64,000 bases of DNA from positions 8,497-72,496 of IMG/VR virus record IMGVR_UViG_3300047554_000536; one strand, 5' to 3'. Positions within the stretch are counted from its first letter, which is position 1. The number at the start of each line of letters is the position of its first letter. The notes under the pieces are model-generated. The model made no database searches and was not told the origin of the DNA. It saw nothing but the letters and a program-made list of their open reading frames with translations. Origin of the DNA: a virus. The translations under genes and the position numbers were made by a program. Of this stretch, positions 1 through 64,000 are shown in pieces.

Positions 1-1
1 T

Positions 2-238
2 GGTTTAATTGACGTTGTCAATAAAGCTTACAACATGGAGTTTGATTTAGGAGATAAGTACAATAAAATCTCCACGGCTATGTTTACAGCTCACTTACCT
101 ACGTTCGATTTCTTAACAGAGTTTAGAACTATCCAGGTTCAATCAATAGCTGAATACTCAGATTTACTAAATGCTGCACAATTAGTTGATGTATCAAATA
201 AACTAGACTTACTACATTATGAAGAGAGATACTTCTAA
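2..238 (+). CDS. hypothetical protein, probably 5'-truncated by the window edge
   Basis: Frame is open from position 2 through the ORF-track ATG at 35; overlaps next gene. Confidence 0.6.
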   Translation, partial: GLIDVVNKAYNMEFDLGDKYNKISTAMFTAHLPTFDFLTEFRTIQVQSIAEYSDLLNAAQLVDVSNKLDLLHYEERYF

Positions 239-1595
239 CCAATCTATCATAGATTTAGACTTACACCTTAGGACACGCAAACCGTCGAAGATTGAAACTA
301 AGATAAAAGATTTTAGTGCACCATCCATCGATTGGGATGACGTTCTATTGGAGTGGTCTTTTAGGTTACCAAAGGGTTATCCTACAATGGTGGATGGAGT
401 ATTCTCAAGCAAAAGTGAACTACAGATATTGCAGGAGGTGCTAGCAGAGAGAGGTATTACAGATGTACCTGATTTCGCTAACATGGCACCAGTAAAAGCA
501 AAAAAAGCAGAGCCAATTCAAGAAGAGGCTGGATTTAGTAAGGATGAGTTGATTAAGATAATTAAAACAACAGACCTATCCGAAAGAGACTTGGTTCGTA
601 TAACTCGAATCGTAGATTCACTATCATCAGAGGATGGTATCTTAGACCTTCTTGCATCGCAGAAAAACTTCGATAAGACAAGTAGTACGCAGATATTTCG
701 TATGGCTACAGAGTCTGGTGACTACAGACAGTTGTTAGAGTTGCTAAACGATACAGCAAAGCAGGTTGATGTAGATTCATTACCACAAACTGGAAACATT
801 ATCGATATGATTAAGGATAGTGGTGTATCACGAGAGTTTGCTAAAGAGATGTCAAACATGGTTCCATACACTTCTGTGAAGATGGGACGCTACGAGATGT
901 TCTTGAGATTGTTTCTACGAGGTGGGCAATCGCCAACAGTAAAGGGTGACGTAGAGGTTAATGGTAAAGAGATGGAGGTTAAGTCAACTATCTCAAAAGG
1001 GTCTGGATTCCGTTTAAGAGGTAACTCCGGTTATGGTAACGGAAAGCAAGTTCAGTTGAGTTTCATGAAGCAGTTGGTTGCACTCTACGGAGTTGGTGGT
1101 CCTAATCATGGTGGATCACAAAATATACCAAAATTTATTCTAGAAGCCTATAAACAACAGAACGGTCAAATGTGGTATGGTACTAAGGATAGTTGGGCTG
1201 TGTTAGCTAATAAGGAATTGATTGATAGTGGTCTTGCAACTAAGGAAGATCTAATCAATATGTGGGGAACAGCTTTATCCGATCTATATCCAAATACAAC
1301 ACCTGAATCAGTGGGTAAGTTCATTGGACCAGCCTTTGGTGATGATGGTAGTGTTGATATGAAAAGTGTAGCTTCTAGATTGGCAGCTTATGAGTTTACA
1401 ATCTATCGAATGAAAGAGGGCTTTGATTACTTTATTGCTCTCAACTACCAAGACAACTATGGATTCATTTCTCCAGAACTTACGGGAGAAGGTTTGGTAA
1501 AATTGTTTGCCAACGAGTTCAAAGTAGTGTCATTACCAAACACTAAGAACAACTCAACGCCACAAGATTCAATGTGTGCCATAGAGTTGGCATAA
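219..1595 (+). CDS. hypothetical protein with PD-(D/E)XK-like nuclease motif
   Basis: 458 aa ORF; GRYE...KGDVEVNGKEMEVKS resembles a restriction-endonuclease-fold active site. Confidence 0.5.
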   Translation: MKRDTSNQSIIDLDLHLRTRKPSKIETKIKDFSAPSIDWDDVLLEWSFRLPKGYPTMVDGVFSSKSELQILQEVLAERGITDVPDFANMAPVKAKKAEPIQEEAGFSKDELIKIIKTTDLSERDLVRITRIVDSLSSEDGILDLLASQKNFDKTSSTQIFRMATESGDYRQLLELLNDTAKQVDVDSLPQTGNIIDMIKDSGVSREFAKEMSNMVPYTSVKMGRYEMFLRLFLRGGQSPTVKGDVEVNGKEMEVKSTISKGSGFRLRGNSGYGNGKQVQLSFMKQLVALYGVGGPNHGGSQNIPKFILEAYKQQNGQMWYGTKDSWAVLANKELIDSGLATKEDLINMWGTALSDLYPNTTPESVGKFIGPAFGDDGSVDMKSVASRLAAYEFTIYRMKEGFDYFIALNYQDNYGFISPELTGEGLVKLFANEFKVVSLPNTKNNSTPQDSMCAIELA

Positions 1596-1613
1596 TAAAA
1601 AAAAATAAAACAG

Positions 1614-1641
1614 AAAAGGCTTGCTAACGCGAGCCTTTTTT
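1614..1641 (+). terminator. intrinsic terminator, overlapping a promoter (CTTGC 1620, TATATTTG 1644)
   Basis: AAAAGGCTTGC-TAAC-GCGAGCCTTTTTT hairpin with U-tract. Confidence 0.75.
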
Positions 1642-1671
1642 AGTATATTTGTATTCACATACAACATACAC

Positions 1672-2142
1672 ATGAGTCGTTTCAATTGGTGGAGAAGGGG
1701 AAGAAAGAAGCCACTTCTCAAAAGAAAAGATGCCCTTAAAGGCAGATCGTTTTTGTTACAACAAATAGAGCATGGTGACTTTGACCATAGCGACTACCTA
1801 CGTCAAGCAAAGTACGAGTTAACTTTATGTAAACAAGAGCAGAAGAAAGTGACCAGTAAATGGGTTGCTAGTGCTGAGAGTTTGCAAGAAAAGCTGATTG
1901 AAGTTGAACGCAAATATATAAAGCGTTACAACAAACTGATGGAAGACTATCACGAAGAGGAGACTAAATTATTAGCCCTTCTTGCAGAAAGATTAGCAAT
2001 CGAGTTTGGTGTTGATTGTTGGGATGAAGCTTTAGCAGCTGACCCGAATCAAGACTTAATTCAACTCTATCACAATTACAAAAAAATCGCAAATAAAAAG
2101 TTACAATATGCACAACATCAAACACAAAAATGTAGTAATTGA
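1672..2142 (+). CDS. hypothetical protein
   Basis: ORF track; ATG at 1672, downstream of the promoter, preferred over TTG 1621. Confidence 0.7.
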   Translation: MSRFNWWRRGRKKPLLKRKDALKGRSFLLQQIEHGDFDHSDYLRQAKYELTLCKQEQKKVTSKWVASAESLQEKLIEVERKYIKRYNKLMEDYHEEETKLLALLAERLAIEFGVDCWDEALAADPNQDLIQLYHNYKKIANKKLQYAQHQTQKCSN

Positions 2143-2344
2143 CCCAGAGAAGGTTATACAAGTACCACCACGTGAGGTACGAGAAGATTTCAAACACCCC
2201 GATCCAAAAAAGCATCAGTTAGTGAGTTTCGTTAAGTCGGCAATTCGTATTGTTGGATACGTCGCAATACCTTTTAATTTAGGTTTAGCTGTAGGATTGT
2301 TGGTAGTTTCAGAATTAGTTGGTATATTTGAAGAATTAGTTTAA
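2108..2344 (+). CDS. small membrane protein
   Basis: Hydrophobic C-terminal half. Confidence 0.6.
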   Translation: MHNIKHKNVVIDPEKVIQVPPREVREDFKHPDPKKHQLVSFVKSAIRIVGYVAIPFNLGLAVGLLVVSELVGIFEELV

Positions 2345-2347
2345 GAT

Positions 2348-2818
2348 ATGAGCACAGGAAAATTTCAATCAACAAAATTATTTGACGGATACTCTGCATG
2401 TTTTCGTCAGTGGAAAGCAGATGGAACACACTGCAAGTTTCTTCACGGGTATGCTGTATCATTCAGAGTGTGGTTCGAAGGAGAGTTGGATCATAGAAAC
2501 TGGGTATTCGACTTTGGTGGGATGAAGCGAGCAAAGAATTTAATAGAGGGTAGATCGCCTAAGGATTACTTTACGTACCTATTAGACCACACTACGATAG
2601 TTGCTCAAGATGATCCGTATTTGGAAAACTTCAAACAAATGGATAGAGATGGAATCATTCAGTTGAGAATCTTACCAAACGTAGGATGTGAGAAGTTTGC
2701 TGAGCACTTATATGGTGTTCTCAATGACTTCCTATTTGAAGAAACTGAAGGAAGGGTTAGAGCAACTCGAGTACAAGTTTATGAACACGAAAGAAATTCA
2801 GCATCATATGGAGAATGA
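2348..2818 (+). CDS. queD: 6-carboxy-5,6,7,8-tetrahydropterin synthase QueD
   Basis: CKFLHGY, WVFDFGG, LDHT, GCEKFA and VYEHERNSA motifs of PTPS/QueD. Confidence 0.9.
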   Translation: MSTGKFQSTKLFDGYSACFRQWKADGTHCKFLHGYAVSFRVWFEGELDHRNWVFDFGGMKRAKNLIEGRSPKDYFTYLLDHTTIVAQDDPYLENFKQMDRDGIIQLRILPNVGCEKFAEHLYGVLNDFLFEETEGRVRATRVQVYEHERNSASYGE

Positions 2819-3071
2819 TCAAACAATGTTTGCTGACGGCTTTGATGAAGCTGTCATAGGAATCACTTACACAAACGGTACTCGTAAGGTAGTGTACGAT
2901 GCGAGTAGGATGATAACAATCCTAATGCAGCGTGATGAAATGACTGAGGAGGATGCTATTGAGTATCTAGAATACAATGTCTGGAACACTTATATAGGAG
3001 AAGGAACACCAATCTATATCCACAGAGGGTCTTATACGGAAGTTTTGGAGTATATTGAAGAAAATAGTTAA
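2808..3071 (+). CDS. conserved phage hypothetical protein
   Basis: FADGFDEAVIG...EDAIEYLEYN...GEGTP pattern; ATG 2808 preferred. Confidence 0.7.
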   Translation: MENDQTMFADGFDEAVIGITYTNGTRKVVYDASRMITILMQRDEMTEEDAIEYLEYNVWNTYIGEGTPIYIHRGSYTEVLEYIEENS

Positions 3072-3088
3072 AATAAAAAACACAGGTT

Positions 3089-3331
3089 ATGGAATTTAGA
3101 TCACTTTACGAATACCTAGGACATGCAGCAGGTTCAGACCTAGGTAAAAGAGTAGCAACAGCAGCAGTAGCTCAAGGAGTTGCTATACAAACACAAGAAA
3201 TTAGTAATCCAAAATACAGCGGAACAGTGATGATGTATCCGGTAGACTTTCTGGATCAGTACTTTGGTAAAGATGCTCAACCAGAGCAACCAACAGTGCA
3301 AGACATTTTAGACGACGAATTACCATTTTAA
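3089..3331 (+). CDS. hypothetical protein
   Basis: ORF track; acidic DDELPF tail. Confidence 0.65.
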   Translation: MEFRSLYEYLGHAAGSDLGKRVATAAVAQGVAIQTQEISNPKYSGTVMMYPVDFLDQYFGKDAQPEQPTVQDILDDELPF

Positions 3332-3332
3332 T

Positions 3333-4115
3333 ATGAAAGCAGGAAGAATTACAGATTACGATAAGAAACTGCCAATAGTAGAACTATACTATTGTGTGCA
3401 GAGCGAAGGCTCCAGAGCGGGCTTTCCAACAGTAGCAGTCAGAACAACCGGATGTACTCACAGATGTTGGTTTGGTGAAGGTGGTTGGTGCGACTCTTGG
3501 TATACAAGTATCCATCCAGAGAAGGGTGGTTTTACTTTTAACGATATCATCAAGATGTATGACGAACGTCCAGACATTAAGGAGATGATGTTGACGGGTG
3601 GATCACCAACAATGCACCCAGATTTAGTTAACGAATTAACCCACCTAGCAAATGAAAGAGGTATTGTTATTACGATGGAGACAGAAGGTAGTCACTTCAT
3701 TGAAACAGATTACCCAATCGGTCTCATATCTCTCAGTCCTAAGTTTAGCAATAGCGTACCTAAGTTGGGAGTACTTACACCGAAAGGTATCGCAGTTGAT
3801 CAAAAGATGATCGACAAGCATAACAGCTTACGTTTGAATTACGAAGCCATGAAGCAATCAATCGCATACCATACGAACTACCATTTCAAGCCGGTATGTA
3901 ATCCAGTTGAGATGCCAGAGATTTGGGAACAGATTGAAGCATTCAGAGTTGAGCTTGGTATTCCTAAGAATAAAACTTGGATCATGCCTCCAGGAGATAA
4001 CCGTGAGGAATTGGTCAGAGTCTATCCAATGGTGATTGACTTCTGCACAGAGAATGGATATAATTTTACCGGTCGTGAGCACATCATTGCATTCGACACA
4101 AAACGAGGAGTATAA
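3333..4115 (+). CDS. queE: 7-carboxy-7-deazaguanine synthase QueE (radical SAM)
   Basis: VQSEG..G.P, RTTGCTHRC...WCDS (Cx3Cx7C), LTGGSP, ETEG, SLSPK, REH motifs; lies between queD and folE. Confidence 0.9.
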   Translation: MKAGRITDYDKKLPIVELYYCVQSEGSRAGFPTVAVRTTGCTHRCWFGEGGWCDSWYTSIHPEKGGFTFNDIIKMYDERPDIKEMMLTGGSPTMHPDLVNELTHLANERGIVITMETEGSHFIETDYPIGLISLSPKFSNSVPKLGVLTPKGIAVDQKMIDKHNSLRLNYEAMKQSIAYHTNYHFKPVCNPVEMPEIWEQIEAFRVELGIPKNKTWIMPPGDNREELVRVYPMVIDFCTENGYNFTGREHIIAFDTKRGV

Positions 4116-4238
4116 TGCACGAAATACTACACTTTATAGGATTATGTCCAGATAGCTTTGCTCACTTCGATCTACTAGACTTGTTTGTTGCAAACTATCC
4201 AAATTTATCCTATATTAATTTAAACACAATTAAATACT

Positions 4239-4721
4239 ATGTTACAGAACGCATTTCAAGTAGAGGAGCTACTACAAACTAACGATAAAGGCTCAAGAGC
4301 TCAGGTAGGGTATGACCTTACTCTGAAAGGTGTGAAACGAATTATGGGTGGAGCTGTTATGTCAGATAAGACGGCAGTAGAAGATTACCACGAAGTAGCG
4401 CCAATGATTAATGCAGATGGGAAGTTTATTTACAAACTTAGTGCAGGAGCTTATTCATTAACCTTTGAACAGGGTTGTAAGCTACCAAACAACATGACAG
4501 CTTTTATTCGTCATCGTTCTAGCGTACTTCGTTGCGGAGCTATCATTACCTCAGGTGTATATGATCCAGGATTTGAAGTTGATGAGATGGGTGGTGTAAT
4601 GATCGTTACTGAACCTATTATCATTGAGAAGGGTGCTCGTGTAGCTCAAATCATTATGTTTGAGAACAATGAGGCAGAATTGTATAACGGCCAATGGCAA
4701 GGTAACAAAGACTTAAAGTAA
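4239..4721 (+). CDS. dCTP deaminase/dUTPase-family protein
   Basis: GYDL, RSS, SGVYDPGF, RVAQ and YNGQWQG motifs of the trimeric dUTPase superfamily. Confidence 0.8.
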   Translation: MLQNAFQVEELLQTNDKGSRAQVGYDLTLKGVKRIMGGAVMSDKTAVEDYHEVAPMINADGKFIYKLSAGAYSLTFEQGCKLPNNMTAFIRHRSSVLRCGAIITSGVYDPGFEVDEMGGVMIVTEPIIIEKGARVAQIIMFENNEAELYNGQWQGNKDLK

Positions 4722-5062
4722 TGAGGAAGTTCGTAGAAGTTCGTTTAGATATTGAAGGTCTGCATAACTGGCCTGATTGCAATCTACCACACGTAGAGTA
4801 CTTAGCACATCTACATCGTCACACATTCCAGATCCTTTGTCGAGCAGAGGTATCGCACGGAAATCGTGACATTGAGTTTATTGATCTCAAACACAAAATC
4901 AAACAACACATTGCAAAGACTTGGTATGATCCAGCTTATGGATGTTGTAACTTTGGAGCAATGAGTTGCGAAATGATCGCAGAAGATTTATTAAACTACT
5001 TTGGTTTGTGTAGATGTTCTGTATCAGAAGATGGAGAATTCTTTGGAATTGTTGAGATTTAG
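4721..5062 (+). CDS. second QueD-like T-fold protein; candidate CDG decarboxylase (DpdL-like)
   Basis: EGLHNW, HLHRHTF, RDIEFI, SCEMIA, VSEDGE motifs; QueD paralog inside the deazaguanine cluster. Confidence 0.65.
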   Translation: MRKFVEVRLDIEGLHNWPDCNLPHVEYLAHLHRHTFQILCRAEVSHGNRDIEFIDLKHKIKQHIAKTWYDPAYGCCNFGAMSCEMIAEDLLNYFGLCRCSVSEDGEFFGIVEI

Positions 5063-5077
5063 TCGTATATTCGTATC

Positions 5078-5545
5078 ATGTTAAAGACAAAGAGAATCGT
5101 TTTACTATTTGGTAAAATCTGTAGTGGCAAAAGTACTTACGCAGATGCTTTATGTTATATCACAAAAGCAAAGCGAATTACTGTGTCGGACATTGTAAAA
5201 AGAGTTTCGGGTAAGAATACTCGTAGCGAATTGCAAAACACACAGAACCTTGATATGCAGATTGCTCAGGAGCTAATCGCTGAGATTGAAAAGTATGAGA
5301 GAGTTGTTGTTGATGGTATCCGTCAGGCAAGTATTGTATGGGGTCTAGTAAACGAATTTGGCTTTGACAACATTGATATGATTTGGCTAGAAGCTGCTGA
5401 CGATGTTCGTAAGTATAGATTCTACGATCGATCAATCGCAAAGGATGATTTAAGTTTTGAAGAAGCAGATGCAAGAGATGAAGAGTTAGGTCTTGGAGGT
5501 GTTGCAAAAGCGTTTGAGAATTGGTATATTAAAGTAAATAACTAA
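5078..5545 (+). CDS. P-loop nucleoside/nucleotide monophosphate kinase
   Basis: GKICSGKST Walker A, VVVDGIR, NMP-kinase size and lid region. Confidence 0.75.
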   Translation: MLKTKRIVLLFGKICSGKSTYADALCYITKAKRITVSDIVKRVSGKNTRSELQNTQNLDMQIAQELIAEIEKYERVVVDGIRQASIVWGLVNEFGFDNIDMIWLEAADDVRKYRFYDRSIAKDDLSFEEADARDEELGLGGVAKAFENWYIKVNN

Positions 5546-5551
5546 TAAGAG

Positions 5552-6199
5552 ATGGAGTTAATTAAAAAAGCAAATGGAAACATTCCTCGTACAGAAGAGG
5601 AAAAAAAGCAGATGATTGAGAAAGCTGCTGAGTATTATGGTGGTTTCTTAACAGCTTTAGGCTTCGATTGGAAAGCGGATCCACACAGTGATCGTACACC
5701 ACATCGTGTAGCTAAAGCTTGGGTAAACGATTTGATCGCAGGATCAATCTCACCAGAACCTGAGATTACAGCATTCCCTAATGATGAGGGTTATACCGGA
5801 TTGATCTGTCAAACACGCATTCCAGTAATGAGTATGTGTGCACATCACAACCTAACATTCTCAGGAGTAGCTCACGTAGCATATATTCCAGGTAAGGAGA
5901 AAGATGATATGGTTGTTGGATTAAGTAAGTTGAATCGTATTGTAGATTTCTACTCACGTCGTCCAAACATTCAAGAGTCTTTAACTAAGCAGATTCATGA
6001 CCACATCGATCGTTTGTGTATTGGTAATCGTGGAGTAGCTGTAGTTATTGAATCTCAACACAATTGTGTTAAGTGTCGTGGTATCAAACATGAGTCAGTA
6101 ATGAAGACATCTCAAATGTCAGGTTACTTCTGGACTAACGAGATTGGAACAAGACAAGAATTTTTTAACCTTATAGATCAAAGTCGTTATGGAGCCTAA
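5552..6199 (+). CDS. folE: GTP cyclohydrolase I FolE
   Basis: TPHRVAK, SMCAHH, VGLSKLNR, IQESLT, HNCVKCRG motifs. Confidence 0.95.
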   Translation: MELIKKANGNIPRTEEEKKQMIEKAAEYYGGFLTALGFDWKADPHSDRTPHRVAKAWVNDLIAGSISPEPEITAFPNDEGYTGLICQTRIPVMSMCAHHNLTFSGVAHVAYIPGKEKDDMVVGLSKLNRIVDFYSRRPNIQESLTKQIHDHIDRLCIGNRGVAVVIESQHNCVKCRGIKHESVMKTSQMSGYFWTNEIGTRQEFFNLIDQSRYGA

Positions 6200-6533
6200 A
6201 ATTCACTATGGAACCACTAGTGACCTCACTAGCGGTTGCACAATCACTACCACCCCAAATTGGTACAACGGAACCACGATCATTAGTGGTGGTTCAAGTA
6301 GTTCACTAGTCTTTAATCCAGATAACAATATGAGTAAACAACAAGTAAAAGTAGCAGTGTTCCGAGTAACACGTGATGAGTTTGGTAACATCGAATCTTC
6401 TCAATTTTTAGAAGAGATGTGGATCGAACAAACACCAGGAAAATCTATTGACTTCGCTGTAGCAAAACAGCTTGAGGAAGATGTAGAAGCAGATGAAATC
6501 GTAATCAAACAACTACAATCGGTTACTCTCTAA
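6189..6533 (+). CDS. hypothetical protein
   Basis: ORF track; may start at the internal Met (MSKQQ). Confidence 0.55.
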   Translation: MEPKIHYGTTSDLTSGCTITTTPNWYNGTTIISGGSSSSLVFNPDNNMSKQQVKVAVFRVTRDEFGNIESSQFLEEMWIEQTPGKSIDFAVAKQLEEDVEADEIVIKQLQSVTL

Positions 6534-7327
6534 TGATGGACGTATACGTTATATCGCCCTTGAGTAATTTAGAGCCGATGAAGCTTGGCGATAGGTTGTT
6601 TGTATTAGCTCACTTGTGGGTGCAATCACCAGAGTATAGACAGTTCATCTATGATCAGATTGATGAGGATCTTGATCGCTGGATCACACTAGACAACTCA
6701 GCAGCTGAGCGAGCCTTAGTAACTGAAGATGTGTTGATCAACGTAGTAAAAGAGTTAGCACCAAGCGAAGTAATTGCACCAGATGTGCTATTTGATAAAG
6801 ACGCTACAATTGCAAATGCAATCAAGTTTCGAGATCGAATGGAAGCAGAGGGTTTACTAGATAGCACAGAAATCTTCTTCTGTCCGCAAGGTAAAACTAA
6901 AGAGGATTGGCTAGAAGCTTACAAATGGGGATTAGAGCAAGATTGGATTAGCACAATTGGTTTCTCTAAGATTGCAATTCCTCAGGCGTGGTTAGTAGAC
7001 TTCAAAGATGATCAAGGTATTAAGGAAGCTCGTCATATGGCCTATGACTACTTGAAAGAGCACAACCTATTACTGAAACCGATCCACTGTTTAGGTCAAG
7101 GTGATCCAACCGAGTTCTCTTACTACGATCATCCAGCAATGCGCAGCACAGATTCAGTATTCCCAGTACTAGCGGCTGCACATGGTCAGGACTTTAGAGT
7201 AGATCATACTACTCGGATTCCAACTCCACACAACTTCCTAGAGACATACGACATGAGTAATGTTGATATGGAGCTAGTAAAGAAGAATGTGCAGTACTTG
7301 CGACTAAGTTGCATGACCGGTAAATAA
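6533..7327 (+). CDS. TGT-like TIM-barrel transglycosylase, DpdA(3)-like
   Basis: LDNS, APD, PQG, IGFS, IHCLG, RSTDS pattern matches the order of TGT/DpdA core motifs; ends the folE/queD/queE cluster. Confidence 0.7.
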   Translation: MMDVYVISPLSNLEPMKLGDRLFVLAHLWVQSPEYRQFIYDQIDEDLDRWITLDNSAAERALVTEDVLINVVKELAPSEVIAPDVLFDKDATIANAIKFRDRMEAEGLLDSTEIFFCPQGKTKEDWLEAYKWGLEQDWISTIGFSKIAIPQAWLVDFKDDQGIKEARHMAYDYLKEHNLLLKPIHCLGQGDPTEFSYYDHPAMRSTDSVFPVLAAAHGQDFRVDHTTRIPTPHNFLETYDMSNVDMELVKKNVQYLRLSCMTGK

Positions 7328-7348
7328 GCTGACCTCTACCCTGTCAAG

Positions 7349-7378
7349 AAGCCAACCATAAAAAGTTGGCTTTTTTTT
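7349..7378 (+). terminator. intrinsic terminator ending the deazaguanine operon
   Basis: AAGCCAAC/GTTGGCTT stem followed by long T-run. Confidence 0.8.
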
Positions 7379-7397
7379 ATTTTTTTTTTGTCAAACT

Positions 7398-7429
7398 GTT
7401 GCAAATACGAAATATCCGCCTGACCTTTA
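7398..7429 (+). promoter_or_regulatory. phage early-type promoter (GTTGC-N19-GACCTTTA)
   Basis: Member of a repeated motif with fixed 24-nt offset between boxes. Confidence 0.75.
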
Positions 7430-7448
7430 GGTATAAAGAAAAAGAGAT

Positions 7449-7718
7449 ATGACACACAAGGAATTTAAATTAACAGTTAAGAATGAAATCCTCGAAGATG
7501 CAGGACTTGGTAGAACAGCAGTACATTATCATCCTGGTGATGTAATGATAGTTGATGAGGAGATGTTTAATATGATCCAGTTAGGAAACACTATTGAAAG
7601 ACCGACTCGAGAAGGTTGGATTACATTTGATAAGTATAACTTTGAGAATGAGGTTGCAGTCACAGCTGTTACCGTTGATTATAGTATTCGCAAATTAGGA
7701 CAACGTAAAAATAAATAG
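7449..7718 (+). CDS. hypothetical protein
   Basis: ORF directly after promoter. Confidence 0.65.
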   Translation: MTHKEFKLTVKNEILEDAGLGRTAVHYHPGDVMIVDEEMFNMIQLGNTIERPTREGWITFDKYNFENEVAVTAVTVDYSIRKLGQRKNK

Positions 7719-7723
7719 GAGCT

Positions 7724-8035
7724 ATGACAAAAGTATTTTATATTGACCATGTACAAAGAAATAATGGCACAACCATTTTAAAATGTTATGCAGTAAAAGC
7801 AGAAACCTTCGAAGAGGCTGTTGCTTTGCATAATAGTGATTGGGAAAATTTGGTAGGTAGGGCAAAATTTCCACCGGAGATAGCACATATGGCAGAAAAA
7901 TTTATAGATGGCTGGAGTATTCGACGTATAGAAGAGTTAAAACCAGCTCGCACACCAGACCGAAAAGAAAATGGTATTGACGATGAGACCGAAGAGCGTT
8001 GTGATTGTGATGCGTGTTGTTGTGATGAATTTTAA
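7724..8035 (+). CDS. hypothetical protein with Cys-rich acidic tail
   Basis: ORF track; CDCDACCCDEF C-terminus. Confidence 0.6.
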   Translation: MTKVFYIDHVQRNNGTTILKCYAVKAETFEEAVALHNSDWENLVGRAKFPPEIAHMAEKFIDGWSIRRIEELKPARTPDRKENGIDDETEERCDCDACCCDEF

Positions 8036-8056
8036 ATAAAAAAGTTTTGCACAACT

Positions 8057-8088
8057 GTTGCAAATACGAAATTAAGTGACGACCTTTA
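8057..8088 (+). promoter_or_regulatory. phage early-type promoter (GTTGC-N19-GACCTTTA)
   Basis: Near-copy of 7398 including downstream GGTATAA and AAGAGATATG. Confidence 0.75.
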
Positions 8089-8106
8089 GGTATAAGATTA
8101 AGAGAT

Positions 8107-8322
8107 ATGATAAATACATTTAAAACCCGCGAAGAGATTATCAACGCACTAGTTACCGAGTTTAATGAGAAACCAGGTAGTTTTAATAACAACGAGAAAA
8201 CTAAATCTCGAGAGAAGTTCTGGACTTACAATCGTCTGTTGAACTACTACTTCAAAAAGAAGAACGCTGCTATACCAGTGTTACGATTCGGTCGTCGGAC
8301 ACATGCTACTAAATTATTCTAA
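8107..8322 (+). CDS. hypothetical basic protein
   Basis: ORF directly after promoter. Confidence 0.6.
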   Translation: MINTFKTREEIINALVTEFNEKPGSFNNNEKTKSREKFWTYNRLLNYYFKKKNAAIPVLRFGRRTHATKLF

Positions 8323-8336
8323 AAACAAAATAAGCT

Positions 8337-8483
8337 ATGGAAATTTTTCACTTAATTAACAACACGTACCAAGTAGTAGATTTATCAACCAACTCTGTGT
8401 TATTCCAGGGTACGCACGAAGAGTGTGTTCACTATCAGGAAGATGCTTTATATGAGATGTTTCTCAGTATGGCTGGCTTTTAA
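8337..8483 (+). CDS. small hypothetical protein (48 aa)
   Basis: Read by hand: MEIFHLINNTYQVVD...SMAGF; below ORF-track cutoff. Confidence 0.5.
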   Translation: MEIFHLINNTYQVVDLSTNSVLFQGTHEECVHYQEDALYEMFLSMAGF

Positions 8484-8515
8484 GTTGGTTTTTTGAAAAA
8501 AAGGTTGTATCTTTA
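8484..8515 (+). promoter_or_regulatory. promoter upstream of the polA operon
   Basis: GTTGG 8484 + TATCTTTA 8508 (24-nt offset). Confidence 0.65.
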
Positions 8516-8519
8516 CTTT

Positions 8520-8786
8520 ATGATAGGAAAGAAAAGAGAGATTGATTTCTCACAACGCCCTAGCGCATTTGTACCACTCAAGGATTGGTGTACATTCTCT
8601 ATGGGTAAAGAAGCCGAGCGAGGAGATTTTCTTGAAGTTACAGAGTGGTCTAACGGAGAGGGTTATGAAGTTACTATTAACTTCAATCACCGGGAGACTA
8701 AATTTGATTTAACTTACGGTCAGTTAGAAGCTTTAATCGCATGTCAAAAACAGATAGAAACACACATTAATGGAGAAAACGTATAA
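8520..8786 (+). CDS. hypothetical protein
   Basis: ATG 8520 preferred; EVTEWSNGEGY motif. Confidence 0.65.
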   Translation: MIGKKREIDFSQRPSAFVPLKDWCTFSMGKEAERGDFLEVTEWSNGEGYEVTINFNHRETKFDLTYGQLEALIACQKQIETHINGENV

Positions 8787-11010
8787 AATTATCACAGACA
8801 TGGCTGGTGTTGTCGAACTAGCCAATTACATTAAGAACGGAAACATTATCGCATACGATATTGAGACAACTAGTGTCAATCCTCGAACAGGAATGATCAT
8901 TGGTTTCTCTGTATCTGCAAATATCGATGAGGGTTATTACTTCCCAACACGATACTGGGATACTGATAGTCAGGCATTGGTAGATTCTTACATTGATGGT
9001 AAGAGTTGTGATGAGGTCGCTAAGCAACTAATCAACTTACTTAAAGGTAAAAAGTTAGTGATGCATAACGGATCGTTCGATATTCGGTTCACGAAGAACT
9101 TCTATGGCATTGATCTTCGTGATGATCTCTACTGCGATACGATGTTGCTGCGACATACTCTTAAAGAGGATGGTCCATTCGGTTTGAAAGATATTGCAAT
9201 CGAATTACAAGCTGAACTTGGTATTAATGCTGAGAAAGAAGCCAACGAGGAGCAGATCCTAATGAAGGAGAATATCAAAGCTAATGGTGGTAGTACTACA
9301 AAAGACAACTATGAGATTTACAAAGCAGATATGCAGCTACTAGGAAACTATGCAGCAGCCGATACTGACTTAACTCTTCGTGTGATGACTTACTACCTAC
9401 CAATCCTAAAAGAGCAGGAGTTGTGGGACTTCTTCTTTGTTGATGAGGTGATGCCTCTATACAAGACTGTTACTATTCAGATGGAAGAGAAGGGTACTGA
9501 GCTTGATATGGAATTGATTCAAAAGACTAAGAACGATATCACCATCGAGCTTGCTAAACTTGAGCAAGAGATTATATCTGACCTGATGACTATTCCAGCT
9601 GCTAAGCAGTGGGTAATGTTCAAAGCAACAAAGTCGTTTCCACCTAAGAAGCGAGGTAACTATGCTGAACGATTGAAAAAGTATGAGAATCCAGAGAACC
9701 CGGATGGTGTAGCTCGATTCTTATCTACTGGTGATCCAGCTGACTTAGATACTAGAGATGCTGTTAAGATTAGTTTGGATATGTGGAAAGAGAAAGAAGG
9801 AAACTATCTCAACATTAGTAGTAAGCAGCAGTTAGCAGAGATTGTATTTAAGTATATGAAGATCAAACCTATGAGTCAGACTCGCAAAGGTACCGATCAA
9901 TTCAACGATGATATGATTGAGCATCTTAGTAAAGATCATTCATGGGCTGCAAAGTTGCGTGACTACAACAAACTGACCAAGATTAACTCAGCATACATTG
10001 ATCGATTCTTAGATGGGAACGAGAACGGTCGTTACTATTGGTACTTTAAACAGCATGGTACAACATCAGGACGATTTAGCTCTGACTGTCAACAAATGCC
10101 ACGTGTATTGGAACCAGGTGAGGTGAGTGATTTAGTATTGAAGTACAATAACATTCTACGAAGCTTCTTGAAAGCAGAGGATGATCGTCGATTGATTATT
10201 TGTGACCAATCTTCACTAGAGCCACGAGTGTTTGCATCTGTGAGTAATGACCCTAATCTAATCAATGTATTCTTAGAGAACGAGGACCTTTATAGTCGTG
10301 TTGCTATTCAAGCATTCAAACTAAAAGGAATGTCAGCTAAGAAGAGTGATCCTAACTTCGTGAAGACTTTGCGTCCTGAGTTGAGACAGAGAGCTAAAGG
10401 TATTGCACTTGCAATTCCTTATGGAGCTGGAGCTTGGCAGATTGGTCAATCTCTCAACATCAACATGAATGAAGCACAGAAGTTGATCGATGGTTATCTT
10501 GAGGGTTTTCCTGAGCTAGCTAAGTGGATGAGTGATACTCACTTGCGTGCTCAATCGTTTGGGTATATCAAGAACAAGACTGGACGTATTCGTCACTTGG
10601 ATCGTGTGAAGCAGATTTATGAGAAGTTCGAGGACAACTTGATTGAACCTAGATCGTTTAAGATGATGAAGAGTATGTGTAAGACTCCTGAGCAGACTCA
10701 GAAGATTATGCAACTACGTATGGAGTATAAGAACGGTCTTAACAACTCAAAGAACTTCCAGATTCAATCACTAGCTGCATCTATTATGAACCGATCAGCT
10801 ATTGCAATCCACAAAGAGTTTAAAGAGAAGGGATTGGATGCATACATCATGTTGCAGATTCATGATGAGTTTGTTGTGAATGCTCCAGTAGAGATTGCTG
10901 AAGAGGTAGCTAAGATCGTTAAGCATCACATGGAGAACACAGTAACTATTCCAACTGGATTGATCGCTGAGCCAAACATTGCATTAAATTTTGGAGAGGG
11001 GCACGTTTAA
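8770..11010 (+). CDS. polA: family A DNA polymerase with 3'-5' exonuclease
   Basis: Exo YDIET, HNGSFD, YAAADT; polymerase TTSGRFSS, motif A CDQSSLEPR, motif B RQRAKGIALAIPYG, motif C QIHDE. Confidence 0.95.
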   Translation: MEKTYKIITDMAGVVELANYIKNGNIIAYDIETTSVNPRTGMIIGFSVSANIDEGYYFPTRYWDTDSQALVDSYIDGKSCDEVAKQLINLLKGKKLVMHNGSFDIRFTKNFYGIDLRDDLYCDTMLLRHTLKEDGPFGLKDIAIELQAELGINAEKEANEEQILMKENIKANGGSTTKDNYEIYKADMQLLGNYAAADTDLTLRVMTYYLPILKEQELWDFFFVDEVMPLYKTVTIQMEEKGTELDMELIQKTKNDITIELAKLEQEIISDLMTIPAAKQWVMFKATKSFPPKKRGNYAERLKKYENPENPDGVARFLSTGDPADLDTRDAVKISLDMWKEKEGNYLNISSKQQLAEIVFKYMKIKPMSQTRKGTDQFNDDMIEHLSKDHSWAAKLRDYNKLTKINSAYIDRFLDGNENGRYYWYFKQHGTTSGRFSSDCQQMPRVLEPGEVSDLVLKYNNILRSFLKAEDDRRLIICDQSSLEPRVFASVSNDPNLINVFLENEDLYSRVAIQAFKLKGMSAKKSDPNFVKTLRPELRQRAKGIALAIPYGAGAWQIGQSLNINMNEAQKLIDGYLEGFPELAKWMSDTHLRAQSFGYIKNKTGRIRHLDRVKQIYEKFEDNLIEPRSFKMMKSMCKTPEQTQKIMQLRMEYKNGLNNSKNFQIQSLAASIMNRSAIAIHKEFKEKGLDAYIMLQIHDEFVVNAPVEIAEEVAKIVKHHMENTVTIPTGLIAEPNIALNFGEGHV

Positions 11011-11023
11011 AACGTATCCCCTC
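10996..11023 (+). terminator. hairpin at the polA 3' end
   Basis: GAGGGGCACGTT/AACGTATCCCCTC imperfect stem; weak U-tract. Confidence 0.45.
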
Positions 11024-11097
11024 CCTATTTATATACAGACCTGAGGGCAAGCTCAGTTACGAATTTTATTAATTAACCATCTAAGGAGGTAAACATT

Positions 11098-11508
11098 ATG
11101 AACACAGAAGTCACTTTTGACGTCCTATTCCGGGACCTATTTAACGCACATTCGCGTTTCGGATCTATTTCAGAGATCAAAATTCCACACCCAGTAGACA
11201 TTTATGAACATTCAGACGGTCTTGTATTTGAGATCGCTTGTACTGGTTTGAGTAAAGATGAAGTCGATATTGATATCGAACTTGATGTACTCAAAGTGTC
11301 CTACAACAAACCAAAGCAGCATGACGGAGAAGAAGAAGCTCGCACATATCAGTGCAGAGGCATTGCTCGTCGATCATTTAATCTAGCTTACAAAATCTCA
11401 CCAAAGTACACTCTATCAGAGAGTACAGCGGCTATGGAGAATGGTCTATTGATCATCACTATTCCATTTGCAGAAGAAGCTAAACCAAAAAAGTTACAAA
11501 TTAAATAA
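11098..11508 (+). CDS. Hsp20/alpha-crystallin small heat-shock protein
   Basis: PVDIYE, RGIARRSF, AAMENGLLII, KPKKLQI motifs. Confidence 0.9.
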   Translation: MNTEVTFDVLFRDLFNAHSRFGSISEIKIPHPVDIYEHSDGLVFEIACTGLSKDEVDIDIELDVLKVSYNKPKQHDGEEEARTYQCRGIARRSFNLAYKISPKYTLSESTAAMENGLLIITIPFAEEAKPKKLQIK

Positions 11509-11568
11509 ACCAACGCTTGCTCTTGGGTCTTTTTTTCGTATATTAATTAAAACAACAGTTATATAATT

Positions 11569-11865
11569 ATGAGTAGTGTATTCGAACCTATTAGCGATAA
11601 GCTAGTATGCAAACCTGTCGAACAGGATGAAATTAGCTCAGGTGGTATCTTATTGCCTGAAGTGGATGATCAAAAAACATTAAAAGCAGAGGTAGTGGAA
11701 GCCGGTAAAGGTTTCTGGGCAGCTCCTAGTCTGTTTGTGGAAACAACCTGCAAACCTGGAGACATTGTAATCTATCAGCGCTTCGCAGCCCAAGTAATGG
11801 AGTATGATGGTGTAGACTATCATATCGTACAAGAGCGCGACTTACTAACAAAAATCAAAAAGTAA
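11569..11865 (+). CDS. groES: co-chaperonin GroES
   Basis: PISDK, SGGILLP, KPGDIV, ERDLL motifs; adjacent to groEL. Confidence 0.9.
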   Translation: MSSVFEPISDKLVCKPVEQDEISSGGILLPEVDDQKTLKAEVVEAGKGFWAAPSLFVETTCKPGDIVIYQRFAAQVMEYDGVDYHIVQERDLLTKIKK

Positions 11866-11867
11866 AT

Positions 11868-13475
11868 ATGAGCAAGACAAAGGTTTTAAGTTTCAATTCA
11901 GAAGCGCGCGACAAAGTGCGTAGTGGTGTTAATCAGTTATCATCTGCAGTTCAAGCAACACTAGGGCCAAAAGGTCGTAACGTGATGATTGAGCGTGAGC
12001 ATGGTGGTCCAGTTATCACAAAGGATGGTGTATCAGTAGCTAAGGAGATTTATCTAAAAGATCCAGTAGAGAATGCAGGTGCACAAGCCTTAAAAGAGGT
12101 TTCAATGAAAGCAGCTAAGATGGCTGGTGATGGTACAACTACCGCAACCGTATTGGCAGCTTATATGTACAACGAAGGTTTGAAAGCAATCAATGCTGGT
12201 CACAATCCTATCGAGCTTAAGCGTGGTATGGATAAGGCGTCAGCAGCAGTTATTGATAATCTTCGTGAGATGAGTCGTGACGTAGTCACAAATGAAGAAA
12301 TCCAACAAGTAGCAACAATCTCAGCAAACAACGATTCAACAATCGGAGCAATCATTGCTGAGGCTATGGAAAGTGTTGGTAAGAATGGTGTGATCCAGGT
12401 GGACGAGTCTAAGACTTCGGAGACTACATTGGAGATTGTTGAGGGTATGCAGATTGAGCGTGGATTTGTTTCACCTTACTTTGCAACAAACAATAACACA
12501 ATGACAACTACATTGGAGAATCCGTACATCTTGATCTACGACCGTAAGATTAGCTCTGTTAAAGACATCTTACCATTGTTGGAGACTTGTAGTAAGCAAA
12601 ACAAACCACTCGTAATTATCGCTGATGATGTTGATGGTGAAGCTTTAGCTGCACTAGTACTTAACAAAGCTCGTGGTATCTTGAATGTAGTAGCAATCAA
12701 AGCTCCAGGATTTGGTGATCGTAAGATTCACAACCTAGAAGACATTGCTATCCTAACTGGTGGTACTGTTGTAGCACAGCAAAAGGCAATGAAGTTGGAG
12801 AAACTGACAATCGAGATGTTAGGTACGTCACGTACTGTCACAGTTTCTCAAAATGAAACTATCATTGTGGATGGTGCTGGTGATTCAGAGGCTATTAAGG
12901 CTCGTATCGAAGAAATCAAAGCTCAGTATGAAAAAGCTGATAGCGATTACGAGAAACAATTCTTGAAAGAGCGTATGAGTAAATTGATTGGTGGTGTTGC
13001 AGTGTTAAACATTGGAGCAGCAACAGAGATTGAACTCAAAGAAAAGAAAGACCGCGTTGACGATGCATTGCATGCAACACGTGCAGCTGTTGAAGAAGGA
13101 ATTGTTCCAGGTGGTGGTATTGCTCTATACAATGCATCACAAATTGATGTCGAGGTTGAGAACGAAGACCAAGAAGTTGGAGTTAAGATTGTTAAGAGAG
13201 CATGCTTTGCACCATTTAAAGCAATCGTAGAGAATGCAGGAAAGAGTGCTGAAGCTTTAGTAGCAAACATTGACAGCGATACTTGGGGTTATGATGCTCG
13301 TAATGATCGCTTTGTTGATATGTTTGTAGCTGGTATTATCGATCCAACTAAAGTTACACGTACAGCAATCGAATTAGCTACATCAGCAGCTAGTACACTA
13401 TTAACAACTGAGTGTGTTATCAGTTTTGATCCTGAAGAGAAGGATGAGAAAGGGTCCGCACCAGCTTATTACTAA
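11868..13475 (+). CDS. groEL: chaperonin GroEL
   Basis: TLGPKGRNV, ITKDGVSVA, AGDGTTTATVLA, KAPGFGD, GIVPGGG motifs. Confidence 0.97.
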   Translation: MSKTKVLSFNSEARDKVRSGVNQLSSAVQATLGPKGRNVMIEREHGGPVITKDGVSVAKEIYLKDPVENAGAQALKEVSMKAAKMAGDGTTTATVLAAYMYNEGLKAINAGHNPIELKRGMDKASAAVIDNLREMSRDVVTNEEIQQVATISANNDSTIGAIIAEAMESVGKNGVIQVDESKTSETTLEIVEGMQIERGFVSPYFATNNNTMTTTLENPYILIYDRKISSVKDILPLLETCSKQNKPLVIIADDVDGEALAALVLNKARGILNVVAIKAPGFGDRKIHNLEDIAILTGGTVVAQQKAMKLEKLTIEMLGTSRTVTVSQNETIIVDGAGDSEAIKARIEEIKAQYEKADSDYEKQFLKERMSKLIGGVAVLNIGAATEIELKEKKDRVDDALHATRAAVEEGIVPGGGIALYNASQIDVEVENEDQEVGVKIVKRACFAPFKAIVENAGKSAEALVANIDSDTWGYDARNDRFVDMFVAGIIDPTKVTRTAIELATSAASTLLTTECVISFDPEEKDEKGSAPAYY

Positions 13476-13485
13476 TCCGTTAGAT

Positions 13486-13508
13486 GGGGGCTACGGCCCC
13501 CTTTTTTT
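13486..13508 (+). terminator. intrinsic terminator after groEL
   Basis: GGGGGC-TACG-GCCCCC plus T7. Confidence 0.9.
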
Positions 13509-13513
13509 GATTT

Positions 13514-13732
13514 ATGCAAAACTTACAACAACAAATAGATTTTTCTCAAGCAGATACATACACATGCGAAGAGTGTGGTAATGAGAAGTTCGTAGTGAAT
13601 TACCTTATTAAGAGGTTTTCACCAATCGTATCGCCAACCGGACAGGAGATGTTAACTCCAGTACAAGCATTTGCTTGTGCTAAGTGCGGTCACATTAATA
13701 AAGACTTCTTGCCAGAAAACGATACACTCTAG
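13514..13732 (+). CDS. small zinc-ribbon protein
   Basis: CEECG ... CAKCGH. Confidence 0.75.
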   Translation: MQNLQQQIDFSQADTYTCEECGNEKFVVNYLIKRFSPIVSPTGQEMLTPVQAFACAKCGHINKDFLPENDTL

Positions 13733-13767
13733 TTGCTAGATTAAAATTAATTTAGTATCTTTATTGT

Positions 13768-14649
13768 ATGGCAAAGAAGACAGTTTCATATTCACAATTC
13801 TCTTTATACGCGAATTGTCCTAGAAGATGGAAACTTGATTATATCGACGGTCTTAGAAAGTATGAGCAAACCATTAACACTTGTTTTGGTACTGCCTTTC
13901 ACAAAACCGTCCAAGATTATTTACAAGTTTTATACTTCAAGTCAGTCAAAGAGGCTGACTCAATAGATTTAGAGGAAGCGCTTAAGCAAGCGTTATTCGA
14001 AGAGTATAAAGAGTCACTCACCAAGAATGGTGGAGTGCATTATTCAACACCGCAAGAGCTAGCTCAGTTCTATATGGAGGGTGCAGCTATTCTCAAGTAT
14101 TTTCAACGACATCGTAGAGTGTACTTTAGTACTAAGAATACGGAGTTAGTTGGTATTGAGATTCCGCTAAACCAAGCCTTGATCAATAACATCGAGTTCA
14201 ATGGATTCATTGATATTGTTATTAAAGAGACTACCACAGGACGATACAAGATAATCGACTTGAAGACTAGTAATCAAGGATGGAACAAGTATCAGAAAGC
14301 TGATCAAACAAAGACAGCTCAGCTGATCCTATATAAGGAGTTCTATGCAAAGCAGTTGGGTATTGATCCTGAGTTGATTGATGTAGAGTACCTAATTGTA
14401 CGTCGAAACATCAATGAGAATAGCGACTTCCCAATGAAGCGTATTCAGACATTTGTTCCAGCTAGTGGTAAACCTACAAGAAATAAGATTGGTAAGATGT
14501 TTATTGATTTTGTGCAGAGTGCGTTCACTGAGGATGGAACCTACAACACGGAAGGTCAGTATCCAGCAATCGCATGCTCAGCTTGTAAGTATTGTCCATA
14601 TGCGAGTGAGGAGGTTTTATGTCCTAAAAAGGAGAGACTTAAATCATGA
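13768..14649 (+). CDS. PD-(D/E)XK RecB/Cas4-like exonuclease
   Basis: SYSQ..CP, GTAFH, GFIDIV, IIDLKT, QLILY, C-terminal CxxCxxCPY...C; promoter at 13732-13763. Confidence 0.85.
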   Translation: MAKKTVSYSQFSLYANCPRRWKLDYIDGLRKYEQTINTCFGTAFHKTVQDYLQVLYFKSVKEADSIDLEEALKQALFEEYKESLTKNGGVHYSTPQELAQFYMEGAAILKYFQRHRRVYFSTKNTELVGIEIPLNQALINNIEFNGFIDIVIKETTTGRYKIIDLKTSNQGWNKYQKADQTKTAQLILYKEFYAKQLGIDPELIDVEYLIVRRNINENSDFPMKRIQTFVPASGKPTRNKIGKMFIDFVQSAFTEDGTYNTEGQYPAIACSACKYCPYASEEVLCPKKERLKS

Positions 14650-15119
14650 GTACGTTGCTAGATGTTTCAATGCAGCGAATCAATACATTGAATACTAAAT
14701 TGATTCCATCAGCAACGAGAGTGTTTGAGCGCTGCCATAAAGAAAAGATCCCAGTCTATGTTGTTTGGGGTAGTCGTACTGTAGAACAGCAAGATGTGTT
14801 GTTCCGGTTAGGACGAACTGCTCCGGGACCGCTTCAAACAACAAAGAGGGGTGGCTTTAGCGCTCACAATTATGGACTAGCTTTGGACTTTTGTCTACTA
14901 TTCGATGGTGCGATAATGAGTTGGGAAGATTGTTATCCAAGAGACTATTGGCGCAACAAGTGGTTAAAGGTGGTAAGGTACTTTGAGGAAGAAGGTTGGG
15001 AATCAGGATGGCGCTGGCCAAGTTTTGAGCCAGGTCACGTACAAAATTTATTAGGATATTCAGTTCTAGATTTATATGAGCAAGCTAGTAATAGGAATTA
15101 CGGGAACAAAGACGTTTGA
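14646..15119 (+). CDS. M15-family peptidase (endolysin-like)
   Basis: SRTVEQQ..L...GR, SAHNYGLALD, W...EPGHVQ. Confidence 0.8.
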   Translation: MSTLLDVSMQRINTLNTKLIPSATRVFERCHKEKIPVYVVWGSRTVEQQDVLFRLGRTAPGPLQTTKRGGFSAHNYGLALDFCLLFDGAIMSWEDCYPRDYWRNKWLKVVRYFEEEGWESGWRWPSFEPGHVQNLLGYSVLDLYEQASNRNYGNKDV

Positions 15120-15495
15120 GAATAAATCAATGATCAAGACGTTTATACACAAACTGAAAGAGCACATTGCACCAGAAGATGAGCTTGTTATTGTTGGTTT
15201 GGGAGACTTGAATGGAGCAGATAAGTATGTTAAGAAGTATGCTTTGGAGTTGGGTTATACCTATCGTGAGATGAACGCACCACATACTAATAAGAATCTG
15301 TATAGTCTAATGTCAGAGGGTTATTATGCACAGCCGTATAGTCATAAGAATATGTTTTTACGTAACACTATCTTTTGTCAGTATGTGAATAAGTGTGTAG
15401 TGTTTGATGACTCAAATACCACAGATAAGAAGGTTGTTAACCTAATTAAACAGCTTACTAAGGCTAGAAAAAAGGCGATCATTCTAACTCCGTGA
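15076..15495 (+). CDS. SLOG/YspA-like (DUF2493-like) nucleotide-binding protein
   Basis: IGITG, GAD..K.YA, RN..I pattern. Confidence 0.6.
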   Translation: MSKLVIGITGTKTFENKSMIKTFIHKLKEHIAPEDELVIVGLGDLNGADKYVKKYALELGYTYREMNAPHTNKNLYSLMSEGYYAQPYSHKNMFLRNTIFCQYVNKCVVFDDSNTTDKKVVNLIKQLTKARKKAIILTP

Positions 15496-15507
15496 TATTT
15501 ATATCAA

Positions 15508-15918
15508 ATGACCGATCCAGAATTAAACATATTACGCGAGTGCCTTGGTGACCTAACCATGTACATGGGAGGTAACGGTGTATCCGTTGATCCAGCGCCT
15601 AGAGTAATCTTGAACAAGCAACCACAAGACATTGAGCAACCGATGTTTAATCCTACAGCTCACTACAGTCCGGTAGATAAGTCGATCACACTATACACTC
15701 ACGGAAGACACATCAAAGACATCTTACGCAGCTTTGCTCATGAGATGATCCACCACGACCAGAACATGAATGGTCTATTGAAGATGGAATTAGTGGGTGA
15801 TGCTAGTGATCCTAAGTACGCTCAGAATAATGATCATCTTAGAAAGCTTGAAGAAGATGCTTACCTACGTGGTAACATGATGTTCAGGGATTGGGCTGAC
15901 AATAGAAAATATAAGTAA
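15508..15918 (+). CDS. zincin-like metalloprotein
   Basis: DILRSFAHEMIHH and distal E..AY; TATTTATA just upstream. Confidence 0.65.
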   Translation: MTDPELNILRECLGDLTMYMGGNGVSVDPAPRVILNKQPQDIEQPMFNPTAHYSPVDKSITLYTHGRHIKDILRSFAHEMIHHDQNMNGLLKMELVGDASDPKYAQNNDHLRKLEEDAYLRGNMMFRDWADNRKYK

Positions 15919-16346
15919 TGAAACTTAGAAAACTACTAGAAAACATCGCAGGTTATCCTCAGCAACAACAGCATGATGACCATGAAGCGTCAATGGCGCT
16001 TACAGATTTACGATCAATTGCTCAGAGAGCTCAGGAGTTAGCTGATCATCTTGAAAAAGAGGGTGTCACACAGCTAGAAGGCTGGGTACAATCTAAGATC
16101 ACTAAGTCAGCTGATTACATTAACGCTGTATACGATGAGCATATGTTTGGTGGTCAGCATCAAGGATGTGCTGATTGTGGTCACGAGAGAGAGGAAGAAG
16201 ATGATGAGGAGGATTTAGATGAATCAAAACCTAACCCAAACAGCACTTGCTGTGGTCGTTGTGGACGATTCCATGTGAAAGGAACTCCTTGCCGTAAGCC
16301 ATTCCTAACTGGGGATAAGCATTGCAGCAGAAGACCAAGAAAATAG
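15918..16346 (+). CDS. hypothetical protein with acidic tract and Cys/His C-terminus
   Basis: WVQSKITKSADY motif; CCGRCGRFH. Confidence 0.6.
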   Translation: MKLRKLLENIAGYPQQQQHDDHEASMALTDLRSIAQRAQELADHLEKEGVTQLEGWVQSKITKSADYINAVYDEHMFGGQHQGCADCGHEREEEDDEEDLDESKPNPNSTCCGRCGRFHVKGTPCRKPFLTGDKHCSRRPRK

Positions 16347-16408
16347 TTACAATAAATGTGGGATAGCTCCCAAAAAAGTTTTATATTAAAGTTATATCTA
16401 AAAACAAC

Positions 16409-17899
16409 ATGAGAGAAGGTTACATTCCAAAAGCGGATCGCAAAACGATTCTATTTCTTGCCGATGATATGCGTTTGCCTAGCGGTATCGGTACAATGAC
16501 ACGAGAATTAATTTTAGGCAATGCACATCGCTATAACTTCGTCCACATTGGTGGAGCAGTTCAACATCCAGAAGCTGGCCAGATCATGGACCTCAGTGAG
16601 GAGATTAGCAAAAACTTTGATATTGAAGATCCGAGTGTATTAATCTATCCAACAAACGGGTATGGTGATCCAGACCTAGTACGATTGATTATTGAGCGTC
16701 ATAGTGTAGATGCTATTGTGCATTTCACAGACCCACGCTATTGGATTTGGTTGTATCGTATGTCAGCAGAATTGAGACAGCGAGTTCCAATCTTCTATTA
16801 TCATATCTGGGATGATCTTCCAGCTCCACACTACAACCGTCCTTATTATGAGTCTTGCGACTTGTTGATGGGGATCAGTAAGCAGTCCGATAATATCGCT
16901 AAGTTGGTATTGGGTGAGGGTAATTATATTGACTTAGATGCTAATCCGGCTAATGAGTTGATTGCTAAGGCACTACCAAAAACTTCATATGTTCCTCACG
17001 GAATTAATCACGAAGTGTTCTTTCCAATTGATAGAGAGGATGAGCGTGTAGTGGAGATGCGTAAAAAGATGTTCGGTGAGGATAATCCTGACTATGTGGT
17101 ATTCTACAACAACCGAAACATCCGTCGTAAGATGACATCAGATGCTATTTTAGCTTTCAAGATGTTCTACGATAAAATAACTGAGTCAGGCTATAGAGAT
17201 GATGTACGTTTTGTACTACACACCCAACCTATTGACGAAAATGGTACAGACTTACCTGCAGTAATTGATGCTATCTGTCCAGAGTTGGTTGATAAGATTT
17301 TAATTACAGATGCACGACTATCACCAGAAGACATGAATGTATTGTATAATTGCTGTGATACAGTAATCAACATTGCATCTAATGAAGGATGGGGATTAAG
17401 TAGTACTGAGGCATTGATGACAGGTCGTACATTAATCAACAACGTGACCGGTGGTCTGCAGGATCAGTGTCGCTTTGAGGATCAAGATGGTAACTGGATT
17501 AAGTTTGATGAGAACTTTGCTAGTAATCATGGAGGTAAATATACTAAGTGTGGTATTTGGGTGAAACCAGTATTCCCAGCAGCAATCAACTTGCAAGGAT
17601 CGATTCCTACTCCATATATCTTTGACGATAGGTGTGATATTCGAGATGTAGCAGAAGCCATGATGTATTGGTTCTCAATGTCTCCAGCTGATCGTAAGAA
17701 GTGTGGTGACGCCGGTCGTGAATGGGCTACTAATCCTGAATCAGGTTTTACAGCTGAAAGGATGTCTAATAAGTTTGCTGAGTGTGTTAACACCGTACTA
17801 GAAAACTGGACACCACCAAAGCGCTTTACTATATACAACGTAAAGAATCAAGTCAATAAACACAACAATAAGAAATCAGGAATCAGCATTAAGCTATAA
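16409..17899 (+). CDS. GT-B (GT4-like) glycosyltransferase
   Basis: SGIG, PHGI, NRNIRRK, NEGWGLSSTEA. Confidence 0.85.
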   Translation: MREGYIPKADRKTILFLADDMRLPSGIGTMTRELILGNAHRYNFVHIGGAVQHPEAGQIMDLSEEISKNFDIEDPSVLIYPTNGYGDPDLVRLIIERHSVDAIVHFTDPRYWIWLYRMSAELRQRVPIFYYHIWDDLPAPHYNRPYYESCDLLMGISKQSDNIAKLVLGEGNYIDLDANPANELIAKALPKTSYVPHGINHEVFFPIDREDERVVEMRKKMFGEDNPDYVVFYNNRNIRRKMTSDAILAFKMFYDKITESGYRDDVRFVLHTQPIDENGTDLPAVIDAICPELVDKILITDARLSPEDMNVLYNCCDTVINIASNEGWGLSSTEALMTGRTLINNVTGGLQDQCRFEDQDGNWIKFDENFASNHGGKYTKCGIWVKPVFPAAINLQGSIPTPYIFDDRCDIRDVAEAMMYWFSMSPADRKKCGDAGREWATNPESGFTAERMSNKFAECVNTVLENWTPPKRFTIYNVKNQVNKHNNKKSGISIKL

Positions 17900-17902
17900 G
17901 TT

Positions 17903-19207
17903 ATGAATAAGCCAGTTTTACTATTAATGGCACCAGTTGCCACACTATCAGGTTACGGAGCACGATCACGAGACATTGCATACTCAATCATTAAGTCAGA
18001 TAAGTATGATGTTAAGATTTGGAATACCCGTTGGGGAGGAACTCCTATGAATGCTCTAGATCCGAATAACGAAAAACATCAAGCAATCCTAAGCTGTCTT
18101 TTAACAGAGCCACAGCTAGCAAATCAACCTGATGTATTTATTCAAATCACAGTACCAAATGAGTTTCAGCGTTTAGGTAAGTATAATATCGGTATCACAG
18201 CTGGTATTGAAACAACTATTGCAGCAGCTCCTTGGATTGAGGGTTGTAATAGAATGGATTTAGTACTTACGTCATCTGAGCACTCTAAGAAGGTACTAGA
18301 AGAGTCTGTATGGATGCGTCACAATCAACAAACAAAACAACCAGAGGGTGAGTTAAAACTAACAACACCAATTGAAGTGTTGATTGAAGGTGTTGATTTA
18401 GACATCTACAACAGCACCAATAAAATCAACAAGACTGTAGATGATCAGTTGAAAGAGGTAAAGGAAGATTCTGCATTTTTGTTTGTAGGACACTGGTTGC
18501 AGGGAGATTTTGGTGAAGATCGTAAAAACGTATCAGGCTTAATCAGAGTTTTCTTGGAAGCATTTAAAAATAAGATGCCAAAAAACCAACCAGCACTAAT
18601 CTTGAAGACATCGTCTGCCGACTTTAGTCCACTTGATCGTGATGAGATTTGTAACAAGATCAATCAAATCATCAAATCGGTTAAGTCTAGTAACGTACCT
18701 AACGTGTATTTGATACATGGTGATTTGACTGATGAGGAGATGAACTCCCTATACAACCACCCTAAGGTAAAGGCACACATTACGTTTACTAAGGGTGAAG
18801 GTTTTGGTAGACCATTAGCTGAAGCTAGTTTATCACTAAAACCAGTCATTGCACCTAACTGGTCTGGTCATATTGACTTCTTGAAAGAAGCGGTATTACT
18901 TCCTGGTCAGCTAACAAATGTACATCCATCGGCTGCTTGGCAAGACGTAATCTTACAAGAGTCTCAATGGTTTACTGTGGATTATGGTTATGCCGTGAAT
19001 GTTATGCGTGATGTATTTGAAAACCCTAAAAACTATAAAGACGGGTCCAAGAAGCAAGCATACTTTACAAAAACCAACTTTAGCTTAGCCAATATGGATA
19101 AGCAACTTAGCGATCTTATGGAGAAGTACGTTAAGTTTACACCTAGCAATACACCAATTCTAAAAAAGATTGAATTACCAAAACTTAAAAAAGTAGAAAA
19201 TGAATAA
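17903..19207 (+). CDS. GT-B (GT4-like) glycosyltransferase
   Basis: SGYG, DRKN, GEGFGRPLAEA. Confidence 0.85.
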   Translation: MNKPVLLLMAPVATLSGYGARSRDIAYSIIKSDKYDVKIWNTRWGGTPMNALDPNNEKHQAILSCLLTEPQLANQPDVFIQITVPNEFQRLGKYNIGITAGIETTIAAAPWIEGCNRMDLVLTSSEHSKKVLEESVWMRHNQQTKQPEGELKLTTPIEVLIEGVDLDIYNSTNKINKTVDDQLKEVKEDSAFLFVGHWLQGDFGEDRKNVSGLIRVFLEAFKNKMPKNQPALILKTSSADFSPLDRDEICNKINQIIKSVKSSNVPNVYLIHGDLTDEEMNSLYNHPKVKAHITFTKGEGFGRPLAEASLSLKPVIAPNWSGHIDFLKEAVLLPGQLTNVHPSAAWQDVILQESQWFTVDYGYAVNVMRDVFENPKNYKDGSKKQAYFTKTNFSLANMDKQLSDLMEKYVKFTPSNTPILKKIELPKLKKVENE

Positions 19208-19433
19208 TCAACACATCAGGTACAACCTAATTACGCACTCAGCGTATTCGCACACCTTCCTTATCCAGGAACTCACATCACGTAACATAGAGTTTCGTTT
19301 TGAAAAGCTTGAAAATGAAGAATCTTATAGCCGCTTTGAGGTTTATAGTGACTCAGAAGCTTACAAATTGTTGAGAGAGATTGTAGAACTTAATAACGGA
19401 ACATCAATAACTTTGCAATATGGAGCCTATTAA
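19200..19433 (+). CDS. hypothetical protein
   Basis: ORF track, coupled to neighbours. Confidence 0.55.
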   Translation: MNNQHIRYNLITHSAYSHTFLIQELTSRNIEFRFEKLENEESYSRFEVYSDSEAYKLLREIVELNNGTSITLQYGAY

Positions 19434-19890
19434 AGTGGAATGCCCACACTGTGGGTCGCATGAATGTTTTACGGAGGTAGAGCAACTATCTGATGGAACA
19501 GTGGTTGACAGCTCTATGTGTTTAGAGTGTGGTTATACCACAACTACCTTGAATGTTGAAGGATCTGCAGTTGTTCAGCAAATCGAAGAGAGTACTGCTG
19601 AATTAATCAAAGACTTGCGTTGGGTAGATACAAAAACTAATTTGGTGTGGTATCCAATTGTACTCAACTTTCCATCATTCGGTATCATCTTTCCTGATGG
19701 GACTAGTAAAGATAGTTGGGGTTGGAGAGCAGCACCTGCTGTAGAGATTTCGGCTGAGGATCGAGAGAAGTACCCAATCCCAGGTCAACCAGGAGAGTTT
19801 TATACTAAGAGAGTTGATATGGGTCAGGGGCAGTTATTTGCATCCGAAGACTTTTACACAGCTTGTAAATTTTTAGGATTTATACAATAA
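19420..19890 (+). CDS. zinc-ribbon hypothetical protein
   Basis: CPHCG ... CLECGY. Confidence 0.65.
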   Translation: MEPIKVECPHCGSHECFTEVEQLSDGTVVDSSMCLECGYTTTTLNVEGSAVVQQIEESTAELIKDLRWVDTKTNLVWYPIVLNFPSFGIIFPDGTSKDSWGWRAAPAVEISAEDREKYPIPGQPGEFYTKRVDMGQGQLFASEDFYTACKFLGFIQ

Positions 19891-19891
19891 T

Positions 19892-20524
19892 ATGAAGATA
19901 AGTTACGCTATTACGGTTTGCAATGAGTTCGTTGAAATTCAACGACTCATTACATTCTTATTAAAAAATAAAAGACCACAAGATGAGATAGTAGTATTGG
20001 TCGATATGACTAAGAACGAACCAACATCGGAGTTGCTAGGTTACTTACATAGACTGAGTAGCAGTAACTATATCACTCTTTCGGAGCATAATTTCAATAA
20101 CCACTTTGCTGATTGGAAGAACTTGCTTACAAAATCGTGCAAGGGAGATTACATCTTTCAAATTGATGCAGATGAAATACCTAATGAGTTGTTGATTAGT
20201 CATCTTCCTGATGTATTAGAGCTTAATCCAGATAATGAAGTGTATTTAGTGCCTCGTGCCAATACTGTAGAAGGGTTAACTCAAGAGCACATCAATAAGT
20301 GGGGTTGGCATGTAATGGCTAATGGACATATAAACTGGCCAGACTATCAATGGAGGATTTGGAAAAACAAACCTGAGATCAAATGGGTCAATAAAGTCCA
20401 TGAAAAGCTTGAAGGATTTAAGACATACGCAATGCTCCCAGCCGATACACAAGCTTTCTGCTTATATCACCCAAAGACAATCGAGAAACAAGAGAAGCAA
20501 AACGCCTACTACGATACACTATGA
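19892..20524 (+). CDS. GT2 glycosyltransferase
   Basis: ISYAITVCNE, FQIDADE, VHE motifs. Confidence 0.85.
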   Translation: MKISYAITVCNEFVEIQRLITFLLKNKRPQDEIVVLVDMTKNEPTSELLGYLHRLSSSNYITLSEHNFNNHFADWKNLLTKSCKGDYIFQIDADEIPNELLISHLPDVLELNPDNEVYLVPRANTVEGLTQEHINKWGWHVMANGHINWPDYQWRIWKNKPEIKWVNKVHEKLEGFKTYAMLPADTQAFCLYHPKTIEKQEKQNAYYDTL

Positions 20525-21489
20525 AGAAAGCTCTTATCACAGGAATAAATGGACAGGATGGTTCTTACCTATCTGAATTTTTATTGGGTAAGGGTTATGA
20601 GGTGTGGGGAACATTAAAACGAAATTCGGTAGCTGAGAACCAAACGTCAAGATTAGGGGAGTCCTATAATAACGTAAAACTAGTGTATGCTGATTTAACA
20701 GATTTAGCATCACTGATAAAGGTACTATCGACTGTCCAGCCTGACGAGGTATACAACCTTGCAGCACAATCGCATGTTAGAATTAGCTTCGATCAACCTT
20801 TGTACACAGCAAACGCTACTGGCATTGGTGCTCTTAATGTACTAGAGGCTGTTAGATTAGTATCACCACACTCTAAGGTATATCAAGCGAGTAGTTCGGA
20901 AATGTTTGGTAATACAATAGATGCTGATGGGTATCAAAGAGAGACTACTCCTATGAACCCAGTATCACCTTATGGATGCGCAAAAGTGTTTGCCTATAAC
21001 ATAAGCCGAAACTACAGACACTCCTACAATATGTTTGTCTCCAATGGCATATTGTTTAATCATGAATCACCAAGAAGAGGAACAAACTTCGTAACCAATA
21101 AAGTGGTTAAAGAAGCTGTTAAGATTAAGCTAGGTTTATCTAGTGAGTTACGATTGGGTAATCTTAGTGCAACTCGAGATTGGGGACATGCAGAGGATTA
21201 TGTCAAAGCAATGTGGATGATTCTGCAGATAGAACAGCCAGATGATTTTGTGTGTTCGACCGGAGTATCTCATTCAGTTCAAGATTTGTGTGAGTATGTG
21301 TTTGATTATCTCGATCTCAATTGGAGGGAGTATGTGAAAGCTGATGCTAAATTCTTTAGACCTGAGGAGTTGCATAATCTCAAAGGAGATTCTACCAAAC
21401 TGCGTAACGCAACTGGTTGGGTTCCTGAGCATACCTTCGAAACAATGTTAGATGAAATGATTCAATATTGGTTAAACTATTACAAATAA
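20521..21489 (+). CDS. gmd: GDP-mannose 4,6-dehydratase
   Basis: ITGINGQDGSYL, LAAQSHV, YQASSSE, SPYGCAK, FNHESPRRG, RDWGHA. Confidence 0.95.
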   Translation: MKKALITGINGQDGSYLSEFLLGKGYEVWGTLKRNSVAENQTSRLGESYNNVKLVYADLTDLASLIKVLSTVQPDEVYNLAAQSHVRISFDQPLYTANATGIGALNVLEAVRLVSPHSKVYQASSSEMFGNTIDADGYQRETTPMNPVSPYGCAKVFAYNISRNYRHSYNMFVSNGILFNHESPRRGTNFVTNKVVKEAVKIKLGLSSELRLGNLSATRDWGHAEDYVKAMWMILQIEQPDDFVCSTGVSHSVQDLCEYVFDYLDLNWREYVKADAKFFRPEELHNLKGDSTKLRNATGWVPEHTFETMLDEMIQYWLNYYK

Positions 21490-22389
21490 ATGAATATATT
21501 GGTTACGGGAGGTTCAAGTACAGTAGGAAAGCATCTCAAACAAATACTACCACAAGCCACTTTTTTAAGTAGCGCTGATTGTGATTTGACCGATTACAAT
21601 CAAACTCGAGACTATTTTCAGAGCAGCAAACCTGATGTAGTGATACATCTTGCAGCTTTGGTGGGTGGAATTGTTGACAACATACAACGTCCAGTGGACT
21701 ATCTACAGCAAAACCTGCTTATCAATACAAACACAATAAGGGCTAGCTATGAGTGTGGTACTAGAAAGCTAATCGCTCTATCTAGCACCTGCACATACCC
21801 AGATCAAGTAAACTCCTACCCAATGAAGGAGGAAGATATGTTTGCTGGTCCACCTACACCAACAAACTTTGAGTATGCATATGCAAAGAGGTGTATGGTT
21901 GCGTTGATTGAAGCGTACAATAAACAATATGGAATGCAATATTGTTACATCACACCATCCAATTTATACAGTGAGTTAGATACACATAAAGGTGGAAGAG
22001 CTCACTACGTAGCTTCTCTTTTAGATAAGATTATTGAGCAGGATAGCTTAGGTGGTAACAGCATTAAGCTACTCGGCACAGGAAGTCCGTTAAGACAATT
22101 TACTCATGCTGGTGATATTGCTCTAGTGATTAAGACAATGATTGACAATAATGTATGGGTATCTTTTAATGTATCTAATCCAGAAAACTACAGCATTCAT
22201 GAACTAGCACGAATAACTTTAGACGTAAATGGTAAGTCCGATTGGACGATAGATTACTCACAACCTCACATGAATGGTCAAGCTAGAAAGGACGTCAGCA
22301 TTGATAAGTTTTTACAATACTTTCCAGAATTTGTGTTTACAAAATTTGCTGATGGGATAAAAAAAGTGTATATTGATAAAACAAAATAA
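21490..22389 (+). CDS. fcl: GDP-L-fucose synthase / GDP-4-keto-deoxyhexose epimerase-reductase
   Basis: HLAALVGGI, SSTCTYP, YAYAKR, GTGSPLRQF. Confidence 0.85.
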   Translation: MNILVTGGSSTVGKHLKQILPQATFLSSADCDLTDYNQTRDYFQSSKPDVVIHLAALVGGIVDNIQRPVDYLQQNLLINTNTIRASYECGTRKLIALSSTCTYPDQVNSYPMKEEDMFAGPPTPTNFEYAYAKRCMVALIEAYNKQYGMQYCYITPSNLYSELDTHKGGRAHYVASLLDKIIEQDSLGGNSIKLLGTGSPLRQFTHAGDIALVIKTMIDNNVWVSFNVSNPENYSIHELARITLDVNGKSDWTIDYSQPHMNGQARKDVSIDKFLQYFPEFVFTKFADGIKKVYIDKTK

Positions 22390-22393
22390 AGTT

Positions 22394-23740
22394 ATGAACG
22401 ACAAAAAACAAGAGATTTTAAAGGCTGTGCAAGATTATATTGCACAGAAGGATGCGTCCAAAACATGGAAACCTGGAGAAGACTGGATTCAATACTCAGG
22501 TCCCTTTTTCAACAGCAACGAGTATGTTGCAGCTGTAGATACGCTACTTAACGGGTGGTTTATCTTAGGAGAAAAGGGTCGTGAGTTCGAACGTAAGTTT
22601 GCTCCTTACTTAGGTAAAAGTGATGGTGTGATTGTGAACTCAGGTAGTTCAGCAAACCTGATTATGATATCTATGTTGAAGTCTAAACGAGGAGGCGCAC
22701 TTCCAGTTGGCAGTAAGTTCATTACACCAGTAGTATGTTTCCCAACAACAATTAACCCATTGATTCAAAACGGTTTTGAGCCAGTGTTCGTTGATGTTGA
22801 GTTACCAAACCTCAATCTTAACTTGGATCAAGTTGAGAAGCTTTTGGAAGAAGATACCAACAAAGAGATTAAAGGTATCATTTTCGCACACGTATTGGGT
22901 AATCCTCCAAACATGGATCGTCTTATGGCTATTGTAGAGAAGTATAACTTGATCTTCTTAGAGGATTGTTGTGATGCTTTAGGCTCTACATGGGATGGAA
23001 AACCATTAGGATCATTTGGTCAGATTTCAACATGCTCATTCTTCCCAGCACACCACATGACGACTGGAGAAGGTGGTTTTGTGGCAGTAGGTAAGGGTAT
23101 GCATAGATTGTTAGCTGCATCACTTCGTGACTGGGGTCGTGCATGTTATTGCAACACTGCAAAACCTGGAAACGTAACTTGTGGTACGGCATGTGGTATG
23201 CGTATGAATAATTGGTTTAAAGCCTATCCTGAATTAACTTATGATCACCGTTATGTGTTCGAAGAGATTGGATACAACCTCAAACCTACCGAAATGCAAG
23301 CTGCAATTGGTTTATCTCAAATCGAGAAGTTGGATGAGATGCATGGACGACGTAAGGAAAACTTTAAGCGATTGTACAGCATCTTTAAGAAGTATGAGCA
23401 TTGGTTCCACTTACCACAATCGTTAGATAAAGCTGATACTAGTTGGTTTGGATTCCTATTAACTCTGAGAGATGGTGCACCATTCGAAAAGAATGATCTA
23501 GTAGATACTCTTGAAGCAGCTAAGATTCAGACACGATCATACTTCACCGGTAACGCTTTATTTCATCCAGCATATTGCGATCTACCAATGTTTGCTCACT
23601 ATACAGATCCAAAAGGAATGTTCCCAGTGGCTACTAAAACTACAAAAGATACATTCTTCTTAGGGGTTTATCCTGGAATCACTGACGAACAATTAGATTA
23701 CATTGAACAAATTGTTGACAGATTCTTTGAAAACCTATAA
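22394..23740 (+). CDS. RfbH/DdhC-like PLP-dependent NDP-4-keto-6-deoxyhexose 3-dehydratase
   Basis: NSGSSAN, EDCCDALG, SFFPAHHMTTGEGG (His at the Lys position), RDWGRACYC. Confidence 0.85.
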   Translation: MNDKKQEILKAVQDYIAQKDASKTWKPGEDWIQYSGPFFNSNEYVAAVDTLLNGWFILGEKGREFERKFAPYLGKSDGVIVNSGSSANLIMISMLKSKRGGALPVGSKFITPVVCFPTTINPLIQNGFEPVFVDVELPNLNLNLDQVEKLLEEDTNKEIKGIIFAHVLGNPPNMDRLMAIVEKYNLIFLEDCCDALGSTWDGKPLGSFGQISTCSFFPAHHMTTGEGGFVAVGKGMHRLLAASLRDWGRACYCNTAKPGNVTCGTACGMRMNNWFKAYPELTYDHRYVFEEIGYNLKPTEMQAAIGLSQIEKLDEMHGRRKENFKRLYSIFKKYEHWFHLPQSLDKADTSWFGFLLTLRDGAPFEKNDLVDTLEAAKIQTRSYFTGNALFHPAYCDLPMFAHYTDPKGMFPVATKTTKDTFFLGVYPGITDEQLDYIEQIVDRFFENL

Positions 23741-24579
23741 TGAGTTATATCACATTTAAGACGATTGGTGGTGCTGGTGATTTAGGATCACAAATACAGC
23801 AATATGCGTCACTCTATGCTGTGGCAAAGGCTTCTGGGAAGACAATAGTTTTCCCAGAGTCTTCTTTAAAGTTAGACTATGGTTTCAAGTTTGCAAACCT
23901 ACTCGATATACCTATTGAGACTAAACCCGATGACTTCTTCAAGGATTTCATCGATATTAGACCGGATGATCAGCAGATAGTAGACTCTAGTGTGTTTCAA
24001 CTACAACCAAACAAAAACTACAACATAGTTAACAGATTCGATCTATACAAATACTGGCACCCAACCTATGCAGAGGATGTTTTGCAGTGGTCTTGGAATA
24101 AAGATCATGAACAAGCAGCTAAGCGTATGATGGAATCAATTGCACAGCCAGGAAAAGAGTTAGTAGCTATTCATGTTCGTAGAGGTGATTATTTACTACC
24201 ACAGCATGACCATTTTTGTAAATTGAATACAGACTACTATGGTGAGGCTATTAAACCATACATCGATGAGTTAGAGAAGTACCATTTCGTAATCTTCTCA
24301 AATGACATTGAATGGTGTAAGGAGAGTTTGATTGAGGGTGATATGGTTACCTTTGTTGAACCTGGTTTGGATTATGTTGACATGATTGCTATGAGTATGT
24401 GTAATCACTTTATCGTAGCAAATAGTTCGTACAGCTGGTGGGCAGCTTTTAGAAGTAAAAACCCAAACAAAAAGGTGACGTGTCCTATAAACTATCTAAA
24501 GAGTTATAGTCCATGGTCACACATTAATGGAAATTATTATCCATCCGAATGGAATGGAATACACAACAATTCAATATGA
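23740..24579 (+). CDS. GT11 alpha-1,2-fucosyltransferase-like
   Basis: GDLGSQ, HVRRGDY, FSND, ANSSYSWW. Confidence 0.85.
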   Translation: MSYITFKTIGGAGDLGSQIQQYASLYAVAKASGKTIVFPESSLKLDYGFKFANLLDIPIETKPDDFFKDFIDIRPDDQQIVDSSVFQLQPNKNYNIVNRFDLYKYWHPTYAEDVLQWSWNKDHEQAAKRMMESIAQPGKELVAIHVRRGDYLLPQHDHFCKLNTDYYGEAIKPYIDELEKYHFVIFSNDIEWCKESLIEGDMVTFVEPGLDYVDMIAMSMCNHFIVANSSYSWWAAFRSKNPNKKVTCPINYLKSYSPWSHINGNYYPSEWNGIHNNSI

Positions 24580-25544
24580 AGAGAGTAGTTTACGTAACGG
24601 GTTGTCTAGGGTTTATTGGATCCTACATAACGATGAAGTGTTTAGATCGAGGATGGTATGTTAAGGGTGTTGATAAGATTACATACGCATCTAATAAAAA
24701 AATGCTAAAGGTTTTTGAATCACATCCAAATTTCTCATTTGTTCATTGTGATATAAATGACTTGAAGTTTTTGTACGATTGTGACTTTGTAATCAACACA
24801 GCAGCAGAGACTCACGTAGGGAATAGTATTGCTAGCAGTCAGGAGTTTGTGAAGTCTAACGTAGATGGGGTACACAACCTACTAGAGTTGATTAGGAATC
24901 ATAGAGGGGAGAATGCGCAAAAGCCTACACTCATTCATTTCAGTACTGATGAGGTATATGGTGATATCGAGGACGGTGCTCATACAGAGGAGCATCTACT
25001 GAAGCCAAGTAATCCATACTCAGCTACAAAAGCTGCAGCTGATATGTTAATCATGGCTTGGGGTAGAACTCACAAAGTACCTTATATGATTGTTAGACCA
25101 ACTAACAACTACGGTATTGGTCAGTATGTTGAAAAGTTAATCCCAAAAGCGGTTAAGCTATTGAGTTTAGGACGTAAGATTCCACTACACAATAACGGAA
25201 CACCATATCGAAATTGGCTACATGCTAACGATACGGCAGAAGCTATTATCACGTTGATGGAAAAGGGACAAAGTGGTGAGATATACAATATTGCAGGTGG
25301 CTTTGAGCAATCAAACATCGACACAATCAAACAAGTTATTACAGAGTTTGTAGAGATTGTGAATTGGGAAGACTTTCACGGAATCGACCAGTATGTAGAT
25401 TTCACGTACAGTAGACCTGGCCAAGATGTCCGCTATGCATTAGATGATTCTAAACTACGTCAATTAGGTTGGGAGCCTAAGAAGTTGTTTTCTGAAGAAA
25501 TTAGTGGTATAGTAAAGTATTACAAGGAAGGTTATATATGGTAA
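24576..25544 (+). CDS. rfbB: dTDP-glucose 4,6-dehydratase-like
   Basis: TGCLGFIG, AAETHV, FSTDEVYG, PYSATKA, NNYG..Q..EKLIP, RPGQDVRY. Confidence 0.85.
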   Translation: MKRVVYVTGCLGFIGSYITMKCLDRGWYVKGVDKITYASNKKMLKVFESHPNFSFVHCDINDLKFLYDCDFVINTAAETHVGNSIASSQEFVKSNVDGVHNLLELIRNHRGENAQKPTLIHFSTDEVYGDIEDGAHTEEHLLKPSNPYSATKAAADMLIMAWGRTHKVPYMIVRPTNNYGIGQYVEKLIPKAVKLLSLGRKIPLHNNGTPYRNWLHANDTAEAIITLMEKGQSGEIYNIAGGFEQSNIDTIKQVITEFVEIVNWEDFHGIDQYVDFTYSRPGQDVRYALDDSKLRQLGWEPKKLFSEEISGIVKYYKEGYIW

Positions 25545-27289
25545 AAATCAGTGAAGCAATTAAGAACTATCTAGTTGCTAATAAGGTAGAAGTTGTATTC
25601 GGTATAATTGGATCTGCAAACTCACACATATACGATTCCTTAATCGATTGTGAGAGTATAAAGGTCGTTCCAACTCATCATGAGCAAGCTGCTGTAATGG
25701 CAATGGGTGCTTATTATAGAGCTACCGGAAAGCTATCAGCTGCGTTAGTTACAGCTGGAGGAGGATCTTCTAATGCATTCACTGGAATACTATCCAATTG
25801 GGCTGACTCAATTCCAGGTATTATCATATCAGGACAGGAGCAATCCTACTACATTGATGAGTATTCTGATATGCGTATGTATGGTATTCAGGGATACGAT
25901 TCTGTAAAAACCTATGCAGGGCATGTAAAGATGTCTGTGAGGTTAACAAAGGATAATGTCCATGACATCTTACCAAAAGCTTTTGCGGAGACTAAGCAGG
26001 GAAGACCTGGACCAGTATACATCGAAGTTCCGTTCGATACACAGAGCCAATTGGTTGAAGATGTGGTAGTAGATACACCATCACAAGACTATGCTAATGT
26101 ACGCTCAGAAGCGGAGTATATAGTGGAAAGGCTTAATCAAGCAAAACGTCCTTTGGTGTTAGGTGGACATGGTGTTAAGCTATCGGAAGCAGAGGATTTA
26201 TTTAGATCCTTTGTGAGAACTCACAGCCTACCTACAGTGTTAAGCTGGTCAGCGGTAGACCTATTACCGACAAACGATCCACAGAACTTTGGTCGTCCAG
26301 GAGTACAAGGTCAGAGAGCTGCTAATTTTATTGTACAAAATAGTGATTTGATTATAGTATTAGGAAGTCGATTATCTTTGTTGCAGACTGGCTACTCTAG
26401 GAAGGACTTTGCACCTGGTGCAGAGATCATTCATGTGGATATTGATCCAAAAGAGACTAGAAAGTTTAATGGAGCTAACTTCAACATCGATGTTTACAAC
26501 TTACTGTATCAACTAAGAAAGATGCAGTTGAACATTAGTGTCAATGTTCCTGAGTGGGTATCCTATTGCAACACTATTAGGAATCGATATCCATTAGTGA
26601 TGCCAGAGCATCTAGCAGACCCTACAAACTCATACACATTTATTGATCACCTATCCAATCAGTTACCAGATAACTACACAATCGTAACCGATATGGGAAC
26701 AGCTTTACTGAGTGGCTTTTATGGTTTTAATATCAAAGAGAATCAAAAGATGTTCACCTCATTAGGTTTAGGTGAGATGGGGTACGGTCTTGCAGCAGCA
26801 GTTGGTGCTGGTTTTGGAGATAAGCCAGTTCTATGTTTGAATTGTGATGGTGGTATGATGATGAACCTACAAGAGCTTCAGACAATCAAAACACACAACC
26901 TTCCAGTTAAGATTGTCATCTTTAACAATGATGGTTATTTGATGATCAAGCATACACAAAAGATGTTATTCAAAGGTCGTAAGACTTGTGTAGATTCTAA
27001 CACAGGAGTAACTCTTCCAGATTACGAAAAAGTTGCAAAAGCGTTTGATTTTCCGTATTATACAGAAGAGCAGATGGATAGTTTCCTAAGTGATCCAGGA
27101 TGCGGTATTATGGAGGTGTTTATGCATCCAGAGCAAGAGTTTATTCCAAAGGTCAAAGGAATGGTACAACCGGATGGTTCTATTAAAGCAGGATTACTAG
27201 AGGAGATGTCACCATTACTACCATTGGAAAGTGTTGAGCAAGCCATGATTGTAGGAATTAACGAACGAAGTAAACAAGCAGTAAGATGA
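25538..27289 (+). CDS. ThDP-dependent acetolactate-synthase-like carboligase (YerE-like)
   Basis: HHEQAA, GRPGPV, DMG, MGYGL, DGG..MNLQEL, NNDGY; sugar-locus context. Confidence 0.8.
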   Translation: MVKISEAIKNYLVANKVEVVFGIIGSANSHIYDSLIDCESIKVVPTHHEQAAVMAMGAYYRATGKLSAALVTAGGGSSNAFTGILSNWADSIPGIIISGQEQSYYIDEYSDMRMYGIQGYDSVKTYAGHVKMSVRLTKDNVHDILPKAFAETKQGRPGPVYIEVPFDTQSQLVEDVVVDTPSQDYANVRSEAEYIVERLNQAKRPLVLGGHGVKLSEAEDLFRSFVRTHSLPTVLSWSAVDLLPTNDPQNFGRPGVQGQRAANFIVQNSDLIIVLGSRLSLLQTGYSRKDFAPGAEIIHVDIDPKETRKFNGANFNIDVYNLLYQLRKMQLNISVNVPEWVSYCNTIRNRYPLVMPEHLADPTNSYTFIDHLSNQLPDNYTIVTDMGTALLSGFYGFNIKENQKMFTSLGLGEMGYGLAAAVGAGFGDKPVLCLNCDGGMMMNLQELQTIKTHNLPVKIVIFNNDGYLMIKHTQKMLFKGRKTCVDSNTGVTLPDYEKVAKAFDFPYYTEEQMDSFLSDPGCGIMEVFMHPEQEFIPKVKGMVQPDGSIKAGLLEEMSPLLPLESVEQAMIVGINERSKQAVR

Positions 27290-28146
27290 AAATAAAAGTA
27301 GCCATTCTAGGTACCGGAAACATTGGTACCGACTTATTACTAAAAGCCTTGCGATCAGACTTTATCGACGTGGTTGCGTTTGTAGGTCGTAGGTTGGATT
27401 CTGATGGTATGGGTATAGCTAAATCAAAGGGTGTATTCATATCGGATCAGGGTATAGAGTATTTCAAAAGCAATCCTAACTGCTGTGATGTGGTTTACGA
27501 TTGTACTAGTGCAGCAGATGCTAGAGAGCATGCAAAGGTATTCAAAGAGCAGGGTATCAAAGTAGTTGATTTGACCCCAGCTAAGGTAGGTGATATGTGT
27601 GTACCGGATGTGAATGCATCAATGATACTCACTGACGATAATGTGAATATGATTACTTGTGGTGGTCAGGCTTCAATGCCAATGCTACATCTAATAGCTA
27701 AGCGTTGTACTGGATTGGAGTATGTAGAGATTGTATCACAGATCGCATCAAAGAGTGCTGGAATGGCTACGAGAATTAATGTAGACAACTACATTAAGAC
27801 TACACGTAAAGCAATTACAAAATTCACAGGGTGTAAGAATACAAAAGTGATTCTCAATCTTAATCCAGCCGAGCCTTGTGTAGATATGCAAACCACCATA
27901 TTCATCAAGACTAAGGACCTCAACTCCACTGGATTGGTAGAAGAGATTGCTGAGAAGATCGAAGAATTAAAGACCTATATACCACACTACGAATTAGTAC
28001 TTCCACCTACCAAAAATGAGAGCGGAGTAATAGTACTCAGTATCAAGGTTAAGGGAGCAGGCGACTATCTCCCAGAGTATGCAGGAAATTTAGATATCAT
28101 TAACTGTGCTGCCATCAAGGTTACACAAAAACTAGCAGAAGCATGA
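27286..28146 (+). CDS. acylating acetaldehyde dehydrogenase (DmpF/MhpF-like)
   Basis: GTGNIGTDL, DLTPA, NMITCGGQA, GAGDYLPEYAGNLDI. Confidence 0.9.
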   Translation: MKIKVAILGTGNIGTDLLLKALRSDFIDVVAFVGRRLDSDGMGIAKSKGVFISDQGIEYFKSNPNCCDVVYDCTSAADAREHAKVFKEQGIKVVDLTPAKVGDMCVPDVNASMILTDDNVNMITCGGQASMPMLHLIAKRCTGLEYVEIVSQIASKSAGMATRINVDNYIKTTRKAITKFTGCKNTKVILNLNPAEPCVDMQTTIFIKTKDLNSTGLVEEIAEKIEELKTYIPHYELVLPPTKNESGVIVLSIKVKGAGDYLPEYAGNLDIINCAAIKVTQKLAEA

Positions 28147-29141
28147 AAAACATTATCATAACTGATTCAAGTCTACGCGATGGGAATCACAGCGTAAAAC
28201 ATACAATAAGTCTGGATAGTATTGAGAGGTACTGTCAATTTGCAGATCAGGCAGGAATACCAATTGTAGAGGTAGGACATGGTAATGGATTAGCAGCTTC
28301 CTCCTTATTGATTGGAAAGTCTCCAAGCACAGATAAGGAGATGCTTACTACGGCTAGGAAGTATCTGAAGAATTCTAAACTAGGTATCCATACTATTCCA
28401 GGACTATCGACAATTGATGATGCTATGGCTGCTGCAGATTATGGTGTGGATGTGTTCCGCGTAGCCACTCACTGTACTGAAGCAACTCTTTCTAAATCTC
28501 ACATCGAGTATCTAGCAAAAGCAGGTAAAGAGGTTTATGGAGTATTAATGATGAGTGCACTGATCTCTGAAGGAGAGCTTGTAGAGCAAGCTAAGATCAT
28601 GGAGGATTATGGTGCACAAGCGATTATCATTATGGATTCAACCGGTACATATCTTCCTAGTGACGTACAACGTAGAGTAGCGTTTCTTAAAGCCTTTACC
28701 AACGTTAAAATTGGATTCCATGCTCACAACAACTTAGGATGTGCAGTAGCTAATTCGTTAGCTGCAGTTGAGGAGGGTGCAGATATGATTGATGCATGTA
28801 TAAGAGGTTTTGGAGCAGGAGCAGGCAACGCACCACTAGAATTAATACTACCAGTATTTGAAAAGAGTGGTTATGCAACTGGTATTAGTTTTGAAGAAGT
28901 GATTAAGGAAGCTGATCGAGTAATGGATTACCTAGTACCTGAGGCACCAATCACAACACCAATCAATGTATTAACTGGTTTAACCAAGCTGTTCTCAGGA
29001 TTCGAGAAGCCAATCATTAAAGCTTCGAAGCTATATGGTGTAGAATACTCTTCTCTTATCTTTGAATTAGGTAACAGAAAGTTAGTTGCTGGTCAGGAAG
29101 ATTTGATTCTAGAAGTTGCACAAAAGCTAAAGAATAAATGA
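28143..29141 (+). CDS. 4-hydroxy-2-oxovalerate aldolase (DmpG/MhpE-like)
   Basis: LRDGNH, EVGHGNGL, ATHCTEA, GFHAHNNL, GAGAGN, LVAGQED. Confidence 0.9.
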   Translation: MKNIIITDSSLRDGNHSVKHTISLDSIERYCQFADQAGIPIVEVGHGNGLAASSLLIGKSPSTDKEMLTTARKYLKNSKLGIHTIPGLSTIDDAMAAADYGVDVFRVATHCTEATLSKSHIEYLAKAGKEVYGVLMMSALISEGELVEQAKIMEDYGAQAIIIMDSTGTYLPSDVQRRVAFLKAFTNVKIGFHAHNNLGCAVANSLAAVEEGADMIDACIRGFGAGAGNAPLELILPVFEKSGYATGISFEEVIKEADRVMDYLVPEAPITTPINVLTGLTKLFSGFEKPIIKASKLYGVEYSSLIFELGNRKLVAGQEDLILEVAQKLKNK

Positions 29142-29905
29142 AAATCCTAATCACTGGAGGTAATGGGTATATCGGAAAAAGCATATATTCCGCTTTATAT
29201 GGTAAATATGATATAACAGTGGTCACTAAGCAAGATTTCGATCTTGCAGACTACGTAGCCACTTCTGAGTTCTTTAAAGGAAAGTACTTTGATGTAGTAA
29301 TTCATACAGCTGTATCAGGAGGGCATAGGTTGTTAGTCGATAGTGGTGGAACAATCCGCAACAACATTAATATGTTTTGGAATCTTGTCGACAATCAAGA
29401 ACACTTTGGTAGATTCATTACATTTGGATCAGGAGCTGAGATATACGATTCAAGACAGCCATATGGTTTGAGTAAAAGAGTTATAGCAGATGCGATGGAG
29501 GGAAGAGATGAGTACTACAATCTAAGAATCTATGCAGTGTTTGATGAAAACGAATTGGATACAAGGTTCATTAAGAGTAACATTGTTAGGTACATCGATG
29601 GTGAGGATATGGTGATACACCAGGATAAGTACATGGACTTCTTTTATATGGAGGATCTAGTGTCGCTAGTGGATTACTACATCACCGCAAAAGATCCAGT
29701 TCAGACTGTGGATTGTTGCTACCTACAGAAGTATAAGCTAAGCGATATAGCTAGAATGATCAACGGATTGAACAAGTATAGGATTGGAGTCATGGTAGAT
29801 GAGGAAGGATTGGGACCAGATTATACCGGCAACTATGTTGGTCTGCCAATTAAACTGATAGGATTAGAGCAAGGAATTAGAAACACGTATAGCAAATTAA
29901 AATGA
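29138..29905 (+). CDS. NAD-dependent epimerase/dehydratase (SDR)
   Basis: ITGGNGYIG, FGSGAE, YGLSK. Confidence 0.85.
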   Translation: MKILITGGNGYIGKSIYSALYGKYDITVVTKQDFDLADYVATSEFFKGKYFDVVIHTAVSGGHRLLVDSGGTIRNNINMFWNLVDNQEHFGRFITFGSGAEIYDSRQPYGLSKRVIADAMEGRDEYYNLRIYAVFDENELDTRFIKSNIVRYIDGEDMVIHQDKYMDFFYMEDLVSLVDYYITAKDPVQTVDCCYLQKYKLSDIARMINGLNKYRIGVMVDEEGLGPDYTGNYVGLPIKLIGLEQGIRNTYSKLK

Positions 29906-31206
29906 TAAGACCAATTACATTCTGTATTAATACAGCTAACAATGAGAGAGACTATGTCCTATTACTACTCAAGTCTCTGAAGGATCACACCCAAATAGAT
30001 ATGCATGAGGTATTGGTGTTTGTCGATACAGATAACCAAAACACATACGAGGCACTACTTGATATGAAGAAGGAGATTGCAAACCTTCGCGTATGCAAAA
30101 ACCCAAATCCACATCCAGTATGGTGTCAACGCAACATCTCAATCTTATTCGATCAAGCAAAGAATGACTTGATTTGTTACTTACAATCTGACATGGTTGT
30201 TGGTTTAGAGTTTGATAAGCACATCTGCGAAAACATGCAATCTGAGAATACTGTATTATGTTGTGCTAGAATAGAACCACCACTACATCCTGAGTCTCCG
30301 GAGAAGATTACTAAGAGCTTTGGATCATCTCCAGAAGATTTCTTATATGAGGAGTTTAATACCTTCGTAGCTGACTTACAGAAAGAGAATAGACCTAATA
30401 TGTGGGGACACTTTGCTCCGTTTGTTGTTTACAAGTCAACTTGGATCAATAAGCTTGGTGGGTTTGATACTCAGTTTAGATCCTCACGCGAAGACTCTGA
30501 TTTGATTATTCGAATGGGATTGTGTGGGTTAGATTTAGTGCAGTCATGGAACGCTTGCGTATATCACTTCACTTGCGTATCAAGTCGTGGTAAGGATTGG
30601 TTCACTGATCAGAAAGCAGCACAGATCAAGAACGAGTTGCAGAGTCAAGCGGATATCCAAGAGCTAAAGAGGTTTATTCGAAAGTGGGGCTTCTTTGGAC
30701 ATCATGGTAAGCCAATCTACGATGTGACCTTTGAGATTGAATTAGATCGCTATGCAGATATAGGTTTACTGAAATTCTTAGAACCTTACTGCCAGCATCT
30801 AGTGCTATCTGACAAAGCTGTAGTTGATAGATTAGTATCGGATATTTCGTTCGAAGCTAGCTACTACAACAACTTACGATGGGGGTACACATACGACTAC
30901 TGGCTAAAGAATGAGCATCTATTCAATCCAACAGACTTCTCCAAAAGAATAATTCACAGTACTGATAAGTTACCTGGTGATGTAATTGTTAGAATGAAGT
31001 ACTCTGATTTAGTTGATCAGTGGAGCGATGATGTACGTCGTGTTATTGAAAGTATTAATGAGGTAGTTGATGCTAACGATTTAGGTGACTTTGAGTTTGG
31101 TCCATTCAAGATTAGTATCATACGAAAGAACAATCTTATGCACAGCTACGAGCGAATCAACAACCTAGACCTAATAGTAAACGAGCAAGAATTTAACTTT
31201 ATCTAA
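29902..31206 (+). CDS. GT2 glycosyltransferase
   Basis: QSDM, GGFD..F...EDSD, VYHF...SSR, KWG. Confidence 0.8.
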   Translation: MIRPITFCINTANNERDYVLLLLKSLKDHTQIDMHEVLVFVDTDNQNTYEALLDMKKEIANLRVCKNPNPHPVWCQRNISILFDQAKNDLICYLQSDMVVGLEFDKHICENMQSENTVLCCARIEPPLHPESPEKITKSFGSSPEDFLYEEFNTFVADLQKENRPNMWGHFAPFVVYKSTWINKLGGFDTQFRSSREDSDLIIRMGLCGLDLVQSWNACVYHFTCVSSRGKDWFTDQKAAQIKNELQSQADIQELKRFIRKWGFFGHHGKPIYDVTFEIELDRYADIGLLKFLEPYCQHLVLSDKAVVDRLVSDISFEASYYNNLRWGYTYDYWLKNEHLFNPTDFSKRIIHSTDKLPGDVIVRMKYSDLVDQWSDDVRRVIESINEVVDANDLGDFEFGPFKISIIRKNNLMHSYERINNLDLIVNEQEFNFI

Positions 31207-31451
31207 TGCAGTACTTCTTATTAATGCCAGGTGATACAGAGCAAGATGCTCTTAATGAAGCAAACCTACTAGGAGAGTCCTCGTTTGGAGTTTTCTGGGG
31301 AGGTCAAGCATTGAAGACCTTAATGTCAATCATCGATAGCAACCCAGAGCTCTTAGTTATTGCTAAGGTGAAGACTGATACAAACAAGTCTCTAACCTTA
31401 GAACAATTCTTAACAGATATACAAAAATTACAAGTAAGATATTCAAGATGA
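31206..31451 (+). CDS. hypothetical protein
   Basis: ORF track, translationally coupled. Confidence 0.6.
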   Translation: MQYFLLMPGDTEQDALNEANLLGESSFGVFWGGQALKTLMSIIDSNPELLVIAKVKTDTNKSLTLEQFLTDIQKLQVRYSR

Positions 31452-31603
31452 AATACTACCACTATTACTCAAGAACCGATAGAGACAAGGAGCCAATTTT
31501 CAAAGTATTTGCTCTATCACGATACAAAGCAGCAACACACTTTGCTCAGGTCAAGCGTCTCAGTCTAAAACAATTTCTAGAACTCTATGTTGTCAGCAGG
31601 TAA
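31448..31603 (+). CDS. small hypothetical protein (51 aa)
   Basis: Read by hand: MKYYHYYSRTDRDKEPIF...; ATGA overlap. Confidence 0.5.
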   Translation: MKYYHYYSRTDRDKEPIFKVFALSRYKAATHFAQVKRLSLKQFLELYVVSR

Positions 31604-31626
31604 CTATTTATATAAAAGAAAGCGTT

Positions 31627-32109
31627 ATGAAGATAATAGTGCTGTCTGCAGGCAAGAAGAAGAAGACCTATGTGGTAGAGGTTCTCGATGGTACAAACAC
31701 TATTCATAGTGAGACTGTCAAGAGTGTTCACGATCGAGATGAGTTAGTGTGGAAACTAGCTGACCTATACAACGTAGATGATATTGAGATAAAAGATATA
31801 CAGCAGGAGATAGACACATTCAAGTACTCAGAGATTCCATCTATCCCGGTATTGGAGGAAGATGAAGCCGACGAGTTTTTTGAAAGCAATAGTGAGTATG
31901 TGTACGATCGTATATTACAAGCAGTAGCTGAGGGAGTTGTGCAGAATACCGATTCTATTAGACTATTTGAACTCAATGGTACTGGTGTATATATAACGTC
32001 GAAGAGAGCTGATTGGAGGAATGGTGTACAGCAAGCTCAAGACTACTTTGTTACAGTAGAGCAATATGACAAATGTATTATAGCTAGGCAGTTACTGCTG
32101 AAACTATAA
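31627..32109 (+). CDS. hypothetical protein
   Basis: ORF track; TATTTATA upstream; EQYDKC tail. Confidence 0.65.
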   Translation: MKIIVLSAGKKKKTYVVEVLDGTNTIHSETVKSVHDRDELVWKLADLYNVDDIEIKDIQQEIDTFKYSEIPSIPVLEEDEADEFFESNSEYVYDRILQAVAEGVVQNTDSIRLFELNGTGVYITSKRADWRNGVQQAQDYFVTVEQYDKCIIARQLLLKL

Positions 32110-32122
32110 AGCGAATAAGGTT

Positions 32123-32755
32123 ATGAGAAAAGCAAGAACAACAATCCTATTACAATCGCAGATTGAACAAGCGATGAAGGTAACTCGCAGCAACAAGTCA
32201 GCTGCAGAGTATCTTCGAGTAAGCTATGGACTATACAAGCGATTCGCAAAGCTATATAAGAATGCGGATGGCGTTAGCTTATTTGACGCTCACCTAAACC
32301 AATCGGGATTAGGTATATCAAAGACACACGTATCCAAAAAGAGATTCCAGCTAGATGATATTCTATTAGGAAAGTATCCGCAATATCCTAAGGATAAGTT
32401 GCTACGTAGAATGATTATTAGTGGATACATTGAAGAGAAGTGTAATCACTGTGGGTACTGTACAAAGAGACCAACCGATCTCAAAACACCACTCATACTA
32501 AACCACCTTAATGGCAATACAACAGACCACAATAGAGAGAACCTAGAGGTGCTGTGTTACAATTGCTACTTTGTGTTGGTTGGTGATATTAGTAGAAAGG
32601 ACTTCAAGACAACATCTTATGATCGTCCAGAAGACTATCGTAACACATTAGATGAAATGATGACAAGTGAGGAGCATGCACAAGCTCTCAGCTCATTAGA
32701 TTTATTAACCGAGGAAGAGAAACAACAACTATTAAAAGGATTACACGACATATGA
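32123..32755 (+). CDS. HTH + HNH-like endonuclease
   Basis: CNHCG, LILNHLNGNTTDHNRENLEVLCYNC; N-terminal SAAEYLRVSY HTH-like. Confidence 0.75.
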   Translation: MRKARTTILLQSQIEQAMKVTRSNKSAAEYLRVSYGLYKRFAKLYKNADGVSLFDAHLNQSGLGISKTHVSKKRFQLDDILLGKYPQYPKDKLLRRMIISGYIEEKCNHCGYCTKRPTDLKTPLILNHLNGNTTDHNRENLEVLCYNCYFVLVGDISRKDFKTTSYDRPEDYRNTLDEMMTSEEHAQALSSLDLLTEEEKQQLLKGLHDI

Positions 32756-33183
32756 AAATAGGACAATGGATTGCAAAGCAAGAGCGTAAGTACTTGCCAA
32801 GCTTGAGGAGAAACAAACGATATAAATTTGCAAAGGCAGTTATACTAGCACCTTTATTAGTGCCACTGTATTACTTGCAAGTGGGTATAGTGAAGTTGAA
32901 ATCTAAACGTATATCACAGTCAGCAATCTTTACAAAGATGCAACACATTGTGGATGGGTGGACAAACCTAATCATTGAGGATCCAGTAGCTGAAGAGATA
33001 GCATTGAGTCGAGCTTCGATTTGTGCTGGATGTCCTTTTGCTGAGATGTCTACTGGATTGCATACAGTGGTGGTTGATAACAAGACAAAACAGATTCGAG
33101 GTATGAAGTGTGGTAAATGTGGATGTCCACTTAGCGCAAAGGTGAGAAGTCTAAACGATCACTGCCCGGAAGGAAAATGGTAA
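32752..33183 (+). CDS. Cys-rich hypothetical protein
   Basis: ICAGCP ... CGKCGCPLSAK ... CPEGKW. Confidence 0.65.
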   Translation: MKIGQWIAKQERKYLPSLRRNKRYKFAKAVILAPLLVPLYYLQVGIVKLKSKRISQSAIFTKMQHIVDGWTNLIIEDPVAEEIALSRASICAGCPFAEMSTGLHTVVVDNKTKQIRGMKCGKCGCPLSAKVRSLNDHCPEGKW

Positions 33184-33431
33184 GAAAGAAGTCTACTCAA
33201 GTGGCCTTAGTGGTTTATCACCATGAACTCAATCAACTAGAGCTTGTAGCAGAGGTGATTAAGTATTGTCTAGGTTATGAGGATACACAAGCATTCAACT
33301 GTGCTCACATGGTAGTTAATCGTGGTGAGTATGTGGTTAAGACTTTTAAAGTATCTGAGATTGAGAAGGCTAGAATGATAGTACAACTATTTATAGATCA
33401 GGAGGTTCCTGCTAAACTATTACCAATATGA
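33177..33431 (+). CDS. ClpS-like protein (degenerate)
   Basis: LVVYHHELN..E.V....C.....QA..CA..V...G..VVK spacing resembles ClpS. Confidence 0.5.
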   Translation: MVRKKSTQVALVVYHHELNQLELVAEVIKYCLGYEDTQAFNCAHMVVNRGEYVVKTFKVSEIEKARMIVQLFIDQEVPAKLLPI

Positions 33432-34018
33432 AAAAACTACTATTACTACTACTATTAATTCCAACACTGGTCTTTGGACAAAAACCTTTAAGAGACTCAG
33501 TCAAAGTCAAAACATCTATCTATGAGGTTATGTACAGCGAAAAGCTAGAAAGCCCATTGTGGGTTAAGTACACTGTACAATGCCCAACTGGTACCGCATC
33601 ACGATCTGGAATGGATTTCTATGTGTGTGACTCTATCAAGACATCTGACAATGCTGACTACGCTAACAATGTATACGATAAAGGTCACATGGCTCCGGCT
33701 GCTGACTTCAATTGTACTACACCAATGCTACGTCAAACCTTTAGCTATCTAAACTGCGCACTGCAAGATCAATATTTAAACAGAGGTGTGTGGCGTATGC
33801 TGGAGATACAAGAGCGTGAGTGGGCAAAGGTAGAACCAGTATCGGTTAAGATTGTAGTTGTATTCGATAAGACATCAAAGAAGCTACCTACTGGAGCTAC
33901 AATACCAGCTGGATTCTATAAAATAATCACTTTGGAGAAGTCTAAGAAGACTTACAAGTACTACTTTCCAAATGTGAAACCAACCAAAGCAAAATTTTCT
34001 GACTACCTTGTTGCATAA
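33428..34018 (+). CDS. secreted DNA/RNA non-specific endonuclease
   Basis: Signal peptide; YDKGHMAPAAD, TF...N..Q...LNRGVW..LE. Confidence 0.85.
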   Translation: MKKLLLLLLLIPTLVFGQKPLRDSVKVKTSIYEVMYSEKLESPLWVKYTVQCPTGTASRSGMDFYVCDSIKTSDNADYANNVYDKGHMAPAADFNCTTPMLRQTFSYLNCALQDQYLNRGVWRMLEIQEREWAKVEPVSVKIVVVFDKTSKKLPTGATIPAGFYKIITLEKSKKTYKYYFPNVKPTKAKFSDYLVA

Positions 34019-34045
34019 TCGAAGATAAGACCGTATCTTTACGGT

Positions 34046-34963
34046 ATGAATCTAGGTTATGCATGTATCAATACGGAGCTACGCAAGCAGAATATCTTTG
34101 CTGGGCGTACCTGCCGTAAGTCTAAGTTCGACGAGAAGGGCTTAGAATATGTAGGTGAGTTAGGGTTACAGAACCTACGAGACTTACTACAAATTGTTCA
34201 ATGGAATGAGCGTAATGGTATTAAATTCTACCGTATCGGCTCTGACATATTCCCTTGGAGTAGCGAATATGAGTATGAGGACTTACCTCAGTACGATAAG
34301 ATCAAACTATACTGCAAGGTCATAGGTGATTATGTTACTAAGGTTGGTCAACGACTAACATTCCATCCAGGTCCATTCAACATTCTAGGATCTTCTAATC
34401 CCGATGTCATTAGACGTACTATGATCGATCTACGACATCATTCAGAGTTATTTGACTTGATGGGATTTGAACCTAGCGTATACAACAAGATTAATATTCA
34501 CGTTGGTGCAGCATACAATGACAAGAACGCTGTACTAGATAAATGGTGCGAAAGCTATGAGAAACTTGATCCGAACACTAAGAAAAGACTTACAATCGAA
34601 AATGACGATAAGCAAAGCCTTTACACTACTTACGATTTGTATCATGGCATACATAGGATGGTTGGTGTTCCTATTGTTTTCGATTATCACCACCATAGTT
34701 GCCATCCTGGTGATTTATCCCATGCTGAAGCTTTGGAGCTTGCTATCTCCACGTGGCCGGAAGGCATTAAGCCGGTGGTCCATTATTCGTCTGCGAGACA
34801 AATAGAAGACGCAACAGCTAAGATCCAAGCACATGCTGACTACATCTATGAGAGCATTGACACATACGGACATGATGTCGATGTGATGTTAGAATGTAAA
34901 GCAAAAGAAGCAGCTCTGTTGCAATATCGCAAAAAACAGAGTATATTAATAGAAACAATTTAA
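34046..34963 (+). CDS. uvsE: UV DNA damage repair endonuclease UvsE
   Basis: LGYAC, FYRIGSD, TFHPG, NIHVG, IENDD, FDYHHH, HAD, LECKAKE; promoter at 34010-34041. Confidence 0.9.
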   Translation: MNLGYACINTELRKQNIFAGRTCRKSKFDEKGLEYVGELGLQNLRDLLQIVQWNERNGIKFYRIGSDIFPWSSEYEYEDLPQYDKIKLYCKVIGDYVTKVGQRLTFHPGPFNILGSSNPDVIRRTMIDLRHHSELFDLMGFEPSVYNKINIHVGAAYNDKNAVLDKWCESYEKLDPNTKKRLTIENDDKQSLYTTYDLYHGIHRMVGVPIVFDYHHHSCHPGDLSHAEALELAISTWPEGIKPVVHYSSARQIEDATAKIQAHADYIYESIDTYGHDVDVMLECKAKEAALLQYRKKQSILIETI

Positions 34964-34973
34964 TCAATATAAT

Positions 34974-35201
34974 ATGAACTACACAGTAGCAGTCAAAGTA
35001 AAATTTGAAGACGACAAAGGAAAAGTGAAAACTAAAACAGAGCGTTACTTAGTTGATGCAATGTCAGTAACGGAAGCAGAAACCCGTGTTGTAAAATTCA
35101 TGGAAGGCACAATGGCAGATTTCGAAATCAGCTCAGCAAGCCAATCTCGCATCGTAGAGGTTATTCACCCAGCAACTACTCCTGACGTTTATGGCAAGTA
35201 A
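34974..35201 (+). CDS. DUF4494-like protein
   Basis: E.YLVDA.S.TEAE motif typical of this Bacteroidota family. Confidence 0.6.
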   Translation: MNYTVAVKVKFEDDKGKVKTKTERYLVDAMSVTEAETRVVKFMEGTMADFEISSASQSRIVEVIHPATTPDVYGK

Positions 35202-35532
35202 GAATGTCACTGAACTAAAAGAGAAGTACCCTGAAATCGCTCAAGAGTTTGAGCGTATCGTTGCCGAGCAGTATGATCTGTTTGCAGGCAAGATGATTGA
35301 CTATGGGAAAGGAAACATTAGTGTTGGCACTAATCTAGAAACTCCCGAGGAAGTTAAGTTATCACTTACGGGGTTATGGTTCCGAATGAATGATAAGATG
35401 AATCGTTTGAAGAATCTTGTATTACTGAACCAAAACCCTAAAGTGACTACTGAGTCTACTCAGGACACTTTCCAGGACCTATCAATCTATGGTATCATTG
35501 CACAGATTGTGCAGAACGGTAAATGGAAGTAA
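35191..35532 (+). CDS. DUF1599-like nucleotide-modification-associated helical protein
   Basis: K..DYG, RMNDK..RL, ES..DT..DL..YGII. Confidence 0.65.
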   Translation: MASKNVTELKEKYPEIAQEFERIVAEQYDLFAGKMIDYGKGNISVGTNLETPEEVKLSLTGLWFRMNDKMNRLKNLVLLNQNPKVTTESTQDTFQDLSIYGIIAQIVQNGKWK

Positions 35533-35603
35533 TTTTTTATAGCTGTTGTCTATTTAAGATTATGGTCGTATCTTTGGCCTAACATTTAAAAAACACATAG
35601 CAT

Positions 35604-35831
35604 ATGAAGAATTGTAAAGTTTGCGGAATTGAAATTCCAGCTGGAAGATTGAAAGCATTACCAACAGCAACTACTTGCGTGGAGCATTCAACCACATCAA
35701 GGTTTGGTCATAACATAGTACAAGTTGGTAATCTAGAAGATGACGGATATCAAGAAGTTGAAGTAATCCGTGATCCGAAAGCTTTGGAGACACTTAATCA
35801 GTATAAACAACAACAAGGCAATTACAAGTAA
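35604..35831 (+). CDS. TraR/DksA-type zinc-finger protein
   Basis: CKVCG.EIP..RL.ALP....CVEH; promoter at 35545-35576. Confidence 0.7.
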   Translation: MKNCKVCGIEIPAGRLKALPTATTCVEHSTTSRFGHNIVQVGNLEDDGYQEVEVIRDPKALETLNQYKQQQGNYK

Positions 35832-36052
35832 TGGCTGACGATAGACACGAAGCGTACCGAATGCTGTTTGGAACAACTGAACTCAGTAGATTGTTTAGTA
35901 AGTATGGTGAGTCTTATCCAACCGGATACATAGCGTATCGGTTACTAGAGATAAAGCATGAACACCCAGACAGCTCAGTAGCTCATATCATTCAGTTAGC
36001 TATCAAATTTTTTGAAGATGAGCGAACTGCAAGAAAGGATAACCAGAATTGA
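35831..36052 (+). CDS. hypothetical protein
   Basis: ORF track. Confidence 0.55.
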   Translation: MADDRHEAYRMLFGTTELSRLFSKYGESYPTGYIAYRLLEIKHEHPDSSVAHIIQLAIKFFEDERTARKDNQN

Positions 36053-36383
36053 ACCAGTCTACGACTTTGATAAAGTTGCTGGAGGCTATTTCAAAATCTA
36101 TTACGGAGTGGAGACAGATGCTACAATCAAACTCAGCTTCGTACCTTTCCTAGATAATCGCATTCGTCAAAGTGATGAGTTGTTTAAGTATCTGAAGAAG
36201 ACTTCAAAGGACAAAACCGTATCGCATGCAATATACGATTTGTATGACATAGGTTTTCCGGTCGATGAGTGGGTTGAAGAGTATATAGAAACTGCAAAGA
36301 ATAGTGCAAATGCTGAACTCTTCAACGCACTCATTCACTTCTACAATCACATCAAAAATTTTAACACAGGAAGTATAGAATAA
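36018..36383 (+). CDS. hypothetical protein
   Basis: ORF track; ATG 36018. Confidence 0.6.
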   Translation: MSELQERITRIEPVYDFDKVAGGYFKIYYGVETDATIKLSFVPFLDNRIRQSDELFKYLKKTSKDKTVSHAIYDLYDIGFPVDEWVEEYIETAKNSANAELFNALIHFYNHIKNFNTGSIE

Positions 36384-36790
36384 TGGGATCAATATCAGAT
36401 TACATCGATTGTCCAAAGTGCGGTAACGAAGCACATCAGGAGTTTCAGTATAAGACTGGAGAAGAACATATCTTATGTTTGCATTGTGGTTACAGCCGCA
36501 AGTTCTACATATCGAATTGGGATGCGAAAGAGAGTGAGGGTGATGACTGGACTCCTAAGTATGAGCTAGAAGAGCTTGTTGGTCATGGAGCTTACAGAAT
36601 CCGTGCAAAGGGTTTCAATGCATATGAGGTTGGTAGCTTTGCTAGTGAGGAAGAGATTGAGAGCTACAAGCAGATGGTTGAAGCTCGCAAGGAAGAGATT
36701 GCTCACGCAGAGTATACTACAGTAGGTGAAGACGGCACATCATACGTAACAATCTTAATCCAAGGTGATATAGAAAGTTTTGAAGAATAG
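36383..36790 (+). CDS. zinc-ribbon hypothetical protein
   Basis: CPKCG ... CLHCGY. Confidence 0.65.
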   Translation: MGSISDYIDCPKCGNEAHQEFQYKTGEEHILCLHCGYSRKFYISNWDAKESEGDDWTPKYELEELVGHGAYRIRAKGFNAYEVGSFASEEEIESYKQMVEARKEEIAHAEYTTVGEDGTSYVTILIQGDIESFEE

Positions 36791-36841
36791 CTGTTGCCTA
36801 AACGAAAATAAGGTAGTATATTTAAAGAAATAAACAAACAT

Positions 36842-36994
36842 ATGGCAGGTAACTGGAAATTAAAAATTGAATGTCTTGATCAGTGGATGAAGGCAACAAC
36901 TGGAAAAGGGTTGTTTCGTGAGAAGTCGGAAAAACCGAAGACTGAAGTGAAATTTGGTAAACCAAATAGAACGAAATTCAACAAACAACGTTAA
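36842..36994 (+). CDS. small basic protein (50 aa)
   Basis: Read by hand: MAGNWKLKIECLDQWMK...; promoter at 36793-36824. Confidence 0.55.
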   Translation: MAGNWKLKIECLDQWMKATTGKGLFREKSEKPKTEVKFGKPNRTKFNKQR

Positions 36995-37194
36995 TGGCTA
37001 AAAAAAGGGAAGAACCGGTCTTTGAGAAGTTTACAAGGATTTATGAGGATGAGGATACTAAGACAGTTTGGACATATGATTACTCAGTCACAAAGACCGG
37101 TCCCGTTAGTGTAGAGATCACTTACAAAAATCTCCCAAAGGTAGAAAGAAAAAAGAAAAAAACAAAAATAACTAGAAAAACTGTTGCAAAATAG
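36994..37194 (+). CDS. small basic hypothetical protein
   Basis: ORF track; TAATG coupling. Confidence 0.6.
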   Translation: MAKKREEPVFEKFTRIYEDEDTKTVWTYDYSVTKTGPVSVEITYKNLPKVERKKKKTKITRKTVAK

Positions 37195-37214
37195 GATTTT
37201 CTAGAGTATATTTA
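37183..37214 (+). promoter_or_regulatory. promoter of the tRNA operon
   Basis: GTTGC 37183 + TATATTTA 37207; a TATTTATA box also lies at 37236. Confidence 0.75.
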
Positions 37215-37248
37215 AAGAAAGAAAGAAAACGAGTATATTTATATAAGC

Positions 37249-37371
37249 ATGAAAGCAAACCTTAGACATATAGCATCTTGTAATTATCGCCTAGAGCAAT
37301 CGATTCCGGCAGGAATGGGCTTTACGTGGGTGGATAGCAAATGCAAGTCCGAGGTTCACAAACTCATGTAA
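37249..37371 (+). CDS. putative attenuator leader peptide (40 aa, all 20 amino acids)
   Basis: MKANLRHIASCNYRLEQSIPAGMGFTWVDSKCKSEVHKLM*; its 3' end overlaps the antiterminator strand. Confidence 0.75.
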   Translation: MKANLRHIASCNYRLEQSIPAGMGFTWVDSKCKSEVHKLM

Positions 37372-37415
37372 GGTAATGTAAAACAAACAAACCTAAATAT
37401 AGATGAACCTCGGAT
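37347..37415 (+). promoter_or_regulatory. antiterminator helix of the tRNA-operon attenuator
   Basis: TCCGAGGTTCA (37348-37358) is perfectly complementary to TGAACCTCGGA (37404-37414). Confidence 0.8.
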
Positions 37416-37440
37416 CCAAAAGATACCGAGGTTTTTTTTT
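37406..37440 (+). terminator. attenuator (intrinsic terminator) upstream of the tRNA array
   Basis: AACCTCGG(ATC)/(GAT)ACCGAGGTT stem with T9. Confidence 0.9.
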
Positions 37441-37447
37441 GGGTTAA

Positions 37448-37460
37448 TGTTCTTTGAAAT
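37448..37460 (+). promoter_or_regulatory. boxA-like antitermination element
   Basis: TGTTCTTTGAAAT resembles rrn boxA; sits just before the first tRNA. Confidence 0.55.
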
Positions 37461-37475
37461 GTTGGATACAAAAAC

Positions 37476-37547
37476 GTATTAGTAGCTCAGTGGTAGAGCA
37501 GGCGGCTGTTAACCGTCAGGTCGTAGGTTCGAATCCTTCCTAGTACG
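37476..37547 (+). tRNA. tRNA-Asn(GTT)
   Basis: Cloverleaf; GGCGG-CT-GTT-AA-CCGTC; GGTTCGAATCC. Confidence 0.9.
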
Positions 37548-37553
37548 CAATAT

Positions 37554-37628
37554 TGCGGGATGCGTAGAAGTTGGTTATCTCGTCAGTCTCATAAGCTGAA
37601 GTCCCCGGTTCGAGTCCGGGTCCCGCAA
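37554..37628 (+). tRNA. tRNA-Met(CAT) (initiator vs elongator uncertain)
   Basis: TGCGGGA/TCCCGCA acceptor; TCAGT-CT-CAT-AA-GCTGA. Confidence 0.8.
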
Positions 37629-37634
37629 CATAAT

Positions 37635-37708
37635 GATCTCGTAGCTCAGTTGGATAGAGCACCTCACTTTTAATGAGGGAGTCGATGGTTCGAGCCCATC
37701 CGGGATCA
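37635..37708 (+). tRNA. tRNA-Lys(TTT)
   Basis: CCTCA-CT-TTT-AA-TGAGG. Confidence 0.9.
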
Positions 37709-37714
37709 CTTAAT

Positions 37715-37785
37715 ACGTCTGTGGTGAAATGGTATCATGCCGGTCTCCAAAACCGTTGTTGAGGGTTCGAATCCTTCCAGTCGTG
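37715..37785 (+). tRNA. tRNA-Trp(CCA)
   Basis: CGGT-CT-CCA-AA-ACCG. Confidence 0.85.
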
Positions 37786-37790
37786 CAATT

Positions 37791-37863
37791 GCCTTCGTAG
37801 CTCAATTGGCAGAGCACCGCACTTGTAATGCGGGGGTTGTAGGTTCGACTCCTATCGAAGGCT
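37791..37863 (+). tRNA. tRNA-Thr(TGT)
   Basis: CCGCA-CT-TGT-AA-TGCGG. Confidence 0.9.
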
Positions 37864-37870
37864 CAAAAAT

Positions 37871-37944
37871 ATTGGTATAGCTCAATTGGTCAGAGCATTC
37901 GCCTGATACGCGAAAGGTTTCAAGTTCGAGTCTTGATATCAATA
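37871..37944 (+). tRNA. tRNA-Ile(GAT)
   Basis: TTCGC-CT-GAT-AC-GCGAA. Confidence 0.9.
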
Positions 37945-37950
37945 CTACAA

Positions 37951-38023
37951 CTAGGTGTGGGAAAGTTGGTAATCCGCGGCATTTGGGATGCTGAGATCGC
38001 AGGTTCGAGTCCTGCCACTTAGA
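37951..38023 (+). tRNA. tRNA-Pro(TGG)
   Basis: CGGCA-TT-TGG-GA-TGCTG. Confidence 0.9.
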
Positions 38024-38028
38024 CAAAC

Positions 38029-38102
38029 GGTCCTTTAGCTCAGTTGGTTAGAGCAGCTCGCTCATAACGAGAAGGTCTCAGGTTCGAGCCCTGAATGGAC
38101 CA
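38029..38102 (+). tRNA. tRNA(CAT), likely Ile2 (lysidine) or Met
   Basis: CTCG-CT-CAT-AA-CGAG; GGTCC/GGACC-A acceptor. Confidence 0.8.
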
Positions 38103-38106
38103 CAAA

Positions 38107-38226
38107 GGAAGTGCAAGAGAGTCCTTAATGCGCAAAGAAGATCCTTGCTGTACAGTGTGGAAAGACATACAAAATAGTTTTAACGGGGGCTCCGGTTCTA
38201 TTCAAAAACGCGATTAGCCTTCACCA
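38107..38226 (+). ncRNA. candidate structured ncRNA A in tRNA array
   Basis: No ORF; several complementary segments, some crossing (see findings). Confidence 0.5.
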
Positions 38227-38299
38227 CTTTCCTTAGCTCAGTTGGTAGAGCGTTGCCCTTACATGGCAAAAGTCGTTGGTTCGAGTCCAGCAGGGAAGA
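38227..38299 (+). tRNA. tRNA-Val(TAC)
   Basis: TTGCC-CT-TAC-AT-GGCAA. Confidence 0.9.
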
Positions 38300-38369
38300 C
38301 AAGGAGTTCTCGATCTCAAGTGCTGGTTAGTGAAACATCTAATCGATGAGCCCATCAAAATCAGAATAG

Positions 38370-38451
38370 GCCTGTATCGCATAGCGGCAATTGCAGCTGA
38401 CTGTAAATCAGCTCCCTAACGGGTTCGGAGGTTCGAGTCCTTCTGCAGGCA
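38370..38451 (+). tRNA. tRNA-Tyr(GTA)
   Basis: GCTGA-CT-GTA-AA-TCAGC; long variable arm. Confidence 0.9.
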
Positions 38452-38459
38452 CAAAAAAT

Positions 38460-38532
38460 GGACCGGTAGCTCAGTTGGTAGAGCGTTGGCCTGAAGAGCC
38501 AAGCGTCGGGGGTTCGAATCCCTCCCGGTCCA
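38460..38532 (+). tRNA. tRNA-Phe(GAA)
   Basis: TTGGC-CT-GAA-GA-GCCAA. Confidence 0.9.
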
Positions 38533-38541
38533 CAATAATAA

Positions 38542-38614
38542 GCAGGTGTCGTATAATGGCTTATTACTCCAGTCTTCCAAACTGGAGATGAGAGTTCGAT
38601 TCTCTCCACCTGCT
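38542..38614 (+). tRNA. tRNA-Gly(TCC)
   Basis: CCAGT-CT-TCC-AA-ACTGG. Confidence 0.9.
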
Positions 38615-38617
38615 CAA

Positions 38618-38698
38618 AAGACAGATACCCGACGGGGAACGTAGAAGCGCCGGAATGAATTAGCACTGTAGGTCCGGGACGTGTGCAAAGTCTGTCTT
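38618..38698 (+). ncRNA. candidate structured ncRNA C in tRNA array
   Basis: AAGACAGA/TCTGTCTT closing stem, internal stems and possible pseudoknot. Confidence 0.55.
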
Positions 38699-38703
38699 AT
38701 CTT

Positions 38704-38776
38704 GGGGTTGTAGCTCAACTGGCTGAGCGTTACATTTGCAATGTAAAGGATGAGGGTTCGAATCCCTTCAGCTCCA
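38704..38776 (+). tRNA. tRNA-Ala(TGC)
   Basis: TTACA-TT-TGC-AA-TGTAA; G3:U70. Confidence 0.9.
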
Positions 38777-38781
38777 CAATC

Positions 38782-38853
38782 GGTCCATTGGTGTAATGGT
38801 TAACATGCGGCACTGTCTATGCTGCGCTACGAGTTCGATTCTCGTATGGACCG
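38782..38853 (+). tRNA. tRNA-Asp(GTC)
   Basis: CGGCA-CT-GTC-TA-TGCTG. Confidence 0.9.
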
Positions 38854-38859
38854 CTATCT

Positions 38860-38930
38860 TGTCCTGTAGTGAAATGGCATCACACGGCGTTTTGGCCGCT
38901 GGGTTAGAGGTTCGAATCCTCTCGGGACAA
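38860..38930 (+). tRNA. tRNA-Gln(TTG)
   Basis: CGGCG-TT-TTG-GC-CGCTG. Confidence 0.85.
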
Positions 38931-38935
38931 CAATT

Positions 38936-39021
38936 GGAAGAGTAACTGCAGCGGCCTGCAGCACTGTCTTGAAAACAGCTGGTACCTTGACCGGTATGGG
39001 GATCGACACCTCACTCTTCCG
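38936..39021 (+). tRNA. tRNA-Ser(TGA)
   Basis: CTGT-CT-TGA-AA-ACAG; long variable arm; atypical T-loop ATCGAC. Confidence 0.85.
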
Positions 39022-39028
39022 CTTATAT

Positions 39029-39102
39029 GGTGTCTATAGCTCAGTAGGTAGAGCAAAGGGTTGTGGTCCCTTGTGCCGTGAGTTCGATTCTCACTAGTCA
39101 CC
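39029..39102 (+). tRNA. tRNA-His(GTG)
   Basis: AAGGG-TT-GTG-GT-CCCTT; G-1:C73. Confidence 0.9.
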
Positions 39103-39107
39103 CAATT

Positions 39108-39191
39108 GGAGAGTAAAGCAGTCAGGGCACTGTCACCGCCTGCTAAGCGAGTGGTACTTTCGAGTATGAATTTCGATTATTCTGCTCTCCG
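39108..39191 (+). tRNA. tRNA-Ser(GCT)
   Basis: CGC-CT-GCT-AA-GCG; long variable arm; GGAGAG/CTCTCC. Confidence 0.8.
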
Positions 39192-39196
39192 CAAAT

Positions 39197-39268
39197 GCCT
39201 CTATCGTTCAATGGATAGGACACGGCCCTTCTAAGGCTGTTATTGGGGTTCGAGTCCCTATAGAGGTA
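39197..39268 (+). tRNA. tRNA-Arg(TCT)
   Basis: CGGCC-CT-TCT-AA-GGCTG. Confidence 0.9.
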
Positions 39269-39270
39269 CT

Positions 39271-39401
39271 AGGTGATAAAAAAGCGTAGGTTGGTAGACG
39301 TGGAGAGACGTGTCGCAAGGGTACACACTTAGCAGCTCTATTATGGTGTGTGAAGCACTGCTCAGCAGATCCCAGATTCCTGATAAAGCCAACCATCACC
39401 T
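39271..39401 (+). ncRNA. candidate structured ncRNA D in tRNA array
   Basis: AGGTGAT/ATCACCT and GGTTGGT/GCCAACC nested closing stems plus three inner hairpins. Confidence 0.55.
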
Positions 39402-39406
39402 TTCAT

Positions 39407-39478
39407 GCTCTGTTAGTTCAACGGATAGAACACTTGACTACGGATCAAGAGATAGGAGTTCGAATCTCTTACGGAGTA
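39407..39478 (+). tRNA. tRNA-Arg(ACG)
   Basis: CTTGA-CT-ACG-GA-TCAAG. Confidence 0.9.
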
Positions 39479-39485
39479 CTAATAA

Positions 39486-39555
39486 GGTCAGTTTAGTCGT
39501 GGAGGCTGGTAGGTCTGCAAAACCTATGGAGTTGGTTCGATTCCAACATTGACCT
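39486..39555 (+). tRNA. tRNA-Cys(GCA)
   Basis: TAGGT-CT-GCA-AA-ACCTA; U73; irregular D-arm. Confidence 0.8.
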
Positions 39556-39571
39556 CAAAAAAACAAAAGCT

Positions 39572-40027
39572 ATGAAGACGTTTAGAAGTTTAACAAACAG
39601 AAAGGAAGTAGATTTAATTCCTTACGTATCCAACTTTATCAAAGAAAATGATGACACAGTATTGTATGTTGGTTGTGACTCTCAGAACGTCCGCGACAAT
39701 ACAAACTACGCTGTCGTGATCGTTTTGTATAATCCTGGAAAGGGTGGGCACGTATTGTATTCAAGAACCACAATGCCAAAGATTGAAGACCGTTACACTA
39801 AGTTGTGGAATGAGGTTGAGTATTCAATCGAGGTAGCAGAGTACTTAACTAACAATGGTATCCAACGTCCAAGCTATATTGACTTAGACTTGAATCCAGA
39901 TCCAAAATACAAAAGCAATCAAATTTTGAGAGCTGCGCTTGGATATGTGGAGAGTATGGGGTATATTGCTAGATGTAAACCTAATGCAATGGTAGCATCT
40001 CACGTAGCAGATGCCTTATGTAAATAA
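39572..40027 (+). CDS. RNase H-like YkuK (DUF458) family protein
   Basis: YVGCDSQ, GGH, EVEYS, IDLD, ASHVAD. Confidence 0.75.
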   Translation: MKTFRSLTNRKEVDLIPYVSNFIKENDDTVLYVGCDSQNVRDNTNYAVVIVLYNPGKGGHVLYSRTTMPKIEDRYTKLWNEVEYSIEVAEYLTNNGIQRPSYIDLDLNPDPKYKSNQILRAALGYVESMGYIARCKPNAMVASHVADALCK

Positions 40028-40040
40028 GTTATCAACAGCT

Positions 40041-40072
40041 GTTGTCTAGGTGAACAAAAGTTCCTATCTTTA
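40041..40072 (+). promoter_or_regulatory. internal promoter for the Leu tRNAs
   Basis: GTTGT 40041 + TATCTTTA 40065. Confidence 0.65.
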
Positions 40073-40084
40073 CTGTATAGAAAT

Positions 40085-40162
40085 GCCCCTTTGGCGGAAT
40101 TGGTAGACGCGCTAGACTTAGGATCTAGTCTTCGGGTGAGAGTTCGAGTCTCTCAGGGGGTA
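40085..40162 (+). tRNA. tRNA-Leu(TAG)
   Basis: CTAGA-CT-TAG-GA-TCTAG. Confidence 0.9.
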
Positions 40163-40167
40163 CAAAT

Positions 40168-40253
40168 GCTACTGTGGTGAAATAGGTAGACACGAGGGAC
40201 TTAAAATCCCTTGGCCAGTGATGGTCGTGCCGGTTCGATTCCGGCCAGTAGTA
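40168..40253 (+). tRNA. tRNA-Leu(TAA)
   Basis: AGGGA-CT-TAA-AA-TCCCT; long variable arm. Confidence 0.9.
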
Positions 40254-40268
40254 CTAAATTAATTACAT

Positions 40269-40487
40269 ATGTGGAGTAAAGTGTTAAAGTTTGCAACCAA
40301 TTTTTTATATTGGTTTTTAGGTTTCTCAATGATGGCATTGGGTGCAGAGCTTTTATTGATATGGCTCAAAGAAGATGGTTTTAGTATTACTGGTTTTATT
40401 CTAGGATTCATGGGTTACCTAATCCTACGACCAGCAGCTGAGTACTGGAAAGATCAACTCCTTAGTGTTTGGAAATCTAAAGAATAA
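40269..40487 (+). CDS. small membrane protein (two TM helices)
   Basis: Two hydrophobic segments. Confidence 0.65.
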   Translation: MWSKVLKFATNFLYWFLGFSMMALGAELLLIWLKEDGFSITGFILGFMGYLILRPAAEYWKDQLLSVWKSKE

Positions 40488-40505
40488 GTTGTATATTCAA
40501 ACAAT

Positions 40506-40577
40506 GGCCCGTTAGTCTATCGGTTAGGACGCATCCCTTTCACGGATGAGAGACGAGTTCGATTCTCGTACGGGCTA
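40506..40577 (+). tRNA. tRNA-Glu(TTC)
   Basis: CATCC-CT-TTC-AC-GGATG. Confidence 0.9.
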
Positions 40578-40592
40578 CTAAAATTAAAACAA

Positions 40593-40847
40593 ATGAAAAG
40601 GTTACAAATCATCACATTGGCACTTTTAACAGCAGCTGCAACAATCACCTCTTGTACAGACAATCAACGTGCAAAGAATTGGGGTGGAACCGAAACAATC
40701 ACACTAAAACCAAACGAGCGAGTGCTTAACGTCACTTGGAAAGAGACTGAGATGTGGATTTGCACTCAGGATACTACTACCGGAGTTGTGTACTTCCGCG
40801 AGAAGTCTAACTGGGGTATGATGGAAGGTACGGTTATTTTGAAGTAA
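40593..40847 (+). CDS. small lipoprotein
   Basis: Signal peptide with ITSC lipobox; RAKNWGG motif. Confidence 0.7.
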   Translation: MKRLQIITLALLTAAATITSCTDNQRAKNWGGTETITLKPNERVLNVTWKETEMWICTQDTTTGVVYFREKSNWGMMEGTVILK

Positions 40848-40855
40848 CCGACCAT

Positions 40856-40963
40856 AGTCAGGTGGCGGAATTGGTAGACGCTGCGCTTTATATCAGGTGT
40901 ATAAAGGTGAATCTTGGTCGAAAGATTGCAACAAGAATACAGGTTCAAATCCTGTCCTGACTA
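40856..40963 (+). ncRNA. tRNA-like RNA with aberrant branched anticodon arm
   Basis: AGTCAGG/CCTGACT acceptor, Leu-type D-arm, ACAGGTTCAAATCCTGT T-arm; no canonical 7-nt anticodon loop. Confidence 0.7.
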
Positions 40964-41007
40964 CAAATAATGCAGGTTCTTTGACATATTCAAAAAAAGG
41001 AAACGAT

Positions 41008-41340
41008 ATGGAAACACTATCATTTGCTTTTGGAGTGTTAACAATGGTGGGAGTGGCATTTGCTGCTCTTATTATTGTGAGCATTGTAAAGGCGTACAAG
41101 CAACAAACACGTATTCAACAACTAGAGGAATGGCTCTTGAATGTTGATAGAGATTATCACTACCAAGATAACGAAGTCTATAAAGCTATTGACGATCGAA
41201 TCAGGGGTGTGAATGATCAAATCACTGATTCAGTTACTCAATGTAACTCCTATACAGATAAACGAATCGACAAGCTGATCGATACCTACTTTATGGTAAA
41301 AGAAGCTGAAAAACAAACCAAGAAACAGTTAAACGGATAA
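41008..41340 (+). CDS. membrane-anchored coiled-coil protein
   Basis: ATG 41008 preferred; N-terminal TM helix. Confidence 0.65.
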   Translation: METLSFAFGVLTMVGVAFAALIIVSIVKAYKQQTRIQQLEEWLLNVDRDYHYQDNEVYKAIDDRIRGVNDQITDSVTQCNSYTDKRIDKLIDTYFMVKEAEKQTKKQLNG

Positions 41341-41381
41341 ACTAACCCGTCATAAGAACCTGCATTTAATTTTTGAAGACT

Positions 41382-41825
41382 ATGGAAAAATATTACATTT
41401 ATTTAGATGACCTACGCACACCACGCCAAGAGGAGTTGGTAGATAGGCCACAATGGACAGTCGTAAGAAACTACGATGAGTTTGTAAACAAGATCACTGA
41501 GGTTGGTTTGGAGAATGTTGAACTCATCTCACTAGATCACGACTTAGGTGAGTCTGCGATGCAAGAGTGGCACACTAACGTATACCACAACTACACCTTA
41601 GATTACAACAACATTACTGAGAAGACTGGAATGGATTGTACTAAGTGGTTGGTAGAGCAATGGTTGAATGGTGCACCAGTATGTCGTGTTATGGTTCATT
41701 CAGCAAATGCTGTTGGAAGTGCGAACATGATGGGGTATATTAACAACTACAAGCACATCCACCGCTTACCACAAGACTGCGCTAGATGGGTAGTGCCTCA
41801 TGATATTGAAACAATTATAGGATAA
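41382..41825 (+). CDS. cyclic-phosphate-processing receiver-like domain protein
   Basis: YLDDLRTP, VRNYDEF, ISLDHDLG, KTGMDC, VHSAN.VG. Confidence 0.75.
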   Translation: MEKYYIYLDDLRTPRQEELVDRPQWTVVRNYDEFVNKITEVGLENVELISLDHDLGESAMQEWHTNVYHNYTLDYNNITEKTGMDCTKWLVEQWLNGAPVCRVMVHSANAVGSANMMGYINNYKHIHRLPQDCARWVVPHDIETIIG

Positions 41826-42091
41826 TGGAAGCAATCGTAGTAGCATTAATGGCACTTGTGTTCTTGTTAGGTCTAGGCTTGACCTCAGCAATAATTCACA
41901 TACGAGCTATACAAAAGGAGTTAGAAGCTCTTAGTGAAGTTGATGAGGAGCAAGATGAGATGATCACTAAAGTACTCGAATACAATAGGGATTTAGCTTT
42001 AGCTATTAGAGAACTTCAGAATCACGTAATACAACAACAATCACAATCATTTCCGACATACCCGTATGGAGGACCAATAGGAGAAGCATAA
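41825..42091 (+). CDS. membrane-anchored hypothetical protein
   Basis: N-terminal TM and coiled coil. Confidence 0.6.
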   Translation: MEAIVVALMALVFLLGLGLTSAIIHIRAIQKELEALSEVDEEQDEMITKVLEYNRDLALAIRELQNHVIQQQSQSFPTYPYGGPIGEA

Positions 42092-42094
42092 GTT

Positions 42095-42718
42095 ATGAAG
42101 GTAAAAGCAGCAGATACATTCTTCGATAGTGTTGAACGAATGATCAATAGACAAAGATGGTACTGGAAGTCTTGGGACTTCTTGAGATATGATATGCCTA
42201 GATTTTTTAAGAATCTCTGGTTGTTCAGAAAAGACCTATACAAGTATCGCTGGTATAGTGGTGATGATGCAGTACTTCCTTTCATGAGGACAGCTTTGAT
42301 GGATATGGCTAAAAACATTGATGAGCGTGGCTTAGAAGTGGATGTGACTAGAAAGAAGAAAGTCGCTAAGATGTATCGTGCTGTATTCTTGATGGAACGA
42401 TTCCTTGAAGATGACTTTGTTGAGATGGCTGAAAAAGAATTAGGAGAGCTTCAGAATACAAAAGTCGAATTTGAACCAGCGGATGAAGAAGGTTACTGGA
42501 GACTAAAGGATTCAGATACTCCAGAGCAGCAAGCTCACAATCGTAAAGTGTTTGCTCGAGCTCGTGAGATTGAAAGCCAAATGTGGACTGAGCTGTGGAC
42601 TATTCTAGAAGGTCAGAAGGCATCACACTTTGATGTGTTTCTAGATAAAGCTGAGGATAAGAATGGTGCGTGGAACAATTGGTTCGATGGTTCAGGATTA
42701 AGAGGTTGGTGGGATTAA
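42095..42718 (+). CDS. hypothetical phage protein
   Basis: ORF track; GWWD C-terminus. Confidence 0.7.
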   Translation: MKVKAADTFFDSVERMINRQRWYWKSWDFLRYDMPRFFKNLWLFRKDLYKYRWYSGDDAVLPFMRTALMDMAKNIDERGLEVDVTRKKKVAKMYRAVFLMERFLEDDFVEMAEKELGELQNTKVEFEPADEEGYWRLKDSDTPEQQAHNRKVFARAREIESQMWTELWTILEGQKASHFDVFLDKAEDKNGAWNNWFDGSGLRGWWD

Positions 42719-42987
42719 GCTATGACGACGGAGGAGATATACCAAAGAGTCTGTGAGATATCAGAACTACTGTCATCTCGAGGTCTTACCGATTGGGAGC
42801 AAGATGAGCTTTGTGAAGAACTTGATCAGATGATTGCAATACTGGAAACACAAATTCATAAAAACATACAAGATGAACAAAGTTAACAAATTTATCGATT
42901 TGATTCGATACCGACTATTTGAAGTCCAATTATACTTGGAGCTATCCTATGACAAACTAAAAGGTTTCTTTAAACGCAAGAGTTAAT

Positions 42988-44334
42988 ATGAATAGACTTG
43001 ATAAACAATATCAATCATTACTAAAAGACATTCTGGATAACGGAACACATAAAATGGATCGTACTGGTACTGGTACGATTTCCGTTTTTGGTAGGCAGAT
43101 TCGTCACAAGATGAGTACTGGGTTTCCATTGCTGACTACAAAGAAGATGCCGTTCAAGACTATCGCTACAGAGCTTATCTGGTTCTTGCGTGGTGATACT
43201 AATATCAAGTACCTTGTTGATAACAACTGTCATATTTGGGATGGAGATGCCTACAAGAATTATGAGAAGTGGTACGAGAATATGGCAAAGACTACGCCAT
43301 TCACTGTTCCTAGAAAGTTTACACAAGAAGAACTAATCCAAGCTATAAAGCTAGACGATAAACATGCTGAACTGTTTGGCGAGTTAGGACCAATTTATGG
43401 TGCACAGTGGAGAGAGTGGGTAACACAAACTGCAATACCTACAACATTAAGAGTTGATGATGGTGATGATACTGAACCTTTATTTGTTAGAGGTACGAGG
43501 TACATTGATCAAATCGAAAACCTAATCCGTGATCTTAAAACAAATCCAGACTCAAGACGATTAATGGTTAGTGCTTGGAATGTAAGTGAATTAGACCAAA
43601 TGGTACTTCCACCTTGTCATTATGGATTTCAAGTTTATACAAGAGAGTTGAGTTTAAATGAAAGAGGTGAAGTTTTCAAAAAAACATATCCTGATAAATC
43701 TGTATCTGATTTTGCACCAGGTGGAATGGAAGTCCAATCTCTTAGTCACCAACTAACTGCGAGATATAATAACGCTAAAATCCCAACACGAGCAATCTCT
43801 TTAATGTGGAATCAACGTTCAGTAGATACATTTTTAGGTTTACCATTTAACATTGCGTCTTATGGATTGTTATTAGAAATCATTGCTAAAGCAGTGAATA
43901 TGGTTCCAGATGAATTGATTGGTAACTTGGGAGACGTTCATCTATACTCTAACCATATTGAACAAGCTAAGGAGCAGATCGGAAGAAGATTTACTCCGGA
44001 GGAGCGTCAAGAGAAGCTAATGGCAGCTATGGGTATTGATGCATATAAGCATGCTCTATCTGAGTTGATGCCATTTGGTGGTGGAATGTCTCACCATTAC
44101 GATTGGCATGAAATACCATACTACACTAGAGAACCATACGCACTACCAAGACTAAACATCAATACAGAGTTTTGGCCAACTGAGAGTGGTGAGTGTGGAG
44201 TAGGTCCAATTGATGCTGTAGCCTTCTTTAATGGATTTACAAACGACAACTTCTGCAAGTGCTTGCTGGAGGATGATTTGCAACTGAGTGGTTACAAGTC
44301 ACACCCTACCATCAAAGCACCGCTATCAAACTAA
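42988..44334 (+). CDS. thyA: thymidylate synthase (with insertions)
   Basis: DRTGTGT, GFPLLTTK, ELIWFL, PDSRR, LPPCH, QRSVD..LGLPFN, GDVHLY. Confidence 0.95.
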   Translation: MNRLDKQYQSLLKDILDNGTHKMDRTGTGTISVFGRQIRHKMSTGFPLLTTKKMPFKTIATELIWFLRGDTNIKYLVDNNCHIWDGDAYKNYEKWYENMAKTTPFTVPRKFTQEELIQAIKLDDKHAELFGELGPIYGAQWREWVTQTAIPTTLRVDDGDDTEPLFVRGTRYIDQIENLIRDLKTNPDSRRLMVSAWNVSELDQMVLPPCHYGFQVYTRELSLNERGEVFKKTYPDKSVSDFAPGGMEVQSLSHQLTARYNNAKIPTRAISLMWNQRSVDTFLGLPFNIASYGLLLEIIAKAVNMVPDELIGNLGDVHLYSNHIEQAKEQIGRRFTPEERQEKLMAAMGIDAYKHALSELMPFGGGMSHHYDWHEIPYYTREPYALPRLNINTEFWPTESGECGVGPIDAVAFFNGFTNDNFCKCLLEDDLQLSGYKSHPTIKAPLSN

Positions 44335-44458
44335 CAACTATGAGATTACTAAACGGAATGGCAGCCTTTATTGTTGGATCACTCAACCTCATACTAACCG
44401 CTTTTGTGGGTTTGTATGAAGTGTTGTTTAATCGAAAATAAGGTATTATATTTAACAC

Positions 44459-45211
44459 ATGAAAATTACATTAATATCAGATACACATACGAGACATCGT
44501 CATTGTGAGCAAGACTTACCAGGTGGTGACTTGCTGATCCACGCAGGAGACTTTATGAACTCTGGATATAGTCCATACGAGGCAGAAGAATTCTTCAAGT
44601 GGTTTGATGCAATTGAGCATTATGATACAAAAGTATTCATTGCAGGTAATCATGATCGTATAATGGAGAATGATCCTGAATGGGCTAGAGGTGTATTGAC
44701 TGGGTATAAGACTATTGAGTATCTACAAGATGAGAGTCTAACGCTATACTACGATGGTCCTAATGGCGATCATCCAGAAGACAACGTTCGTATTTGGGGT
44801 GCACCTTGGCAACCTGAGTTTTACAATTGGGCTTTCAATCTTCCTCGCAATGGTGAAGAGTTACGGGAGAAGTGGTCTTTGATTCCATCAAATACAGATA
44901 TCCTCATTACACACGGTCCTGCTCAGACGTATCTAGATACATCAGGTGCTCCATACAACACACCGCTACTTGGGTGTGAGTTATTGAAAGAGCGTATTGA
45001 ATCAATTAGACCTAAGATCCATGTGTGTGGCCATATTCACGGTGGTCATGGTTACTACTTTAATGGGCACACTCACTTTTTCAATGCATCGATACTGGAT
45101 GAGAGGTACAATTACGCCAATCTTCCATTCATGTTTACCTGGGATCAAGTAACAAATCAAATTATTTGGGATGAACCTGTTGCAAAAACGAAAAAGAGGT
45201 TGTATATTTAG
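44459..45211 (+). CDS. calcineurin-like metallophosphoesterase
   Basis: SDTH, HAGD, AGNHD, THGP, GHIH; promoter at 44423-44454. Confidence 0.85.
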   Translation: MKITLISDTHTRHRHCEQDLPGGDLLIHAGDFMNSGYSPYEAEEFFKWFDAIEHYDTKVFIAGNHDRIMENDPEWARGVLTGYKTIEYLQDESLTLYYDGPNGDHPEDNVRIWGAPWQPEFYNWAFNLPRNGEELREKWSLIPSNTDILITHGPAQTYLDTSGAPYNTPLLGCELLKERIESIRPKIHVCGHIHGGHGYYFNGHTHFFNASILDERYNYANLPFMFTWDQVTNQIIWDEPVAKTKKRLYI

Positions 45212-45237
45212 GATAAATTAATAAACACACAAAGGTT

Positions 45238-45591
45238 ATGACAAATTATCCACAAGCAATCGAGGAGAAGCTCGATTTTATTGTCGAGGCAGTCTTAGAG
45301 ACCATCGACGATCAGTATCCAATCAGAGAAGAGTTTGTAAGAGAAGTCTTCGGAGAGGTATTATTTCAGCACTGGCTCACAGGTAGTGATGAACCACCGG
45401 TGGATGAGGAAGGCTTTGAAAGACTCATGAAGATAGCTGTAGCTAAGAGTATTTTCCAAGAGCTCCAGGATCGAGGTTTTATTGATAGCATCGAGGGTGA
45501 CGACGATATTGAGTATGTCTTCGTTACGGCTAAAGGTAAAGAGAAGATCAAAGATCGTACAGATGAGTTATTTAACATTAATCTAAACTAA
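45238..45591 (+). CDS. hypothetical acidic protein (winged-helix-like C-terminus)
   Basis: ORF after promoter 45179-45210; VTAKGK. Confidence 0.6.
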   Translation: MTNYPQAIEEKLDFIVEAVLETIDDQYPIREEFVREVFGEVLFQHWLTGSDEPPVDEEGFERLMKIAVAKSIFQELQDRGFIDSIEGDDDIEYVFVTAKGKEKIKDRTDELFNINLN

Positions 45592-45592
45592 G

Positions 45593-45985
45593 ATGAGAGT
45601 GGAAGAAAAGTTTTCTAAGTATTTCAGAGATAGTATCTCAGTAGGTGATGATTTGTGGTTAGTGTTTGAGCGTGATCAGTATCATAAAGGTACTAAGTCA
45701 GATGCAGTAGAAGTTAGGTTGCATGATAATCACACTCACTCAACTACAAGACTAGCTACATTCCATAACGGACGATGGACATCTCCCAACTCTCGCAATG
45801 CTGAATTGTATTGGTCGTATGTTAAAGCTTACCAGTATCAGAGTACAGTACGTCGAATATTAGAACGACTAACTTGTTCCGTAAGAGACCTTGCTCCAGT
45901 TGCAATCGAATGGAATTGTCTCACTCGCAGATTCAAATTACAATCAATCAAAGTATCACGTAAAATCAAAAAAGCAATAAATTAA
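45593..45985 (+). CDS. hypothetical protein
   Basis: ORF track. Confidence 0.6.
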   Translation: MRVEEKFSKYFRDSISVGDDLWLVFERDQYHKGTKSDAVEVRLHDNHTHSTTRLATFHNGRWTSPNSRNAELYWSYVKAYQYQSTVRRILERLTCSVRDLAPVAIEWNCLTRRFKLQSIKVSRKIKKAIN

Positions 45986-45996
45986 AAACCAAAGTT

Positions 45997-46329
45997 ATGA
46001 AAAACACAATTAACTCAGAAAAAGTAAAGAACTTCTTTAGTAAATTCCTTAACAACTTACTCATTGTTGTTGCTCTAGGACTCGGTTTCACGATTGGCTA
46101 CTATACTTATATGTTCAAAAGCAAAGAGCATGTGAGTAAGGATACCAATCCCTATCACAACGTCAAGTACCCACAAACAATCTCTGTAGCTGTCAATGAC
46201 GCTAACGAGATGTTGATCATCGATCGAAGTACTGGCAGTTATCAAGTTTACTCAGATTCGGTTGGTATGATGATCTTCAAGCTCTATGCAGGAAAGATTT
46301 ATCAGAATGTTAACGAATCCGGGAAGTAA
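45997..46329 (+). CDS. membrane protein
   Basis: One TM helix; coupled to SLT gene. Confidence 0.6.
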   Translation: MKNTINSEKVKNFFSKFLNNLLIVVALGLGFTIGYYTYMFKSKEHVSKDTNPYHNVKYPQTISVAVNDANEMLIIDRSTGSYQVYSDSVGMMIFKLYAGKIYQNVNESGK

Positions 46330-46850
46330 TGAATAAAGTAAAACTATTGGGATTGCTAGCCGCAGCTTTATGCGCGCTAGCTTTCTCCCAGACCATCAAC
46401 GAAAGCGCTACTACTGAGATATCCCAATTGGATAATCATAGAAGCGTACAGCCAAATGATCCGCCTTGTTTGCAGATGTACCATCACATAGAGCAGTATG
46501 CTGATAGTTTCAACATACCAAAAAAATATGCTTATGGTATCGCTTATGCTGAAACGAGATACAGAGGTCCATTCCATTGGAAGTATAATCACAAACAGAC
46601 CTCGAGTGCTGGTGCAGTAGGACCAATGCAGATCATGCCATCTACAGCAGACTACATTAATAAGGAACACATATCTACAAATGAGCTGCGTAGCGATATA
46701 GAATATAATGTTAGAACTAGTATGAAGTTACTGCGCAACCTATATGACAAGTACGGTGATTGGAAGACTGTGTTTGGTTGTTACAATACTGGACGTCCTT
46801 GCGTCAATGGTTATGCTGTAGCAGTATACAATTTTGAACCAACCTGGTAA
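46329..46850 (+). CDS. lytic transglycosylase (SLT domain)
   Basis: Signal peptide; AET, SSAGAVGPMQIMP, YNTG. Confidence 0.85.
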   Translation: MNKVKLLGLLAAALCALAFSQTINESATTEISQLDNHRSVQPNDPPCLQMYHHIEQYADSFNIPKKYAYGIAYAETRYRGPFHWKYNHKQTSSAGAVGPMQIMPSTADYINKEHISTNELRSDIEYNVRTSMKLLRNLYDKYGDWKTVFGCYNTGRPCVNGYAVAVYNFEPTW

Positions 46851-46851
46851 T

Positions 46852-47154
46852 ATGTCAGCAGATTATGATCAATTAATGAGATCCATCGAGTATGGTAAAT
46901 CTCTCAGTCCAGTCATCTACGGAGAAGATGCTGCGATATTAAAAGAACGAATGCAGGGTTATCCTGACCACTCAGATAACTCAGTACTACAATGGGTATT
47001 CGATACACTCGATCCCATTACACTAGATAATGAGTGGGCATACAATGATGTGCAAGCCATCTTAGATAGTTGGTTGTTAGAAGAGCTAACTCCTGCTCAA
47101 GCTCGTCAGAAGCTAAAGGAGGTTTGGGAAGAATATTTTGATTTTGGATGCTAA
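46852..47154 (+). CDS. hypothetical protein
   Basis: ATG 46852 preferred. Confidence 0.55.
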   Translation: MSADYDQLMRSIEYGKSLSPVIYGEDAAILKERMQGYPDHSDNSVLQWVFDTLDPITLDNEWAYNDVQAILDSWLLEELTPAQARQKLKEVWEEYFDFGC

Positions 47155-47633
47155 TGGATACAGAGAAGTTGTTAGAAGGTTTAGAGTTGATAAAGCAATT
47201 CTGTGATGAGAATGGAATAGGTGATGTGTTGTATAATCAGAAGTACTTAGAACTACTAGCAGCTGAGAAACATGGTGTATCCTATAATCCAGAACCACAA
47301 GGTCCAGATGCCTACAATCCAATCACAAAAGGTCACATTGAGATCAAATGTTGTAGAGAGGGTGGTAGTTGGCAGTTTCATTGGCTATCAAATAACAAGA
47401 TGCAGAAACTTAGAGATACTGAGCAGATGATTCTAGCTATACATGATGGTTATCGTATTGTCAGAAGTTATCAGCTAATGCCATCTGAGTGTAGTAAGTT
47501 GAAAAGCCTGATTGAATCAAAAGCGACTGGTACAACGAGTATCAGTGGTCATAAGAGTTTTTCGGAGAAACAGCTCAAGAAAATAGGTCTAATAAGCGAT
47601 TCGCTCATTATTAGTGGAACTCTAACTAACTGA
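47148..47633 (+). CDS. restriction-endonuclease-like PD-(D/E)XK protein
   Basis: E.L.A, GPDAY...HIEIK, WQFH. Confidence 0.55.
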   Translation: MLMDTEKLLEGLELIKQFCDENGIGDVLYNQKYLELLAAEKHGVSYNPEPQGPDAYNPITKGHIEIKCCREGGSWQFHWLSNNKMQKLRDTEQMILAIHDGYRIVRSYQLMPSECSKLKSLIESKATGTTSISGHKSFSEKQLKKIGLISDSLIISGTLTN

Positions 47634-47676
47634 TAATCAGTCAGTTACATTTTTTTAAAAAATATTTGCCTAAACT

Positions 47677-47738
47677 GTTGCAAAAACGGTTTTGTGGTTG
47701 TATCTTTACACTGTTAAAGAAACACAATCACACACACT
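47677..47738 (+). promoter_or_regulatory. promoter plus ACACAC leader cassette
   Basis: GTTGC 47677 + TATCTTTA 47701; leader ends CACACACACTATG. Confidence 0.75.
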
Positions 47739-48707
47739 ATGGCATATCAAATGGCCGGTTCAGCTTACCGCACAAAAAGCTACAATAGACAACAAGTTCA
47801 GAAACCAAGAGTACCTGTACAGATTCAGGTCCCAGCTCACATGAACGAGGCTCATGCCTGGTTGATGAAGTATAATGGGATGTTTGACCTATTACTTGAC
47901 CTACGTAATAAGTTGTTGAAGTATGGTCAGCTGTCAGACAAGCAGTGGGGTGCAATCGATAGATGTAAGAGACGTGAGGAGCTTACTAAGAAGGCTGCAG
48001 ATCCAACTACAGTGTTAGTTAACTCATGTCATGTTCCTATTGTAGTTAGTCCTACCTCAGCTCGTTACATTGCTAAGGTGCATAAGTGGCCAATGAACCC
48101 ATGTACATTAACTGTTACTCAGATCAAGTCTGTTGATCATCGTGGAATGACTCTACGAGTGAAGCCTGACTGGGATAGTAACGTATCGGTATGCCGTTGT
48201 TGTGCAAAGTCATTAACTGACTGGAGGTCTCAAGCTACTGGTGTAGGTCCAATCTGTGTGAAAGGTACTGGTATTAGTTATGTACGTAACCAAGCCGATG
48301 TAGCTCGCTTCCAGCAGGAGATTAAACAGCTTGCTGCTAATATGGGTGAGGTTGAAGTTTATATCAAGAAGTGGCACTTGAAGGAGGGTATGAATGGTCT
48401 TAACCACCTCGTTCAGAATGCTACACCTTCTAAGATAGAGCTTCCAACTATATCGGAAGATCATATCATTCCTTTCCAGCATTTCGATTGGAATCCAACT
48501 CTCAGAGTACTTAGCATTCCATCGTTTAAGGTTCCATTCTTTACACCAATCATGAACGAGATGCCACTTGTTATAGGAGTGCGCAGTTTACGTACTGGAA
48601 CCGTAGCCAACTTCTTCTTACATACTGCGGTTAGAACTGATGGCATTATGCTCTACACCTCTACTAATCTAGAGGATCCAATCAAAGTCGAAATTCAGGT
48701 AAAATAA
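47739..48707 (+). CDS. protein with DUF6011-like zinc motif
   Basis: CRCCAKSLTD..S...GVGPIC; LSDKQW. Confidence 0.65.
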   Translation: MAYQMAGSAYRTKSYNRQQVQKPRVPVQIQVPAHMNEAHAWLMKYNGMFDLLLDLRNKLLKYGQLSDKQWGAIDRCKRREELTKKAADPTTVLVNSCHVPIVVSPTSARYIAKVHKWPMNPCTLTVTQIKSVDHRGMTLRVKPDWDSNVSVCRCCAKSLTDWRSQATGVGPICVKGTGISYVRNQADVARFQQEIKQLAANMGEVEVYIKKWHLKEGMNGLNHLVQNATPSKIELPTISEDHIIPFQHFDWNPTLRVLSIPSFKVPFFTPIMNEMPLVIGVRSLRTGTVANFFLHTAVRTDGIMLYTSTNLEDPIKVEIQVK

Positions 48708-48728
48708 TTTAAAAAAGTTTGCCTAACT

Positions 48729-48793
48729 GTTGCAAACACGGAAATAAGGTATGACCTTTACAGAGTAAAAGAGAAACAATTAACACACACAAT
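48729..48793 (+). promoter_or_regulatory. promoter plus ACACAC leader cassette
   Basis: GTTGC + GACCTTTAC + AGTAAAAG..AACAATTAACACACACAAT. Confidence 0.8.
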
Positions 48794-48949
48794 ATGAAAA
48801 ACGAAGTTTTAGAAATGTTCAGAGTTCTTAACGAGGCTCGCAAAGAAGATCCGAAAGAGTTTTATAGCAGCATTGCTTTCATGGTATTATTGTTCGGTGG
48901 CTTTTATGCTGCAGTTTGGATTGATGCCATCATCAACGGTCGAGTTTAA
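48794..48949 (+). CDS. small membrane protein (51 aa)
   Basis: Read by hand: MKNEVLEMFRVLNE...IINGRV. Confidence 0.6.
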   Translation: MKNEVLEMFRVLNEARKEDPKEFYSSIAFMVLLFGGFYAAVWIDAIINGRV

Positions 48950-48976
48950 TTTTTGTAATCAATAAATAATAGATAT

Positions 48977-49354
48977 ATGTCACACACATTAGAATCAAAT
49001 TCAGTATCAGAATTGAAGAGTTTAGTTTGGAAACTCAAACGCGAAAACATGAGACAGTACATTCACAACTTATTGTTGCGTTTCATGAAAGAAAAGTCTA
49101 ACAACAAAGTTAAGCTCCATGAGTTTAAGAAGTGGCTTAATGAGGAGCGTAAGTCTGGAAATCCTCGAGTGTTGGAAGCACAAAGTTACTACGTGGATTC
49201 GGGGTTCACTGGTAGTGGTTGGAACTCAGGTCCTTGGTGCAATGCTCCTTACTTCTTTTGGGAGTTTGATCGTCTCAATCGTTGGTTGGCTAATGTGCCT
49301 ACTCTAACAATGAGCAAAGAAAATAATCGTATCATGTTAACTCAAGCTATATAA
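48977..49354 (+). CDS. hypothetical protein
   Basis: ORF track. Confidence 0.65.
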   Translation: MSHTLESNSVSELKSLVWKLKRENMRQYIHNLLLRFMKEKSNNKVKLHEFKKWLNEERKSGNPRVLEAQSYYVDSGFTGSGWNSGPWCNAPYFFWEFDRLNRWLANVPTLTMSKENNRIMLTQAI

Positions 49355-49355
49355 T

Positions 49356-49544
49356 ATGTCAGAAAATAAATCATCAAGTAACGGAATAGGTCTAGGGACT
49401 GTATTATTTTTAATCTTCTTAACCTTAAAGCTGGCTGAGGTTGGTCCAGTGCAATATTGGTCATGGTGGTGGGTGTTTGCTCCACTTTGGATTCCATTGG
49501 TCATGGTATTAATCATAGTTGGTATTATTGCAATCCTGAAGTAA
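49356..49544 (+). CDS. small membrane protein (WSWWWV.APLW type)
   Basis: LFLIFLTLKL...WSWWWVFAPLWIP. Confidence 0.7.
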   Translation: MSENKSSSNGIGLGTVLFLIFLTLKLAEVGPVQYWSWWWVFAPLWIPLVMVLIIVGIIAILK

Positions 49545-49780
49545 TGAGTGATATCGTTTTAGACATAAAGAACAAGATGTTGGAGTGTGGCTACGAAGAG
49601 AGCCAACTCCAATTCTGGATGAAGGGTGACATACTCTACATGAGAATAGGTTTCTGGAATGAGATTGATCCTGATGCACATTTCAAACTAGCTAATGCTG
49701 GTATTGTGTTCTACGAAGATCGTTACGAAGACGACGACTGCAAGCCACGATACTCATACGAGTTGAACATCGGTTCATAA
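49544..49780 (+). CDS. hypothetical protein
   Basis: ATG 49544 by TAATG coupling. Confidence 0.55.
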   Translation: MSDIVLDIKNKMLECGYEESQLQFWMKGDILYMRIGFWNEIDPDAHFKLANAGIVFYEDRYEDDDCKPRYSYELNIGS

Positions 49781-49815
49781 CTTGTTCATAACTTTGAAAA
49801 AAAATCAAAGGAATA

Positions 49816-49882
49816 GTTGCAAACTCGAGAAATTGGTAGGACCTTTACAAAGTAAAAGGGAAACAATTAAAACACACACAAT
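49816..49882 (+). promoter_or_regulatory. promoter plus ACACAC leader cassette
   Basis: GTTGC + GACCTTTAC + AAGTAAAAGGGAAACAATTAAAACACACACAAT. Confidence 0.8.
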
Positions 49883-50695
49883 ATGAAAACTATGGAATTA
49901 ACAAACGCAGAATTAGAGATGATCGCTAAACAACGTCAGGCAGAAGCTGAACTCGAAGCTAAGAAACAAGAAGCTGTTGAGACTATGTTCAGTAAAGAAA
50001 AGCTTGCTGCTGATAGTCGTGTTGCTAAGATTGTCGGTCAAGGTAACGCTCAGGTAGAAGCTGCTAAAGAATTTGCTGCTGCACTAGGTTCTGGTTACAC
50101 TCTTAAAACTGAGATGAGAACTGCTAGTGAAAAAGCTTACAAACGTGACTACAACTCACGTGAGATTTTGGAGGAATATGAAGCTACTTGTGAGTATCCT
50201 TTCGCTGAGATTGTTCGTGCAGGTTATACCATCAGAGTTCAAGAACACGTATCTTATGCTGGCTGGTCACGTCATGGTAAGAGCCATGGATACAAGATGT
50301 ATGTGAGTGGTGCTGGTATTGACTACAAGACTTCGAATCGTGGTTACAAGAACACCAAGAAGGTTGATGAGTTAATTACTGAAACTATCGAAGCTATCGA
50401 AGCTAAGAAAGCTCACGAGAATAAACAAAAGAGTGCTGTGGAGCAGGTTGTTGCTGAGTTGTCTGCACAATTCCCAACAGCTGAAGTTACTTCAGGTAGA
50501 AACTATCGCTACAATCAATATGCTAGTCGCAACCGTCAGTATACTGAGTATGATGCGGTTGTTGTTAAGTTGGAGAATGGTATCAGTATGGAGTACCGAG
50601 TGTATGCTGATAAGAGTCTGGAGCGAATGAAGATTGAGTATCCTAAAACAAGCGCTGTCGAGTTAATAAACCAGTTAAACACTTTAAAATTTTAA
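49883..50695 (+). CDS. hypothetical protein (strong codon bias)
   Basis: 270 aa ORF after promoter cassette. Confidence 0.75.
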   Translation: MKTMELTNAELEMIAKQRQAEAELEAKKQEAVETMFSKEKLAADSRVAKIVGQGNAQVEAAKEFAAALGSGYTLKTEMRTASEKAYKRDYNSREILEEYEATCEYPFAEIVRAGYTIRVQEHVSYAGWSRHGKSHGYKMYVSGAGIDYKTSNRGYKNTKKVDELITETIEAIEAKKAHENKQKSAVEQVVAELSAQFPTAEVTSGRNYRYNQYASRNRQYTEYDAVVVKLENGISMEYRVYADKSLERMKIEYPKTSAVELINQLNTLKF

Positions 50696-50794
50696 TATGA
50701 AAAAAGACGATTTAAAAATAGCTTTGCTAGTCATTGGTTGGTTCATTGTCATTGGAATCATTGCCTCATTATTTGCTTAATAAATTAATACAAT

Positions 50795-51052
50795 ATGCCA
50801 TACTTTAACACAGAAATAGATATCGATGTTGATGAGTTCCTAGATGAGTGTACTCCAGGTGACATCCATGATGTAATTCAATACCTTCGTGAGGAGGGTC
50901 ACCTTAGCAGTGAGAACTCAATTCCAACTCAAGAGATGAATGTCTTGGATCTTGAATGGGCTGAGGTAATCAATAAGTTGAGTGGTAATGCTCGCTTGTC
51001 GCTGACTACTGAGGAAGAGGATTTAATCAGAAAAATTGCAAATAGGTTATGA
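50795..51052 (+). CDS. hypothetical acidic protein
   Basis: ORF track. Confidence 0.6.
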   Translation: MPYFNTEIDIDVDEFLDECTPGDIHDVIQYLREEGHLSSENSIPTQEMNVLDLEWAEVINKLSGNARLSLTTEEEDLIRKIANRL

Positions 51053-51657
51053 TAGATAACACTGAACAAATAAGATCGCTGCTGAACTTTGAAGAGGATT
51101 ACTTCTACTTCATTCAGATCATTCAGCGTAAGAAAGAGGTTCCGGATCTAGGATCCAACAATAGAATCATACGTTCGTATAACATTAGCAGCCTTGAGAA
51201 GTTCGATAAGAATATCGAAGAGATTAAGTTGCTGTGTAAGACTTTCAACGCACGAGCATACATCCATTTGAATAGACGTAAGTGGAGTAGAATCGCTCTA
51301 GAGTGTTTGAGACACAATGCAGAGCTTATTGCCTCAGGACAGCATGATGGAATTAAGTCCAGCTTCGAGACTGTCGTTGGTCGTAACAATTGTGAACCGA
51401 CTGAGAGTAAGACTTGGATTGTCGATATCGATACTAAGGATGAGTTAGTCATTCATAGAATTGCTCATATCATTGATTCAGTTATGAAACCAGATGGACC
51501 GAAGATCCTCTATTGTATACCAACTAAGAATGGCTACCACTTGATCACTAAGAAGTTTGATGTTATGTCGTTCAACAAGTACTTGTCATTACAAGGAGAT
51601 GTTCCAGAAATTCACAAAGACAATCCAACAATTTTATTTGTCCCAGATGTTGTCTAA
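51049..51657 (+). CDS. hypothetical protein, possibly AEP/primase-polymerase-like
   Basis: WIVDID and TKNGYHLI motifs. Confidence 0.5.
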   Translation: MIDNTEQIRSLLNFEEDYFYFIQIIQRKKEVPDLGSNNRIIRSYNISSLEKFDKNIEEIKLLCKTFNARAYIHLNRRKWSRIALECLRHNAELIASGQHDGIKSSFETVVGRNNCEPTESKTWIVDIDTKDELVIHRIAHIIDSVMKPDGPKILYCIPTKNGYHLITKKFDVMSFNKYLSLQGDVPEIHKDNPTILFVPDVV

Positions 51658-51684
51658 TCAAAACAAATGTAGTATCTTTACAAT

Positions 51685-52083
51685 ATGAAAGCTTTATATC
51701 TAGTCAGAGGAGTGCCTGGAGCAGGCAAGTCAACATTCGCTAAGTCATTAGGTGGTACACACTTTGAGACTGACGAGTTCTTTATGGACAAAGGTGAGTA
51801 TAAGTTTGATCCAACCAAGATCAAAGAAGCACACCAGTCGTGTCAGAATTGGGTCAACACAGCTATGATTGTTAATCATACAACTGGAATGCATGAGACT
51901 ATTGTAGTGTCTAACACATTCACTCAGGAGTGGGAGATGCAGCCTTACTATGATATGGCAAAGGCTTGGGGTTATAGAGTGTACTCTGTGATTGTTGAGA
52001 ATCGTCATGAGGGTGTTAATCAGCATGGTGTTCCAGAAGAGAAGCTACAACAAATGAAAGATCGTTTTGAAGTAAAACTATAA
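51685..52083 (+). CDS. P-loop polynucleotide-kinase-like protein (AAA_33)
   Basis: RGVPGAGKST, VVSNT, HGVP..K...M; promoter at 51649-51680. Confidence 0.8.
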   Translation: MKALYLVRGVPGAGKSTFAKSLGGTHFETDEFFMDKGEYKFDPTKIKEAHQSCQNWVNTAMIVNHTTGMHETIVVSNTFTQEWEMQPYYDMAKAWGYRVYSVIVENRHEGVNQHGVPEEKLQQMKDRFEVKL

Positions 52084-52086
52084 GAT

Positions 52087-52455
52087 ATGAACGGACCTAG
52101 AGATAATATAAACAATATCAACTTTGGAAAGTATACAAACATTCCCGTTAAGGTTGAAAAAATTGAAGACACTAAATTCGATAACAATCATCCAAATGGA
52201 TATAATCCAGGATTTGTAATCGAGGCATGCATGGTCAGCTTACTGACTAGCAACCAGTATTGCTCTTTGTTTGTGACTTATGGAGACCGTTGGTTTGCTA
52301 CTTCACAAGTACAAAAGCAGGAAGAGTTTGAAGGTTATGATTTGCTACACACACTAAACTCAGTGTACAAAGTAACACCAATCTTCACAGCAATTCCAGG
52401 AGTGCAGGAGAAGTATTCATTAACACTAGAAACCGATGGCGAAGAGATTGACTAG
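52087..52455 (+). CDS. hypothetical protein
   Basis: HPNG, F.TS.V, TLNSVY pattern. Confidence 0.6.
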   Translation: MNGPRDNINNINFGKYTNIPVKVEKIEDTKFDNNHPNGYNPGFVIEACMVSLLTSNQYCSLFVTYGDRWFATSQVQKQEEFEGYDLLHTLNSVYKVTPIFTAIPGVQEKYSLTLETDGEEID

Positions 52456-52720
52456 AGAGCAAAAGCAAGAGCAAGCGGTTGTTGATCTTATCAACAAGAT
52501 GTTTGAGATTGCTGGACATGAGGTTACTTACAATGACATCTTAGGGGTGGACAACTGGTTCCAACAGTACACAATGACTATGAAGCAGTCAGAGGAGTTT
52601 AGAGATTGGGGTAAGAAGTATCTTGTTAAGACATTTCGAATGTCAGCCAAGAGAGCAGAGAACGAAATGATGTGGTTTAATTTACAATGGGGTTTAAAAT
52701 ATTCAGACTATGGAAAATAA
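52436..52720 (+). CDS. hypothetical protein
   Basis: ORF track. Confidence 0.6.
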   Translation: MAKRLTREQKQEQAVVDLINKMFEIAGHEVTYNDILGVDNWFQQYTMTMKQSEEFRDWGKKYLVKTFRMSAKRAENEMMWFNLQWGLKYSDYGK

Positions 52721-53834
52721 TAATAGCGTATGTTACATTGGTACAATCGGAGAGATTCTACCAATAAGTGGAGCAGATAATATCGAGCTAGCGTTGGTCG
52801 GTGGCTGGCAAGCTATCATCAAGAAGGATGCATATGAGGTGAATGATTTAGTTATGATAGCTACTACAGATGCTATTATTCCACAAGCGCTTTCAGATGA
52901 TATGAATGTCACTAGCTACCTACGCAAAGGTGGACGTGTGCGCACTGTTAAGTTGAGAGGTGTGTACTCAGAGTGCTTGATTATTCCAGTACAATACATT
53001 CCATTCATGGATAACTACTACGATGGTAAGGACATGATGGACGTGATGGGTATCTACAAATACGAACCACCAGTACGTCAGGTACAATTATCATCAGGTC
53101 GTAAGATCCGATACCAAGATAATCCTAACTTCCATATCTACTACAAGTTTCCTAACCTAAAGAATGTAGCTGGAATGTTTACTGAGGGTGATTTAGTTGA
53201 GATTACTAGAAAGATTCATGGTACAAATGCTCGCTATGGTATTGTGAAGAAGGCGAAGCTATCTTTGTGGGATAAGGTTAGAAAGTTCTTTACAAACAAT
53301 CCATGGATCGAGTATGAGTATGTGTACGGATCACATAACGTGGAGAAAGGTTCTGACTCTCAAGGATTCTACGATACTGATGTGTGGGCAACAATTGCAG
53401 AAAAGCATGATATTAAGAATGCATTGTGGGATTACGCTAAGACTCAAGGTCACAAAGCAATTGGTGAAGGTATTGTATTGTATGGAGAAATCTACGGAGC
53501 CGGTATTCAAAAGAATTACGACTACGGACTGAGCCATACTGACTTCATGGGCTTTGATGTTAAGGTTAATGGTGAGTACGTCTCTACTTACAGAGCTTGG
53601 AAAATTATTGAGCATCAGTTAAATTTGGAATATGTACCAATCTTACACTACGGTGAATGGTCTCAGGAGATCCAAGACAAGTACACATTCAACAACTATG
53701 TTGGAGATTCAAAGGTACCACACGAAGGTATTGTTATCAAATACTTCGACGGTTCACGTAACAAAGTAGCTAAGGTGATCAATCCAGATTACTTGATCTA
53801 TGGAGAGAAGCATGACGTAGGAGATTCACACTAA
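52710..53834 (+). CDS. RNA ligase, DRB0094/Rnl2-like
   Basis: N-terminal OB (GADNIE, KLRGVYSE); KIHGTN, YGEIYG.GIQKN, FDV, EGIV, KVINPDY. Confidence 0.9.
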   Translation: MENNNSVCYIGTIGEILPISGADNIELALVGGWQAIIKKDAYEVNDLVMIATTDAIIPQALSDDMNVTSYLRKGGRVRTVKLRGVYSECLIIPVQYIPFMDNYYDGKDMMDVMGIYKYEPPVRQVQLSSGRKIRYQDNPNFHIYYKFPNLKNVAGMFTEGDLVEITRKIHGTNARYGIVKKAKLSLWDKVRKFFTNNPWIEYEYVYGSHNVEKGSDSQGFYDTDVWATIAEKHDIKNALWDYAKTQGHKAIGEGIVLYGEIYGAGIQKNYDYGLSHTDFMGFDVKVNGEYVSTYRAWKIIEHQLNLEYVPILHYGEWSQEIQDKYTFNNYVGDSKVPHEGIVIKYFDGSRNKVAKVINPDYLIYGEKHDVGDSH

Positions 53835-53860
53835 TAAGTTAAATAAGTAAATAAGTTACA

Positions 53861-54991
53861 ATGAGTATAATTCAATCAGGGCATCGCTTAACATTCACGG
53901 ATGTAGATGCAACGTATGACCAGTTGCCAGCAGGTAACTACATGCTAAAGAGAGACCCACGCAGTGGAGAGTTCTATCTAGTACAGAAGGAAGACTTCGT
54001 AATGCCTAAGAAGGTGTATGGAGACCATTCGATTGTAGATCGATGGTTGGAGTCTTGGAAGCACAACAGCAACAAGAACCTAGGTATCTTACTAACGGGA
54101 CTGAAAGGTACCGGTAAGACAATCACAGCACAGAAGTTCTGTATGGACTCTCAGCTGCCAGTGATCATTGTTGGTGAGCCTTATGAAGGTTCTGAGTTTG
54201 TGGACTTCCTTACGAATCCTAAGTTGGGACAGTGCATCATCTTTATCGATGAGTTCGAGAAGGTGTACAATAGAGATAACCAATACGATATGTTATCGTT
54301 AATGGATGGTAACTATAGCACTCGATTGATCTTCTTACTGACGGTGAACGAGGAGCGTATCAACGAGTACTTGATCAACCGACTTAATCGAATCAAGTAC
54401 CGCAAAGCGTATGGTGACTTAGAGTTCGAACTAGTCGATGAGGTGATTGACGATATGTTGATCAACAAAGACCACCGAGAGTCTATTCATCAATTCTTTG
54501 AGAAAGTGAACATGCGTACATTCGACTTGTTGACAAACCTCATCAAGGAGATGAATTTGTTCAATGAGGATGCGATTGCATGTGGACGACACCTGAATCT
54601 TAAAGCGGAGTCTAAGTACTACAATGTAGTCGAAGTCTTTGACGGGCATGAGTTTGAATGCTACCCAACAAGCTGGGTGCCTGGGAATGATATAGAGATT
54701 TCTCGTAAGGCTGTGGATCACGTTGAGGCGACTAGACCAGAGAAGAAGTCTAAGAAACTTAACGAAAAGCAGTCGGTGGTAGAGAGGCTATTGAGCGAGA
54801 GCGCAGAGCAGCCTATGCCACAAGAGAATCCAGAATTAGTTTTACCAGGTTATTGGGAGTTCTCGCTTGACCCACACGAGTACGATATCGTGGATCGCAA
54901 AGGCAAAACCATCGTGATTCAGCCTATTGGGTTTCCTAGAGTTCAGTATCGCTTGAAGGAGCAAGGCACAAGAGCTTCGTTAGTTTTTTAA
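53861..54991 (+). CDS. AAA+ ATPase
   Basis: GLKGTGKT, IFIDEFEK, NR..RI.Y. Confidence 0.85.
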   Translation: MSIIQSGHRLTFTDVDATYDQLPAGNYMLKRDPRSGEFYLVQKEDFVMPKKVYGDHSIVDRWLESWKHNSNKNLGILLTGLKGTGKTITAQKFCMDSQLPVIIVGEPYEGSEFVDFLTNPKLGQCIIFIDEFEKVYNRDNQYDMLSLMDGNYSTRLIFLLTVNEERINEYLINRLNRIKYRKAYGDLEFELVDEVIDDMLINKDHRESIHQFFEKVNMRTFDLLTNLIKEMNLFNEDAIACGRHLNLKAESKYYNVVEVFDGHEFECYPTSWVPGNDIEISRKAVDHVEATRPEKKSKKLNEKQSVVERLLSESAEQPMPQENPELVLPGYWEFSLDPHEYDIVDRKGKTIVIQPIGFPRVQYRLKEQGTRASLVF

Positions 54992-54998
54992 CGAAGCT
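54973..54998 (+). terminator. hairpin at the ATPase 3' end, adjacent to promoter 54999-55030
   Basis: AGCTTCGTTA/TAACGAAGCT perfect 10-bp stem; no U-tract. Confidence 0.4.
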
Positions 54999-55034
54999 GT
55001 TGCAAAATCGAAATAAAGTTATTATCTTTAGGTT

Positions 55035-55694
55035 ATGAAATTAGTATTAGAAAAAGGACAAAGGTTATGGTTTACGAGTGATACTCACTACAACCACACA
55101 AACATCTGCTCAGCCACTACTAAGTGGACTAATGCTCAACGATTGACCAGAGAGTTCAAATCCCTTAGTCATATGAACGATGCATTGGTGAATAACATCA
55201 ATGCATTGGTTGGGGAGAACGATATTTTGATTCACTTAGGTGATTGGTCGTTTGGTGGATTTGAGAGTATTGCTGAGTTTCGTAACAGATTGGTGTGTAA
55301 GAATATTCACTTGGTACTAGGAAACCACGATCATCACATTCAACGAAACAAAGAGGGTATACAAAGCTTATTCAGTTCAGTACACGAGTACTTGTATTTG
55401 AATGTTGTACGTCCTGGTGTCACTACAAAGTCTGCTATGGAGCGATATGATTTTGTTTGTATGCACTACCCGATTGCTAGTTGGAATAACATGAACAACG
55501 GAGTGATTCACTTACACGGTCACGTTCACCTAATGCCTGATGCACGATTACATAAAGGTAAGGCAATGGATGTTGGTTGTGAGGGGAATGGTTTAGAGCC
55601 TATCTCACTACAAGAAGTATTAAACATCATGGAGAAGCAGCCAATAGCTAAGCTAGCATTGCCACATGATCATCACGAATTAAGATTAGAGTAA
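55035..55694 (+). CDS. metallophosphoesterase
   Basis: FTSDTH, HLGD, GNHD, HYP, HGHVH, DVG. Confidence 0.85.
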   Translation: MKLVLEKGQRLWFTSDTHYNHTNICSATTKWTNAQRLTREFKSLSHMNDALVNNINALVGENDILIHLGDWSFGGFESIAEFRNRLVCKNIHLVLGNHDHHIQRNKEGIQSLFSSVHEYLYLNVVRPGVTTKSAMERYDFVCMHYPIASWNNMNNGVIHLHGHVHLMPDARLHKGKAMDVGCEGNGLEPISLQEVLNIMEKQPIAKLALPHDHHELRLE

Positions 55695-55695
55695 T

Positions 55696-55974
55696 ATGAA
55701 ATATTTGTATTTTAGTGCACCATGGTGCGGACCTTGTAAGATGTTGGGTCCAAAGATTGATAAGATGACTAGCGACGGTTTGATTACTGTAGAGAAGGTC
55801 AATGTAGATGAGCAGGAGGATCTTGCAAAGCAGTTTAATGTTCGAGCAGTACCTACCTTGGTATTGGTTGACTCAGCAATGGTTGAGCTTGGTCGTATCA
55901 TAGGAGTAAAGTCACCACAACAAATTAAAGAGTATTGGGATGAGCATGGAACTACTGAACACACATCCAATTAA
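55696..55974 (+). CDS. trxA: thioredoxin
   Basis: WCGPCK, VPTL. Confidence 0.9.
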   Translation: MKYLYFSAPWCGPCKMLGPKIDKMTSDGLITVEKVNVDEQEDLAKQFNVRAVPTLVLVDSAMVELGRIIGVKSPQQIKEYWDEHGTTEHTSN

Positions 55975-56392
55975 GAAAAGCGACTTAGGCTTTCACGGAA
56001 ACCTTTTCGGTGGAAAGTTGCTAGCATGGATCGATGCAGCTGCGGCTGGATACTCTATGCAACTATGTGACACTCCTAGGATGGTCACAGTGAGTATTGA
56101 TAAGTGTTTCTTTCAGAAGCCTGCAAAGGAAGGACAGCTGTTAAAGATATATGGCGCTCCAAGTTCTGTAGGAAACACATCAGTAACTCTATACATGGAA
56201 GCTAGAGCGCACAATGTGTATACTGGCAGTCAGGCATTAGTATTGCAAACGCATATCAGGTTCGTGAGTATAGATGAGGAGGGGAATCCAATTCCGATTG
56301 GTGAGAAGGGTAAGAATAGAATCACAAAGCTGATTGAGATTAATAAACCTATAACCGATCAAGATGTACAAAGTAATCCTAAACGCTCATAA
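55940..56392 (+). CDS. acyl-CoA thioesterase (HotDog fold)
   Basis: GNLFGG.LLAWID, VTVS, GNTS, FVSIDE.G.P. Confidence 0.85.
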   Translation: MSMELLNTHPIKKSDLGFHGNLFGGKLLAWIDAAAAGYSMQLCDTPRMVTVSIDKCFFQKPAKEGQLLKIYGAPSSVGNTSVTLYMEARAHNVYTGSQALVLQTHIRFVSIDEEGNPIPIGEKGKNRITKLIEINKPITDQDVQSNPKRS

Positions 56393-56582
56393 GAGCGATT
56401 CAAAAGTACTCTGTTGGACAGACAACGAGTATACAGCTACAATGATTGTAGCAGCTTTAAGAAATATTGATCAAGAAAATACATTTACAATAATAGAAGA
56501 ACATGGAACCAGATTCAACACAATCAGCACTAGAGATGCTCAAGACCTTGATGGGGATTGGGAATGGACAGCCTTCGTATAG
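56364..56582 (+). CDS. hypothetical protein
   Basis: ORF track. Confidence 0.45.
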   Translation: MYKVILNAHKSDSKVLCWTDNEYTATMIVAALRNIDQENTFTIIEEHGTRFNTISTRDAQDLDGDWEWTAFV

Positions 56583-57216
56583 TAGCTCATATGATGATAG
56601 TATTATGCAGAGCTATGCAGGTTTAATGTCTCAGATCAATCAGCATAATACGTATCAGACTTGGACAGATGCACCAGTAATTCAAGCTGAGTTAATGTCT
56701 GCTGCTGGTATTATTAGAGGCTTCTACGCTCACAGAGACCAACCAGACTCATTGAAGTATGGGGAGGCAGATGAAAGGTATTGTGCAGATTGGTTATTGG
56801 AAGCAGTGAATAGACCTAAGAAGTTGGGATGGCCAACACTACCACCACTACCCGTTCGTGCACTTGTAAAGGATAGGTTTAAGGTAGACTTCAATATGAT
56901 GCACGCAATAGATATGAATCTAAGAGTCATGAGTGCGTCTGCGGTTGCATTAAATTCACTTGGAAAGTCCACAGTAGCGTTCAGGGATGAGGATAACGTA
57001 GTGTATCGTATGTTCATGTTGGCACCAAAGGTATTATTCCAGGATGCATTAATCCCATTCACATACTACAACAACTACCTGACACAGGAAGGTGTTAGAG
57101 TTGATGTCTACATTGCACCAAAAGATTGTGCACCGGAGATTGACGGATGGCAATTACATATTCACCCAACTACTGACACTATCAAGGTTGGTAACACTAA
57201 TCCAATAATATTATGA
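56503..57216 (+). CDS. hypothetical protein
   Basis: ORF track. Confidence 0.65.
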   Translation: MEPDSTQSALEMLKTLMGIGNGQPSYSSSYDDSIMQSYAGLMSQINQHNTYQTWTDAPVIQAELMSAAGIIRGFYAHRDQPDSLKYGEADERYCADWLLEAVNRPKKLGWPTLPPLPVRALVKDRFKVDFNMMHAIDMNLRVMSASAVALNSLGKSTVAFRDEDNVVYRMFMLAPKVLFQDALIPFTYYNNYLTQEGVRVDVYIAPKDCAPEIDGWQLHIHPTTDTIKVGNTNPIIL

Positions 57217-57446
57217 GCAAGCCAATATTTGTAGTGAGGATTCCAATGGACTCAGTACACAACACGGAACAGCTGTATGAGATTAGTAAGCAGTTGCAGG
57301 AAGTGCTATACGACTATCATATGTTGCCATTGCTAGACAGCAGAGCTGAGTCTATTCAATTTGAATGTTTCAATGCTGTGAACACTACAGACGTTGAGCT
57401 GGAAGAGTTAAAGAGTTTGGTACTAAGGCAGTTGGGGGATAGCTAA
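57213..57446 (+). CDS. hypothetical protein
   Basis: ORF track; ATGA coupling. Confidence 0.6.
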   Translation: MSKPIFVVRIPMDSVHNTEQLYEISKQLQEVLYDYHMLPLLDSRAESIQFECFNAVNTTDVELEELKSLVLRQLGDS

Positions 57447-57461
57447 ATAAAAATAACATAT

Positions 57462-57872
57462 ATGAACTTAGAAGGATTAGAACTAAAGACCGTAAAGGTA
57501 TTCGGAGTACTGACAGTAGCACTCTTCTCATTATTGTTGGAGGCTTGTGAGAAGCAAGGCATCTCAGTAAACACAGAACGCACTGAGGAAGTTAAGGGAC
57601 CAGATACTCTATCAAGGGACTCACAATACTACAGCACTTATGCAAAGGAGTATACATACGAGGGATGTGATTACGTTAGAGTAGGAACTCCAAGAAACTT
57701 CTGGGGATCCCATAAAGGCAATTGCAAGAACCCAGTACACGATAGTGCAAGCATTAAAGCACTGAGGGACTCTATCAAGATATTAACACTAGAGAACAAA
57801 CAACTCAGGGAAGAGAACCATATACTAACTTCAGCCCTAGCTCAAAGGGACTACGATAAACATAATAAGTAA
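57462..57872 (+). CDS. lipoprotein-like hypothetical protein
   Basis: Hydrophobic stretch then LEAC; YEGCDY...HKGNCKNP.H. Confidence 0.6.
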   Translation: MNLEGLELKTVKVFGVLTVALFSLLLEACEKQGISVNTERTEEVKGPDTLSRDSQYYSTYAKEYTYEGCDYVRVGTPRNFWGSHKGNCKNPVHDSASIKALRDSIKILTLENKQLREENHILTSALAQRDYDKHNK

Positions 57873-57875
57873 GAT

Positions 57876-58097
57876 ATGTACAAGTCATTCAAACTAACAA
57901 AGAGACACTCTATTGCATTCAATAAGTTTCCAAAGAGTGCTAAGAATATCAAATTGGATAAATCAGTATACCACACTGGGATCTACAAATCAACAGATGA
58001 TATCAATGAGTTTGATACATACTTCTTTGTGTTGGGAACATTCAGAATCCTGTGGTATGTAGAACATAAACATAAGCATGGCCATTGCGCCGGATAA
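57876..58097 (+). CDS. hypothetical protein
   Basis: ORF track. Confidence 0.55.
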   Translation: MYKSFKLTKRHSIAFNKFPKSAKNIKLDKSVYHTGIYKSTDDINEFDTYFFVLGTFRILWYVEHKHKHGHCAG

Positions 58098-58107
58098 ACT
58101 ATAACAG

Positions 58108-58374
58108 ATGAGATTATACAGAATAGTAGCAAAGATGCATCGCAGTGGTGAGACAGTCGAGTATGTGATACAGCGTCACAGTGGCTTCCTATTTAAACAA
58201 TGGAAGGAGGTATTTCACATTGAGGATGGTAGATACAAACGCATCAGCCACACCACGTACGATAAAGCAGAACAATACCTTCTTGAGCAATACACTAAGG
58301 ATGGCATTGGCAGTCTAGTAACCAAGTCGGGAAACATCTACTATGTAGAACCTTACACAATGAACTTCTGTTAA
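58108..58374 (+). CDS. hypothetical protein
   Basis: ORF track. Confidence 0.55.
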   Translation: MRLYRIVAKMHRSGETVEYVIQRHSGFLFKQWKEVFHIEDGRYKRISHTTYDKAEQYLLEQYTKDGIGSLVTKSGNIYYVEPYTMNFC

Positions 58375-58718
58375 TGAGAAACGATCAACAAGAATATATC
58401 CTATGTGCAGCAGTGTGGTACAAGGAACTACCAATGGTCAGACCTGAAGTACTAGACAACCGAGGCTTCAGACCTTACAACGTCGACAAGGGAGTTGTAA
58501 TAAGCGGATGGAGACATGGCAACTGCATATACCAAATGGTAGCAATCACGGGACTAAGATCCATTCCAGCTGAGGCAGGGGAAGAAGAACAAGGGTTCCT
58601 AACCAACAAGAATAGATTCGTGGACAGACAAGAAGGTTGGGCAATAGCATATGCAGCAGGTCAGATTGATCAATCACGAGGGGAGACGGGAACATTATAC
58701 TCAGAAGATTTATATTAA
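58374..58718 (+). CDS. conserved phage hypothetical protein
   Basis: ILCAA, G.RH..C, QGFLT..NRFVDR.E...IA..AGQ, LYSEDLY. Confidence 0.7.
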   Translation: MRNDQQEYILCAAVWYKELPMVRPEVLDNRGFRPYNVDKGVVISGWRHGNCIYQMVAITGLRSIPAEAGEEEQGFLTNKNRFVDRQEGWAIAYAAGQIDQSRGETGTLYSEDLY

Positions 58719-58990
58719 TGAAAGCTAAACTACTAAAGAAGTTGCGTAAGGAATGTTTATGGAAAAGCATTCATAAAGACGTTGGGGGAGTAATGATGGA
58801 ACAATGGATCCTACTACAACGTGGAATGATCACCTACCACTCAAGTACAGAGCACGTATTGTTTGAGATACTACGGCGCGAGTCAATGAATGATAGTCCA
58901 TTCAGAATGATACCATGGATGAAGCTATGGCATAAGCAAATGGATAGAGTAGTAGCGAAAGAATATCACAAAGCAGGGAACAATGATTAA
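58718..58990 (+). CDS. hypothetical protein
   Basis: ORF track; TAATG coupling. Confidence 0.55.
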   Translation: MKAKLLKKLRKECLWKSIHKDVGGVMMEQWILLQRGMITYHSSTEHVLFEILRRESMNDSPFRMIPWMKLWHKQMDRVVAKEYHKAGNND

Positions 58991-59225
58991 CATATACACA
59001 TACAACGAGATAAGGAGAATGAAGAATGAGTCATTCGAACGTGGGGAAAAATATGGTAGGGAGACAGCAATAGACGACCTAAGGGATACCCAGAAGTATG
59101 ATTGTATAAACCTCACCGAGGAAGAAAAGGCTACAGTAATGCAGTACCTAATCGATAACAATCTAGAGTTCGGGTACAATGCCATAGCAGGGGGATTCTA
59201 TATAATGAAGAAGAGGTACCAATGA
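58983..59225 (+). CDS. hypothetical protein
   Basis: ORF track. Confidence 0.5.
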   Translation: MINIYTYNEIRRMKNESFERGEKYGRETAIDDLRDTQKYDCINLTEEEKATVMQYLIDNNLEFGYNAIAGGFYIMKKRYQ

Positions 59226-59458
59226 GACTACAATCAATCCAGCCAGGGGACAAATGCATACACCTAAGCAAGTACGGAGGGCATAACATAATAACAATAA
59301 AGCACGTAGGGGCAATAGGGACCACATCCAATCACGATGGGACCCAATACACATATACAGTACCATATGTAGTAACAGATAAGGGCAATGTACTACAACT
59401 AGACGGGACAGACGGCAAGATATACAAGCTATATAACCCCAGTATAGACGTACTATAG
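59222..59458 (+). CDS. hypothetical protein
   Basis: ORF track; ATGA coupling. Confidence 0.5.
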   Translation: MRLQSIQPGDKCIHLSKYGGHNIITIKHVGAIGTTSNHDGTQYTYTVPYVVTDKGNVLQLDGTDGKIYKLYNPSIDVL

Positions 59459-59760
59459 CTACGCGGTATGACCATGGGGGTAAAGTGTCTATTGTAATCA
59501 CGTAGTTTGCGTAGGGCGTATAAAACACACACCTCCTTGATTTATACGGAAGTGTTTATGGTAAAAAAAGGGGGAATTAATACACATTTGTGGCGAGCCG
59601 CGCAAATTTTTCCTATAGAACTTATACACTTTTTATGCCCACCCCCCGGTGTATAACGTCGAGTCTCTACCCCCCGGAGTATCAGTCAGTTACATATATG
59701 CAACAAATGTTATGAATAGTTTTGCCCAATACACCGGTGCAAAACTTTTTTTTGTAGACT

Positions 59761-59923
59761 GTTGTCTAATCGGATATGTGGGGGGATCTTTACAATATGA
59801 AACGGGAGAGGAAATAAAGACTACTAAATCTCTGAGAAATTTTTTTTAAAAAAAGTTGCTTTCCAGAGAAAAAGGTAGGACCTTTACCAAGTAAAGATAA
59901 GTAATCAATTAAATCACACACAT
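59761..59923 (+). promoter_or_regulatory. tandem promoters plus ACACAC leader
   Basis: GTTGT 59761/GATCTTTA 59785 and GTTGC 59855/GACCTTTA 59879. Confidence 0.75.
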
Positions 59924-61087
59924 ATGAAAAATGTAATTTTTGCACAAGTTAAGTTAGCCCCAGGTAAGCGTGGGGAGTCAGTTCAAGCCATCTGTATGAG
60001 TACTGGGGAGAATGTGACTAAGCAGATCACGTATATGACTTTGTCTAACGCGTTCAAGGCTGGTATGTACCTCGAGAATGGATCGGGTAAGTGGAGACAG
60101 ATTTCTCCGGAAGATGCTAAGAGTTTTGCATCTGAGTCCCCTAAGGCTGTAGCGGTTGAAGCTGCTAAGTCTGAGGCGGATAATGTAATGGCTTTCTTGT
60201 CCACTTGTGTGGAGAAGAGACCCGAGTCTATCTTCTGTGAGGACCTGACTTGGAAGTTTATTTGCCGCTCAGTGGTACGTGGTCGTAACATCTTGTTGAC
60301 TGGTCCTACTGGATGTGGTAAGTCCCAGACTGCCCTTGCGGTTGCTAAGGCAATGGATCGTCCAGTGTTCTATGTGAACTTAGGTGCCACTCAGGATCCT
60401 CGAGGAGCGTTAATTGGTAACACTCACTTCTCTAAAGATGCGGGTACTTACTTCAACGAGTCTGCCTTTGTTAAGGCGATACAGACCCCTAATACTGTGG
60501 TGTTGCTCGATGAGGTATCACGTGCGCATCCAGAGGCTCACAACATCCTTATGACTGTGTTGGATCCAGGACAGCGTTACTTGCGTCTAGATGAGGCAGT
60601 TAACACTCCTACCGTGAAGGTCGCAGAGGGTGTGAGTTTCATTGGTACTGCTAACATTGGTACTGAGTATACCGCTACTCGTGTGATGGACCGAGCATTG
60701 TTGGACCGCTTTGTTATTGCAGAGATTCCACACTTAGGTCCTAAGGATGAGGCTAAGTTGATGAAGCAGTTGTATCCTGCGATTGACGGGGCGATTGCTG
60801 ATGCGTTAGCTGATATTGCTTACCAGACTCGTATGGAAGTTAAGTCCGACTCTGCACGTATTCAGACTCCTATCTCTACCCGATCAATTGTGGAGATGGC
60901 AGGCTTGGTAGTTGATGGCTTTACCCTCACTGAATGTGCGGAGGTTAGTATCTACCCACTCTACAGTGTAGACGGGGGATTGCAGTCCGAGAGAACATTC
61001 GTTAAGCAGTTAGTACAGAAGTACGTTAACGATGGTACTGCAGACAACTTGATGGGATCTAATGCTAACGAAAACATTCCTTTCTAA
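59924..61087 (+). CDS. MoxR/CbbQ-type AAA+ ATPase
   Basis: GPTGCGKS, LLDEVSR, TAN.G.EY, DRALLDRF, ISTR. Confidence 0.9.
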   Translation: MKNVIFAQVKLAPGKRGESVQAICMSTGENVTKQITYMTLSNAFKAGMYLENGSGKWRQISPEDAKSFASESPKAVAVEAAKSEADNVMAFLSTCVEKRPESIFCEDLTWKFICRSVVRGRNILLTGPTGCGKSQTALAVAKAMDRPVFYVNLGATQDPRGALIGNTHFSKDAGTYFNESAFVKAIQTPNTVVLLDEVSRAHPEAHNILMTVLDPGQRYLRLDEAVNTPTVKVAEGVSFIGTANIGTEYTATRVMDRALLDRFVIAEIPHLGPKDEAKLMKQLYPAIDGAIADALADIAYQTRMEVKSDSARIQTPISTRSIVEMAGLVVDGFTLTECAEVSIYPLYSVDGGLQSERTFVKQLVQKYVNDGTADNLMGSNANENIPF

Positions 61088-61090
61088 TCT

Positions 61091-61399
61091 ATGGCTAAGG
61101 TACAACTATCACCGGAACAACATGAGTTCCAGAAGCTTAAGCGCTTTGTAGATAAGCGCTTCCCAGGGGCACGTACAGAAGCCTTTGAGAATGCGGGAGT
61201 TAGGTACTACCGAGTGGTGGATGGTCGAGGGTATTCCATTGTGGATCCTGAGCTAATGCTACGACCAGCCACCACAGTACGCCAGGCCTGGATAGATGCT
61301 AAGTATGCATCATGGTTCACTAATATGATCCGTAAGTCCAACAACGCATTCAGTGACGAAAAAATATACAAAAAACTCGCAAAAGAATCAGGAGACTAA
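61091..61399 (+). CDS. hypothetical protein
   Basis: ORF track. Confidence 0.6.
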   Translation: MAKVQLSPEQHEFQKLKRFVDKRFPGARTEAFENAGVRYYRVVDGRGYSIVDPELMLRPATTVRQAWIDAKYASWFTNMIRKSNNAFSDEKIYKKLAKESGD

Positions 61400-61400
61400 T

Positions 61401-61850
61401 ATGCTAGACAAGCTAATCAAACACACATTAAAGCAGGGCATTCAGCTCGCATACGATAAGGGATCATTCATCTTCTGGAAGGATAAGTTCCCAGTGAATC
61501 AACCATCCAAGATCACGCTACAGATCTCGAACAATGAAGAGCATATGCTGTGGGATCTACTACATGAACTAGGGCACGCTGAAGTGCGCAAGGACTGGAA
61601 GGACTACAAGGCCAACTACCATGCAGCATACCTGGGAGAGAGGGAGTGGATGCTCAATGGAGTCACTAAGTACAAGAGACGTCAGGCATACAAAATAGAT
61701 CTGATCCGAGAGGAAGTGGCAGCATGGGATGCAGGAGTAGATCTAGCACGCAAACTGAACATAGATCTAGATGTTGAGGCCTACAGAGCCTACGGATCTA
61801 AAGCCCTAGCTACCTACATCAAATACTACGGGAAGCAGCTATCTAATTGA
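61401..61850 (+). CDS. HExxH metalloprotease-like protein
   Basis: LLHELGH and EE..AW..G; ATG 61401. Confidence 0.65.
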   Translation: MLDKLIKHTLKQGIQLAYDKGSFIFWKDKFPVNQPSKITLQISNNEEHMLWDLLHELGHAEVRKDWKDYKANYHAAYLGEREWMLNGVTKYKRRQAYKIDLIREEVAAWDAGVDLARKLNIDLDVEAYRAYGSKALATYIKYYGKQLSN

Positions 61851-61907
61851 TAATCAAGGAGATATAACTCCCTGAGAATCAGCGTGAAAATTTTTTTTTA
61901 CAAAACT

Positions 61908-61978
61908 GTTGCCTAATCGGTTTTTTGTGGGGACCTTTACAAAGTAAAGGAAAGACAATTAATTAATACACACACAAT
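61908..61978 (+). promoter_or_regulatory. promoter plus ACACAC leader cassette
   Basis: GTTGC 61908 + GACCTTTAC 61932 + ...ACACACACAAT. Confidence 0.8.
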
Positions 61979-64000
61979 ATGAAAAGTTATCAAGAGTATT
62001 TAGCCAGCGCAAGAAAAGCGGTTTCTAAGAAGAATAAGTCCTACGATGCACGTGGGTTGAACGCCAAGAAGAACTACTCCTCATTCTGGATGGATGATGA
62101 GTGGGACAGCCGTAGTAAGTTCTCCGGTCTAGGTGAGAAGAACAACAGTAGTGACATGGTCAAATTGATCAAGTTATCGAACTACCGTCGTGCAGTAACC
62201 AACTTCGTTAAGATCGTTACTCAGCGTGACATCCCAGTAAACTGGGCAGGTTCAGAGTCGTACACTAATGGTGAAGCTATCACCTTGTCGACTGACATTA
62301 AGGACACTAACTTTGACGTGACTGTGGGACTTGCATTGCATGAGTCTTCACACATCGTACTTACAGACTTCGACTCTTTGAAGAAGATTCAAAACCGTGA
62401 GTATGAGTCAGTTAACGCCTTGATTGCCAAGTATGGTTCAGAGGCTGGTCAACTAGTTAAGCAGATGTTGAACTGGGTAGAAGACCGACGCATTGACAAC
62501 TACATCTTTAGTACCTCTCCTGGGTACAAAGCTTACTACCACAAGTTGTATGACCACTACTGGAATCACAAAGATATCCTCAAAGGTTTCCTCGCTAAGG
62601 AGTATCGTGATGAGCAGTCAGTAGAGAGCTACTTCTTCCACGTGATCAACATGATCAACCCAATGTTCAACGTTAAGGCTCTTCCAGGATTAGAGGAGAT
62701 TGCATCGGTCGTAGACCTCAAGAACATTGCGCGATTGAAGAGCACTGATGATGCGTTAGAGGTTGCAGTTCGTATCGTAGATATTATCATGTCAAACATC
62801 GAGGCTGCTAAGCAAGAGCAACAGCAGTCACAGACTCAAACACAGTCTGAGCCTAGCGGTCAAGGTGGTGGTGAGATGCCAAGCCAAGAAGGTACTGAAG
62901 AGCAAGATGGTGAAGGTGAAGGTGAGGAAGATAGCGAAGAGCTTGAGGAGCTTTCAGGTATGGATTCTCATGCAGTGCGTAGAGCGATCCAGAAGCAGAA
63001 AGACTTCTTGGATGGTAAGTTCGGTAAGAAGTCTGCTACTAAGAAGCTACAGAACCAGTTAGAGAACATCGCTAAGCAAGACATCGAGGTACAGTCAGTA
63101 GGTGGTGACGGGGTCAGCTCTACTACCGCTCTTATGTATGACATGACTGACTCTAGTAAGATCGCTAGCTACGATGCATTGTGTGATCAGTTTGAAGACA
63201 TTCAGAATCGTATGCGTCCAATGAGCTACGGTGCCGAGTACACCAAGTTGCGTGAGGAGTTGAATAACCTCAGAACTCAGATGGATAACCTTGGAGTGTC
63301 TGAACACTTTGGTGCTTGGACTAGAAGCGAGTACGCTGAGTCTATCCAGAAGGGTATCGAGCTTGGAGGCTTGTTAGGTAAGCGCTTGCAGTTGCACAAC
63401 GAGGCACGTGAGAGAGTAGATAACCGCCTTCGCAATGGTAAGATTGACAACCGTAGGTTGGCACATGCTGGGTACGGGATTGATAGTGTGTTCAGTCAGA
63501 TCCACATCGACAAGTATAAGAAAGCTAACCTCCACATCTCCTTAGATGGATCAGGTAGTATGAGTGGTAAGAAGTGGGCATCTACAGTACAGATGACAAT
63601 GGCAATTGCTAAAGCAGCTGCCTACACCCAAGGCATTAACGTAGAGGTATCAGTAAGGGTAACCAACTCAACTGGACGTAACGGGGAAGTACCTAGTAAC
63701 ATAGTAGCTTACAACAGTCGTAAGAACAAGCTAACTCACTTAGTATCATTCTTTAAGCGCTTCTCACCTAACTCAATGACTCCAGAGGGATTATGCTTCG
63801 AGGCAATGATTAACAAGAACCTCCTTACTGCAGGGACCTCAGAACTAGATAGTTACTTCCTTAACATCTCAGACGGAGCACCAGGGATGCAGAACTACGG
63901 AGGGGCTAACGCAATCACACACACTGCTAAGCAGGTAAGCAGATTACGTAACCAATTGGATATGAAGGTGATAAGCTTCTTTATTGAAGACTCTAGAGGA
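61979..64000 (+). CDS. MoxR-partner protein: N-terminal zincin-like domain, acidic linker, C-terminal VWA (CobT-like); runs off the window
   Basis: Read by hand (not in ORF track): MKSYQEYLASARK..., GLALHESSH, NWVEDRRID, Q/E-rich linker, LHISLDGSGSM MIDAS, TPEG, ISDGAP. Confidence 0.85.
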   Translation, partial: MKSYQEYLASARKAVSKKNKSYDARGLNAKKNYSSFWMDDEWDSRSKFSGLGEKNNSSDMVKLIKLSNYRRAVTNFVKIVTQRDIPVNWAGSESYTNGEAITLSTDIKDTNFDVTVGLALHESSHIVLTDFDSLKKIQNREYESVNALIAKYGSEAGQLVKQMLNWVEDRRIDNYIFSTSPGYKAYYHKLYDHYWNHKDILKGFLAKEYRDEQSVESYFFHVINMINPMFNVKALPGLEEIASVVDLKNIARLKSTDDALEVAVRIVDIIMSNIEAAKQEQQQSQTQTQSEPSGQGGGEMPSQEGTEEQDGEGEGEEDSEELEELSGMDSHAVRRAIQKQKDFLDGKFGKKSATKKLQNQLENIAKQDIEVQSVGGDGVSSTTALMYDMTDSSKIASYDALCDQFEDIQNRMRPMSYGAEYTKLREELNNLRTQMDNLGVSEHFGAWTRSEYAESIQKGIELGGLLGKRLQLHNEARERVDNRLRNGKIDNRRLAHAGYGIDSVFSQIHIDKYKKANLHISLDGSGSMSGKKWASTVQMTMAIAKAAAYTQGINVEVSVRVTNSTGRNGEVPSNIVAYNSRKNKLTHLVSFFKRFSPNSMTPEGLCFEAMINKNLLTAGTSELDSYFLNISDGAPGMQNYGGANAITHTAKQVSRLRNQLDMKVISFFIEDSRG

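Follow-up and report, generated by a model that had tools for sequence, protein, structure and literature searches.

The trp and his operons are controlled by leader-peptide attenuators of amino-acid operons, and thr and ilvGMEDA of enterobacteria possess multivalent leaders. T-box riboswitches bind a single tRNA directly, without translation, and bear a conserved specifier loop and T-box sequence. Genes for tRNAs are found in many large phages, and the roles debated for them are codon usage, the replacement of decaying host tRNAs and the escape from tRNA-cleaving defences; to our knowledge, almost nothing is known about how the expression of these genes is controlled. We found no published account of a leader-peptide attenuator ahead of a phage tRNA array in the full-text literature, supplementary files aside, and the nearest case in print is the trn operon of Anabaena sp. 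PCC 7120. According to the available parts of two reports, this operon is a silent tRNA array that is induced by translational stress together with a co-regulated RNA repair ligase gene; the control is exerted at the promoter, where direct repeats overlap the -10 box (PMC8421152), and TrcR is the repressor (PMC10272220). The terms attenuator, terminator and leader have no mention in the available part of PMC8421152. In bmrCD (PMC4191407) and vmlR (PMC9226507), as far as the accessible portions of the reports describe, slow translation of a short leader ORF prevents termination downstream of it and thereby induces a translation-rescue gene.

In the window analyzed here (the whole stretch of 64,000 nucleotides from a lake phage), a promoter-like site, a 40-codon ORF, an intrinsic terminator and 24 tRNA genes follow one another in this order, and an earlier note, made from the sequence alone, had located each of these elements correctly. 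We think it likely, though by no means assured, that the module is a ribosome-mediated (leader-peptide) transcription attenuator placed ahead of the phage tRNA genes. The module has in common with trp, his, thr and ilvGMEDA a promoter, a short leader ORF and an intrinsic terminator, an antiterminator and a terminator that share a strand, a decision made by the position of the ribosome, and regulatory codons cognate to what the operon supplies, the translation of the leader being predicted here. The attenuators of the amino-acid operons regulate biosynthetic enzymes through tandem codon runs for one to three amino acids, whereas the phage element would regulate tRNAs and its leader presents approximately single codons for up to 23 tRNA species; furthermore, the phage element is phage-borne, has a weak anti-antiterminator and bears no sequence relation to those attenuators. 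T-box riboswitches likewise choose between terminator and antiterminator by tRNA status upstream of translation-related genes, but the phage leader has no match to them in Rfam (scan of 36800-40800 at E <= 1). As in the Anabaena trn operon, a large accessory tRNA array would be turned on when translation is impaired, in the company of an RNA ligase (the induction in the phage is predicted); in the accessible accounts, the trn operon differs in having a repressor at the promoter rather than a leader peptide and a terminator switch, and in being cellular, not viral. The attenuators of the bmrCD/vmlR type differ, in the portions of the reports at hand, in responding to ribosome-acting drugs and in having leader codons that are not matched to the regulated products.

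All features of the module lie on the plus strand. The promoter-like site P1 (37184-37214) agrees with the two hexamers at 9 of 12 positions, has a spacer of 17 nt between them (boxes within 37184-37212) and is of the same box type as the sites upstream of the neighboring genes; the 15-mer around its downstream box occurs five times in the window at two or fewer mismatches, against 0.44 occurrences expected. A second copy of the downstream box (37232-37246; two mismatches to the 15-mer) ends 3 nt before the ATG of the leader ORF and, judged from its sequence, may be a second promoter that gives a nearly leaderless transcript. The diverged relative L166 has this box unchanged (100% identity), whereas the DNA upstream of the box is only 59/119 identical, and similar boxes lie ahead of the leader ORF in L013, L014, L019 and L032. 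The leader ORF (37249-37371) comprises 40 codons and a stop. As had been claimed, it contains all 20 amino-acid types and residue 29 completes the set (the coupon-collector value for 20 equally frequent types is ~72 draws); 20 types within 29 residues were found in a fraction of 1.3e-4 of 100,000 random peptides with the composition of the phage and in 0 of 15,089 real 29-residue windows. The codon pairs pointed out for split families (Arg AGA+CGC, Ile ATA+ATT, Ser TCN+AGC, Gly GGA+GGC) are also present.

Three regions of the transcript are relevant to the predicted switch. Region 1 (codons 4-7; 37258-37267) pairs in folds with region 2, forming an anti-antiterminator closing helix. Region 2, the antiterminator strand (codons 33-37; 37347-37358), pairs with region 3 (37404-37415), which is the 5' arm of the terminator and is common to the antiterminator and terminator helices. 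The coordinates place 12 nt between the end of codon 29 and the antiterminator strand, in agreement with the geometry proposed earlier. The intrinsic terminator (37405-37440; 3' arm at 37426-37433, nine T at 37432-37440, approximately -15 kcal/mol) was not listed by a terminator scan because its loop and bulge fall outside the limits of that scan. It is separated by 36 nt from the first tRNA gene, and a conserved motif (37451-37469), unique in the window at three or fewer mismatches, lies in between. The array (37476-40578) contains 24 tRNA genes for all 20 amino acids: 22 were found by ARAGORN and 22 by Rfam, and two further tRNA-Ser genes (~38936-39022 and ~39108-39192) appeared at a lower ARAGORN threshold. 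The array is interrupted by a 151-aa RNase H-like ORF (39572-40027; PF04308, 8e-27), and the genes downstream encode an RNA ligase, a cyclic-phosphate-processing receiver domain and two metallophosphoesterases.

Most decisively, the codon content of the leader tracks the tRNA content behind the terminator, as seen in ten modules. We counted the tRNAs that have a cognate leader codon and obtained P by comparison with random ORFs of the phage's codon usage. Such codons are present for 23/24 tRNAs in the window (P 0.008), 22/22 in L002 (P 0.0008), 23/25 in L006 (P 0.027), 21/22 in L013 (P 0.006), 18/20 in L014 (P 0.09), 20/21 in L019 (P 0.01) and 23/23 in L008 (P 0.005), as well as for 10/10 and 8/8 tRNAs in the first and second modules of L032 (P 0.047 and 0.01) and 6/6 in the second module of L043 (P 0.023). 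The match is at or above random expectation in all 10 modules tested, and every tRNA is sampled in five of them. Those left unsampled are tRNA-Cys (L006, L013, L014 and L019), tRNA-Val (L014), one tRNA-Ser (L006) and the Leu tRNA for UUR codons (window). The L008 leader lacks only Leu, and both tRNA-Leu genes of this phage are located upstream of the leader. The two leaders of L032 cover 10/10 and 8/8 of the tRNA amino acids of their own arrays but 4/8 and 6/10 when swapped; correspondingly, 22/29 and 19/30 of their residues belong to the set of the cognate array versus 7/29 and 11/30 after the swap. As a control, we counted windows of real genes that are as good on both measures (on coverage alone for L002): 75/13,591 for the window, 11/14,839 for L002, 0/14,748 for L008, 194/16,696 for the second module of L043, and 1/16,142 and 0/16,060 for the first and second modules of L032. 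The idea that the leader samples the gated tRNAs, put forward in the earlier note, is thus supported by all ten modules and by the swap in L032.

The emphasis on all 20 amino acids as a shared feature did not hold, since the leaders of the relatives contain 14-19 types and Cys is absent in six of the nine loci examined. For the relatives with 18-19 types, P is 0.04-0.19 each; the view that the 20-amino-acid feature arose by chance, suggested by these leaders, was dropped after the leader-array match test. The coverage of 20 amino acids is best read as the special case, for a full array, of a rule by which the leader mirrors the array. This match is a simple sequence rule for finding such controllers in metagenomes. 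Each tRNA is sampled about once, without tandem codons, so a partial shortage may be sensed poorly.

Full-length nhmmer matches were found in the window and 8 of 159 other loci, and in all 10 loci of the metagenome set, amounting to 11 distinct copies (the window, L002, L006, L008, L009, L013, L014, L019, L162, L166 and L168). The relatives bearing the module are uncultivated phages. Three to four far more diverged modules, two in L032 and two in L043, each stand directly before a tRNA block, and the order of promoter, short ORF, terminator and tRNA genes is the same in every module. The conserved upstream ORFs that the earlier note had suggested looking for ahead of tRNA arrays in related phages are therefore present in the 11 copies and in three of the four diverged modules. 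The leader frame contains no stop in 11/11 copies, with a chance of 0.05-0.15 per copy of being open, versus one to six stops in the other two frames; the start codon and the open frame are kept in 11/11 copies and in three of the four diverged modules, and the L043 module before tRNA-Ala has no clear ATG ORF. Between the window and L166, the leader ORF is identical at 123/123 nt, synonymous sites included, and the terminator stem-loop at 33/35, while the spacers are identical at 17/26 and 8/12 and the tRNA-Asn gene at 67/73. Between L002 and L013, 22 of 37 leader codons differ, 20 of them non-synonymously and without codon-position bias. The sequence of the leader peptide thus seems free to change while the frame is kept. 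Six leader residues are invariant in the main family, and so is region 1, which a pure codon-sampling model does not explain. The terminator is present in all copies; RNAalifold on a MAFFT alignment recovered 10 pairs in the terminator, two with compensatory changes, and no conserved core structure elsewhere in the leader.

The distribution of the module is narrow. The tRNA genes of the related phages L033-L035 and L025 have no module, nor do the relatives with two tRNAs (L007, L018, L020 and L022). A blastn search of 36990-37560 against 50,697 phage records matched only in the tRNA-Asn part, and no record covered 80% of the query. A loose DNA pattern retrieved 114 stretches, none of which was a true copy by nhmmer, and a pattern for the L008 subgroup retrieved only two contigs, both already among the copies. 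The leader-peptide family is tiny, with 11 clusters among 5.8 billion proteins; the 11 matches among 1.84 billion representatives comprised seven short proteins and four long ones, and the latter were taken as false (three aligned in seven short stretches and one came without a listed stretch). Four peptides of the main family and three further ORFs matched no Pfam or PHROG family at E <= 0.001 (weak matches at 0.018-0.28).

The second pillar of the attenuator is the pairing of the leader with the terminator. The best duplex between regions 2 and 3 in the window has -21.1 kcal/mol, a value matched by none of 1000 dinucleotide-shuffled ORFs, in line with the complementarity between the ORF and the terminator arm reported before. 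In 11/11 copies, the best partner of the terminator 5' arm falls within the final 6-25 nt ahead of the leader stop (shuffle P 0 for the window and L166, 0.016 for L013, 0.024-0.034 for L002, L006 and L162, 0.074-0.10 for L014, L019 and L168, and 0.16-0.18 for L008 and L009). The partner is also at the 3' end of the ORF in three of the four diverged modules (P 0.007-0.014); the first L032 module has its strongest duplex at another site (P 0.107) and a match of just 6 bp at the stop. Upstream complements of 7-8 bp are not rare in themselves among the 189 terminators of all loci, a control used for complement frequency only, as it includes many GC-rich unrelated contigs and is not matched in composition. 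The cognate pairs of ORF end and arm sum to -113.6 kcal/mol, which none of 20,000 permutations reached. The 3' end of the leader ORF thus tracks the terminator arm in each lineage, and the covariation of terminator and antiterminator arms that had been anticipated is seen both in these permutations and in the two compensatory pairs of the terminator. The stop codon of the leader is always just after region 2 or, in one case, just before it. The closing helix of regions 1 and 2 appears in the folds of six of seven copies; it is weaker than the helix of regions 2 and 3, and no compensatory change was seen in it.

We regard it as highly unlikely that the leader is an RNA switch independent of translation, in which direct binding of a ligand or tRNA to the structured leader, a folded core within a closing helix, sets the outcome and the ORF is incidental. 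Such a switch would account for the frozen synonymous sites of the window and L166, for hairpins within the ORF that hold their position while the sequence differs between subfamilies, for a layout of closing helix, antiterminator and terminator as in many riboswitches, and for an antiterminator that forms in models without a ribosome. Against it stand the start codon and frame retained in all copies and in most diverged modules, a stop codon constantly adjacent to region 2, and the failure of RNAalifold to recover a conserved core. The only Rfam match in the leader was L10_leader, which was sub-threshold (24.6 bits, the gathering score being 44; E 0.46). The match of codons to tRNAs is read in frame and is hence a property of the reading frame, which points to the ribosome, not to a T-box-like RNA, as the reader. 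A pseudo-tRNA or a known RNA family as the identity of the leader was rejected on the Rfam scan.

Returning to the attenuator, we folded transcripts cut before the 3' arm of the terminator, with ribosome masks at successive codons. In the models of 10/10 modules, the terminator 5' arm pairs with the 3' end of the ORF (mean per-base probability 0.5-0.9), and the pairing is lost only when the A site of the ribosome is in the last 8-10 codons. The switch point modeled for the window falls at codons 30-31, close to the earlier proposal of a switch after codon 29. The matching codons are, in these models, where a stall would matter: the modeled sensing zone contains 8/15 and the tail 0/9 in the second module of L043, versus 14/20 and 4/10 in that of L032. 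Equilibrium folding of the full-length leader favors the terminator in every relative under any mask and shows no switch there; the argument for an attenuator is therefore a kinetic one, as it is for trp.

In models without any ribosome, the antiterminator likewise forms, and the helix of regions 1 and 2 does not prevent it at equilibrium. The element, as modeled, thus cannot distinguish a shortage of tRNA from another failure of translation, and the proposal that the array is expressed only when a host tRNA is cut or uncharged would be too narrow. This behavior is what would be expected of a translation-coupled attenuator that senses general failure of translation or arrest by the nascent peptide (host shut-off, ribosome-targeting toxins or antibiotics) instead of tRNA supply, the array match being secondary: modeled read-through follows whenever the ribosome is absent or late for any cause, the invariant residues could belong to an arrest motif, and known ribosome-mediated attenuators of resistance genes work in this way, at least in the accessible parts of their descriptions. 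We nevertheless give this reading very little credence, since it does not need the specific match between leader and array (the swap in L032 and the Leu-free leaders of the L008 type), and the peptide diverges freely outside six positions.

The leader-peptide attenuator that we favor would operate as follows, as regards the translation of the leader, its coupling to the polymerase and the physiological trigger. Transcription would begin at the promoter or promoters at 37184-37246, and a ribosome would translate the 40-codon leader. If the ribosome keeps abreast of the polymerase, it would cover the last 8-10 codons, including region 2, while the terminator 5' arm emerges; the terminator hairpin would then form and transcription would stop at 37440. 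Should the ribosome instead lag at any of codons 1-30, region 2 would stay free and pair with the terminator 5' arm, no terminator would form, and the polymerase would continue into the tRNA array. The leader would thereby probably let the phage make its tRNAs when decoding is slow. Since nearly every gated tRNA has about one codon in the leader, a shortage of any of them should raise the synthesis of the whole set, which would amount to feedback on decoding capacity.

A broader reading, which we advance tentatively as possible rather than probable, is that the module is a homeostat of decoding, serving a tRNA set that is complete and self-sufficient. The leader would serve as a test strip for the tRNAs of the array, and the loss of any host tRNA, whether by anticodon-nuclease defence, by host tRNA decay induced by the phage or by starvation, would release the whole replacement set. 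The RNA ligase and the cyclic-phosphate end-processing encoded just downstream would act together with the replacement tRNAs. Leaders and arrays would co-evolve as a unit, such that sub-arrays receive their own matched leaders and tRNAs moved ahead of a leader drop out of it, and the module would represent a general and undescribed mode of phage tRNA-gene regulation. A leader that reads out its own gated tRNAs would be a feedback controller of decoding capacity, ribosome-mediated attenuation would extend from amino-acid supply to tRNA supply, and a cassette of ~230 nt would provide a handle on when a phage 'decides' that host decoding fails.

The terminator is not the sole control in every relative. 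In 5 of the 11 copies (L002, L013, L014, L019 and L168), the terminator and the first tRNA gene are ~120 nt apart, and this interval includes a promoter-like site of the kind that is repeated in the phage itself (read in the five copies and scanned in L013 and L002 only). The arrays of these five phages therefore cannot depend on read-through alone; of the terminator gating claimed by the earlier note, the architecture stands, but not an exclusive role. Contigs from four RNA libraries cover the leader, and every difference in them lies in the spacers; two bridge the terminator, DNA carry-over being possible and strand, ends and regulation not being readable, and the uncovered parts of 37100-37900 carry no meaning. 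Contigs of ~236-238 nt in two of the libraries span just 37226-37440. The X19 and X21 contigs end near 37436-37440, which hints only weakly, if at all, at termination. In X21, position 37436 is joined to 37226, which may reflect a tandem copy, a ligation or an artefact of circular assembly. The sequencing-run shares of 0.16-0.40 provide no evidence for habitat or expression.

The promoter-like sites behind the terminator and the short contigs would both fit an independent small gene, encoding a short peptide or a stable small RNA, that has its own promoter and terminator and adjoins the array by chance, the array being transcribed from other promoters or by unregulated leak-through. The six invariant residues agree with this alternative, and so do a 61-aa ORF in L024 that has the first ~14 codons in common with the leader but no terminator, and the strong fold of the leader (z = -3.67; 0/200 shuffles as good). 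We judge it unlikely because it leaves unexplained the tracking of the ORF end and the terminator arm per lineage, the match between leader codons and tRNA set, including two different leaders in one phage, and the mostly non-synonymous change without codon-position bias, and because no Pfam or PHROG family was found.

Finally, the motif at 37451-37469 stands out between the leader-peptide attenuator and the array. Its region is 22/22 identical in L166 despite both flanks differing, and a similar motif is located 8-14 nt before the first tRNA gene in L002, L006, L008, L013, L014, the first module of L032, and L043. Pairing of the motif with the leader, or its origin as a repeat of an ORF segment, was discarded for want of a consistent partner. 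The motif could act as a signal for processing, as a protein site, or as a promoter that is weak or of an unfamiliar type.

The leader, a 40-codon ORF on the plus strand (37249-37371), is preceded by a promoter-like site (37184-37212) and a further copy of the downstream promoter box (37232-37246), and is followed by a terminator made up of a hairpin and nine consecutive T (37405-37440), behind which the tRNA array starts at 37476. Region 2, the antiterminator strand within codons 33-37 (37347-37358), pairs with the terminator 5' arm (37404-37415) in a duplex of -21.1 kcal/mol, which none of 1000 dinucleotide-shuffled versions of the ORF equalled. The fold of 37215-37450 is far stronger than those of shuffled sequences (z = -3.67, 0/200). 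The leader reaches all 20 amino-acid types by residue 29, as did 1.3e-4 of random peptides with the phage composition and 0 of 15,089 real 29-residue windows. What the earlier note had observed, namely the ORF, promoter, terminator, complementarity and 20 amino acids, was thus borne out in every detail. At standard settings, ARAGORN and Rfam each detected 22 tRNAs in the array. ARAGORN with -ps90 added two tRNA-Ser genes with the anticodons for UCN and AGY (about 38936-39022 and 39108-39192), which were missed by default ARAGORN and by Rfam at E <= 1 and sit in syntenic gaps where the relatives carry tRNA-Ser. Altogether, the array comprises 24 tRNAs covering all 20 amino acids.

Relatives were sought with the 151-aa RNase H-like ORF (PF04308) embedded in the array (39572-40027) as bait, which yielded 44 IMG/VR loci of uncultivated phages (numbered with the prefix L), and a metagenome pattern scan supplied 10 more loci. 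This ORF lies inside the tRNA arrays across the phage group (the window and L002-L045), and its distant relatives occur in Vibrio, Pseudomonas and huge uncultured phages. The full-length leader-terminator unit was found in the window, 8 of 159 other loci and all 10 metagenome loci. The 11 distinct leader-terminator sequences fell into four subgroups (window/L166; L002/L006/L162; L013/L014/L019/L168; L008/L009). Two more distant phages each carry two diverged modules of similar build: those of L032 precede tRNA-Pro and tRNA-Ala, and in L043 one starts with GTG and the other has no clear start codon. The module was absent beside the tRNA genes of L025, L033-L035 and the two-tRNA phages. In L001 (4400-4960), the closest relative by flanking genes (a 135-aa neighbour is 94% identical), neither the leader and terminator nor the RNase H-like ORF is present, 19-20 tRNAs are missing and only Leu, Leu, Glu and Arg tRNAs remain; judging from this arrangement, it looks as if the leader and most of the array were lost through a large deletion or replacement. 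The leader peptide family is tiny: 5.8 billion proteins yielded 11 clusters, and 1.84 billion representatives yielded about 7 true members. The peptide had no Pfam or PHROG match, and blastn of the leader region against 50,697 phage records found the leader in no cultured phage. A T-box identity was rejected, as the Rfam scan gave no T-box match.

The best explanation, and a reasonably probable one, is in our view an attenuator coupled to translation whose leader samples the gated tRNAs. Cognate codons were counted under a single fixed set of wobble rules, which was also used for the controls. The window leader contains cognate codons for 23 of the 24 tRNAs, the exception being the Leu tRNA for UUR codons, whereas random ORFs with the phage codon usage covered 19.1 on average (P 0.008). 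The corresponding counts were 22/22 in L002, 23/25 in L006, 21/22 in L013, 18/20 in L014, 20/21 in L019 and 23/23 in L008, and, among the diverged modules, 10/10 and 8/8 for the first and second of L032 and 6/6 for the second of L043; P values against random ORFs ranged from 0.0008 to 0.09 across modules. Four copies fail to sample tRNA-Cys, one tRNA-Val and one a tRNA-Ser. Leu, the most frequent residue of the proteome, is the one amino acid missing from the L008 leader, and this phage has its two tRNA-Leu genes upstream of the leader; the leader of a diverged L008-type relative likewise lacks Leu. The two L032 leaders differ in composition, each being shifted toward its own sub-array: coverage fell from 10/10 and 8/8 in the cognate combination to 4/8 and 6/10 when swapped, and the leader residues within the array set from 22/29 and 19/30 to 7/29 and 11/30. 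Few windows cut from real genes performed equally well: 75 of 13,591 equalled the window leader, and the figures were 0 of 14,748 for L008, 194 of 16,696 for L043, and 1 of 16,142 and 0 of 16,060 for the first and second L032 leaders. The matching codons cluster in the modelled sensing zone. Beside this correspondence, a sensor of general translation failure, or an arrest sensor, appears quite improbable. The full set of 20 amino acids stressed in the earlier note is present in the window leader, but such completeness is not conserved as such among the relatives. As the leader codons follow the gated tRNA set, the 20-amino-acid leader is, on the sequence comparison, the form taken when the gated array is complete. 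A tRNA with a CAT anticodon lies beyond the reach of the terminator, just 5' of the leader, in L002 (3477-3551), L006 (3351-3426), L013 (1972-2047), L014 (3346-3421) and L019 (2690-2771); in L008, Leu, Met and Leu tRNAs lie directly 5' of the leader, also outside the gate.

Within the ORF, the segment pairing best with the terminator 5' arm fell among the final 6-25 nt ahead of the stop codon in every one of the 11 copies. The shuffle P for this pairing was 0 in the window and L166, 0.016 in L013, 0.024-0.034 in L002, L006 and L162, 0.074-0.10 in L014, L019 and L168, and 0.16-0.18 in L008 and L009. Three of the four diverged modules also showed ORF-end pairing with unrelated terminator sequences (P 0.007-0.014), and the remaining one had a 6-bp match at the stop and nothing more. 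When ORF ends were set against terminator arms in a 9 x 9 matrix, the cognate pairs summed to -113.6 kcal/mol, which 0 of 20,000 permutations reached. RNAalifold on a plain MAFFT alignment recovered the terminator alone (10 pairs, 2 compensatory changes). When transcripts ending just before the terminator 3' arm were folded with a ribosome mask of 30 nt, the 5' arm paired with the ORF end in 10 of 10 modules (mean per-base probability 0.5-0.9), and the modelled pairing was lost only with the ribosomal A site within the last 8-10 codons. The switch point in the window was at codons 30-31, directly after the codon completing the 20-amino-acid set. In full-length RNA at equilibrium, the terminator was favoured in the relatives under any mask; the decision between terminator and antiterminator must therefore be kinetic, as in trp. 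The antiterminator formed in the models even without a ribosome, because the helix between region 1 (37258-37267) and region 2 is weak. An RNA switch that operates independently of translation is nevertheless a reading to which we assign little probability.

The pattern of constraint bears on the role of translation. Between the window and L166, identity was 59/119 upstream of 37228, 147/149 from the promoter box through the ORF (123/123 in the ORF alone), 17/26 in the post-stop spacer, 33/35 in the terminator stem-loop, 8/12 in the tail, 22/22 in the motif at 37448-37469 and 67/73 in tRNA-Asn. In contigs of four RNA libraries, differences were likewise confined to the spacers. Of 37 codons, 22 differ between the L002 and L013 leaders, 20 of these non-synonymously, and the changes show no codon-position bias. 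Yet the start codon and open frame are retained in 11 of 11 copies, the other two frames having 1-6 stops and the chance of an open leader frame being 0.05-0.15 per copy. Given free peptide change between subgroups and a kept start codon and frame, constraint appears to fall on RNA structure and on translation as such, and not on the protein product. Six residues that are invariant in the main leader family, and the invariant region 1, are not accounted for by this reading. An independent small gene or small RNA is unlikely, if somewhat less so than the two other alternatives, and we retain the tRNA-sampling attenuator.

The gap between the terminator and the tRNAs divides the phages. In L002, L013, L014, L019 and L168, tRNA-Asn begins about 120 nt after the terminator, and this interval holds a promoter-like site with hexamers as in the phage's other promoters; with such a site behind the terminator, read-through can only supplement the basal array level in these five phages. 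No promoter-like site was found in the 31-68 nt gap of the window, L166, L006, L162, L008 and L009, all of which have in common a motif that precedes the first tRNA by 8-14 nt. This motif of about 19 nt (37451-37469 in the window, its one occurrence there) is identical in L166 despite differing flanks on both sides, and reappears at that distance from the first tRNA in L002, L006, L008, L013, L014, L032 and L043. No consistent pairing partner was found for it; it may be a processing signal, a protein site or a weak promoter. Contigs from four metatranscriptome runs span 37226 onward: two stop near the T-run (236 and 238 nt) and two cross the terminator into tRNA-Asn (387 and 409 nt). As their ends and strand are not readable and DNA carry-over is possible, they establish no more than the presence of the module in RNA libraries and the existence of molecules, or DNA, in which leader and tRNA are joined. 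The 238-nt contig, from the RNA library run X21, is circularly permuted, the terminator end (37436) being joined to 37226 via two letters, which could reflect ligation, a cycle in the assembly or a strain that carries the module in tandem.

The window module is predicted to work like the leader-peptide attenuators of amino-acid operons. Four of their six listed defining features were found, the other two being the anti-antiterminator, which is weak here, and the in-vivo response. A full-text literature search, supplementary files aside, returned no account of attenuation before phage tRNA genes. The nearest case found is the stress-induced tRNA array of Anabaena, where the repressor TrcR (PMC10272220) acts at the promoter (PMC8421152), in contrast to the attenuator proposed here. 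Thus, a tRNA-sampling attenuator before phage tRNA genes appears new in print, and the module would extend known leader-peptide attenuation in a new form.

The virus record containing the window is 72.5 kb long and an estimated 43% complete; its best DNA match among public runs was a freshwater metagenome, which may be the record's own source. We infer a Bacteroidota host from the DNA polymerase, which shares 47% identity with its counterpart in Flavobacterium phages. Downstream of the array, ORFs match a cyclic-phosphate-processing receiver domain (41373-41822), two metallophosphoesterases (44459-45208 and 52710-53831) and an RNA ligase with a PHA02142 OB-fold domain (55035-55691), which look like a possible set for RNA end healing and sealing beside the array. 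Among the relatives, ARAGORN predicted tmRNA genes with tag peptides in L033 (4460-4828), L034 (7497-7873), L035 (7493-7868) and L045 (3507-3982). The two-tRNA relatives (L007 at 3860-4360; L018 and L020-L022 at about 5030-5530) have an apparent long tRNA-like gene upstream of tRNA-Arg, with a large insert and ends resembling a class II tRNA, for which ARAGORN makes no call. Finally, a related tRNA array in L024 contains a 61-aa Cys-rich ORF (632-817), which extends without a terminator up to 10 nt before tRNA-Val and of which the first ~14 codons are nearly base-for-base those of the leader family.
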